The position numbers were made by a program, and so were the translations under genes. Under the pieces are notes generated by a model. It searched no databases. It was not told the origin of the DNA and worked only from the letters and a program-made list of their open reading frames with translations. Positions 1-64,000 of a DNA stretch of 64,000 nt are shown here, piece after piece. This DNA comes from Eledone cirrhosa (lineage: Eukaryota): NCBI GenBank assembly GCA_964016885.1, contig OZ024742.1:219790001-219854000 (forward strand), written 5' to 3'. Within the stretch, counting starts at the first letter, position 1. Each line of letters opens with the position of its first letter.

Positions 1-3000
1 GAAAGTTTGTAAATTTCAAAACAACACACTAAATGAATATTTTTTATTGTTTACATTAATCATTGAATATACCATAGTTCATATCCCTGAGGATTCTGCA
101 CTTTTTAATTTTACTGTTTAGTCAAGGATGAAAGGATTATTTGTATCATTGATACTTTTGAAGGCCTCAAACACTGGGGAAAGGGAAGGAGGGAAACATA
201 CCTAAATGCTTGCAATAGAGAGGACTGTATTTAAGGGCATTCAAGGACCAGGTGGTGGTATTAAACTAAGTATGCCACTGAGGATTTGAACTCAAAATGC
301 AAAGAACTGGAACAAATACTGCAATCATCTTGTCCAATGCTCGGACAATTCTACCAATCAACTGACCAGGACTTGTAATTTATTTTATCAATCTTAAATT
401 GATGAAAGGCAAAGTTGACCTCAGTGGGATTTGAACTCTGAATGTAAACAGTCAGAATAAATATTGTTTCTACTTTTGGCACAAGGCCAGCAATTATCCC
501 AGTGTATTACTGGTACTTTATTTTATTGACCCCATAAGGATGAAAGGCAAAGTTAACCTCAGGGATTTGAACTCAGATCATAAAGGGCCGTAACTCTTTG
601 CTGCAAAGCATCGCATCCCACCCTCTACTGATACTGCCAATCCACCGCCCTAACAGTCACAATAAATATTGCAAGGCATTTTGTCCTACACATCAATGAT
701 TCTGCCAAGGGAGTGGGGTTAACCCTTTCTGAACCATGTTACAAATCTACAATATATTCAAGCATATGAGTAGTGGAGCAGAAGAGTAGCACAGAACGTA
801 TTGTAATAGACAAAATGCCTGGCAGTATTTAGTTTCACCCTAGCAGAATGAAATCTTTCTTTTATCCATCCAGGGTGGATACAACGAAAAAATTGGTAGA
901 ATTTCTACCCAGTTGTTTTTAATCCACTGATTTTTGGTCTATCTGTTCATGCTGACCAAATGCAGCTTAGACAGTGAGCTTCTGGAGTTGTATGATTAAC
1001 TCTGGTCATTAGCACCTAGGCAGAATTTAAACTCAGAACACAGAGCACTAGAACAGATATTGTAAAGAAACTTGTCTGTTACTCAAACATTCTGCCAGTC
1101 CATCACCCTTGATTAGTACTTTATTCATTAATCCCCGAATGGATGAAAAGCAAAGTTGACTTCAGTAGGATTTGAACTGAAAGTGCAGAAAACCAGAACA
1201 AATACTTCAAGACATTCAACCCAACATGTTAACAACTATGTCAATTTACTTTCTAACCCATTAATATACTAGGGATCTATTCACTTAACTATACATCCTC
1301 CCTACAAATGTGTCAATGAAAGGAATTATTATTAAATGACCAAAAGGGTAGGTTAAAAAGTTAAAGTTAAAGTCTGTCCCATAACCAGAGGGTCATCAGG
1401 CTGTTGCTTATTCTGGTTTTCATTGGTGTTAAGTGACTGAGAGTACACGACTTACCCCCGAACAGGATACCAGTCCACCATAGGGTTAATTCCCAGCAAC
1501 AACTGGTACTCATTTTCAGCTCAGTATACTGGAAGAAGGTGAAATGAAGTGTTTTGCTCTAGAAAACAATGCACAACCCGGTCAAGGAATTGAAACCACG
1601 ACATTATGAATATAAGTCCAACACTCTAACCACTGGGCCACATGCCTTGGGTATGAGCAGAATTGTTATAGTGTCTCACAAAAAATGCCTTATGGAATTT
1701 CTCCTTTCTCTTTATTCTGAGTTCAATCCCACTGATGTCAACTTGGAATTTTCTCCTTCTAGGAGGAGGGGTTCAATAAAATAAAGCATCAGTCAAGTAC
1801 TGGGGTCAATTTAATCAATTCCCCCTGCAAAAGTGCTGGACTTGAGCCTAAATTAGAAACCATTATCAAACAAGTAGCTTTTGTTGAGTGAAAATTTAGT
1901 TAGGGGAAGAGGAAAGCTAATTTGTTTGAATATCCAACTATAATTTCTGAAAGATAATAGCAATATTACTTTAAAATAACTAATCAAATCAGATAATAAA
2001 TTATAACAGGAAGTTGTTTCCAATATCCTGTTCTGTAATACAATAAGAAGGTGGTGAATTGGGAGAGTTGTTAGAACATCAGATAGAATGCTTTGCAGTA
2101 TTGGTTTTGGCTATCTGCTCATTGAGTTCAAATCCTGATGAGGTCAACTTGCCTTTTATCCATTCAAGGTAGATAAAAAAGGTACCAGTTTAGTACTGGG
2201 GTTGATTCTTCCTCTTTCTCTCACTTTCTATCCTTCTCCGGAAGAAATCTGCTGTATTCAGACATGGAGAGTATATGGGCTCTGCTGATTGTTTTTAAAA
2301 AAAGGCCCTAAAAATGTTGTATGTCAATATAGTGGCCCTATGATTCCTTCAGGAGTTACAAGTCCATACATACAATACAATAAGAAAGCCATTTTCAAAT
2401 TTAATATTTAAACATTTATATAATATTTATAGGCATAAGCTTGGCTGTGTAGTACAAGCAAAACTGTTACGTAAAGAAGATAATTTTGCAACATGCGGTA
2501 TTGGATTGAGTACCACTGCTTGGCACCTTGGTCACATATCTCTTACTATAGCTTCAGGCTTCTGAGTGAATTCAGTAGACAGAACCTATGTGGAAGCCCA
2601 TCATAAACACACACACACACATGCCTGGTGATGCCAGTGGAAAGAAGCTGCAGTAGAAGAAGACCAAGAAAGACCTGGGTAGAGGTAGTTAGAGCTGATC
2701 TCAAAACATTGAACTTCACAAAAGAAATGACAAAGGAATACTGTAACTGGCAGGAAGTAGGAGGGGGGGGGGGTTGTGCTGGAAAGGATCTCTTCAATCC
2801 ATGCAAGCATAGATAAGCAAATGTAAAATGATGATGATAATGATATACATACATACATATATATATGACAAGTAAGTATGTTTTGAAACAGTGAGCATGT
2901 TTGAAACTAGAAATAGAAGCCCTCGCTACACCTTTTGACCAAAGAAATTTCAGACTGAACGGAAAAAGATAATCTTTTTCCATTTCTTAGAGGGTTCTGG

Positions 3001-3363
3001 ACCCCACTATGAGGCTGAAATTTCTTTGGTCAAAAGGTGCGGCTAGGGCTTCTATTTCTAGTTTATATATGTATATATATATATGTGCATGTGTTTGTCT
3101 CCATGCATATCTTCATATTGAAACCATTTAACCTATTGACTGGTGCATATATTTTACACAGCTACAGTTACTGTGCTGGTTTTTTTTTCATTAAAATGAC
3201 TATTTTTTCAAACAAACACTTATTAACAACATATATCTGAATGATTGACAAACGTTACATCAATAAACTAGTAACTCCATCTAGCTTTGAAGTTATGAAC
3301 TGTTGGAAAAGAGTTCAAACATGTTAGGACGAGTTATCTTGTCTACGGCACTGAAGAGGTGAA

Positions 3364-3584
3364 CTCTTTAGCATTTACAATACACTATATTTACTATTGT
3401 ATTTTTGTGGTAAAGGCTCTATTTTACAAAATTATCTCACATAATATCGAATCTATGAGATTTTGATATTATTTATTTTGAGAATAATACCTTAACATTG
3501 GTATGAGCAGCCGGTTACAGCCGGTTTGGACAGAAGGAGGTGAAAGAATTCTGGCCAGGTATGGCCGGTTTAAATGCTAAAGGG
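3364..3584. mobile_element. piggyBac-type MITE, same family
   Basis: tgaa|CTCTTTAGCATTT...AAATGCTAAAGGG|TTAA; a further degenerate copy lies at about 45650-45850. Confidence 0.7.
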
Positions 3585-6500
3585 TTAAAGCAAGCAGTGA
3601 TGTTTTATGTCTTGCATAAAAAAGTGTATTGCACAGCTTAATGGTTTAACTGCAATGATGATGATGTTAGTCTCACATGTTTGTCTGTTAAACCTGCTTC
3701 TATTTGTCTGTTAACCCTTCTTCTGTTTGTCTGCTAACCTTGCTTCTAATTGTCTGCTAACCCTACAAGAATGATTTGAGGGAGATTTGACTGCTATTTA
3801 TAGTAGGTAAAGAAACCATGTAATGTCTGCCATTATTAATCCTAGATTGGTGAAATGTGGAGCCCAGCAGTGTTTAAATCCACTTTCTCATGCTGGCATG
3901 AGTTGCATGAGACTTTCTTGAAGCCGTATATCATGGCCAAGTACCTTTCATGATGCCAAACCTTATTTGTTTTTAAGTAAAGTACTGATCTTTGTATGGC
4001 AAATTGGGACATAAATAAATACCAAAGTTTGCCCAAACATTGTCAATGCAAAGCAAAGATAGATGTGGAGATAAACACACACCAATGCACACCCACACAT
4101 ATACACATATATGACATGTTTCCACATAGATTCCATTTGCCAGTTTCAGTCACAAAATATTGATCAGTCCAAAGCTACAGCAGAAGACACTTGCTTAGGA
4201 TGTTACACAAAATCATGTGGTTGTGAAGTGAAATGCTTAGCTACACAACCATGCTAATGCTTAAATGTAGAAGGTGGTATGGTATGGTATTCTATAACTC
4301 CCGATGGAGTTGTAGGGGCGTTGTAGTGGCATACAGCATTTCTTTGGCATTTTAAAACCAGGTGAAGCCTGTCCCTCTCCAGATCTGGATACAGCAGATT
4401 TCTTCCAGAGAAGTATAGAAAGTGAGAGAATGGAAGTGAGAAAGAGACATAGAGGAAGAACTGGCCCCAGTACTAGACTGGTACTTTTTTATCGACTGCA
4501 AAAGGATGAAAGGTAAAGTTGTCCTTGGCAGGATTCAAACTTAAAGAGCTGGGATTAATACTACAGAGCATTCTATCCAACATTCTAACAACTCTACCAA
4601 TTTGCCACCTAGAATGTTGAATGTAAAATGGCACTATCAAATACAGTCAGACACTTTGTCCAGTAGCTTATTATTTAAGCTGATGCTGACTCAGTAGCCC
4701 CTTATGTCTATTGTAACATTGCCAGGAAACCACAAAAGCAATGTATTAATTACATCTCAATCTGTTCCTTGTTATAAGTATTCATACACTACCACCCTAG
4801 TTCCACTACAAACAACCAATGCTCTTTTCTTCTAATCTGTTTCATTGAAGTGCATCTGCATACATCATTTTTTACACTGAAGACATTCATCAATCTGTTA
4901 ATTTTCTCAGCTAACAATCTAATTGCCAGAAGTCCATGTGCTTAATAAGATTTTGCTTATTCATAATTCTTTCTAATGTTTTTAGCAACAAAAAGTAACA
5001 CTTCAAAAACAATGTTATCTTTACAGTATACAATTTTAATATTTTAGCAATATAATATTTCATTATACATTGTGTTCAAGTTAATTTCCATAACCTTAGT
5101 TGTATAGTTGTTAACAGCTGCTTATAGTCTGTTACATTTAATTCCTGTGAGAATTTTAATAGTCACAATAGCTGATATCTATTTTTATTCATTACAATAA
5201 AATCGATTTGATTTATACTAACCTCATCATGGGTAAACCCGGTGTGTATACTTTTCACGCATGCTACTTCAAATGGATGCTTGCTATTGTTAAATTGCTT
5301 TCCACAGTAAAGTTGATTACTCATTGTCCCCTTTCATTGATAACAACCGACCTGAATCTTCTAACTATATTTACCACATCTATTTTAGCATTCCTCCACT
5401 CCTTGCTATTAAATTTACTAATCAGTATAACAGTATATTATCAATGTGCCAATGAGAAAACTTCTATATAGTTTGCCAGCCTGATCGATACAGTAGCTAA
5501 ATTTGACTAACAAAAAACTTCTAACTGTCTTTAGCATGACAACCACATATTTCAAATCTTAGATGAACATGTCAGAAAATAATGGTTAGATTTAAAAACA
5601 AATGCTGTATTTCATTATTTATCTCCTGGTTAACTAATTATAATGACTTCTAACATAGTAAGATCATCATCATCATCATTTTATGTCTGTTTATTTCTTG
5701 CTTGCATGGGTTCAGACATTTGCTGGAAAGGAGAGGAAGGGCTTAGATCATACAACTAATTCCCCTACTTATTGTATTAACCCTGGAAGAATGAAAGTCA
5801 AAATGAAGACCATAGCAGGATTTGAAGTCAGAATATAAAAAGACAAATGTAAATCAGCCATTTTAATGGTAGTAATAGCCAGATAGTTCACCGTAGTACA
5901 TTTTCATAGAATTTTTCAATTGAAATAGTATGTAAAATTCTTTTGTAGAAATGTTCAATAAGCTCTTCTTTAGTCATTATGATGACATATTTAGAAGACG
6001 TAAACAAATCTTATGATTTATTGTGACACTTGGATGATTTGAAATTTAAAATGTTGGAATACAAATGTAGAAATTGCTATAAATAATAATAGCTTTAGAA
6101 AATCAGGTAAATTACCCTTAAATACCAAAGGGCATGGCTATTTAGGAGGTTGCAAGTACAATCCATTAATGGAACTGTAAAGATGTGTTAAACATTTCAG
6201 AAATTCGACATGTAATAACTGATTATACACATGTATAAATACAGAAATATATGCACGTGTATACATTTAACAGACAGATCCACAACATGCAATAACATCT
6301 ATACCTGCACACTCACACACACAAACATATACAGACATACATATGTATTTACCTAGTTGATATTGTCTAAATTCCAATGAAAGAGTCTTGCGTCCATGTT
6401 AAAAACTGACTCTCTCTCTCTATTCGTGAACATTTATAGATCAATAAAGCCAGAAGAAATGAATGCCTGCATGGATACACACATGCATCCTTTGTAACCG

Positions 6501-7782
6501 AAGAAGATACATATCTGCTTATACATGATATAGTACAATAATATATCCTGTAATAATTTAGCAGAAATTACCTAAAAACAGGTTTGTTCATTCAAATATT
6601 CATAGTAGTTTTACTAATGGACAGATTGTTATATAAAGGAGAAAGAGATGCTTTTAGTGGTCTCCCACGATCCTTCTCACTGTATAACATAGCTGATTCT
6701 GAGAGAAAGATGAAAGTAGGAAAAGCAAAGTGGACCGCAGCAAGATTTGAACTCAGACCACAAGATTTCAGTTTTGTAAATTAACAGTTTAACAACATTG
6801 GTAATTAGATTTCTTAAATAAGGATTCCCTACATTGTCAAATACATGATTATCCCAACTTCTGATGATTCTTTCTTTTTCTGAAAGACATTGTCTTTGTG
6901 TTCATTTCAACATAAACAAATATTAAACATTTTTCACGAACCTAATGATAAAGGTGTTGGACTTACAATCAAAATGTCATGGGTTCGATTTCTGGACTTT
7001 TTAATGTGTTGCATTCTTGAGCAAAAAAATTCATTTCATGTTGTTTCAGTATACTCAGCTGAAAATGAGTGCCAGCAATACCTTGGGGTTTAATCCTATG
7101 ATTGACTGATGTCTTGTCCAAGGGGCTGTCTTGTACTCTCAGTCACTTAACATCATGGAAACCTGGATAAGTACCAGCCTCCAGGCTCAAGACAGACTTT
7201 AGATTTTAGACAATTTTTGGTCCTAAAATTTAAATTAGGTATTAAGTAATACCCTTTTTATCATAAATTTTAGTTGTCAGGTAAATAGAGCCTGCTGATA
7301 ATGATGATGATTGTTGTTATCATTATCATTGTTGCTATCACTGTCATCATCATTTTTGCATTGTATGGGTTGGACGAGTCCACTTCACATGTCGCATTCC
7401 TTTCTCATGTGCTTTAGGAGAATCAACATTATGAGAGCAGCTTTCACCACTTCTATTGATGCCTTCCTCAGTTTTTCTCTTTTGCACCCAACAATCATCA
7501 TCATAATCCACACACATTAAGTGTCCACACCAATGCAACCTTCTCTCTTCCACATTACATATGATTTTTCTCTTTGCCCACTTTTCCCCTCAGCTCATCT
7601 GTATTTCATCAATTATACACACTACCATTACACATCTTGCTTCATTTCTCTCTACCCTTCACACGTCCTTCATGTTCAATGTCCATGTCTTACTATCATG
7701 TGATATTACACTACATACACAAGTATCATAGAATAGGGATGAGGATGAAATTAAAAAAAAAACCAAAAAACTATTAACATAC

Positions 7783-7939
7783 CTGGGGTGGTAGAATATG
7801 CAAATAGGAAATCAGCTTCAGTTGGAACTGTCCTCATAATAACATCAGCAGAAGCCACAGCATCTACACTGTCATCTTCAGTGTAAGAAGAACCATCAAC
7901 CACATCCACACCATCATCCATTTTGCTTCCTCGACATGC
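7783..7939 (-). CDS. Effector caspase exon carrying the catalytic Cys, inter-subunit linker and start of the small (p10) subunit
   Basis: Absent from the ORF track in this frame. Read by hand as ACRGSKMDDGVDVVDGSSYTEDDSVDAVASADVIMRTVPTEADFLFAYSTTP(G). It completes QACRG with the previous exon and contains P-x-EADFL-x-AYST. Acceptor tttatag at 7940; donor G|gtatgt at 7782. Confidence 0.95.
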
Positions 7940-9204
7940 CTATAAACAGAGCAAAATAACATCAACAACAAAAAACTGACAGCCACCACCACCACGAAAA
8001 ACTCCCCAAAACTGCAAAACCTTTTAACTGACAACTTATGGAAGTATTGATCTTCCATTTATGGATACATCGAATTATAGAAATCCATGTAACTGAGACT
8101 CAATAATCCGTTAGTACATAGATCAAGTTATAAAAAAAAGAATTAAGGAATATACTAGAACATTTGTTATCTTCAAACTGAGTGACCTTTCTTCCCTAAA
8201 CATTCATCTTCCATTTTCTGATGAACTGAAGTGTAAAGACAGATATCATCATCAGCATCATCATCATCATCTTCGTTTAACGTCCATTTTCCACACTAGC
8301 ATGGGTTATATGCAGTGTTATTATTAAGTTCTTCTATTGAAGGATACCAACATTATATCCTTTATCTTTAGTTGTTATGGTCATAGAAGCTTGGTGTTTT
8401 CATGCTTTCCAAAGATTATCAAAATGGAAAAAGATCACACAACAGAATCATCATTATCATTTAATGTCCATTTTTCCATGCTAGCATGGGTTAAATGAGT
8501 TGTCCCATTGTGAGACAAGTTCGACCAAATATATTTACAACTTGGACTGGGTGCTTTTTATTGTGGCACTAAAATGACCAACTAACTATAAACTTAAATA
8601 TTAGTTCCAATATTAGGGCATTGATTATAATGTTTTGCTTTATTAATTCCAGCACTCTGTGTTTTGAGTTCAAATCTATGCACACAAGTCTCTCTTTTCC
8701 ATACCCCTGATTTTGTACAAAGGAAAGGCAAGAACCAATACAGTGTTATTGCTATCTGATGCATTAGCAATTCTGCCAATATATATGCAGCTTACATGTG
8801 AATTTAGAAAAATGAAAATGAAAAAAATCTATAACAGCAAAGAAACGAAAACAGCATCATATTGATATTGACAAAAAACCTGTTTAAAGTTCTGTCAAGG
8901 AGTGATGAGGGAAGGGTAAAGAAGCTGAAATAGTCAATAATGAAGACATTTAAGATAACTGTCATTAAATAACTGATTGATAGGTTTTGAATATTTATTA
9001 TATATTTAAACGAACTGATTAGATCAATGAATTAATAAAACATTAAGTCAATTGTTTTGAAGAATTACCACAATCTAGTTGAGGTGCAAGATAAGGAGAT
9101 GTAATAGATTATCAAATAAAATAATATAACATGTAATTTTATTTATTATTTATGGTTCTTAGGATAGATAAAATGCAATAAGATAGAAATCTTCTAAAAA
9201 CACA

Positions 9205-9244
<40 letters not shown>

Positions 9245-9336
9245 AATATGATAATAATGGAGCTGCGGCGTTGCAAATGGGTTACATATGAAAAAGTTTG
9301 TCCTTCATCAGTGGCCTTCCAACCGTCGTAGGCATT

Positions 9337-9405
<69 letters not shown>

Positions 9406-11022
9406 TCTTTTCTGATGTTTAACAAGTTTAAAGATATTACCTTTGAGATGTGACTTAAAGAAAAGGGTTTAAAAAGGAATTAAAAGTGTATTATAGAAAA
9501 ATTACCCAAATTGACTTTAGTTTAGATCTTATTTAAGAAGCAATTATAGATAATTGTAAATGAAATGATAACATGACAATAAACTACATATGTTTTGATT
9601 ATATGTTCTTATATTGCACTCATTAGGTTTGACAGTATCTGCTGGCATTAGGCAAGCTGCCCCATAAAATTCTGTGGCCACAACCTCTGAATCTTGCATT
9701 TCCAGTCAACCAATCCACACTCTCCTTCAGCTGCACCTTCATCAGTGAGATCCTCTACATGATTACAGATCCAGACATTATCCATGAACCGGAGTTGGCT
9801 CTGGGCTATTGGAGAGATGAAGGCCTCACTGTCCCTAAGTTTGCAGATACCCAATGCAACTGGGATGACATCGAGTGCAGGTTAACTTTCAAGTGAATCC
9901 AGCCTTCCTTGGACCAACTCTGTCTCACTTACCTCCATTCTTCCTCAGCCTAATAATGGTATGTGGCTCAATTTGGTGCCCTCCTCATCAACTGGTATCC
10001 TCTTGATGATGAATGCACTAGCATTGGAGTGGCCTAGTGCCTCAGGTTCCATGTGTGTGAGCAACACAGATGCTGTTGTGGAGCTGTTGTTGATGAGTTT
10101 GGTCTGCACCCACTATCCAGCTGTCTTAATACAGGGCACTTCCCTTGACACACATCTCTGAATGACATAATCTAAAGATGCCTTGATGCGGCTGGCTTCT
10201 CATCACAACTTGCAAGACATTGGTCAACCAACAGATAACACAGTGATATCAAACCAAAACCACATGAATGTGAAGTGAATTTCTTAACCACACAACCATG
10301 TGTGTTCATATTAGAAAAATAAATAAATGTACATATGGATCCATAACTCCTGAACATGTTGTGGTGGCACCGTGTTAACATATGGCATATCTAGGGCACT
10401 TTTAAAAACCTGGTGGAGCCTATCTCTCCTCCAGATCTGAATACAGCATATTTCTTCCAGAGAAGGATAGAATATGAGAGAATGGAAGTGAGAAAGAGAT
10501 ATAGAGGAAAAATCGACCCCAATACTTGACTGGTACTTTTTTTTATTAATCTCGAATGGATGAAAAGCAAAGTTGACCTTGGTAGGATTTGAGCTCAGAG
10601 GGCAGAGAGCTAAATCGAATACCACAAAGCTGCTAATCTGACATTCTAACAACTCTGCCAATTCGCTGCCTAAATAAATAAATAAAAAGGTAAACAAAAA
10701 ATAAATAAAATGTTCTAAATTTTGTTTACTCTTCTAAAAAGAATAAATTATTGAATGCATTTTTTGCCAACTTATTGAAATGCAAGCAAGTACTTTTGTT
10801 AATGCCATACAAAGAAATGGTGAATTGTAATAATTGTAGCAATTTGAAAGACAACTTGGGTTGTATATATGGTAGTTATTGTACTGTGAAGAACGTTAAG
10901 TTGAAATGCAATTCAATGATTGTTAATAGTGCATTGTTACAGAATTATATTCTTAAGAAAAATCTCACTTTCAAAAGAAAATTCTCTTTACTACTATTAC
11001 TACTACCACTAACACCATCACC

Positions 11023-11023
11023 A

Positions 11024-11066
<43 letters not shown>

Positions 11067-11111
11067 GCCACCACCACCACCACCACCACCACCACCACCA
11101 CCACCACCACC

Positions 11112-11171
<60 letters not shown>
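11023..11171. repeat. Compound microsatellite (TAC)n(CAC)n(TAC)n
   Basis: Directly visible. Confidence 0.97.
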
Positions 11172-14100
11172 GTTGCTGCTGCCATATATATATATTTGCA
11201 AACTACAAACATGTTCAGCAGATGACCAGTGAACTGGTCATCTGTTGAACATACTTGATAGTGGTCAGTGAAACAGATCTCATCATTTTCTCACAACCCT
11301 CACCGCACTTGAGAATCAGCAAGCATTTCATATAGATACTACTTCCTCATAATGGACATAACTTTCTCTATATTTCTCCTTCAGTCTCTTCATCTCAGTC
11401 AGAGCCATCATAGTACAGTGAATTGTTCAAATGAATCTCAAGCAATATAATAGAAACTATTGCAATTGTTTATCAATTCTTTTACCATTAAAGTGTTTTA
11501 TTCTATAGCATACTTGGGGAAAACACTGGTGAAAGAATTTTCATTTTACAAAACATTGCCACCTCTAAAGAACTTTTCCCTATCAATTCTATTCCTTGTA
11601 TATAAATTATATAAATACCTGACTGATAAGTTTCAGAAAGCCGGTACAATGCAGTGGAAATATATAAAGAACAAAAGATGAAAAATAAAACAAAACAAGT
11701 AGTGTTCTATCCAGTACATTTCAACATATTTCATGGCTATTACACTCTTTTCAAATGTGAAATGAGAATAGTTCAAAACAAAAATGAATGATGAATGTGT
11801 TCTTCCTTAACTGGTTTATGTGTCTGAAACACGCATGCATGGAGCCATTAGAGTAGCCAGTCTGCTTTGTGCATTTCCACTTTATTATTTAATATAAATA
11901 CCTGTTTTGATATTGTAGGTAGATTACATAATTATTGCCCCAATAAAGGCAAAATATTTATGGCTACATGAGTTTGTTTCCTATCTCCAAAAGAGAAATA
12001 CCATTTAAAATTTAACTAAAAAATAAAAGAATCCATTTTGAAGGTGTGAATTAGAGGAGGGGTTAATTTTCAAAATAAATAAATAAATAAACAAATAAGT
12101 AAACTATGGGTCTGGAATCAGGAAGGGCAACCAGAAATAAAAACAACAACCTTGAAATAAATCTTGTCTAACTGATGCCAGTATCAAAAAGTAAATGTAA
12201 AACCAATGATGATGACGATGATTCTCTTTGTCATCAATGGTCATGTGATTGGTAGCTGCGCACTTTAACCTCACATAGTTCATACGGTCTTTCTTTTATT
12301 GCTAAGTCAGGACAGAAAGTATCATCAAACCAGGGACTGGGCTCAAATACTTGCAACAGTATGGTCTCTGCTAAAAGTTTCCAATGGCAGTAGCATGAAT
12401 AAAGGAAGGCAGAGTGTAATGGCTCTGGGCATCTATATTGTGGCATGCGGTTGGAGCATCCAACCAAAGTGTCACACAGATTTCTCCATTCAATACTAAG
12501 GGCAGTGCACACTTAAATTTCTTAAGCACTTTGTGCAGTTTTCCACCCAGATCAAAAAGGCCCTATACTTATGTTTTAGGGATATACAACCAAGGAGTTG
12601 GCTCCAGATATCATCAAACCTCTGCCCAAGGGACAGCTGGTGGTATTAAGACAGGTGATAGAACAAATGTACCACCCAGGTAAGCCACAATCAGATTTGA
12701 ACTTAGAACACAGTGAGAACAAATATTGTAAGATCCCATCCATTACCATACCACTTCTACCAATTCACTGCCTACTAAGACACATGATTTTGCAACTTGT
12801 ATCTTCCACCACAGAAACAATCTCTATTAACACTGATTGCAAATTATATATTTTTTTAACTAAAAATTCTAAATTTCTGAATTTTGAAAGTGGAAACCAT
12901 TTATGCTGCTCGTGAATTACTAGAAAGAATATCAAATTTTCCTATTTTGCTTTGTGTGAAGCGCTATCATGTTTTGTCCACAAAAACTAATATTTATAAT
13001 GTCATGCCAATGTGGTTACAGATGTCAGTATGTCAGATTCTTTTAACCACTTAATCGGGAAGAAGGGCAAGTCAATCTCCATGACCCTTTCAGGGTTGTT
13101 TTCTGAAACTGGTCGGAAGGATGGAAACTTGACTCAAATGCCTGTAACAAAGTGGACTCTATTCAAGGTACCCAAGGGTGAGGTAGTGGTATTAAATTAG
13201 GTGACTGATTAAATCTGCCACCTAAGTAGGCTACAGCGGGATTTGAACTCAAAATGTAAAGTAATGGAAAAAATACAATTAAGCATCTCTTCTGATACTC
13301 TAACAATTCCACCAACCTAAAAATGGATGGAAAACAAAGTGGACTTTGGCAAGATTTGAACTCTGAGGGCAAAATGTCAGAAGAAACACCACATTTTGTT
13401 CTATGATCTACCAGCTTAACCAATTTGTCACTTATACATTTGGTCTGCTAGGGCTTGATATCTATTTCTATATATTATTTTTTCAAGTGACAATAAAAAA
13501 GAATATATTTGCTAACTCTTAATATCCTGTAATAAGAAAATATTTTAAAATGGGTTTGATAATTCAAATTTTTTTAGTATCTTCATAAGTAGACAGATTT
13601 TTGTGAAAATTAGCAGTATTAGAGTAAAGAGTTTAATTATTAATGTGATGCAATCATAGTGGTATTTTGTACTATTCAAGAATGTCTTGCTAATGTGGTT
13701 TCATGTGGTACATGACATAAAGCATTAATACAAAGAAGAAATGAGAGATTGAAATCTGAGAATATTGTGGCTCACAAATGGATTGTCAGGAAATTAAGAT
13801 GAATGGGGGCATGTTGTGCTGCAAAAATGTCTAACTGATGAAGGAAACATGATTATAACAACAACAATAATGATGGCAACACTGTTGATAAAGTTGTTTT
13901 TGTTTATTTAGCAAGTGTTTTTTACTATGACCTTAGCTAACTTGTTTATATGTCCCCGTGAGTCTTCATATCAATACCATTTAAAGCATGTGGTGACATT
14001 TGTTTATGTTCCACAACTTAGTAGTTCAATGAAGGTCTACAGTGTATAGAATACTTAGAAATAAAGAATGGGTTGGTATCAGGAAGAGCATCCAGCCATA

Positions 14101-15579
14101 TTAACACTGCATCAAAAAGTCTCGCCTTGGCAAGCATAAAAAAGTCATTAACGCTTGGAAGTAAATGCCTTTTTAGTATTTTTTCCAGTTCAAATCCCAA
14201 TGTGGTCAACTTTATTTTTCATCATTTTGGAGTCAATAGATGAAATATCATTTGAGGGTAGTGAATTCACAGAATTGTTTGAGCATTGATGAGATACCTG
14301 TGCATTCTGAGTTCAAATCTAACCTCTCGTTTATAGAAAAGACATGATAAGAAAGGAGTCTGTATTCTTGAAACAACCAATAAAGTACCTTTGAGAAATA
14401 ACTTCATAGGAAGCTAGTTAAACCTATAATATATAAATCATGACAACAACATAAAGAAGAGAAGTCAAATATTTAAAACAGAACTCTCTGACAAAGAGTC
14501 ATGTCTGAGATATTAGAATTCTCTTTATTCACACACACTATAAATGTGGTTGGTGTTAGGAAGGGCATCTAGCCATAGAAACCAAGCCAGAAACAGTTCT
14601 GTATGAGCAAGACAAAACCATCTGATTTGAGTTGTCTCAGAACAGGACAACTCATCTAACTCATACTAGTGTGGAAAATGGATATTAAATGATGATAATG
14701 ATAATGATGATCACAATAAAAATGATTTACTTCAAACACTGAACTTGTTAGAGATGTCAAAAGAGGGAAGCTGTCCTGGAAATGGAGGGAAGCTGTCCTG
14801 GAAAAAAACTTGTCCAGCCGATGCAAGGAAAGGATGATGTTTGAACTATTTATTATTGTTTGTTGATACAGATCATCACTACTCTCGTAGGATTTGACTA
14901 TTTTGTTCTATGTTTAAAGATATTCTAGTTGTGACAATTCATTCTCTTTTCAATCAAAATTCATCTAGGATTGAATTGTCCTTATATTGTCTTTATATTT
15001 TTTGTCCTTATATTTTTTTAGTAAGACATGATCTGAGTAAAATTTCTCTAGTATTTCTAGCAGGTCAAGTATTTAGCTGTATATTTATTTATTTTATTTT
15101 AGGTTATATTACAATTGGTGAACACTAGTATCATTAATTTTATCTTTCCAATGAGGCAATCTCTGAATTTCTGACAGTGACAGTGATAAGGAAGTGTTTG
15201 TATAATTTAGTGCAGAACAAATACACCAAAGGACTTCATTTCAAAGTAACAGTTCCTTTGGTTTTATCACTGATGTTCACATTTTTAACCAAGGTATGCT
15301 GGTGAAAAACAATTACAAACACAGAATATGTATAAGCCGTAAGAGGCAACTAAAAATGTTGGCTTCAAGAAAAGCATCCAGCTATAAAATTTTGCTTCTA
15401 AAAACCTTGTCCAACCCATGCCAGTATGGAAAAGCAGATGTAAAAACGATGATGAGATGATATTACCATCCTCATCATCATGATTGTTTAACATCTGTTT
15501 TTCCTGATAGTAAAGTTTGGACTAAATACACAGACAATGGGCTTCTGCATAGTTACAAAGCATTAGTCAACCTGCTTAA

Positions 15580-15789
15580 CCCTTTAATGTTCAAACCGGC
15601 CAGAATTCTCTACCTTTTTCTGTTGAAACTGGCTGTAACTGGTCACTCAAACTGATGTTAAGGTATTGTTCTCAAAATAAATACTTTCAAAATCTCATAG
15701 ATTCGATATTATGTGAGACAAGTATGTGAGATAAAGCCTTTACCATGAAAATATGATATTATATATAGAGTAATGTGAATGCTAAAGGG
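15580..15789. mobile_element. piggyBac-type MITE, same family, opposite orientation
   Basis: TTAA|CCCTTTAATGTT...AATGCTAAAGGG|TTAA; shared interior aaaatctcatagattcgatattatgtgag. Confidence 0.75.
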
Positions 15790-16339
15790 TTAAGGTTACT
15801 TGCTCAAAGTCACTTAATCCATGTGTCATGTAGTGGCATTGAGAAAGAAGCAAATAGCTGTGAAGTGAACTGATGTCATGCTTGTGCCCATGTTCATATT
15901 GATGAAGTTGTTTCTGTTTAACCCCAGGTCAGCCCTGATCAAGCAGCTATAGTAGATGGATCAAGGATCACATCTAATGTGTTCTGCTTTTCTTAAAATT
16001 GTAGCATTTCATTTGAGAGTTGCCACCACCACCGCTACTGCATTGAATTAGCCGACATCTATGTATAGTTTATTCAGGGACATCCGATGACTCCGAGAGA
16101 GCTTAGCACTCAGCAAGAGGGCTGTATTGGAGTTGACATTGACTGTTGCTAGTTAGCTCTCCATGTCTGAAGTATGTTGAAATTCAAGTTTTGAGGTTTT
16201 GTTGCTTGATGAGAGAAAAGGTGGCGTGATATCAAGCTGAGAGTGATTAACTGCTAAATTCAACAGTGTGAGTAACTATATAGAAGCTTCCATTGATAAT
16301 AACAGAAGGAAAAATAAGTTGAGCAGATATAATATTTAC

Positions 16340-16515
16340 CTGAATAAAAAATAACTTTGGTTTCCCAACCAAACTGGGAGCTCTATCACCTTTGAAAGGG
16401 AGCACCAGAATATTAAGTGGTACAGATCCATCTGTGGCATAGACAGCTCCTTCTCTGCCATGTGAAAGAATGGCAACACCAAAGCAGTCAACATCCGAAT
16501 GGTCCTTGCTGGCCA
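16340..16515 (-). CDS. Effector caspase exon carrying the catalytic His (SHG)
   Basis: Translates (M)ASKDHSDVDCFGVAILSHGREGAVYATDGSVPLNILVLPFKGDRAPSLVGKPKLFFIQ. Acceptor tttttttatag ends at 16516; A+TG across the phase-1 junction gives Met in frame with the upstream exon; donor CAG|gtaaat at 16339 (phase 0). Confidence 0.95.
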
Positions 16516-17404
16516 CTATAAAAAAAATAAAAAATGTGTTTGACTATATTATAAACATAGAGTAAACATTGCTGTTTTAGGAATATCTTACTTGTTATTT
16601 TGACATTTTATTTCTCTAATGAAATTTCAAAACCAGAAATGTTATTATTGATTTCTACTACAGACATTTAAAATTTTTGTTTCCACTAGGGAATTATTTT
16701 ATGTCCATTTTTTCATACTAGTATAGGATGGATGAAACTTTTCCTTTTTTAAAGCAATTTTCTACAGCCAGCTGCCAGTCTTGATGCCAATCCTTAGTCC
16801 TTGATCAAAGTAATGTACAAGTCTTTGAATGCTGAATCAAAGCTCTGGGAAATATTGTTTATTGAAATATATAGACAAACATCATCGTCTGCTGAAGTAA
16901 TGTCAATGTGAAGTGAGAAAAACACACAGATAAACAAATGAACACACAACACATACATACTTGTATATATATATATATATACACAATAGACTTTCATATA
17001 GTTTTTGTCAGCCAATTTCATTTACATGGTGTTGGTCAGCCCGAAGCTATAGTAGAAGCCTGAAGTTATAGTAGAAGATACTTGTCTAAGGTATTACACA
17101 GCAGAATTAGACCCAAGACCACAAAGTTGCAAAGTAACCTTCTTAACCACAAAGTCATGCCTGCATCTAGAAATGGGTTCCATGACTGAAGGATTCTTAA
17201 GAGAACCTCTATATGTAAACTTTGTCTTTAAGAAGTCAGCTTAGGCTTTATCTTTCTTCAGAGATAGTTGCATTCAACACAGAATCTTAGGTAGAACTTG
17301 GACAGTTTTACCATACTACTAGTGCCTACAAAAGGGAGTACATTCTAGTTAAGGGTACTTATTTACAAGACGGTGGAGGGGCTATGTAAGAATTAAGTCT
17401 TCTT

Positions 17405-18430
17405 CTGATGATGATGATGATGCTGATCGAATGCTGAAGCTGATGCATTACGGCACCAGCTCCTGCACTTAATTCAGCCTCCTGCCTTCCATCACTGAAA
17501 TATTTGAACTTTTCTACCTGCTAGAGTGGAACTCCATGTAGAGTGCACTGTGCAAGCTTTCTTGAGAGGATGAGTGTTTCAGTCTTTGCAGCACTGATTT
17601 TCATTCCAACCATGCAGCAATCAACATCAAACCTATCAAGTGCATGTCAGAGGTCACCTGATGAGTTAAATAGTACCATGTTGTTCACAAATTTCAGCTG
17701 ACTGATTCTACACCCACCAGTCTTGATACAACTTCCAACCTGGCTGTGCATATTAATCCTGTCCATGAAGATTATGAGCAGGAGAGGTGACAGTACATAC
17801 CTTTCATAGAGACTGACACACATTGAATGGCTTTGATTTTGAGACATCAGAGCAACAAGAAGCTATTCATCGATCCCATACTCCTGCAGAACCTTCCACA
17901 GCAGGTCTAGTGGAATGCTGTCATAAGCCTTTTAAGGTCTACGAAACAAGAATACACCATTTGGTAATACTCCCACAATTGCTCAGAGACCTGCTGCAGT
18001 GTGGATATTGGGTCAGCTGTGTTGCATCCAGGGCTAAAACTACACTGTTTGTTAGCAAGCTTGGACTTGACAATGTTGCTACATCTCTTTGCCAAAAACT
18101 TAACATAGACTTTCACGGGGAGGCTTAATAAGGAGATTCCTCTAATAATTGTAGTAATCTCTCTTGTCTCCTTTTTTGAAGATTGAGATAACTTCCAGAG
18201 ATCCAGGCCACCCAGCACATATGAGTCAGTAAGATAATACCTTCTCTATTTAAGGCTTTGAACATCTTGGTCTAAATTTCATCCTCCCCAGTGGCCTTGC
18301 TACATTTGAGTTCTTTAATTGCTCTTGTAACCTCAACCTTGTATACATCAGATGATGCTGTTGTGATTGGGTTTAGGAGATCAGCAAAATATTTTCTCCA
18401 CCTCATGAGGATGTGCTTCTCTGAAGAAAT
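17405..18430 (-). mobile_element. RTE LINE fragment, second family (RT domain)
   Basis: RGISLLSLPVKVYVKFL, QCSFSPGCNTADPISTLQQV, CFVDL and VLSPLLLIIFMDRI; (CAT)n tail on the - strand at about 17406-17425. Confidence 0.85.
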
Positions 18431-19690
18431 TAAAGGTAAATATTTAAATAATTGTTTCTACTTTTGGCACAAGGCCAGCAATTACCCAGTGCATTACTGG
18501 TACTTTATTTTATCAACCCCGTAAGGATGAAAGGCAAAGTTAACCTCGGCGGGATTTGAACTCAGAATGGCAAGGACCGTGAAAGATATTTAATGAATAA
18601 CTTTCTATTTGAAATATTCCATACAGTTTTCCAAAGATGCTAATGTTCTAAATAGAGAATTTACATTTGTTAAAATATTCCAATCCATGCCAGCATGTAA
18701 AAATGTTTGTAAAAAAACTGATGATGATGATGATAATTCTATCAGCTTTAACCAGTTATCAACTACATCAAATGAAGAGAAAAATTGTTAATATGTATCA
18801 CAGCTGTGATACTATCAGGCAGTTTTACCAATATGGAGCCTTCAAATCTATTGAACCATAATGGTAATACTAAAAAAACCATTAGTTCATATGTCAGCTG
18901 TCATCCACTTCTAAAAGTGAACCAATGTCCAATAAGTAGAGTTCAGAATCTAATTTAGAATAAAAGATATGCTTAAAAAACACACACACACACACACACA
19001 TCCATATGAGAACAGTTACTACTTTATGCATGCTTATGCAAGCAGGAAGTAATTTGAAGCATAAATAAAATTACATTGTAATTTCTTTTTACTTTATATA
19101 TATAGATATTCTGTCTAACTTATACTAGCATGGAAAATAGATGTGATGATGATGACTAAATACACACACACACACACACATATATATATGTAGAAGTTAT
19201 ATTTAATTTGTTGGGATACAACAAGCAAATATTTTTATAACTGATATAAAGCACTCAACAAATTATTTAACGGCTTAATTTAAATGTACTGGGATTTAAA
19301 CCTCTCCGGCACTAATTTGCATAATAGACCAATAATAAAATTAGTAACCCCACTATCTGGGAGCTTCCAACTGACATGGTTGCATTCTTTAAGGGTATGT
19401 CAATATTTGTTTATAAAACTATATTATATTTTATCTGATGAAAGCGCACCATAATTTGTTTTGGTGTCCTTGAAATATGTATAATGAAATAAATATGGTT
19501 TTATAAATATAGTTTCCATTTGTTAATATATTGTAAATGTTAATATACTGTAAATGTGGTTGGTGTTAGGAAGGGCATCCAGCTGTAGAAAACCCGCCAG
19601 ACAGTTCTATGCGAACAAGACAACCACTCTTGCCTCAAGTGGGAAAACTCCAGTCCAAACCCATGCAAGCGTGGAATATGGACGTTAAAC

Positions 19691-19727
<37 letters not shown>

Positions 19728-19782
19728 GTATATATATATATATGTCCATTTTTCCCAGCTATGATATTAATATATATAATAT

Positions 19783-20125
19783 GGAGGCACATGGCTTAGT
19801 GGTTAGAGCATTGGCCTTGCAATCGAAAGGTTGTGAGTTCAATTCTCAGACCGGGTGATGAGTTGTTTCCTTGAGCAAGACACTTTATTTCACATTGCTC
19901 CAGTTTACTCAGCTGTAGAAATGAGATGATAGGGACTGGGGTCCCTATCATTCCACTGCATAGTGGACGTGGAGGTGCCACGGCAAAAAAGCACCCAGCA
20001 CTCACTGTAAATGAGGTTGGTGTTAGGAAGGGCATCCAGCTGTAGAAATCAAGCCAGAATCAGTTCTCGTCCCACCCTTGCAAGCAGGGAAAAAGCGGAC
20101 GTAAAATGAAATGATGATGATGATG
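19783..20125 (+). mobile_element. tRNA-derived SINE with CORE-like centre and RTE-derived 3' tail
   Basis: A-box TGGCTTAGTGG, B-box GAGTTCAATTCTC, centre ccttgagcaagacacttt...cagctgtagaaatgag, then the RTE 3'UTR block and (gat)n. Confidence 0.85.
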
Positions 20126-21489
20126 ATATACATATATATTTGTATCTAGACAGATTTTACAAGCAAAACCAACTGGCAGGAGAACCAATAGAGTTGGATA
20201 ACATTCATGAGATCAGCTGGTCTCTTTGGAGATAAAGCTGGATCAATTGGACAGTTGCTTTTGACAGGACCCACTGGAGGAGTTGTTTGGAGACTCTGCC
20301 TCCACAACCCCCCAGGAATAAGTGGGTAAAGAAAAGAAGATATACACACAATTATATATATGTTTATGTATGTATGGATGTGTGTATGTCTATGTGTATG
20401 TATGTGTGTATGTTTGTCTTCACTTTGCATTGACACTATGTGGGCTGCCAGTGATGTCTATTTATGTCCTGCATAAACAATAAGTTCCACAGCTCAGCTG
20501 TTCAGTGAGCAAGGATCATTATTTTACTTAAAACAACAGCAACAAAAAACACAAGTAATAGTTGACATGAGGAAGAGCATCTGTCCATAGAGTACTACTC
20601 CCCAAAAGTCTTGTTGAACTGATCCCAGAAAGGGAAAAGCAGATGTTGATGATAGTGCAACTGTCTAAAACATTGAAACATGGAACTTCTGGTATAAATG
20701 AAGAATAATCATCAACACAATTAGTTCATTGTGCTAATTTAGAAGTAATAATCTACATTTATGCCTAATGTAATTTAATACAGAAAATGATTTGCCAAAA
20801 TTTAAAATTGCTATTGTATTTCTTCTTGTAGACTCAAGAAATGTCTTTTTACTACAATTGAATATAAAGTTATAAAGTTATGTATGAAACATATCCGAAT
20901 AAAGAACTCTGACCATAAGTATCTAGCTGTAAATGAAAGAATATATAAAGCTGGCATTTTTGTTGAACAACAATTAAGAGGGCTGATGAAAAATGACAGT
21001 TTCAACAACAGTATATCTAAAATTGAGTTAGATGTCTGGCAAAGATTAGAAATCAGAAAAATCCTGCTTATATATACATATATTTGAAAATACTATCTTA
21101 TATCTGGCAATATTCACATCTAAATTAGTTAAAAAGGAAAAAAATAGAAAATACAGTGAAAAATAAGATGCCCTTATGTTAATGGGAGAAAAGTATCATT
21201 ATTGCCAATAGAACTATAGTATGTATGTGCTATGAAATTATCATTGTTACTTCTAGTTTAGACGTCTTATGGCAGACAGCATTTTTAATAAAACTGGACA
21301 CACACTTGCGCCTTGAATACTCAAGTTGAATATTTGAACCAAATAAAACTGTTTGGTTCTCAGCAAATGTTTCTTGTCACAACAACTGAAACAAATTCAA
21401 TTAGAGAGTACTCAAAACACACCATTCTGCTAGAAAATACAATAATATGAGCAACACTAACAATGGGAAATTTTCTTTGGCTACATACT

Positions 21490-21660
21490 TTCACAAGAAC
21501 TGTTTTATTTGTAAGACTTCATCAGGAGAGTCCTGATGATTTCTTACAAATGAAACAGTTTTAGTCCTGTAGAAATCATTTCTATAAAAAGAATATACCT
21601 ATACTCCACTAATATATTGATGCCACCTGATATACAACGGGAATCCACCAATATATATAT
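21490..21660 (+). mobile_element. Terminal-repeat fragment homologous to the end of the Penelope-like element at 58.7 kb
   Basis: cctgatgatttcttacaaatgaaacagttttagtcctgtagaaatcatttctata matches the - strand of 58760-58815; same local inverted repeat; ends at a TA run. Confidence 0.6.
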
Positions 21661-24129
21661 ATATAATTTATTCTTTTTATACAAGTTGTTTGTTTAATGG
21701 AAGAGTAATATCGAGAAAGGTCCTGTTACATTCAGTTCCTTCAATATATAACCTCCTAGACAAATTCAAATAGAGAAAAACCCAACAACAACAACAAAAT
21801 AACCTCTTACAACTTTAACACATTACTTTCAACTTCTAAAGTCATTTAAGAGACAGTAAGATACACACACATACAATTCTCAGTTGGTGATATGCCAGAT
21901 CTTTTAATTACTTGGAAAGCCTTTTAATGGAATTAGATTGAATTTGTTAAAAGGTAAATCCTATTTGGTATAGAGTTTAGTTTTTTTCATTTTGTTGATT
22001 GATTTACCAGCCCAGAAGACTTTCAATGCCTTATCAAATCATATGTTTGCTCTGTTATATCATGTTTTACTTCTGCCTTTTCTAGGTTATATCTTTCTCT
22101 CTCCCACAGAGAATAAATCCCTTTCCATCAAATATTTTCTCGGATGTTTTGCAACATATATTCATTTAATTTATTCTTGTAAGTTATGGTTCTTTTTATT
22201 TTATCATTTTATTTAATTATTTACTTTTCAAAAAATGTGATTCTCATCATTGAGAGATTTACAAAAATGTTGTTTATGAAAGATATAAAAATATTTGTGT
22301 TCAGGCAGTTTGAATTTGGAATTCCAAAGATATAATATTTTCATACTAATAATTTCTGCAGGGAGTTTACAAACATGTATATGTGTGTGTATATATACGA
22401 GATGTGAGAAAAACCACAAACCCTCCATCTCAATACGCCCTTTGAAAAGCATAAGAACTGTAAAACCGGTAAAGGAAACAAAAAATATTCTTAAAAAGAT
22501 TCCAGTTGCATTTTCGATTGGCACCATCACTAGAGAGGTTGTTGGTCATAGACTCGACTGTAGAGCCCTCTCAATATGAGTAATAGGGGAGGGAGATAGG
22601 TATGAAGTTATAGGTGTATGTGGGGATTTAACAGGGAAATGAATAAAGGGTTGGGGTGGCTGATTAGTGTACGAGCATGTAGTGGAGTCGGGGCAATGGT
22701 CAATATGGTAGAGATGCGGCACATATAAAACATGCGACAACCAATTTGTGATTGGATATCTTCTTGCATACTTCTCCCTTTCTTACTCAGAGTGTTGACA
22801 AACTATGTATTTTGATTGATTTAATATTAGCTTTCATGCTCAACTTAAGATCTGTGGCTTAGTTGTGGGATGTTGGGCTCACAATCATAAGTTTATGGGT
22901 GCAATTCTTGATTTGGACAGCACACTGTGTCCTTGAGTAAGACATTTCATTTTACATTGCTCCAGTCCACTCAGAAAAAAAAAATGAGCAGCATCAGCAT
23001 CAACAAATGGGGGTTAATCTTGCAATGGCTTGACATCCTGTCCAGGAGTTGGGTGGATGCTGGTGAAACTTGTACTCTCAGTCATCTATTATCTCATGAA
23101 ACCAGGATAAGTTCCAGCCAACTGAGCCTCAAGGCATGAAAAAGACTTTAACTTTAAAATTTGAAAATTGTGTTAAAGTTTCTGCCCCTTCACTGCATGC
23201 ATAATTCTCATTTAATTCATTGAAATTTCAAAGTTTCTGACCCTGTTTAATTGTCTCAAATTTTACAATTGTCTTCCCCTCAGAATAAGCATTTATCTAA
23301 TGTTTTTATCTCTTCAGTTATGATTTAAGTTTTCTTGCTAGCTCCATAAAATCCTTTCGATCCAACTATTCTCACCTTACTTAATCTTATATATGGAAAA
23401 ATCCCTGAAATATTGACTGAACATCATGCAAGGTTTGCTGGTCACTGCTTCTGCACAAAAGATGAGATAGTTTCAGACCTCTCGTGGGAGATCACCTCTA
23501 CCAGAAAGCTCAGATATCAAGATACCATAGCAAGAGACACTAAAATTGACAAGGATGACCTACAAACCTTGATGGGAAACAGAGACTATTCGTGTGAAGT
23601 TATGCCTTACTGACTCGCCTAAGGGTGATGGCTAAGGATAAGATAACATTCATAACAACAAATTATCATTCTACCACATCAAGACAGTCAGCTAAACACT
23701 TAACTAGTTCTACCTTACGTACTATATTTTACAACAACAAAGAAGATTACTCTATCTGGAACATCTAGTGAATTATCTTCCATTCAACTATTTCTGTACA
23801 TATAGATTTACTTCCATAAACATGAGTAGGAAAGACATTTGCAACCATCATGTGATGAAACAACCACTACTAATATACTCTACTGGTTGGAAACCTCTTG
23901 TCTAATGTCTTGTCAGTTAAACAATGGAAGAACTAAACGGTAACCATTGGGCAGATGAAATCCAGTTTTTCTGGTCATCTGTTAGAGATCCCTTGGCATC
24001 TTTCATATATTGACTCCTTGAACTAAGTACACAATATCAAGAACCTGCCCCCCCCCCACCGATTATTTATTGACTAAAATCATTTTCTAGATGACAACTT
24101 TACTCTTTACTATTTGACCTAATAATAAT

Positions 24130-24318
24130 AATTGTTTCTACTTTAGGCACAAGGCCAGCAATTACCCAGTACATTACTGGTACTTTATTTTATCGACCCC
24201 GTAAGGTTGAAAGGCAAAGTTAACCTCGGCGGGATTTGAACTCAAACTGTAAAGGGACGTAACTATGCTAGAAAGCATGGCGTCCAACCCTCTACTGATA
24301 CTGCCAATTCACCGCCCT
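24130..24318 (-). mobile_element. Second abundant SINE family (representative copy)
   Basis: Motif gagttcaaatcccgccgaggttaactttgcctttca...gataaaataaagtaccagt recurs at about 400-650, 1115-1250, 2050-2200, 4470-4610, 10520-10670, 18450-18570, 24465-24600, 34800-35310, 36775-36960, 42185-42375 and 46025-46170. Confidence 0.75.
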
Positions 24319-24904
24319 TGACCTGATAATAATAACACCAGCTCATCAAAGGTACATGTATAGTACATAGAATAATGTACAAATGTCAGGAAAGTGAACA
24401 GTGTATAGCCATTAGTGCTAAACATGATATCTAATAACAGGCCGTATTTGGAATGTAAACGATGTTTGGCAGTATTGGTAGAGCGTCAGACAACATGCTT
24501 TGTGGCATAGAGTTGCATTCCTTTATGTTCTGAGTTCAAAGCACGCCGAGATTAGCTTTACCTTTCATCATTACAGGGTTGATAAAATAAACCACCAGTA
24601 ATGTACGGGGGGGGGGGGGGGATTTAATCGACCCCCCCCCCCCTGATATTTATTTTATCAACAACAGAGGTATGTAAGCAAATCATGGGCATCTAAACTT
24701 GAATTCAAAACAAATAATGATGAAAATGCTGCTGCTGATGATAAAAAAGATGATGATGATTATAATGATGATAGAAGGAGGAGGAGGGGGGGGGGGAGGA
24801 AGATGATGATAATAGTGATGATGATGGAAATAATTGTGGTGCTGGTGATGATCACTGTGGTAGAGACGATGATGATGACAATGATGGTGATGATACTTGT
24901 GGCA

Positions 24905-24939
24905 GTGGTGATGGTCATTGTGGTGTGGTTGTAATATTA

Positions 24940-24971
<32 letters not shown>

Positions 24972-25772
24972 GATGGTCATTGTGGTGTGGTTGTAATATT
25001 AATGATGGTGGTGATGGTGGTGATGGTGATGGTGGTGGTGATGGTCATTGCGGTGTGGTTGTAATATTAATGATGATGATGATGGTGGTGGTGATGGTGA
25101 TGGTGGTGGTGATGGTCATTGTGGTGTGGTTGTAATATTAATGGTGATGATGATGGTGGTGGTGATGGTCATTGTGGTGTGGTTGTAATATTAATGATGG
25201 TGGTGATGATGGTGATGGTGATGGTCATTGTGGTGTGGTTGTAATATTAATGATGATGGTGGTGGTGGTGGTGATGGTGGTGATGGTGGTGATGGTGATG
25301 TTGGTGGTGATGGTCATTGTGGTGTGGTTGTAATATTAATGGTGATGATGATGGTGGTGGTGATGGTGGTGATGGTGGTGGTGATGGTCATTGTGGTGTG
25401 GTTGTAATATTAATGATGATGATGATGGTGATGGTGGTGATGGTGATGGTGGTGGTGATGGTCATTGTGGTGTGGTTGTAATATTAATGATGATGATGAT
25501 GATGATGGTGGTGATGGTGGTGGTGATGGTCATTGTGGTGTGGTTGTAATATTAATGATGATGATGGTGGTGGTGGTGGTGGTGAAGGTGGTGGTGGTGG
25601 TGATGGTCATTGTGGTGTGGTTGTAATATTAATGATGATGATGATGGTGGTGGTGATGGTGGTGATGGTGATGGTGATGGTGGTGGTGGTGATGGTCATT
25701 GTGGTGTGGTTGTAATATTAATGGTGATGATGATGCAGTAGTGATGGTTATTGTGGAGTGATTGTAATATTG
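24905..25772. repeat. Compound minisatellite: constant ggtcattgtggtgtggttgtaatattaatg block with variable (GAT/GGT)n spacers
   Basis: About 14 constant blocks visible. Confidence 0.95.
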
Positions 25773-25954
25773 ATGCAGTAACACTATGAAAGAAAACAAT
25801 TATAATAAAGAGATGATGGAGTAGGAAGGGATTATATAAAAATAAGAACTAAGAAATACATTTCTAAAGGAGAGAAAACTATAAGATGCCAACATAAACC
25901 AGAAGTTTCAATGGAAATAAATAATTAGAAGTTCTAATGATATTTCTCACTACA

Positions 25955-26430
25955 TGTAGCAAGAAACTGTATATCAACATATCCTCATAGAAGACAGTGT
26001 TTACATATAGCAGGAAGCTGTATACCGAAATATCCAGGAAGCTGTATATCAAAACATGTAGACACTGTCTATATGTATCAAGAAACTGTATATCAACATA
26101 TCCTCATAGAAGACAGTGTTTACATATAGCAGGAAGCTGTATACCGAAATATCCAGGAAGCTGTATATCAAAACATGTAGACACTGTCTATATGTATCAA
26201 GAAACTGTATATCAACATATCCTCATAGAAGACAGTGTTTACATATAGCAGGAAGCTGTATACCGAAATATCCAGGAAGTTGTATATCAAAACATGTAGA
26301 CACTGTCTATATGTAGCAAGAAACTGTATATCAACATATCCTCATAGAAGACACTGTTTACATATAGCAGGAAGCTGTATATCAAAACATGTAGACACTG
26401 TCTATATGTAGCAAGAAACTGTATAGCAAG
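25955..26430. repeat. 119-bp tandem repeat, about 4 copies
   Basis: ORFs repeat at a 119-bp offset (25997, 26116); the unit is built from aagaaactgtatatc/aggaagctgtata sub-repeats. Confidence 0.95.
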
Positions 26431-26795
26431 ATATTCTCATAACTGCCAGTGTCTACAAGTAACAGGAAGCTGCATATCAAAATATCTCCATGGCATGATA
26501 TTGCCCACATGTAACAAGAAGTTGTATATGAAGATATCATCAGACAGTGTCAAATGGCAACAATGCAGGCTAGAAAGGACCTGACAACTCTGATGCCTTG
26601 ATAAAATGCACCCAGTACACTCTGTAATTTGGTTGGTGATAAAAAGGCCTTCCGGCTGTGGAAACCATGCCACAATTGCAACGTACATGTGAGATATAGT
26701 TGGTGACGCATCTAAATGAGCAGTAACCCTGAAGAAGAACTAACTTGAACCCCAATGACCTGTCAACATGAAAACTGAATGTAAAAGGGTAATAA

Positions 26796-26925
<130 letters not shown>

Positions 26926-26964
26926 ATATATTTATATATATCATCATCATCATGATGATATATA

Positions 26965-28090
26965 TAAATATATATTCCCCTCAGGGAAATGGCCTTGCTC
27001 AGTATGTAGGAAAGGTGTAGGTAGGAACTCCATTCTCTGCCCCAAATGCAAACAATGGGTACACAAGAGATGTAGCGGGATCTCAGGAAGCTTAATTAAG
27101 AATGTAGGATTCACATGCAGCAGCTGTGCTGAAACAGCAAGCAAACAGCCACAGGAAACAAGTACCACCAATCTCTGGGAGGGCCCTGTAGAAACAGTAG
27201 ACAGCTTCTGCTACCTAGGTGACCGAATTAGCAACGGAGGTGGGTGCTCAGAAAGTACAATAACTAGGGTAAGAATGGGATGGAAGAAGTTTAGGGAACT
27301 ACTACCACTGCTAGCTGCAAAAGGCTTCTCCCTCAGAATGAAAGGCAGACTGTATGATGCGTGTATCCGAACAGCGATGTTGCATGGTAGTGAGACCTGG
27401 GCGCTGAAGGTGGAAGACTTACGTAGATTAGAGAGAAACGAAGCCTGCATGCTCCGATGGATGTGTAACAGTAATATACGTGAACGACAAAGCATAAAGG
27501 AATTGAGAGAGAGACTGAGCATAAGAGGAATCAAATGCTGCGTGCAGGAGAGGCGGTTACGCTGGTATGGACATGTGATGCGTATGAAGGATGACAGCTG
27601 CATAAAAAGGTGCAGAGCACTAGAAGTTGATGGAAACCGCGGAGTGGGGAGACCCAAGATGACTTGGGATGAGGTGATAAAAGCCGACCTTACCCAACTA
27701 CACCTCTCAAAGTCAATGACACACGACCGTGACTTCTGGCGTCACGCAGTAATACAGGGTACCCGACCTCCCATGGGTACATGCTGAAGCATATAAACAA
27801 TATGCCCCCCCCCCCACCGCAAGGTGGCCGTGGAGGTGCCACGGCAAAAAAGCACCCAGCCCACACTGTAAAGTGGACGTGTAGGCGCCACGAAAAAGCA
27901 CCCAGCACTCACTGTAAATGAGGTTGGTGTTAGGAAGGGCATCCAGCTGTAGAAATCAAGCCAGATCAGTTCCTGTATGAGCAAGGCATGGTCAGCCGAC
28001 CAGACACTGCCCACAACAGGACAACCCGTCTAACCCATGCTAGCGTGGAAGAACGGACGTAAAACGGTGATGATGATGATGATGATGATG
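26965..28090 (+). mobile_element. 5'-truncated RTE-clade LINE, young copy (ORF C-terminus, 3'UTR, (GAT)n tail)
   Basis: Uninterrupted frame [17 protein letters not shown]...FCYLGD...[17 protein letters not shown]...[11 protein letters not shown]...GRPKMTW to stop at 27787; tail (gat)n at about 28068-28090. Confidence 0.9.
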
Positions 28091-28180
<90 letters not shown>

Positions 28181-28576
28181 CAAGGAGACAACAGTGGTAC
28201 AAAAAGTCTTATTAGTTTCATGCTTTATATTGGAAAGGGGAAAGAAAGACCGATGTCTCACGCTTAAGTCCTTCTTCAGCAGTACAAAATAGAGACAGGA
28301 TCACAATGGAGAAACAGAAAAAGGTAAAGAAACACAAAAAAACAAAACGAAAATGAAAAGAGGAAATAAGAAAGCTGTTAGGTAGTCTTTGTAACAAGTA
28401 TGAACACAAAGTGGAGTGTGTGTGCATTAGTGTTGTTATATGTGTGAGTGTAAGTATAAGTTTAAACGTTTGATTTTAAAGGTAAATTGTGTAAAGAGTG
28501 TATATGTATATACATGTGTTAGTGGTAGTGGACATGTATGTGTGAGTGAATGTTATATATATATATATATATATAA

Positions 28577-28880
28577 TTTCATTTTACGTCCGCTTTTTCC
28601 CTGTTTGCAAGGGTGGGACGAGAACTGGTTCTGGCTTGATTTCTACAGCTGGATGCCCTTCCTAACACCAACCTCATTTACAGTGAGTGCTGGGTGCTTT
28701 TTTGCAGTGGAATGATATGGACCCCAGTCCCTATCATCTCATTTCTACAGCTGAGTAAACTGGAGCAATGTGAAATAAAGTGTCTTGCTCAAGGAAACAA
28801 CACATCACTCAGTCTGAGAATTGAACTCACAACCTTTCGATTGCAAGGCCAATGCTCTAACCACTAAGCCATGTGCTTCC
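28577..28880 (-). mobile_element. Same SINE family as 19783-20125
   Basis: Near-identical reverse-complement copy. Confidence 0.85.
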
Positions 28881-29963
28881 ATATATATATACATATATAT
28901 ATACATATATATATACATATATATAATTATATATATATCATCATCATCATCATCATTTTACTTTCACTTTTCCCTGCTTGCATATCTGTGTGTCAGTATA
29001 CAACAATAAAATAATATTATATAGGAGGAATTGTAAATGACAAATGACGACCAACTGAAAGCCTAAATTTATAGTTCAGCCTGATATTACTTGGCGACAT
29101 GTCAATAGAGTTGAGAGCTCACCACCTCGAAAGTTGTTTGCAGTAGTTAATATTAAAACTTATATGTATATTTACCAATAGTCATATCATCTATTTATAG
29201 GAGCTGTCAAGCCATATAAAACATTTCCCTGTATATTTAGAATCATTCACAGACATTAAGGTACAAATACAGTAGGGATATTGCAATAACAATATCTTCA
29301 TTTTATATTTCACTGGAAATGACAAGAAATGTGGTGAAACATATTTTTGGTTTTCTAAATCTGATGTTTAGAAGTAGCTATATGTGTGTATGTGTGTGTG
29401 TGTGTGTGTGTGTGTAGTTAGAAGTGCACTAGCAGCTATAGTGTATGATAAAGTTATATCTGTATAAATACAGAGTGTGTAACTGAAACTGCACCAACAT
29501 GTATAAATATATACACATATCTCATATGTAAGCATGTAATCATGCCAGAAAATACAAATTTCCCTGTAAATTGAAAAATTAATAAACATCTTTAATTGAA
29601 TTTTTTATGTAATCGGACCCTCATCAGTAACACATATATTTGAAAAAAAAAGGAAAAGAATGACTTCACTTGTAGTGCTAAATAATTTGATTTAATTTTA
29701 TAATATTATAAGTTGGTAGATGTAGTAAGTTCTTTGTTAACTTCGGTGGGAAGAATTTTAAAGATTTCTGGTTAACTTTCTTTGGAGAACTTTCTCACAT
29801 TCGTCGGGGGCGATTGTCAAACTGAGATCAGGTTGTGTTGTGATGCGTGACTCTATATATAAAAGAGATTTGGATGTGCCTGGGGTATGGGGTTAATGAG
29901 TGTTGATGAAGATTTAAAGGAATTAAAGCAGACACACACGCACACACGCACACACACACGCAC

Positions 29964-30021
<58 letters not shown>

Positions 30022-30544
30022 GTGTGGTTGACATCCAGATAAGGGTGTTTAAGAAATTAAGAAAGTTGTAAAAACCAGATAAGGGTGTTTAAGAAATTAA
30101 GAAAGTTGTAAAAATCCCCTCCTGCTGGTTTTAATTCAATAGATGACCTCACAACAGGGCAACTCATCTAACCCATGCTAGCTTGGAAAAATAGACGTTA
30201 AACGGTGATGATGATGATTATATATTTTTCCAAGCTAGCATGGGTTAGATGAGTTTCCCCGGTATGAGACAAGCCAAGTCAAATGACCATGTCTGGCTCA
30301 TACAGAAGTGGTTTTGACAAGGTTTCTAGCACTGTATAGGACATGGGAGGAGCAAAAGGAGAGACGTGGACGAATAGAGGGGTGTTAGAATGTGGAGGTT
30401 TATAGAAGGAGGAGGAGAAGGTAGTGCATACAAGATGTATGCTTCAACCCATGCACATGGGAAGGTGGCTCTTCTGTATTATTGCATAATTATATATATA
30501 TATATATATTTTTATTAAAATAACAGATTATTACTATATATATA

Positions 30545-31012
30545 TAACGCCAGAGGTCTCAGTGCTGTGTCATCGCCTTTGAGAGGTGCAGTTGGGCAAG
30601 ATCAGCTTTTTCCAATGTGGAGTGAGGAGACCCAAGAAGACCTGGGATGAGGTGATAAAAGCTGACCTTACCCAATTACACCTCTCAAAGGCGATGACAC
30701 AGCACTGAGACCTCTCGCGTTACACAGTAATACAGAAGACTTGACTTCCCATGAGTATAAGCTGAAGCGTATGCGCCCACGCCCTTCCCACTGTAAAGTG
30801 GTCGTGTAGGCACTATCGTAAAAAAGCACCCACTACTCACTGTAAATGAGGTTGGTGATAGGAAGGGCATCCAGCTGTAGAAATCAAGCCAGAATCAGTG
30901 CTGTGCGAGCAAGACATGGCACCTGACCTGGCATTGCCCACAACAGGACAACCTATGTAACCCATGCTAGCATGGAAGAATGGACGTAAAACGGTGATGA
31001 TGATAATGATGA
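30545..31012 (+). mobile_element. RTE 3' end with a 5' fold-back duplication
   Basis: agacccaagaagacctgggatgaggtgataaaagctg, 3'UTR and (gat)n tail; 30545-30610 is an inverted copy of 30657-30722. Confidence 0.8.
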
Positions 31013-31834
31013 TATGAACATATGAACAATAGAGAATGAATTCTTAGTTTCAGTAGAAAATAAGTGACTAAGTGGTTACAACAATAAACTACCAACTCAT
31101 AAGCAATGGCTTCAAATTTGATGCAGGTATTTTGTTCTGTGTTAGAGGGGTATGTTTAATTTTATATGTCTCACTATATTTAGTTTTTGATACCATAAGT
31201 TGGGATAGTTGTTCCAACACATTACCCATGCCTAATTTCTGGAGCAATGTTTTCTACCTTCTGTTTTCTGGGACCACAAAGTGTAATACACTTGGGCTCC
31301 CACTCACCAGAGAACGCTTCCTCACTATATCTGGGTGTGCATCACTGGGGTACTGATACTGAGTTGGTCAACTGTAAAACAAGGTCTGTTTATTTATAAA
31401 TAGAGGGTATCCCTAAAGACTGGACACAGGAAATATCACTGTTTATAACTAACTAGAATTTTATGGTCCCACTGATTAAATATGAGTTTGTCGAAAGAAG
31501 AAAGAATTGAACTGGTACTGTTCAGTGGATGTGAAGATTGGTCATACTGAAAGATAGCAGATGTTTTTAATGCATGTCATCTCAGAAGGACCCTAGACTT
31601 TAAGGACTTCCTATATATATATTCATCTGAAAGACTAACCAGCATAGTTTAAATGAAAGTCTGTATAATTTATTCTTTATGTATGTTTCTCAAAAATGTT
31701 CAGCTGGCACAAGATTATCAGGAAATGTAATCTTTGACAGCTTAACAACCATTTCAGGTCATGTGTCACAGTCTATCTAGGTGGAGAGAGTAAGGTGGAC
31801 TGGGTGATTTTGGTTGTGGCATCAGCATTGTGGG

Positions 31835-32272
31835 CTGGGTGCTTTTTTGCCGTGGCACTTCCACGACCACTTTGCAGTGAGAGGGTGTGGGGGCATATTG
31901 TCTATATGCTTCAGCTTCGGCTTGTTCCTGTGTGTGTGTGTGTGTGGGGGGGGGGTGTCTTCTGTGTTACTGCGTGACGCCAGAGGTCACGGTCATGTGT
32001 CATTGCTCTTGAGAGGTGCAATTGGGTAAGGTTGACCTTTATCACCTCATCCCAGGTCTTTTTGGGTCTCCCCACTCCGCGGTTTCCATCAACTTCTAGT
32101 GCTCTGCACCTTTTTATGCAGCTGACATCCTTCATATGCATCACATGTCCATACCAATCTAACCTCCTCTCTTGCACACAGCATTTGATTCTTCTGATGC
32201 TCAGTCTGTCTCTCAATTCGTTTATACTTTGCCATTTGCGTATATTACTATTGCACATCCATTAGAGCATGC
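31835..32272 (-). mobile_element. RTE LINE 3' fragment, same family as 26965-28090
   Basis: [38 protein letters not shown]...GRPKKTWDEVIK is nearly the same peptide. Confidence 0.9.
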
Positions 32273-32354
32273 AAGCTATATATATGTATATATGTGTGTT
32301 TGTGTGGGTGTGTAAACACACACACACACACACATATATACATACATATATGTA

Positions 32355-32885
32355 GGGACCGAATTGATCTTGATGAAAGGCAGTTTGGGTTTGCGCCAGG
32401 TAAAAGTACCACAGATGCGCTCTTCCTTGGGCGATCAAAATTAATGGAAGCTACGGAGTAGGTAGACCCAGAGAGACCTGGGACGAGGTGATAAAAGCTG
32501 ACCTTGCACACTTGCACCTCTCTAAGACAATGACACAGGATCGAGATCTTTGGCGCTATGCGGTAATACAGAAGACCTGCCTTCTCTTGCGCGCAGACTC
32601 AAACTTACACTCAGTAGGCACCTCTTAATCCAATATACACCCCACGCCTCCCTCCCACACTACCCTTACTCTGTAAAGTTATGTTGGTACCACAAAATAT
32701 CCAGCCCACACTGTAAATGTGGTTGGCGTTAGGAGGGGCATCCAGCCACAGAAAACCAGCCAGAAATAGTCCTATATGAGTGAGACACGGTTACCCAACC
32801 CAACTGGCCTCAAATGGGACAAACCCGTCAAACCCATGCTAGCGTGGAAGATAGACATTAAACGATGATGATGAAGATGATGATA
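32355..32885 (+). mobile_element. Internally deleted RTE copy
   Basis: QFGFAPGKSTTDALF (RT start) is joined almost directly to GRPRETWDEVIK, then 3'UTR and (gat)n tail. Confidence 0.7.
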
Positions 32886-32889
32886 TATC

Positions 32890-33848
32890 ATCACTGTTTA
32901 ACATATATTTTCCATGCTTGCATGAGTTAGACGAATTTGCCACATTCTGAGATTGAACAGGTCAGATGACTGTGTCCCTCATGTGTTCCATTTTTGGGCA
33001 TCCATGGCTGGATGCCCTTCCTAACACCAACTACTTCATGATATGATGTGAGCAGCAAAAAGAAAGGTGGAAGGCATCACACTTTCCAAGGTGGTATGGC
33101 TAGCCAAGGAAGGTGGGGGGATCATGGGAACTGAGAGAAGGAAGGGGTAAGTGGATGAAGTGTGGAAGTGCCCTGTCAAAGATGCATAACTCTATATCAG
33201 CATGGCTTGGGTGAGGGAGAAGGAATCAAGTTTTATTAGGCCTCATTTTTCTGAAGTTTTCATCAACTTTTTTATGCAGCTGTTATCCTTCATATCCAAA
33301 CCAAGGCATTTAAACCTGCTTATGCTGAGCTTTTCTCTCAGTTCATTGGTGGTTCAGCTCTCAGGCACAGTAACATTACTGATCCATCTGAGCAGGCTTG
33401 CCTTATTTCTTTCCAATCTTTGCAGATCCTCTGCATTCAAAGCCCACATCTCATTTCCATGTAGCATCATAATTTTCAATCTGCCTGCCATTCTGCAGAC
33501 GAAAGGCTTTTTTAGGGGTAGCAGGAGTAGTAGCTACCTGAACGTTTTCCAGCTAATTCTTACTCTAGTTACTGCACTTTCAGAACACCCTATTCCACTG
33601 CTAATTAAATCACCTAGACAGCAGAAGCTGTTGATCTCTTCTAAGGAACCATCAGAGGATTTAATAGAGTTTATTTCAAATGAACATTTGCAGTTTACTG
33701 CTCCAGTATATCATCTGCCTCATACAAAATCTACATTCTTTGTTAGCCTGCCCAATATCCTGCTACACTGCTTGTGTACAAATAACTTACATTTTGTACA
33801 CCGTACAGAATTTTTATCAGCTCCTTTTTTGCATATTGAGCATGGCCA
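32890..33848 (-). mobile_element. Decayed RTE LINE 3' part
   Basis: Reverse complement gives WPCSICKKGADKNSVRC and FCCLGDLISSG; the listed 226-aa + ORF is its antisense shadow. Confidence 0.75.
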
Positions 33849-35809
33849 TTATATATATATATATAACAATTTGATATATTAGGCTGTTGAATCATTAATC
33901 TTTCTCTACTTCACTGCAAGGGTTCCTGGCTGAGATTGCTGTCTTACAATTCATCCTATACATGTATTCCAAATTCACGACCTCACATACATACACACAC
34001 TTATTTATGATGGGATTGCTCAGTTTTTGTCTACAAAGTTTCAATGATAAAGCATTGGTTAGCCTGATGCTATAGTAGAAATACCATGCAGTAGAACTGA
34101 ACCTGGAACCATTTGGTTGTCACATATAAATCTTAACACCTCAACCAGACATGTGCCTCTCCTTTTTCAATAAATGGTTCTGTTTGAACAGCTAAATATT
34201 CTTACTACAGAGAACTCATTGATTCCATTCTTTACTTTTACTGTAATGACTTTTACCATTCTGCCAGTGCAGAAACAACTCATAGTTTCCATTTTAAAGT
34301 GATTATTATTAATGGATATGAACTGACATGGGCCATGATGACCTGTCCAACCCATGCCAGCATGGAAAGTGGATGTCAAACAATGATGATGACAATGATA
34401 ATTGTCTTGATGATGACTATCTTTATACTGATCTCAAAATTACATTATCTCTAAGAGCATCAAAGCATCATAGTTTCAAAAACATTGAATTTAAACACGA
34501 GAAACTTCTATCTTTCCCAATTTACAGTTGAGAAAACATTATGATCAGCTGTCGTAATTACTTTGTGGTTTTGCTTCTTTCACTGTTAAGATGGGCAAGT
34601 AGCCATAGTATTTCAGCTCCTATTACATTTGATTGGTCACTGAAACTGCTATTCATTATGTAATTAGTACAGCTCTACCTTATGCTAGTGCAGTTTGCAT
34701 TTGAGATTATGCCAAATGAAGCCAGAAAGATAAATATATATTTTGACAATTCCGGAAATATAGAGTGGCCATAATTTTCAATATTAGTGTGAAAGGCAAT
34801 GAATTGGCTGAATCGTTGATCAGATAGAGTGCTTTGTGATATTTATTCCGGCTTTCTGCACTCTGTGTTCAAATTCTGCTGAGGTCAACTTTGCCTTTCA
34901 TCCTTTTGAGGTCAATAAAAAAGTACCAATCAAGTACTGGTTCCTCTGTTTGGAAGAAATCTGCTGTGTTTACACCTGGAGAGGGTTGGGCTCTGCCAGG
35001 CTGTAAAAAAATTCTCAAGAATTGCTGTTTGCCACCCTTATGACTCTATCAGGAGTTATCGGACCATGCATTAATACAGTGTGAATTAAGGGTTGTGAAT
35101 TGGCAGAATTGTTATAGTCAACAATAAAATACTTTGGAGTATTTAATTACGATCCTGTATATACTGAGTTCAAATCCAACTGAGGACAACTTTGCCTTTC
35201 ATCTTTCCTGGGTCAACAAAATATAATACCAGTCGAGTACTGGGGTTGGTTTAATCAAATTTGCCCTTCCACCAAATGTGCAGATCTTGTGCCTAAATTA
35301 GAAAGTGTGGAAGGTATTGTTATAAGTTTTAACAATGAAATTCCTGTACTTCAATTTGAACCATTTCATTTACAATATTCATGATTGAGATGTTGACCTG
35401 CTAGAAGTAGTAGCCCTCTCTCCCTCAATCCATTCACTAATGTCTTAAAACACAAAGTAGCTTAATTTGTAGAGAATATATATTTGCTGTCATGGCAAGC
35501 CCCTAAAAAATATCCTTGTTTCACACAAAGCCACAATTATGTATTTGCAAAATGTTCAATATTAGCTTTTTATCTCATCTCTCCTTTCTAAGACATGGTC
35601 TATTTAAGATAATTGTTAAATTATCCAATCCATGTAAGTATGGAAAAAACAGATGTAAAAGGCTGAAAGGATTTCACGCAACAGCAGAGTTAGTATAGGA
35701 ATCCCTCCAGCATACATCTATCAACTTTAGTGTACTTTAGGTTAATTTATATCTCCAATACAACAGCAATGACTTCTTTGCCCATCTATTCATGGGTGAA
35801 TCATGAGTG

Positions 35810-36172
35810 TAGAGTCGTCAAAAACTTCTTCCTGCAGGTCCTGACAGAAGCAAGCAAGACCAGCTGAGTTCATGGACGTTTGACCAGCCATCTTACCTGG
35901 GGTCTACTCCTGGGTCTCCTGCCAGTTGGTTTTGCCTGTAAAATCTGTATAGTGGTTCTTTCTTGATAAATTTTAACCATATATATCCATACTACCATAG
36001 TTGTGATCTCTCAATTCAGAAAAGTAACAGCTCTACCTTGAGTGACTATCTGATCTCTGAGCTAAGCATTCTATTGAGTAATGTTACTCCAAAGACCCTT
36101 TGGAGGAACCCCATTTAGGCCACTTGTATTTGTGATCATATTCTTTTGATCATTACCCAAGATTCATGACCA
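35810..36172 (-). mobile_element. RTE LINE C-terminal fragment
   Basis: Reverse complement gives HESWVMIKRI*SQIQVA*MGFLQRV and AKPTGRRPRSRP. Confidence 0.7.
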
Positions 36173-37022
36173 CAGAAATGACTTACTAGATGATATTTCT
36201 AAATAATTGATTTGTTGTGATGTGTATGATATGACAGTTTAAGGGGTCAGATAATTATCAAAGAACACAGCATACAGTTTCATTTGGTTTATGTCAACCT
36301 AGTTCACAACAGATGTCAACAATACATGATAAACAGAGAATTGTATTGGTTAAAATTTAGGACACTCAGCAACATGGTGCACAGCTAATGTATTGCTCAG
36401 ACTGGAGTGTAGTACCAGTCCCTCCCTTCCCTTCTTTCATTGCTTGATTCTTTTTCTTCTTTTCATTTCCTTTTATTCTTCCTTTAATAGTGTGTTTTGT
36501 TTTTGTATAAACAGTTTGTCAATTCTATTCATGAAATAAAATTTGTTTGATTACCTATTTTTGACCCCGCCACTATAAAAAAAATAGGAGTTATAAAAGC
36601 AGCTGAGTGAGTCAAGTTCAAATGGGTACACCTAAAAAATAATTTTAAAGGAGTTAATGTCAATGGACATGCTGTGTAGAGACAGATATACCTTCATCTC
36701 TTTTCCTTCTATGTATTTCTAAGATGTAATGTTGAAAGACTCATGAGCACACAGAAATATGACACTTGTCACATATTGGCTAGAGCATCAGACAACATGC
36801 TTTGCAGTATAGAGTTACATCCTTTTACATTCTAAGTTCAAATCCCGCTGAGATTAGCTTTGCCTTTCATCCTTACGGGTTTGATAAAATAAAGTACCAA
36901 TTTAATTGACTTTCGCTTCCCCCAAAATTGGTGGCCTTGTGCCTAAATCAGAAACCATTACTATTCAACTTACAATGGTTCATTTTTGTGGACAATCCTT
37001 TTATTGCTTTCAATATTTCAAT

Positions 37023-37370
37023 GGAGGCACATGGCTTAGTGGTTAGAGCATTGGCCTTACAATCGAAAGGTTGTGAGTTCAATTCTCAGACCGGGCAATG
37101 TGTTGTTTCCTTGAGCAAGGCACTTTATTTCACATTGCTCCAGTTTACTCAGCTGTAGAAATGAGATGATAGGGACTGGGTCCATATCATTCCACTGTAA
37201 AGTGGTCGTGGAGGTGCCACAGCAAAAAAGTACCCAGCACTCACTGTAAATGAGGTTGGTGTTAGGAAGGGCATCCAGCTGTAGAAATCAAGCCAGAATC
37301 AGTTCCCACCCCACCCTTGCAAGCAGGGAAAAGTGGACGTAAAATGAAATGAATGAATGAATGAAATGAA
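37023..37370 (+). mobile_element. Same SINE family as 19783-20125
   Basis: Near-identical copy with (tgaa)n tail. Confidence 0.85.
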
Positions 37371-37439
37371 TATTAGACTGAAATATTTATTATGCTAACT
37401 TTTATTCTTATTTGGCAATGTGGTGCTGTTTACTTTCTG

Positions 37440-38091
37440 CTAGCAGAAAGTGCTCATGGACTGGATTGATGCCCTGCCTGTGGCATATTGGTGGCCTTCT
37501 CAGTCACAATGAACTCCGCATCTCCATTGCACTTTGTGTGGGAGCCGACATATGTGGGGGTCTGAGATTCCGCTATGGTAGGTCCCTCGACTCCTCAGGT
37601 TTACGTGGTTTGTCCTGCTGCCTGAATGCCGGTCGTTTTGTCAGTCACACCAAGCTAAAGCTGATCATCAAATAGGCCCTGGCTCGGGTAAATATCCCCA
37701 CAGTTCTGGAACTGACTGGTTTATCCAGAAGTGATGGGAAGAGACCAGACGGTCTTACCCTTTATCTCTAAGTGTCTCATCTGGGACGTCACAGTCAGTG
37801 ACTCTTTTGCTCCCTCATACATCATGGATGCTACGGTGAGTGTGGGGGGTCACTGCTTCTGCTGCCGAACGGAATAAAATTCTGAAATACCAGGACTTAT
37901 CAAATAATTATTTTGTCCAGCCTGTGGCATTCAAGACGTTTGGTGGTGTTGGGCCACTGACAGCTCACCTTACTGAGTTATCACGTGATGCCTGTGAAGG
38001 TGCCTGGTTATTTCAGCGTCTTAGCCTTGCCATCACCCATGGTAATGCTGCAAGCGTGTTGCCTTGCCTCAAGTGTGTAGTTAACCCCTAA
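37440..38091 (+). mobile_element. CRE-like non-LTR retrotransposon 3' fragment (restriction-like endonuclease)
   Basis: GLSCCLNAGRFVSH, RSDGKRPDGLTL, WDVTVSDSFAPS, AAERNKILKYQDL, FVQPVAFKTFGG and WLFQRLSLAITHGNAASV. Confidence 0.8.
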
Positions 38092-39589
38092 TGTGTGAGG
38101 CACGGCCGATTATCGCACTTGGTGGCGAACTGCTCCCCCGCTCTCTTTTTTCTTTCCTTTATCATTATTGTTCAATGAATTTATATTATATTTTTATACA
38201 CGGTTTAGACATTATATTTGTAATGTCCTTCTGAATGAATTGCAAGCAATTTATAAAGTTATTTACGCATTTGTAATGTTATTTATGTATATATTTAAAA
38301 CATATTTGCAATGTTGTTCTAATCCTTTATAAATCTCAAATTAGTTTGGTTGATAAAATATGTGAATGACTATTTATCATACATCTTTATCATTTATCTC
38401 AAATTACACGCAATATTGATTCATCTTCTTTACTTAAACCAATCTCACTAAAATGTTGACCCTGATGAAAGATTTACCATTCTTAATGTAAATCTGACAA
38501 CAAAGAATTCATTTCAGTCTACAACAGAGCAACATTTATCCAGAACATTTCCCTTTCTGTCTTTTTGAGAAGTAAATATATTTGTGTTTGTTCAGACTTT
38601 TAGGAAGAAAATAGCTATTTATTGAATTTGAAGATGCCATTTCAAATTTGTTTCTTTTGAATTATCAACTAATTCTTCTTAGAAATAAAAACTTTTCTTT
38701 AAACAACAACTACAAACTGCAACAGACATTGACTTTCCAACTAATGGTAAGTGAACATAGATATTCATTTTATTTAAAGATAGTATTAAATATATTTTCC
38801 CCTGACTGAATAGCAGGAGACATTATCAATGAGAAATTTCTCCTAAGGATGAAATAATTAAATCCATTCTCCAGTTTCCAACTCCTCATTCTCTATGAAA
38901 ATAATATTCTTCTCTGAAAAAGCATATACATATGTGAAGCGCACTGCAGACATAATGCTTTCTACCCATTTTTGATGACTACTTCTTAAACTTCATAGTC
39001 AGCTGACAGAAGTTTCTCTGCAGAAGTTGTCTGTTCAAACCCATGTGAGGGACAAATACCAAGTTTTGAATAAATAGTCGACACACACAATTACCTTATG
39101 AAAGCTCAACCACCAGCTCTATGTACAAATTAATTAGAGATTTTTTTTCCTTTTCTGTGACTCGATTTTCCATGGGTACAAGCCGAAGCTGAAGCATATA
39201 GAGAGTATTCCCCCACCCCTCCTCCCACTGTTAAGTGGTCATGTAGGCGTCATGACAAAAAAAAGCACCCAGTCCACACTGTAAAGTGGTCGGGTAGGCA
39301 CCACGGTAAAAAGCACCCATTACTCACTGTAAATGAGGTTAGTGTTAAGAAGGACATCCAGCTGTAGAAATCAAGCCCAAATCAGTTCTGTATGAGCAAG
39401 ACATGGTCACCTGGCCTGGCATTGCCCACAATAGGACAACCCGTCTAACCCATGCTAGCATGGAAGAATGGGCGTAAAACGGTGACTGAGTTATTGTTTT
39501 TTTTCTGTTTTGAGATATGTTAAGAGCAGTGGAAAGTTGGAGTGTGAAGAATATGATAGAGGTCTGTAGGTTAGTGATGAAAGAAGATT

Positions 39590-40330
39590 GTATCTCAGTG
39601 GGAGTACTCTCATCCCTCTCTACAAGAGGAAAGGTGATCCTCTAGACTGTGGCCAATATAGAACAATTAAGCTATTAAAACATAGAATGAAGATATTGGA
39701 AAGAGTGTTAGAGAAGAAGAAAAGGAAATAAATGAAGATTGATGAAATGTAGATTGGATTTGTGGAGGGAAAAGGAAGGACAGATGAAATGTTTATTGTG
39801 AGGCAGTTACAGAAAAAGTGCAGGGACAAGAGGAAGAATATTTGGGAAAGGGGGTGGAGGCATGATCTGGAGAAAGCTTTGATTGGATTCTATGTGAAGT
39901 AGTGATATGGGGATTGAGAGAGTCAGAAATGGAGGAATAGTTGGTTAGAGTAGTAATGGCATTGCATGAGAAGGCATGTGCAGTCATAAGGATGAAGGAC
40001 TGAAACAGTGATGAGCTTGAAGTGAAGGCTGGAGTGCACCAGGGATCTGTATTAAACCCACTACTATTTGTAGTTGTGATAGAGGTACTGGCCTGAAGTA
40101 TAAAGGAAAGTTAATCATGAGAGTTGCTGTATACAGATGATCTAGTAGAGATTATGGATAGACAGAGAGATGATGTATAGGTAGAAGGTGAATATTGGAA
40201 AGATGAAGGTGATGGCAACTGGTAAAGTATTTGGTGAAATGGAAAGAACAGGAAGGTGGCCTTGAACTGTGTGCAGGAAGAGTGTTGGCTTGAACTCCAA
40301 GAAATGTAGCATGATATAGGTGGGTAAATG
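39590..40330 (+). mobile_element. Decayed RTE reverse transcriptase fragment
   Basis: LIPLYKRKGDPLDCGQYRTIKLL, DLEKA, GVHQGSVLNPLLFVVVI and LLYTDDL, with frameshifts. Confidence 0.8.
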
Positions 40331-42544
40331 TTGTGGTGTGAATGGCTTAATTAAACAATGTGACAAGGCACATGGCTTAGTGGTTAGAGGATTGGGCTTG
40401 CAATTGAAAGGTTGTGAGTTCAATTCTTGGACCGGGTGATGTGTTGTGTCCTTGAGCAAGACACTTTATTTCACGTTGCTCCAGTTTACTCAGTTGTAGA
40501 AATGAGTTGCAATCCTGCTAAATCAATGGGTGGCAGTAGTTTCAGTTGCATGCATTGAAAGACTGGTGTAGTGGTTCTGAGAACAATGCGGCTTTGCAGA
40601 TGATCAATGCAAATTGACAATGGAAAGGTGCTCAAGCTCGATTTAGAAGAGAACTATTGACTTTCAGGACAAGCAGCGACCCCTGATTGCATTCAGCAAC
40701 TGTAACAAATACGTACACCAAATCCAATGCTCCTTGGGGCAGCCCTGGTTCTTCTTATTTGCGAGTGTAAACTCGGCCAGATTAGATTAGATGTATTTAA
40801 GTGTAAAGTGTGTTTGGAGAGAATGTTCAACTGGACCTTGGGAATGACAAAACATTTTAATATCTATGGAATTTGTCTTCATTATTTTACCCTTCATCTT
40901 TTACCTTCTGTACCTAGATCATTTTTTACCAGAACTTTTTTACAGCAGCAATGTTATCATGGCTCCTACCTCTTCATAAAAATATTTTCATTTGTTGGTT
41001 TGTGTTTCATCTGTGAACAAACATTCTTATTGAACATGACAGACTCCTCTATTTTTTGGCTCATTACACATGATTTATCAACTGTCTTTGCCTTTTAAAT
41101 CTCTGACATATTCAAATAGTACACTTCATCATCCTTTCAATAGTAATGTGTTAAGGCGCATGGCTTAGTGGTTAGGGAATTGGATTTGCAATTGTGAGGT
41201 TGTGAATTTGATTCCTGGACCAAGCAATGCATTATGCCTTTGAGCAGGACATGTTATTTCACATTGTTCTTTCTGCCAAGAGTTGCAACTGGTAGATAGT
41301 ATCTGTAATGGAAAGACCAATGGAAACATTGTTTCCTTGATCTGATTTGATGAGATCCACAATACTCAGTAAGTGAATAAGGTTTGGGATCGTGTCAATC
41401 AACTTCCTTCCTTCTTTTTCAATAGTAATCATAGCATTAGTTGAAGAAGACAGTACACTTGTACTGTGCATTTGTGTCTGGAGAAGATGTATACAGCATA
41501 CAATACACTTTGTACATTCAGCTGGGAAAAAGCTGCACTTAGCAATCACTACTTGTTTATTAACATAACTTTATTATACTTATGTATGAGTGATTTCATT
41601 TACACTTACACATATGGGTTGTTCTAAAAATTGACTCAAATATTTTTGGTAGTTTGGCAAACAATGCTATACTGAATGACACAACACAATGGCTGTAGAA
41701 TGAATTGAACTTATGACTAAGTGATCACAAAGTTTATCACCCAAGCCAGTGAGTAATTGCTTTAAAAGAATGGGTTTTTACATATTCTTCATTATATTAT
41801 CAACAACATCCTTCTCATTTAGTATTTTCGTCATTTGCAATTTGTTATTCTTAATTTCTTTCATCACTGACATTACATTTTTCCTGGCATTAGTCAAACA
41901 AAATCAACAGCAGGCATGTCACCAAGTGGGAGCACTGGATGGCACAGCTCTGATACTTCTCAGTGATGCAACATAAGATTTTTTAAAATTATGGTGAAAT
42001 GCTTATTCTGAAAATCTACCTTAGAAATATAGTGAATTAGAGGTCTCACCCAGAATAGTCTGAAGCTCAGTACTCTACTATTTCTGCCAATACAATAACA
42101 TTTTTTGACTTTGTAAATAATGGTTTCTCATATTGATTAGAATCTATGAATAAATATGAAGCATTTACTGATATTACATTGATTTCTAATTTAGGCACAA
42201 GGAGCAAGGGAAAAGTCGATTAAATCAACCCTAGTATTTGATTGGTACTTAATTTTACTGACCCAGGAAGATGCCAGGCAAGATTGACCTAGGCAGGACT
42301 TGAACTTAAAATGTAAAGAGCCAGAACAAATACCACAATGGCATTTTATCTGACATTCTACCAATCCACCACCCTATATACTGATATCAAATTAATGATT
42401 TTATATGCTGGCTATTTCTTTATCAACAACACAAGAAAGGAGGACACAATTAATTTCAGTAGGCTATGTACTGACATTATAGAGGATAAGAGATTTAGTC
42501 TGGGGCTACATTGTTGAGAGAAGTAAGAAAACACTGAAAGATGA

Positions 42545-43770
42545 GGTGTTATACACTGTAGGAGGTGTTACATTCACACTGTAGAGGGGAGGTGTTACAC
42601 TCATGTTGTTGAGGGGGGGGTGCTACACTCATAATGTAGAGTGGAGGTGCTACACTCACACTGTAGAGGGAGTTGTTACACTCATACTGTAGAATGGAGG
42701 TGTTACACTCATGTTGTTGAGGGGGGTGCTACACTCATAATGTAGAGTGGAGGTGCTACACTCATATTGTAGATGGGAGTTGTTACACTCACACTGTAGA
42801 ATGGAGGTGTTACACTCATGTTGTTGAGGGGGGTGCTACACTCATATTGTAGAGTGGAGGTGCTACACTCATATTGTAGAGGGGAGTTGTTACACTCATA
42901 CTGTAGAATGGAGGTGTTACACTCATACTGTAGAATGGAGGTGTTACGCTCATACTGTAGAATGGAGGTGTTACACTAATGTTGTAGAGGAGAGTTGTTA
43001 CACTCATGTAGAGGAAAGGTGCTACACTCATGTAGAAAGAAGGTGCTACACTCATGTAGAAAGAAGGTGCTATGCACATATTGTAGAAGGAAGGTGCTAC
43101 ACCCATATTGTAGAGGGAAGGTGTTACACTCATGTAGAGGAAAGGTGCTACACTCATGTAGAAAGAAGGTGTTACACTCATATTGTAGAGGGAAGGTGCT
43201 ACACTCATATTGTAGAGGGAAGGTGTTACACTCATGTAGAAATAAGGTGCTACACTCATATTGTAGAGGGAAGGTGCTACACTCATGTAGAGGAAAGGTG
43301 CTACACTCATGTAGAAAGAAGGTGTTACACTCATATTGTAGAGGGAAGGTGCTACACTCATATTGTAGAGGGAAGGTGTTACACTCATGTAGAAATAAGG
43401 TGCTACACTCATATTGTAGAGGGAAGGTGCTACACTCATATCGTAGAGGGGAGGTGCTACACTCATGTAGAGGAAAGGTGCTACACTCATCTAGAAAGAA
43501 GGTGCTACACTCATATTGTAGAGGGAAGGTGCTACACTCATATTGTAGAGGGGAGGTGCTTGCAACACTCATATTGCAGAAGGAAGGTGTTACACTGACG
43601 TTGTAGAGGGGAGGTGCTACACTCATGTTGTAAAGGGGAGGTGCTACACTCATGTAGAGGGGAGGTGCTTGCTACACTCATATTGTAGAAGGGAGGTGCT
43701 ACACTCATGTTGTAGAAGGGAGGTGCTACACTCATGTTGTAGAGGGGGAGGTGCTACAGTTATATTGTAG
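42545..43770. repeat. 24-28-bp minisatellite (tacactcat[att]gtagagggaaggtgY)
   Basis: Directly visible; accounts for the repetitive ORFs at 42816-43735. Confidence 0.97.
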
Positions 43771-44620
43771 AGGAAAATAAACATTGTCAAATATTTAGTG
43801 TGGCACCACACTAAATATTTGACAATGTTTATTTTCCTCTATATCACATTATAATGAGAAGTTACTAAACTCTGTGAGAAGATAACTTGGTGCATTTTCT
43901 ATTAAAATATTGTATATCGCCACCAAAATAATAAGGTTGATTTAATTAAAACAAATACAATCGATTTGCTCTTTGACATAAGGATATGATCTTTGATAGA
44001 GTTATTTTTAACAAAAATTGATAACCATAATGTATTACACAGACATTTTTCATCAATCAATAATGATTGGGTATCTTCACCTCATTGGTTATGTTACTAA
44101 AAAGTGAAGTAACTAAGTGATTGATCTCTCACTAATATATTCAATATCCATTCATCTAGTTCCAAATTGTTATAATAATTTCTATTATGAAGGTGACAAT
44201 GCCAAAAATCAATATTGACCTTATTGTTTATAAAGGCTTTAATGACTTATTATTTCAACAATCTTACAGAATCACATTTTCTATGACAGAAATGTTGGAA
44301 ATGTTTTATAAAGATAAATAGATTTTAAGAAGCTAAACAGAAAACACGTCAGAACTAGCAATCCTATCTAATGAGCTGAAGAAAAACTGAAACCACTATA
44401 AAATAACTTTATAAATATATATGCAAATCATCATCACCATTTAACATAAATTTTTGCATGCTAGCATGTGTTAGACAAATTGGACCATTATGAGACAAGT
44501 CAGATCAGATGACCGTGTCTTGCTCATACAGAACTGTTTCTGGCTTGGTTTCTATGGCTGGATGCCCTTCCTAATGCCAACCATATTTACAGTGTAGACT
44601 GTAAATATATATACATGTTT

Positions 44621-45305
44621 ATCATCACTGTCATCATCAGTAATCTCTCTTGTGATGCTAAACTCCGCCAGTTGCAGACTGCGCATCAACATGTGATTCC
44701 TCTCTCCACCAAGTTCGATCACCAGCAGCAGAGTTTAAAGAGAAAAGATCAAGTCCAGTCCATAAGTTGACATTATCAAGCCATCGTTTTGGCTGCCGGC
44801 CTCTGCTTCTCTTACCAGCCAACCCTACTTCCAGGCATAACCTACTCACACCACGAGTTGATCTTTTTATATGACCGTATAGTTTGAGCCCTCTTGACTT
44901 GACAATTGATGTAATTGGTTTGGTAATGTTCAGCAACTCACTGATACAGATACGGTCGCTGAGCCACTTGTCAGTCATAAGTCTCATGATGTGGTTCTGG
45001 AATGTAGAGAGCTTCTGAAGTGTATGACAACTGATAAAAACAATGCCAATCTCCAACTCACAATCTACAATCAGCAAATAGCTTAAGTTACAGAGTTTGT
45101 ATATCTCAGTCACAAACTATCATCAAACAACAATGGAATGGTTGCTGTGCAGTATCGCATCGCTCTAGGTTGGGAAACTTTCAACAAGAACAAGGAAGTA
45201 CTAACATCAAAACGTGTATCCTATCATTTGAAGGCTAAGATCTTTGATACTTACATCCTACCAGTTGTGTTATATGGTCTTGACTGTGTTAATTGGATCA
45301 TCACT
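44621..45305 (-). mobile_element. RTE LINE (third family) 3' end with inverted 5' segment
   Basis: - strand LQKLSTFQNHIMR...LKLYGHIKR...GKRSRGRQPKRWLDNV; + strand 45090-45300 YRIALGWETFNKNK...KIFDTYILPVVLYGLDCVNW; ATCATCACT at both ends. Confidence 0.8.
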
Positions 45306-47311
45306 AATAGATGACAATAATTAAACTAGAAATCTCTAACATAATATTTCTTGCAAGGAAATCAAAATATATCAGCTGATTGCTGGGATTCTAAACCACC
45401 TGACCTCTATTAAAGTCAAGCTCACAGTAAACAACCAAACTGTGACACAATATTTCCGTTTTAACTGGCACTGCTCTATTCAACAACATTCTGAAACAAA
45501 TCTAGGAAAAAAAATCACATAACCTTTAGTTAATAGTTGGACAAACTTCTCGAAGAAATCGCAGACAAACCACCAATGCCTGGATTTGTTTGGTCCAACA
45601 ACAATTCTTTGCTTCAGTGGGTTACATGATTCTAAGATATGACTTAAGTCTTTGGCATTTAAATCGGCCATATACAGCCAGAAATTTCACATCTCTGTCT
45701 GATTAAACCAGCCATAACTGGCCACTAATATCGACGTTAAGGCATTATTCTCAAAATAAATACTATCAAAATCTCATAGATTCGATATTATGTGAGGTGA
45801 AGCCTTTACCATGAAATTACAATAATAAATATGGAGTAATATAAATGCTACAGCTTGAAGCATAAGTTATGGAAAACTAAAACTAAAGTTATTAGCCACA
45901 TTCTTGGAAACTGTGAGAGAATACCAATGAGATATTATTTCCCCATGATCTCTGTCTACATTCCATATTATGCTATACCTTCACTGATGATCACTAATTT
46001 CACTTATATGCCTGCAGCAAGACAATGAATTGGCAGTCGTTAGAACATCAGATAGAATGCTTTGCGGTATTTGTTTTGGCTCTCTACTCTCTGAGTTTAA
46101 ATCCAACCGAAGTCAACTTTGCCTTTCATCCATTCAAGGTCGATAAAAAAAAACACAAGTCAAGTACTGGGATTCAATTCATCATCTATATCTCTTTCTT
46201 ACTTCCTTTCTCTCACTCTCTATCCTTCTCTGAAAGAAATCTGCTCTATTCAGAGCTGGAGAGGTGATGGTCCTCACCAGGTTTAAAAATTCCCTAGAAA
46301 TGTTGTATATCAATACGACACCCCTACAACTTCCTCAAGACCATGCATGTGTAGCTGCATGAGACATCTGTACAAATTTATCTGTAGTTTTACACAGGCA
46401 TCAAATTCTACAAACGTTTAACAAATGAATATAATTTACAACCAATATATCCTATATACATGTGAAATGTGAGGTAAAGAGGAAGCTTCTACATGGCTGC
46501 TCAGTCTTCTAGATATAGCAATACAGCTGCTCAATTCACATACACTCAGCTTAAAAATGAGAAGGATACATTAGATAATTTAGTCTAAAATACTTCTAAA
46601 TTATGAGGTGATCTTAGCTGGGATACCTTCACTCATAGGTCTATTGATCTGAAGCTAAACACCAATATCTGATGCATGTGTACATTTGTAGTTTCTGTGT
46701 GTGTGCATGTGTGTATGTGAGTGTATGTGTGTGTTAATTCTAATCTGTTTTAATTTTATAACATTAATAATAATATTTCTCATGCACATAAATCAAGATT
46801 GTTAAATCAATGTAATCTTATGAAAGAAATTTCTTTTGTAGCTTTGTTAATCAATATCCTGGAAGGTTTTCAAATATCACCTTAATCCCTTCTTTCATAT
46901 TCAGCCATATTATATTTATGTTGGCATCCACTAATATTTCTGTTTATAAGCTAATTCAAATTTCTTTCACTAAGCTTTGATTTCCTAAGTCTCTAAAAAA
47001 AAAAATGAATTTATATCATCTTAAAATCGGCGAGAGATTGAATATTATATAATTTAGCAACATGCTGCAGCTATTGAAATTTCAACCTTATTTTTAGTAG
47101 CTTAAATGAGAAGAAAAGAAGACTGAAAAAGACCACCAGTAGCACAAACACAATCTATGCTGGCATCTAAGTTGGAAGAGACTTTTTAGGAAGAATTCTA
47201 TAGCTGGATGTCTTTTTCCATGCTAACTAATACTTAATTTTTGTTGCGGTGCAATAATTAATGAGTGTAGGCCGGCTCCCCGGTTATGTTATTCTGAATG
47301 ATATCATCAGA

Positions 47312-47703
47312 AGGAGTCTTGATGCAGCGGTTTCCCTTCACAACTGGAGCCAGCTGGCCTCGACTGAGTTAATGGCAAGTGCCACGACGGATTAACCCTT
47401 TTCCCTTTCAAGCAGGGCAAATCCCTAATTTGAGATGTGACATGAAGTGACTCATTCTCCATCTTCAGCCTTGTCACTTTGGGTTCTGCTGCAGAGGAGA
47501 GGAAGGTATTCAAATACTGGGGCTTGTCTGACTGCTTCCTCTTTGCACCGGTCTCTATTGAGACCTCTGGTGTCCTTGGTCCCTGCACTGCTGATTTCCT
47601 AGATAAAGTCAAACAGACAATGGCCCACCATGAGATGGAGTGGCTGTTGCAGCAGGTGTCTCTGGCCATTCTCTGCAGTAATGATTTTGCCACTAATGTA
47701 TAG
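47312..47703 (+). mobile_element. CRE-like non-LTR retrotransposon 3' fragment
   Basis: GKCHDGLTLFPFKQGKSLI*DVT and AAEERKVFKYWGL..FAPVSIETSGVLGP...WLLQQVSLAILCSN. Confidence 0.8.
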
Positions 47704-48949
47704 TGACTCTTCCTTTCTTTCATTGCTTGATCCTTCTTTCCTTTTCTTTTTCTTCTTTACATTTTCATTTTTTTTCTTCCTTTTCTGTTCCCTTTAATAG
47801 TATGTTTTGTTTTTCTTAGATACTGTTCAATATGTACTTGTACTTTACATTGGTTAATAAATTAAAGTAAGTATGGAACTTATTCTCTACTGACTTTTGT
47901 TGAACTGCTAAGCTGCTGGACATTTTGTTTATGCAGGACAGAAACAAATGTCACTGCCTGCTTCACGAACAACCCCACCTCCACATGTATACAATAGAAT
48001 TCTTTTACAAGGCTATAGTAGAAGATACTTTGCCAAGGTGCTGTGCAGTGAAATTGAACTTGAAACCAGGTAGTTGTGAAGCAAACTTCTTAACTACATA
48101 CATAGCTATGCTTGCTCCAATCATGTCAATATTTGACACAATAATTAAGCTGACTGTTGTAAAAGATGTCACAACAGTAACAGTAATCTTTGAATATGCT
48201 CCATAATCAGGGCAAACAGATGAGCAAAAGAATCATTTTAGTAAGCCCTTCTTCCAGACAACCTTGAAAAATACACAACAGTAACTTCATTATTATGGAT
48301 GGTGACTTTAATGAACATTTTAGACAATGGTAGAGTGATTCTACTGATATAGATGATATAGCCATGAAACAAAAAAAATGAAAGAAATCAATGTTTTTGT
48401 TGGTGTCCCTTGATGTAAATGACCTAACCATTTATAACAAATTTTAAGCTTAATTATGTATTCCTCAAGCAAACACTACAGCTAGATAGATTTCATTCTC
48501 CTCAGGAAATAACATAGACTGTTAGTTATGAATGTTAAGACCTTCATTGATGAAGATTGTACTACTCAACATACAGAGGAGATTAATTACCTCAAATTAA
48601 GAGTCAAACAAAACAGACTCAGAGACAGAAGAGAAATTGGAGATAGAAGGTATAAAAGCTAAACAATCCTGATATCCTAAGTAATTTCCAACTTGTACTC
48701 TATGACATTCATGATGAGAGGGAGAGAAGGATATAGAGGAGGACTATAATAGAAAAGACAACTGGACGTTGCTGTGATACAACTTACTGCAAGTCACATA
48801 CCAAACTTATGGATGGACAAGATCCCATACTAGATAAATTTGATAAAACTAAGAAACAGGCCTGGAAAGAAAGGTGGGGGGGGGGGGGGTCAAGGAACCA
48901 TATTAGGTAACAAGAAGAGAAAATAGATGGCAGATATATCTAGAAAAAA

Positions 48950-50345
48950 GGAAGCCCCCAAAAAGATGTTTGCCAATATTTTGCAAGGAAATGTGTGAAG
49001 GTAAATCAGAATATTATTGGCAAATAGTACATATCAACTGATAGTGATGCACTTGCCATGGTACTGAGAATATAGAGTAATGGAAATGATTCTAGGAGTA
49101 TTTACTGAATAAAGATATTATGTGGAGGTGGGTGAAGTGAGAGGGATTGTTCCAAGTGGATTCAACAAAAAGAGCAGATGTTGAGATTGACTGCCATATG
49201 GCAGAAAGGGCCATTAATGATATGAAGGATAATAAAACAGCTGGATCATCAAAGATAGTCAGTGAATGCAGGAAGGTGTTATCCTCAATAACTGGCAAAA
49301 TAACGGCATTTTAAGCGTCTGTAAAACCAAGATGGATGCTTTATAAAGACGTAACTATAGAAGCACTAAACTGATGGACTTAGTTATGAAATTGTTAGAG
49401 AGTTATAGCAAAGTTAATCAGGGAGAGAACTAACTTGGATAAGAAGCAGTTTGGGATTGTGCCAAGATGTGGAAGCTCTAATGTTGATTGTATAGCGAGG
49501 CAACTACAAGAGAAGTTCTTAGCCAAGAACAAATCATTATAGCTACCACTTGTTGATTAGAAGAATACATTTGACAAAGTTCCACATTCTACAGGCTGAT
49601 GATTGGTAAGAAATGTGAGAATAGAAGTTCTTTATCAGAGCAGTGCAATTTAGCAAATACAAATGTTTCAGTTAGGGAGAGAGAACATAAAATTCCACTC
49701 CCAATTAGGAAGTGGTTGTGTTTGATATAGAGAAAGAGAGTAGATAGGCAATTGGAGGTGGGTATCAGGTAAACTTATAGAGAAGGATATCATATGTAAT
49801 AAATGAACAGGAGAAGCTAGCTAGAAGAGAACTTATGAAATGAAGTCTACCAGTTGCCCAGAAAGTTCATTAGAAATAGTTGATAGCTTCTGTTACCTAG
49901 GTGACCTAATCAGCAATGGAAGTGGGTATTGTGAAAGCACAGTAGCTAGAGTAAGATTGAGGTGAAAAAATATGATGTCACACACTGGTGATTAATGTGG
50001 AGGACATGCAAAGGCTGACAAGAGGAAAATAATGTAAGCATGCTCTGTTGGATGTGTAATTAACTGCAGTATGGTTGAACGACTGATTAATAATATGAAA
50101 ACAGGAAAGCAGCTGGTCCACCAGGGAGAGCGACTGAGATGCTGACAATATCTGGCAAAGTAGGTCATATGCTGGAAACTTGTATGGTCAATCAAGAAGT
50201 ACAGGAAGGTCTCATACTGGTAAAGCAGTATCATTGTCAGTTGCTAAAAGAGCAAAGGAGAGGCTCTAGAGAGAGAAAACTACAGAGGTATCAAATTGAT
50301 GGACCAAATTATAAATGTCACTGAAAGTGTTACAGCATAACCTAA
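48950..50345 (+). mobile_element. Strongly decayed RTE LINE
   Basis: Remnants QFGIVPRCGSS, RQLQEKFLAKNK, FDKVP and [16 protein letters not shown]. Confidence 0.65.
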
Positions 50346-50358
50346 TGTTGGTGTCAGT

Positions 50359-51532
50359 GACAGTATGTGAACATGGGGGACAGTATGTGAACATGGGGGA
50401 CAGTATGTGAACATGAGGGACAGTATGTGAACATGAGGGACAGTATGTGAACATGAGGGACAGTATGTGAACATGAGGGACAGTATGTGAACAAGAGGGA
50501 CAGTATGTGAACATGAGGGACAGTATGTGAACATGAGGGACAGTATGTGAACATGGGGGACAGTATGTGAACAAGAGGGACAGTATGTGAACATGAGGGA
50601 CAGTATGTGAACATGAGGGACAGTATGTGAACATGAGGGACAGTATGTGAACATGAGGGACAGTATGTGAACATGAGGGACAGTATATGAACATGAGGGA
50701 CAGTATGTGAACATGAGGGACAGTATGTGAACATGAGGGACAGTATGTGAACATGAGGGACAGTATGTGAACATGAGGGACAGTATGTGAACATGAGGGA
50801 CAGTATGTGAACAAGAGGGACAGTATGTGAACATGAGGGACAGTATGTGAACATGAGGGACAGTATGTGAACATGAGGGACAGTATGTGAACAAGAGGGA
50901 CAGTATGTGAACATTGGGGACAGTATGTGAAGATGAGGGACAGTATGTTAACATGGGGGACAGTATGTGAACATGAGGGACAGTATGTGAACAAGAGGCA
51001 CAGTATGTGAACATGAGGGACAGTATGTGAACAAGAGGGACAGTATGTGAACATGAGGGACAGTATGTGAACATGAGGGACAGTATGTGAACATGGGGGA
51101 CAGTATGTGAACATGAGGGACAGTATGTGAACAAGAGGCACAGTATGTGAACATGAGGGACAGTATGTGAACAAGAGGGACAGTATGTGAACATGAGGGA
51201 CAGTATGTGAACATGAGGGACAGTATGTGAACATGGGGGACAGTATGTGAACATGAGGGACAGTATGTGAACAAGAGGCACAGTATGTGAACATGAGGGA
51301 CAGTATGTGAACAAGAGGGACAGTATGTGAACATGAGGGACAGTATGTGAACATGGGGGACAGTATGTGAACATGGGGGACAGTATGTGAACATGGGGGA
51401 CAGTATGTGAACATGAGGGACAGTATGTGAACAAGAGGCACAGTATGTGAACATGAGGGACAGTATGTGAACATGAGGGACAGTATGTGAACATGAGGGA
51501 CAGTATGTGAACATGAGGGACAGTATGTGAAC
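50359..51532. repeat. 20-bp minisatellite (cagtatgtgaacatgaggga), about 58-59 copies
   Basis: Directly visible; accounts for the long repetitive ORFs at 50266-51534. Confidence 0.98.
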
Positions 51533-51747
51533 ACTAGGTATTCTAATGTGAAGAAGAAGACACTCAGTCAGGAAGACTCATCATCATTATGAACATAATG
51601 ATGATGATGATTATGGTCAGGGAAATGAACAAATTGAAAATGCTGATGATAATAATGATGATATATTTATGAATACCATTACAATGGTGAAGGTGATGAT
51701 GGTGATGTGTTAAAATAGATATGAAATTCAATGACGAAATTACTTAC

Positions 51748-51995
51748 TATCATACATGAGGCCAGTCATTTTAGTACGATTAATGTTATCATATCGTTGA
51801 ACTTCGAATCCCAGAGCTTGGAATCGTTCTTCAAGACGCTCAGCATCAATATCTGTGCCTTCTCTCGTAAGTTGACCAGTTGAGTCATCAAAGTTTTTGT
51901 TGTTTATGATTATGAAAATTCCCCGCCTTTTATTATTGAAGTTATATTCCAAAGGGTCCGATGGGGCCCCTGGTCTCATAGACTTTTTATCTCCG
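51748..51995 (-). CDS. Effector caspase (caspase-3/7-like), exon encoding the N-terminal part of the large (p20) subunit
   Basis: Translates (x)GDKKSMRPGAPSDPLEYNFNNKRRGIFIIINNKNFDDSTGQLTREGTDIDAERLEERFQALGFEVQRYDN...GLMYD, with caspase motifs G-x-x-IIINNKNF and R-x-GT-D-x-D. Acceptor ttttacag ends at 51996; donor GTAAGT starts at 51747 (phase 1). Confidence 0.93.
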
Positions 51996-52371
51996 CTGTA
52001 AAATAGAATTAATTACCAGTTAGTCATTTTTATGTTAAACTAATTGAAACACATTACAATAAAATTATTATTATTATTATTATCATTATTATTAACATAA
52101 GTAGAAAGCCACAAAGTTTTGATGGGGAGAGCTACAGTCAACAAAATCAACTCCAGTATATGATTGGTGTACATATTTTATCATCTGAGGAAACATAAAA
52201 TGCAATGTTGATCTAGGCAAGATTTAAAATCAGAACATAAAGAAACTCAACTAAATAACACAAGATACCTTGTCTGACACTACCTATTCTATCAGTCATT
52301 GTCCTATTTTGTCTGATACTGCTCTATTTTTCTAATAATAATCTGCTTCTAATAATTCTCTATTTGTTTTT

Positions 52372-54545
52372 ATTTACATTCCAGCTGTGCAGCACTCAAC
52401 ATCAAAACTATTAAATGCATATCAGAGATCAACTTCTGATGAGTTAAGTAATACCATGTCATCTGCAAATTCAATTCCAGCTGACTTATCCTACACCCGC
52501 CAGTTTTGATACCACTTCCAACCTGGCTGTACATATCAATGCTGCTTATCAAAATTAATAACAGGAGAAGTGACAGCATGTAGCTTTAGAAGACACCCAC
52601 ATTGAATGGTTTTGATTTAGCACCATTTATCTGAACACAAATACTAAAGTATTCATATAGAGATATCAGGGCAACAAAAAGCTCATACTTCTGCAGAACC
52701 TTCCACATATATCTTATGAGGTCTACAAAGCAAGAATACATCTCTTGGCAGTACTCCCATGATTTCTCAATGACTTGCCGCTGTGTGAATATTTGGTTGG
52801 CTGTACTGTGTCTGGAGCGAAAACCAAACTGTTCATCAGCTAGCTTAGATTAGACAATCTCCCTACATCTCTTTGCTAGACACTTAGCATAGACTTTACT
52901 GAGGTGGCTTAACAAGGAGATCCCTCTATGATTGGAGCAATCTTTCTTGTCTCCCTTTTTGAAGATTGGGATTATCACTCATTGCTTAGGTGCTTTTCCA
53001 GAGATCCATGCCACTCATGAGTCAGTCAGAGAAAACCTTTTCTATTTAAGGTTTGTAACATCTAGGACTTAATTTCATCTTCCCCAGTGGCTTTGCCACA
53101 TTTGAGCACTTTAATTGTTTGTGACCTCAGCCTCTGAGAGGTTAGTCATTACTCCCAGATGCACCTCGAGTACACCAGAATAGGCTGTTGTAATTGGGTT
53201 TAGGAATCAGCAAAGTATTCTTTCCACCTCATAAGGATGCACTCTACTGAAGAGAGGAGACCCCCAGATACATTCGTGATAGCAGACATGGAGGGGGACT
53301 TCTTATAACAAAGTCAGCGAATGGTCTGCCAAAACACTTTATTTGCTGATCTGAAGTCAAATTCCAGTTTAACTCAAAAGTCCTCTCCTGTCTTAACTTT
53401 GGACACCTTTACTGCCTCTGTTGCAACTTTTGTAACTGTTTGTACCGCAAGTGCAAGAAGGCAGACTTATTTCCAAGCAAAGCTTTGTAGGCCTTCTTCT
53501 GTGCACGGGTGGCATCTTTGACCTCTTGATTGATCCAAAGGATCTTCCTACCACTAAGGGCCACACCAAGCAGCCTTCATCCACAGCATTTAAGAGCTGA
53601 AGCAGAATTTGCTGAGCTGAACAGTTTCCATGTCATTTTAATGTCCAAAGTTTGCTCAGGGAGTTTTCTGCATACCTGGTTCTGACTTCTTTATCTGCCA
53701 ATGCTTTTCACTTTACCCCACAGGTTGACCTACAAGTTCTGTGGACTTTAGGTAGTCTTAGGTTGCAGATAATTAGATGGTGATCAGTTGACAGCTAGTT
53801 CCCCTCTTAACATGAACATCCAGTACAGAATCGAAGAGATCAAAGACAATAACAAAATCAATTATTGATCTCTGTCCCTAATTTCCCTTATATCATATGT
53901 ATTTATGGATGCCTCTGTGCTGGAAGGTGTTCACAATAGAGAGTTCATTAGTAGAACAGAAATTCATTAAAGTCTCACCATTTGTATTTAGATCAGGATT
54001 GCCATTTCTTCCAATCACTCCTTTCCATGCCCTATGCTCAGTGCCAACTTATGCATTGATATTTCCCATTAGAATATATGACATAGTCTTAACTACATCT
54101 AATGCTGTAGTGATTCCGCCAAGGAAGGATATGTATTCAGACTGTTTGTTTGGTACATACGATCATGGATACAAGTAGCTGAAATGAGGTTCCTCCAAAG
54201 GATCCTTGAAGTAATGTTACTCAATAGAGTGTGTAGCTCAGAAATCCAAAAGTTGCTCCAGGTAGAGCTGCTATTCTTTTGAATTGAGAGATGACAGCTC
54301 AAATATTATGGACATTGGTTAGAATGTCTCAGGAAATAGTCACTGGACAGATTTTAAGGACAAAATCAACTGGTAGGAGACCCAGGGGTAGACCTCGAGC
54401 AAGATGTTTGGATAACATCCATGAACTTGGCTAGTCTCACTTGGGGATCCAGCTGGATCAATTGGAGACGGTTGCTTCTGACAAGAACTGCTGGAAGGAG
54501 TGTTTAAGTACCCTTCCCCCACAACACTCTCAGGAATATGTGGGC
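52372..54545. mobile_element. RTE LINE, second family: inverted endonuclease-to-RT segment (- strand, 52372-54160) joined to its C-terminus (+ strand, about 54165-54545)
   Basis: - strand: AWKGVIGRNGNPDLNTNG, LSTDHHL, QFGFRSRHSTANQIFT, CFVDL. + strand: IQVAEMRFLQRI, QLKYYGH, KSTGRRPRGRPRARC. Confidence 0.8.
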
Positions 54546-54639
54546 AAATAAGAACTAACAATTCTATCAGTCACAGCCCCAATCTGCCTGACACTCTACC
54601 AATTCTACTAACTACAACATCATCCCCATTTTCTGTCTA

Positions 54640-55665
54640 CACATGCACCAGATAGTGCACTAACATGACTTAGTTCCTTCCAAAGTTTCCTATTTTGCAT
54701 GGTTTTGTTTAGTTCATATTAACTTAGACCAGACCATTTATAGACATTATCTTGCCAGTACCTTGGAAGCCTACCCTATTTCTTTTATCCTGCATCAAAC
54801 CCTTCATAAATGTTTTAGAAATACCTTTTTGTGAACGATTTATGTGACCAAAGAGCTTCAGGATTTTGGTTTCGATGATGCACATTATAAAAACTAGTTT
54901 AGCAGCTTCTAGTAGATCTACAATTTTTATATGGTTGACGACTTTGTGGTTTGTCATGAAACTCATAATATGGTTTTGAAAGGTATTGATTTTACTAATT
55001 ATGGATGAGGTCGAGTTCACACATTCAAGACGATAAAGGATGACAAGTAGGACATAAGATTAATAGATTTTTACATTTGATATAAAATGGAATCTGTTTT
55101 GAGGTTAAAAGTTTCTTATTTTGCTGCCCAACCTAAAAACTATTCTGTGATGAACTGCAACAGAACCATCATTTGTGCTTGACAGTTTATGGCCTAGATA
55201 GACAAATTCTGAAACCTGTGAGTTTATCATATATTGTAAGGTATGGAGATTAATTATACATTTAGTTTTGGAGACGTTTACAAATAGCCGAATTTCTGCT
55301 GCATGTCTAGCTAGAGCATCAAGATATTTTTGCCGATCTTAACTAGAGTTGTTTACAAGCAGCTATGTCATCAGCTCAGCTAAAATTTGACAGTAACTGA
55401 CCACTAATAGAGAAACTTGAGCTGCATTCTGTATCTTTTCGTCCATCCCAAACAATGAATCAACTTGGTAGAGTACTGTTGAACAAATAATTGCCTTGGA
55501 GCAAATTATTGAAAAATCAATCAAATTTAACAACCCACTGTATATAGCATTCATCAATATCATCAAAGCTTCTGATAATGTGAAACTCCCTAGTCTCTAG
55601 AAACTGTTTGATTTTACACACTTCAACAAGAGATACATAAATCTCCTAAAACAAATGTGATAAAT
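54640..55665 (-). mobile_element. RTE LINE (third family) fragment with inverted 5' RT segment
   Basis: - strand INTFQNHIMSFM...LKLFGHINR; + strand 55470-55660 STVEQIIALEQIIEKSIKFNNPLYIAFI. Confidence 0.75.
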
Positions 55666-56115
55666 CTACATATGTTTGCTTTAAGAGAAAACAAAAGCAG
55701 AATGAACTCAGCTACCACATAGGTGAATATAAAAAAAAGTTCAGTTTAACTTAAACAAAACACATTGATTATCTTTTATGACACTGAAAAGTTAACCCTG
55801 TATAACCAAAAGTAGTGATATTACATTTTCAAAGTGCTCAAATGAAAAAGACCATGGGCTATATTTAATATGATAAATTAGATACACAACAATGAAATAC
55901 AGTTTCTGTAGATCAGGTCAGCCTTTAAAGCCAAACTGCAATCTAAAGGAGGTTATGAAAATAATCAAACAAAAGTAGATCTAAAGGAAATTAACAGATA
56001 TTATTGACAGGATTTTCTTTCTTTTTTCTTTGCTGTTTACTTAGGGAAATAATAGTACTGCCCATGACTGTTTTAAAGCCTTGAAGATTGGTGAGATGAA
56101 CGAGGGTAACTTTAA

Positions 56116-56337
56116 CCCTTTTTTCATTTACATTACTCTATATTTACTATGATATTTTCATGGTATAGGCTTTACCTCAGATAATTATCTCACTTAATAT
56201 CAAATCTATGAGATTTTGATATTATTTAATTTGAGAATAATAACTTAACAATAGTATAAGCGGTTGGTTACAGCCAGTTTGAACAGAAAGAGGTAAGAGA
56301 ATTCTGACTGGATACAGCTGGTTTAAATGCTAAAGGG
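56116..56337. mobile_element. piggyBac-type MITE
   Basis: TTAA|CCCTTT...AAATGCTAAAGGG|TTAA; about 220 bp, non-coding. Confidence 0.75.
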
Positions 56338-57193
56338 TTAAACTGGAGACCTAGCCCAAATGGCTGTAACCCAGTAGACTCTGCAAAAGACACCCAAAAG
56401 CTTGGAGGAGGTGTAAAACTAGGTAACAAATTAACCAGATAAAACAGTGGGATTTAAACTCAGAAAACAAAGAGCTAGAACAAATGCCATATGGCATCTT
56501 GCCCAGCCCTATAACAATTTCATTAATTCAACAGCCTAGACTAGTACTTTATTTTACTCATCCCTTTTATGTTCTAGAACTGTATAGATGAGAGGAGTTT
56601 TCCAAGTGCAGATACATGGTCAACTCTGACTGATATAAGACATGTTAATCACAAAGAAAAACTTACTCTTAAATTATGAAATGATGCTGATAACACTCTA
56701 GGATATAAGGATATCATTTTCAATTTTAAAATTGGACATTTAATTCACACGTTTCTGAGATATCAATAGATAAATGAGATTATTATTTCCAAATTCAATT
56801 TAGATTTTAGATTTGCAGAATATTCCTGAAAAAGTCATTAGGCTGAGGGTTTGTTTTATCATAGAAGAAAAGAGAAAAGATTTTAGAAAATTTAGATATA
56901 TTGGCTAAATTTTAAATGAGTTATCAATTACTATGCTGAAAGTTAAGGAATATTTTCTCCACCAAACAATCAATATGCTATTAAATTTATCTTCAGCAGT
57001 GTTATTTCTTCAATTTTTAGCAATCTATATTCAGGTTGAAATTATGTTTATCAGTGAAATTGCCTATTTTAACACACATTTCATGTGTAGTTGCAATTTG
57101 TGCCATCCATAATATAATACAGTTAATATCTTTAGATCTAATATTTAAAACATATAGGTTTTCTAATTATGAAATTATTTGTCTTCTCTTTCT

Positions 57194-57195
<2 letters not shown>

Positions 57196-57281
<86 letters not shown>

Positions 57282-57361
57282 TATATTCTACATTATTGCA
57301 TTTCATTTTGCTATTGAATTCTGTTTTGCATAATTTGCTTTTATCTCTTTGTGTGTGTGTG

Positions 57362-57454
<93 letters not shown>

Positions 57455-57478
57455 ATATATATATATAGAGAGAGAGAC
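57196..57478. repeat. (CA)n and (TA)n microsatellites (representative of many in the window)
   Basis: Directly visible; other tracts at 9208-9403, 26798-26940, 28091-28177, 29932-30015, 58585-58683 and 62222-62810. Confidence 0.97.
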
Positions 57479-57796
57479 GTATGTGAAAACATATATAATA
57501 CATTTATACACAATAAACATATGGGTAGCCTCACTGTCAAAGAAACATATTTTTTCATAATGAAAAGAATTTTATATTTCTTTGTTTTACTCTGTGAATA
57601 CATCAGAGTTTCTAGTATGTTCAGAGAATGTCAAACAGCGCTGTTTCAAGATTTATTAATCTTTGATCAGTAATACCCTCTCAGCCAGTACTGACATGAA
57701 ATCGACAATAATCTATATAGAATTTTGTGTGATGATCATTTGCTGAGATGCTCATATGCATATAACATTATATGTTTATATATATTTTCATATACT

Positions 57797-58132
57797 GGCG
57801 TCACGCAGTAATACAGAGTACCCGACCTCCCATGGGTACAAGCTGAAGCATATAGACAATATGCCCCTACACCCTCCCACTGCAAAAAAGCACCCAGCCC
57901 ACACTGTAAAGTGGACGTGTAGGCGCCACGAAAAAGCACCCGGCACTCACTGTAAATGAGGTTGGTGTTAGGAAGGGCATCCAGCTGTAGAAATCAAGCC
58001 AAAATCAGTTCCTGTATGAGCAAGGCATGGTCAGCCGACCAGACACTGCCCACAACAGGACAACCCGTCTAACCCATGCTAGCATGGAAGAACGGACGTA
58101 AAACGGTGATGATGATGATGATGATGATAATG
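57797..58132 (+). mobile_element. RTE 3'UTR copy with (GAT)n tail
   Basis: Near-identical to 27737-28090. Confidence 0.85.
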
Positions 58133-58214
58133 ACTGTCTTAGTGCTACCGTCAATTAAGCACAACCAGCCGAAGCTTGCACTATATGCAAATGACCATTT
58201 CCAACTGATGATTT

Positions 58215-58500
58215 CTATTTGCTGTATGCAAATAATGTCATTTATGTAAATAATGAAGAGAAGTGGGGCCAACACAGTACCCTGTGGGACTCAACTACTG
58301 ATTTTGGCTGAGCTAGATTGTATTCCTTCGACCACAACATGTTGGAGTCTGTTTGTCAGGAAGCATTTAATCCACAGCAGTATCTTTCCACAGACTCTAA
58401 TGTTGGATAGTTTCTTCAACAGGATGTTCTAATCAACCCTGTTAAAGGCCTTGCTGAATTCAAGGTAAATAACATCCGTTTTGGAGCCATCTCCTAAAGT
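58215..58500 (-). mobile_element. CR1/L2-type reverse transcriptase fragment
   Basis: DVIYLEFSKAFNRV...LLWIKCFLTNRLQHVVVEG...VPQGTVLAPLLFIIYINDI. Confidence 0.8.
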
Positions 58501-58581
58501 TTTAGGATGTCATCAAAGTGATGACACTTTGCCACCACAGAACCCACGCTGGTTGGAGTTCAGCAAATTGTTCCTTTCAAG

Positions 58582-58687
<106 letters not shown>

Positions 58688-58689
58688 TT

Positions 58690-59615
58690 ATCCTGGATTC
58701 AATCAGGAGTAACCACAGTAAGTAAGGTACTCAATATATAGCAGAGTATAACTATTTAATATAGAAACGGTTTCTACCCGACTAGAACTCTTTCATTCGG
58801 TAGAAATCATCAGGAAGCTTCCTGGTGATTTCTCCTGAATGAAACAGTTCTAGCCTTGTAGAATGGGTTGTTTATCCCAAATCATTCAGCCGGCGATAAT
58901 AACAATGGCATCTATCCTGGGAGAATTTTATAGGAGATTTTTAAGAGCTAGTAATCCTGAAATTATCCTGTAATTAGACAATTTTATAAATGAAAAAGAA
59001 GCTAACTCTATAAACAAAATAAAAAAAAACTCAGGTAACTTGAGTTTCACAAAGAGACAAGTGTTAATTTGAAAAGTTGAAAATATTAATCTGATCTAGA
59101 CCATTTTTCAACCAGTTCTCAGACATTCCTACATAATTCCAAGCTTCTGTTAGGTAGTTCTGGTTGGTGGAGGTCATTTCTGCTTCATATATCACCACTG
59201 GAGTGTTGCACTGTTTGTCCTGGGGGCATGCCTCTAGTCTTCTGCATGAGCATCTGTAAGGTGGAAGGCTTTTGCATTTGTTGATGATGTGAGATTTAAT
59301 GCTTTTGGTATAAGAGTAGTCTATGTTCACTGAGTGACAGTTAAATATTTGCCAGTACTTATGGCTTACAAGGAAATGTGAATCTAAAAGTGCTAGGAAT
59401 TTTCTACCTGCTTCTTAATGTTGAGCCCAAATGGTGGTGCGAATCACATGATGGTTTTATGTCTAGAATTTTTCTTACTAGATATAGGGTAGTGATCTGG
59501 AGAGTAAAAGATCAATTCGTAGAAGCCACTATTGCTTAAATCTAAAGATAGCTTTGTTAGAAAGGAGGTTGGATACCCTCTTGCTGATATTATTAATGAG
59601 ATTTTAAAAAACTAT
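58690..59615 (-). mobile_element. Decayed Penelope-like retroelement: linker, GIY-YIG endonuclease and terminal repeat
   Basis: - strand gives NLINNISKRVSNL, FAPPFGLNIK, FLALLDSHF..HKYWQIFN..SVNIDYS and CSCRRLEACPQDKQCNTPVVIYEAEM...YVGMSE (Cys-rich linker plus VIY...YVG, GIY-YIG-like). It has stops and frameshifts and ends in an inverted repeat with CTGATGA next to (TA)n. Confidence 0.8.
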
Positions 59616-60545
59616 AGTGGGGTGACTAGAATCCTTATAAATATACCCAAGCATTTTACTGGTCCTTTTAGCTGAATCCATAAAATGGCTAGAGAATAAG
59701 TTCCGACCATGGAAACAGAATTTGGAGTAAATTTAGACAAAACTAAAGTGCTAGTAAGTAGGAAAGAAGAAAGGACCCTGATTTCCCCAGGAAAGTGGTC
59801 CTGATTAATATGTAAAAAAGAGCAAGCATAAACTCTATTCGATATACACAATGCAAGTCTTGGATACACAAGAGATGTAGCAATATATCAGGTAGATTAA
59901 CAAGAATGGAAGAATTTGTATAGAGATGTTCAGGGGTAATCAAGGAGAAGACCATCAATGATATAAACCTATGCCAATCACATGAAGGATCCATAGAAGT
60001 GGTTGATAGCTTCTGCTATCTAGGTGATCTAATTAACAGTGGAGGAGGGTGCTTTGAGAGCATAATAGCTAGAATAAGGATAGGATTGAAGAAGTTTAGA
60101 GGCTACTCCCACTGTTGATAACAAAAGGTTTCTCGCTATGTACAAAAGAATATCTGTATGATGCCTCCGTGCAAAGTGCAATTATGCATGATAGTGAAAC
60201 ATGGGCAGTGACTGGAGAGGACATATGTAGACTGGAGAGAAATGAAGCAACCATGCTTCGTTGGATGTGCAATGTAAATATGAGAGAATGGAAGAGTTTG
60301 GATGAACTGCACATGGATGATGATCACTGGGTGAAGACATGCCAAGAAATCTCAGTGAAATGAAGCTCTGCTTGAATTAGACCAAAGAAGACCTGGGCAG
60401 TTGTGGTGAGAGCTGATCTCATGTCATTGAGACTTACAGAGGAAATGATGAAGGAATGCGGCATGTGGAGAAATGCTGTGCTAAAAAGGAACCATTCAAC
60501 CCATAGAAGCATGGAAAAATGGATGTAAAAACGATGATGATGGGA
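59615..60545 (+). mobile_element. Decayed RTE LINE 3' part
   Basis: [51 protein letters not shown] and RPKKTW, with a gatgatga tail. Confidence 0.85.
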
Positions 60546-60547
60546 TA

Positions 60548-60864
60548 TCATCATCATCATCATCATCGTCATCATTTTACGTCCGCTTTTCCCTGCTTGC
60601 AAGGGTGGGACGGGAACTGATTCTGGCTTGATTTCTACAGCTGGATGCCCTTCCTAACACCAACCTCATTTACAGTGAGTGTTGGGTGCTTTTTTGCTGT
60701 GGCGCCTACACGTCCACTTTGTAGTGGAAGGATAGGGACCCCAGTCCCTATCATCTCATTTCTACAGCTGAGTAAACTGGAGCAATGTGAAATAAAGTGT
60801 CTTGCTCAAGGAAACAACACATCACCCGGCTGAGAATTGAACTCACAACCTTTCGATTGCAAGG

Positions 60865-60868
<4 letters not shown>
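60548..60868 (-). mobile_element. Same SINE family, 5' head truncated at the hammerhead-array insertion
   Basis: Matches the family up to ...ttcgattgcaaggccaa; the expected tgctctaaccactaagccatg is replaced by (TA)n. Confidence 0.8.
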
Positions 60869-60900
<32 letters not shown>

Positions 60901-60906
<6 letters not shown>

Positions 60907-61370
60907 GAAATACGTCCTTTCACGCACAAGGCGCCAAGGTACGCATGTATTGTCCAACCAAGTGCCAATGTGGTTCAATGGCGGGTTAATAAATTAACGA
61001 GCCAGAACAAATATAAACAAGGTTTAGTAAATAATGAAAAAGTTTCAAAATAAATTTTAAAAAATTGACTTTACCTACTATAGTTACCTTTACCGATCGG
61101 TTTCGAATCCCAAAAATAAAACGGAGACCATACGGCCGTATGGTCTCCGTTTTATTTTTGGGATTCGAAACCGATCGGTAAAGGTAACTATAGTAGGTAA
61201 AGTCAATTTTTTAAAATTTATTTTGAAACTTTTTCATTATTTACTAAACCTTGTTTATATTTGTTCTGGCTCGTTAATTTATTAACCCGCCATTGAACCA
61301 CATTGGCACTTGGTTGGACAATACATGCGTACCTTGGCGCCTTGTGCGTGAAGGGACGTATTTCATATTA
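60901..61370. repeat. 470-bp near-perfect palindrome (235-bp arms, no spacer)
   Basis: Centre TACGG|CCGTA at 61135/61136; ends taatatgaaa (60901) and tttcatatta (61370); one mismatch seen at 60918. Confidence 0.95.
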
Positions 61371-61584
61371 CTACTACCTCCACTAACGTTGAGAACAAAC
61401 CGGGTCATTCCGACTGCTGCTGGCAACAGCGGTGGCTAGTTTGACCTACCTCCTTTTGCCTCTATCTTTGCTATGGCCCTTGATAAACCTGTTCTACATC
61501 ATCCACTCTCATCCCAGGAACAGTTTTTGATAGCGCTAGTTTGTGATTTAAATTCAGGAATTTTATATTCTTTGAATGAAAAGA

Positions 61585-61668
61585 ACCTTCTGACGAGAAT
61601 CTCTCTTTGCAACGAAGGCCGTATGGTCTCCGTTTTATTTTTGGGATTCGAAACCGATCGGTAAAGGT
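61585..61668 (+). ncRNA. Type I hammerhead ribozyme, copy 1
   Basis: Stem I ACCTT(61585-89)/AAGGT(61664-68); core CTGACGA(61590-96); stem II GAATCTC/GGGATTC with a hairpin extension; core GAAA(61650-53); stem III A-CC-GATC-GG-T; cleavage triplet GUA, predicted cut after 61663. All conserved core nucleotides are present. Confidence 0.85.
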
Positions 61669-62067
61669 AACTATAGTAGGTAAAGTCAATTTTTTAAAAT
61701 TTATTTTGAAACTTTTTCATTATTTACTAAACCTTGTTTATATTTGTTCTGGCTCGTTAATTTATTAACCCGCCATTGAACCACATTGGCACTTGGTTGG
61801 ACAATACATGCGTACCTTGGCGCCTTGTGCGTGAAGGGACGTATTTCATATTACTACTACCTCCACTAACGTTGAGAACAAACCGGGTCATTCCGACTGC
61901 TGCTGGCAACAGCGGTGGCTAGTTTGACCTACCTCCTTTTGCCTCTATCTTTGCTATGGCCCTTGATAAACCTGTTCTACATCATCCACTCTCATCCCAG
62001 GAACAGTTTTTGATAGCGCTAGTTTGTGATTTAAATTCAGGAATTTTATATTCTTTGAATGAAAAGA

Positions 62068-62151
62068 ACCTTCTGACGAGAATCTCTCTTTGCAACGAAG
62101 GCCGTATGGTCTCCGTTTTATTTTTGGGATTCGAAACCGATCGGTAAAGGT
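62068..62151 (+). ncRNA. Type I hammerhead ribozyme, copy 2
   Basis: Same sequence as copy 1, offset by 483 bp; predicted cut after 62146. Confidence 0.85.
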
Positions 62152-62218
62152 AACTATAGTAGGTAAAGTCAATTTTTTAAAATTTATTTTGAAACTTTTT
62201 CATTATTTACTAAACCTT

Positions 62219-62296
<78 letters not shown>

Positions 62297-62578
62297 CAAG
62301 GCCATATATATATATTTTTTTTTTTATGTGTCCGTTTCTTTCTTTAGTGTTATGCGATAGTATTTTGTTCTGTATGTAAGTCAATTTTGAGTGGATACTT
62401 GAAGGCGTAGTGTTTTGCCATGTATGTAGGTGAGCCTGCTTTCTTTTGAGTTTCAGATCAATGTTTCTTCCAATTTTCTTCTAAGCCATTATTATCTTGC
62501 CTGGTGATTAACACAAGTGGCAACTAAATTAAGAATTATATAAAGACCTATTCATATATACATATATATATATATAAA

Positions 62579-62629
<51 letters not shown>

Positions 62630-62760
62630 TCATCATATATGTGTATATATATATATATATATGTACACACATATTTTATATATATATATACACACATTTA
62701 AATAAGTATTATACATATATATATTTTATTTCATACAACCATGGAATCTCTTTCTCTCTC

Positions 62761-62815
<55 letters not shown>

Positions 62816-64000
62816 ACCACTTCATAAATCAAGATTCAGATAAAAAATTAAGTGAATGGATAATTACAAAGATATCTAAAGGGAAGCAGAAGTATCAATC
62901 AAAACATACATCAAATACTGGTTGGATGAAGCTCTAGAAACAAAGGATATAGTTGGAAGAAAAAATATCAATAATATTAGATAAATTTGGGTATAATCAG
63001 AGAGAGGAGAAAATGAAGAGGAGATTGAAGGCACAGAAGAGAAAAAAATAAATGTATATGAGAAAGAAGTGGAATAAAATTGGAGTAATAGATAGAGTAA
63101 AACAAAATATAAATACTATATGAAAAAATTTGTGAATTTGAGAAAAAAAAGTAATATTAAGGAAAGTAATAGATGAAGAAAACTGAAAATTATATGGGTG
63201 TAGTTGCTTGACCAAAAGAAAAGTTATATAGTGTGAATATAGAAACTGATAACAGCCTCATGTACAAAATATATATTTGATTTGTTGATATGGCTCAGAC
63301 CTGTGTAGCTTTATCTGGCTGCCCGTGAGAGAGCATCTCATAAGAGGTTTCGTGTATGTTTTAATGGAAGGTATTCATGGCTGGTTTAACTCATTTTGAG
63401 GCCCTAAGCACTTAAAAGATTATAGTGCCTCCAATTTATAAAGTTTGCAAAAACCTTCTTTTTCTTTATAATGACAAGTATATTTAATTTCAATAAAATA
63501 TTGTCCCTCTTTTCTTGATGCCACAAACATGTGTTTATTTTGCTTTAATGGTTAATCCAGACCTGAAGGCATCCTAGTTCTATCATGTTATTATGCCTGT
63601 GACAGGGGTTGGGATTTGAACTCAGATTGCACAAAGACAGAACAGATACCACAAGGTAACCAGCCTGATGCTCTAACAATTTTCCCAATCAACTCCAAAA
63701 AATGAAATGCAATGTTCAACTCACAGCATAGAGAGTCTGAAGAAACACTGCAAGTCATCTAATCCAATGTTCTAATAATTCTGCCAATTCACCTTTGTGT
63801 AAACTGCCTAGTGCTAACCATTCAATTCTAGGAGTAGATTCTTTTATTATTCAGGAAAATTGAGTCAAATATAGTTATGTACCTTATTGAAAGGATCATC
63901 GCAAAAGCCTTAGTAAGGCTGGAATTATGAGAAACTTGTATGACTTTATCAAATGGAATTGGGTGATATTTGTCTGTTAGCATCAATTATCCCAAGGAAA

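Follow-up and report, generated by a model that had tools for sequence, protein, structure and literature searches.

Metazoan non-LTR retrozymes, as described from mussel, coral and axolotl by Cervera and de la Pena (2020; PMC7229834), are non-coding tandem repeats with a type I hammerhead in each unit, and the same paper treats their circular RNAs and names Penelope-like elements (PLEs) as candidate helpers. Minimal hammerheads and a proposal of circular intermediates for PLEs themselves appear in PMC4209133. According to PMC8557442, PMC3846280 and PMC4209133, the EN+ PLEs Neptune, Poseidon and Naiad form partial tandems with an inverted, 5'-truncated arm, a one-ended tail, a (TA)n context and a minimal hammerhead with a palindromic helix III. 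In vitro work on Poseidon of Anolis (Frangieh et al., 2024; PMC11167929) found two internal reverse transcriptase (RT) start sites that bound the tail, cutting and extension of both target strands and AT-rich targets; hammerhead mutants had no effect on insertion, and unprocessed RNA was the main template. The retrozymes treated by Li, Clavereau and Pollet (2026; bioRxiv 10.64898/2026.07.22.740005) are non-autonomous and PLE-dependent; of nine retrozyme dimers from Xenopus, eight showed no cleavage in vitro.

Here we describe a 483-nt hammerhead repeat in the microsatellite-rich, 3.0-Gb genome of Eledone cirrhosa, starting from one copy in a 64,000-nt stretch (the window). The family resembles the retrozymes of PMC7229834 in its non-coding tandems with a type I hammerhead per unit, a GC content under 45%, target duplications that are long where they occur and co-existing PLEs. 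It differs in unit length (483 nt versus a quoted 150-450 bp) and in its PLE-like hammerhead (5-bp stem I, 7-bp stem II, 39-nt loop II and 4-bp palindromic stem III), the stem sizes of which match the minimal PLE type of PMC4209133; mussel retrozymes lack most of the tertiary contacts between loops 1 and 2 (PMC7229834). In the 483-nt family, cleavage and circles are predictions from sequence; its fixed double ends and mirror arms have no counterpart in the passages of PMC7229834 that were compared. The unit falls within the 51-972 bp range of Li et al. and, as in their definition, hammerheads occur in two consecutive units. The Xenopus case is built on co-occurrence and pLTR homology, whereas ours is built on insertion anatomy, with no homologous pLTR found, and the 483-nt arrays, unlike the Xenopus retrozymes, look born multimeric. 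The EN+ PLE features listed above all recur here, and as in Poseidon the putative RT start sites lie downstream of the predicted hammerhead cut; the differences are the lack of an RT/GIY-YIG ORF and a 108-nt two-hairpin tail in place of one of 30-40 nt.

The kind of element, the circle model and the link to Penelope are already published; the family is new. Our literature search, with most subscription papers and Repbase outside its scope, returned no account of this family, no report of pairing in which the two arms take one kind of end each, and no description of (TA)n addition by PLEs. Since the family is young, short and present in hundreds of copies, its ends can be counted, and they record directly how Penelope-type chemistry moves a retrozyme: a two-armed insertion combines a short with a long end, carries a single haplotype and shows no halt at the ribozyme cut. 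The 483-nt unit with its defined start sites also offers a substrate for in vitro tests.

A two-armed insertion with tandem hammerhead units

An earlier note on the window described an identical 483-bp tandem spanning 61134..62224 with two complete type I hammerhead folds. TRF confirmed the period of 483, the 100% match between units and the start of the array, and moved its end to 62226 (2.26 units, or 2.3 copies by TRF); a descriptor search recovered both folds at the positions claimed. The unit has a GC content of 39.5% and is numbered here from the predicted cut, with 61664 as +1. In each hammerhead a 5-bp stem I (ACCUU/AAGGU) is followed by CUGACGA, a 7-bp stem II including one U-G pair (GAAUCUC/GGGAUUC), a 39-nt loop II and GAA; stem III is formed by the palindrome ACCGAUCGGU, and the cut triplet GUA ends at 61663 and 62146. 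The Rfam hammerhead models that the earlier note had proposed as a check gave no match at the gathering threshold or at E<=10. Folding energy alone lies within chance (z = -1.38 for the 84-mer). Support for the hammerhead comes from conservation and covariation. The descriptor has three matches in the window, the third weaker, at 19435; this hammerhead-like sequence (19427-19491) resembles a motif at L125:5516 and is probably a decayed copy.

The array also has a feature beyond the earlier note, a 235-bp inverted arm (60901-61135) that forms with the forward arm a palindrome centred at about 61135/61136, with one mismatch, at 61353 (Table 1). The forward arm ends at unit position +80 (62226) and the inverted arm at +188 (60903). 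Together with a 12-bp target duplication outside both arms, the inverted arm identifies the repeat as a single two-armed insertion. The left duplication shares sequence with a tRNA-like match at 28810-28873; heads of tRNA-like SINEs lie there and at 60831-60869, the second cut off at the left duplication.

Identical units and a near-perfect palindrome could be read as an assembly artefact. We consider this extremely improbable, as the same layout recurs at dozens of loci with different flanks, and contigs from four public runs include the junction between successive units as well as ends joined to TA at 61743 and 61851; these contigs come from one study, possibly of the source sample, and do not span the window locus itself.

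Table 1. Features of the insertion, in window coordinates
Feature	Position	Strand	Remark
Left 12-bp target-site duplication ATTGCAAGGCCA	60856..60867	+	Truncated end of minus-strand tRNA-like SINE
Left (TA)n tract	60868..60902		Inside duplication
Inverted arm, from unit +188 (60903) back over the cut (61090/61091) to 437	60901..61135	-	One mismatch versus forward arm
GGCC palindrome, head-to-head arm joint	61134..61137		Within loop II hairpin
Forward arm, 2.26 identical 483-bp units	61134..62226	+	Ends at unit position +80
Hammerhead 3' half, substrate side only	61134..61185	+	Lacks CUGACGA
Type I hammerhead fold 1	61585..61668	+	Predicted cut after 61663; descriptor and conservation
Predicted 483-nt monomer RNA, +1 to +483	61664..62146	+	Bounded by the predicted cuts
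Short fixed 3' end (+80), putative RT start site 1	61740..61743	+	51/88 fixed-end arms; TA-joined in contigs
108-nt tail between +80 and +188 ends	61744..61851	+	Two hairpins; motif common to sister families
Tail hairpin 1, GUUC-UGG/CCA-UU-GAAC	61746-61781	+	
Tail hairpin 2	61808-61844	+	
Long fixed 3' end (+188), putative RT start site 2	61848..61851	+	37/88 fixed-end arms; TA-joined in contigs
Type I hammerhead fold 2	62068..62151	+	Predicted cut after 62146; descriptor
Right (TA)n tract	62227..62294		Inside duplication
Right 12-bp target-site duplication ATTGCAAGGCCA	62293..62304	+	

A dispersed, young retrozyme family

The genomic copy number called for in the earlier note proved high: a 21-mer from the hammerhead core has 1,234 exact matches in the genome (control 0), and the first 100 of these fall in 47 loci, which extrapolates to about 580 loci in all. 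We examined 83 distinct loci, comprising the 40 best matches and the remainder in order along contig C1. L025 was left out as a duplicate of L020 after the analysis of variants in 31 arrays described below; the two represent one insertion and its local duplicate, separated by 3.4 kb and sharing their flanks. Identity among copies of the family is about 85-100%; arms extend to 4,911 nt and runs to 10 units.

The retrozyme reading of the earlier note is borne out. The family is a short head-to-tail tandem, dispersed and without protein or LTRs, with a hammerhead of conserved core in at least two consecutive units (which the Rfam models do not score), a GC content below the 45-50% limit for retrozymes and, at the window locus, a long (12-bp) target duplication. 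We are thus highly confident in assigning the window array, as a young copy, to a dispersed non-LTR retrozyme family. The earlier note had left open whether the array was a retrozyme or a Penelope terminal repeat; the retrozyme side holds, and what it missed were the Penelope-type ends, the mirror arm and the duplication.

Two other candidate features of the unit were discarded. A 63-aa ORF running through the hammerhead is not conserved: its ATG is a minor allele, and deletions that are common among copies disrupt it. A Pol III B-box-like sequence, GGATTCGAAACC, is lost in an older 490-nt subfamily.

Two fixed 3' ends, one per arm

The first 56 loci comprise 92 arms, of which 88 stop at one of two positions, +80 (51 arms) or +188 (37 arms), and continue into (TA)n. 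Thirty-three of the insertions are two-armed and head to head: 28 combine a +80 with a +188 end, two are +80/+80, and three have an unassigned end. One end of each kind is therefore present in 28 of the 30 assignable insertions (p=4e-7 against an expectation of 0.5), the two +80/+80 insertions breaking the rule. The 27 further loci include eight two-armed insertions, four of which were scored +80/+188 by script and a fifth by eye, with a truncated arm in the other three and no same/same pair; two more short +188 arms were found by eye. In the older 490-nt subfamily, ten two-armed loci examined by eye comprise six with a short and a long end and four with a truncated arm, the query for these loci favouring short ends. 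In Poseidon in vitro no strand difference in start sites was seen (PMC11167929), in contrast to the division between arms seen here. Twin priming, with one arm started at +80 and the other at +188, is the probable origin of this pattern, and the 108-nt two-hairpin tail between the two sites is likely the RT-binding signal.

The two arms of an insertion agree at 462 of 468 subfamily-diagnostic sites, whereas 26.7% disagree between loci; this common haplotype fits one RNA molecule and one source locus alike. Two fixed 3' ends, a one-ended tail, an inverted 5'-truncated arm and variable 5' ends are all features of PLE-type insertion. At the head-to-head junctions the arms overlap by 0-9 nt, sometimes with a short filler.

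The junctions bear on another origin of the mirror arm, fold-back self-priming at a palindrome with the two ends produced by endonuclease resolution; both processes have been proposed for PLEs (PMC3846280 and PMC8557442). The window insertion does fold exactly at GGCC, and about 4 of the 33 two-armed loci have near-identical 5' coordinates and fold at one coordinate as it does. In about 29 of the 33, the arms stop at unrelated positions of the unit, which is impossible by fold-back, and we regard this origin as very improbable for the family. A single-arm insertion at L019 shows a different arrangement (1085-1135 and 2064-2110), in which the 5' end is followed by TA and a ~45-nt inverted copy of its own left flank.

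The template of the arrays

All 51 of the +80 arms run across the predicted cut, 35 of them at least twice. The template must therefore have been unbroken at this point, as either a circle or an uncleaved multimer. The 5' ends are spread evenly along the unit, with 8 of 88 near the cut where 5.5 are expected; a pile-up at the cut, which would indicate cleaved linear templates, was not seen. Units within an arm differ by 0.55%, and loci differ from one another at a median of 13 of 483 positions. Of the rare variants in 31 arrays, 94 occur in one unit, 15 in all units and 8 in some units of an array, with rarity assessed in a sample of about 50 loci out of roughly 580. From this uniformity and variant pattern, arrays look born uniform from one monomer sequence, for which a circular monomer template is a simple explanation.

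We considered whether a single inserted unit could instead have been amplified locally in the DNA by unequal crossover, the satellite route proposed in bioRxiv 10.64898/2026.07.22.740005. The 8 variants common to some units of an array are what such a process would leave. Since 94 of the 117 rare variants occur in a single unit only, there has been little block duplication; the youngest arrays, with zero differences, already contain 2-5 full units, and an insertion can have multimers in both of its arms. Amplification after insertion accordingly seems a very poor candidate.

A more serious alternative, though still an unlikely one, is that the template was an uncleaved linear multimer transcribed from a uniform source array, with a hammerhead that is slow or used elsewhere. 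Read-through of the cut site fits it equally well, the lone hammerhead is predicted to misfold (see below), and Poseidon inserts in vitro from unprocessed RNA with no need for hammerhead activity (PMC11167929). Against it, a linear template would leave arrays no way to lengthen, but arms as long as 4,911 nt occur; many haplotypes occur, each as uniform arrays, with the 15 rare variants fixed in every unit of 11 arrays; and the hammerhead core and pairing have been retained across subfamilies. We therefore favour the circle as the template over the uncleaved multimer, if with some reserve. The claim of the earlier note that the array records reverse transcription around a circle thus agrees with the uniformity and the read-through, observations that an uncleaved multimer would also accommodate.

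Conservation of the hammerhead and related repeats

Loss of the core or stems among other genomic copies would have told against the hammerhead. Across the 83 loci, the 11 core bases are free of any variant common to at least three loci, and the one stem position that often varies, through C423T, still forms a U-G pair. A test for selection on the hammerhead gave a Fisher p of 0.026 overall and 0.19 outside the search 21-mer that had been used to pick many of the loci. In the older 490-nt subfamily (L189, L193 and L213-L242), about 71% identical and with the same two ends, all three stems are kept, and the centre of stem III has changed from AT to CG and is still palindromic.

Two sister families, with units of 459 nt (L110:6183-6800) and about 520-545 nt (L053:302-930 and L159-L188), are homologous to the 483-nt unit past the cut, with 1 and 0, respectively, of 500 shuffles scoring as well. 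The tail hairpin motif that they have in common has 5,879 matches in the genome and is more abundant than the 483-nt family. Among 24 sister-family hammerheads, 99% of cells are paired and three stem II pairs have changed on both sides, supplying, with the pairing kept in the 490-nt subfamily, the stem covariation that the earlier note had sought; against shuffles, this reached 0 of 500 for cells and for score, and 73 of 500 for pair count. The two tail hairpins are predicted in three families, with changes on both sides of hairpin 1 between families. In all, the clan comprises at least four related families or subfamilies, with more than 7,000 motif matches in the genome.

Other hammerhead repeats show no clear post-cut homology to the unit (L119:7500-8300, L155:2400-3250, L071:409, L125:5516, L128:614, L145:2720 and L118:8023). 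These repeats, which comprise 511-nt and 310-nt tandems and several single copies, often abut the same (TA)n tracts.

For the lone motif, the hammerhead fold is predicted at -21.5 kcal/mol, 2.1 kcal/mol above an inactive alternative that pairs CUGACG (-23.6 kcal/mol), and the duplex formed by the stem III palindromes of two motifs is predicted at -16.6 kcal/mol. With a misfolding single motif and a stable duplex, these energies suggest that cleavage would occur as a dimer in tandem transcripts and that the circle would stay quiet.

Autonomous Penelope-like elements and the presumed helper

The genome contains 10,596 candidates with RT and GIY-YIG, of which 150 were scored (GIY-YIG search, Pfam). 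Autonomous families A, B, C, D and G encode RT and GIY-YIG and have minimal hammerheads and two ends each, family B with ends at +82 and +143 being an example of the layout. Two-armed autonomous copies pairing a short with a long end were seen by eye in all five (five copies in B, two each in A, D and G, and one in C), and two further family B loci have truncated or diverged ends. In families B and D the start of the ORF directly follows the long end; the 483-nt unit has the same end layout without the ORF. Several PLE candidates carry the CxxxxCxxC linker given for Neptune/Nematis in PMC8557442. There are at least seven Penelope-like RT families (L109, L111, L112, L119, L121, L127 and L128), some with U3-A8 core hammerheads.

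The family is likely mobilised by a Penelope-like RT/endonuclease, and this link rests on the insertion anatomy. No PLE end bearing the unit sequence or the tail motif was found at 50 GIY-YIG loci or 20 family-G loci. In an alignment-based comparison with the unit, which sampled few of the 10,596 candidates, families A and B were not significant and C was marginal (8 of 300 shuffles); the tail motif was absent from the equally limited sample of families D, E, F and G. Of the autonomous families compared, only B resembles the unit in sequence, and there the likeness is limited to stem I and a portion of stem III. Pattern searches for a family-A arm ending at the common TAAACCTTGTTT gave 0 matches, those for three short-stem-II hammerhead patterns gave 0, 1 (control level) and 0, and that for the tail motif with a downstream ATG gave 24, none with an ORF after the tail. 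CTCGT, which the unit has in common with PLE tails, was rejected as a link, being absent from the sister families.

The units might themselves be 5'-truncated pLTRs belonging to some autonomous Penelope-like element that the search missed. PLEs share the ends, the tail, the inverted arm and the TA context, and the helper search covered a small sample (150 of 10,596 candidates scored). This reading is nonetheless very improbable: head-to-tail runs reach 10 units with no ORF between them, and none of the 83 insertions contains an RT and GIY-YIG ORF between pLTRs or any PLE protein match, such matches being confined to four flanks, in neighbouring elements beyond the element's end. The long end is also not followed by an ORF, unlike in families B, D and G.

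In the 64-kb window no PLE protein match was found. The nearest Penelope-like ORF fragment (L048:9046-9807) lies about 11 kb from the insertion and about 9 kb past the window end; it is about 50% identical to family G and is not joined to the window insertion.

A model of insertion

The explanation we prefer, and think reasonably likely, is a young hammerhead retrozyme insertion in which a borrowed Penelope-like RT/endonuclease copied one RNA, probably a circle, from both sides of the target. A tandem array would be transcribed on the plus strand; adjacent hammerheads would probably associate via the palindrome of stem III (10 nt) and cleave 3' of GUA, and the released 483-nt monomers would be closed by a host ligase, the predicted misfold of the lone motif sparing the circle. 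The PLE protein would then likely bind the two-hairpin tail and nick both AT-rich strands about 12-16 nt apart, and cDNAs would be primed at +80 and +188; these ends are observed, and the enzymology is proposed by analogy to Poseidon. Each RT would copy upstream past the cut site for a variable distance, leaving the observed footprint of up to 10 units. Finally, the cDNA 3' ends would join head to head via 0-9 nt of microhomology, or one arm would join the target directly; junctions of these kinds are observed.

(TA)n tracts at insertion sites

Insertions lie in the AT-rich, (TA)n context of PLEs, with a median TA tract of 34 and 38 nt on either side (83 loci). A unique duplication outside both TA tracts was found at 2 of the 83 loci, the window insertion and L009 (control 4 of 6,806), and at 0 of 29 and 0 of 20 loci in related families. 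At the window locus and L009, a duplication outside the TA indicates that the tracts arose during insertion or later; the majority of copies are embedded in longer TA tracts, where a duplication cannot be read.

These tracts allow a more elaborate proposal, in which a dimeric Penelope RT on one circle would use two start sites flanked by hairpins, one per target strand, with telomerase-like addition of (TA)n before rolling. If true, reiterative (TA)n copying would mean that the elements build the microsatellites that they supposedly target. We hold this to be doubtful. The idea is weakened by the long end of family G, which continues into (TA)n even though it lacks AUAU; on the same observation, the presence of AUAU at all RT start sites was rejected. 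Family A has a (TA)7 run within its own short end, ahead of the tail.

Other repeats in the window include minisatellite arrays at 42561-43773, 50359-51533 and 25950-26488 (27/102-bp, 20-bp and 119-bp periods, respectively), and LINE-like element fragments recognised by eye at 26975-27787 and about 59690-60500, the first of which has a PHD finger match.
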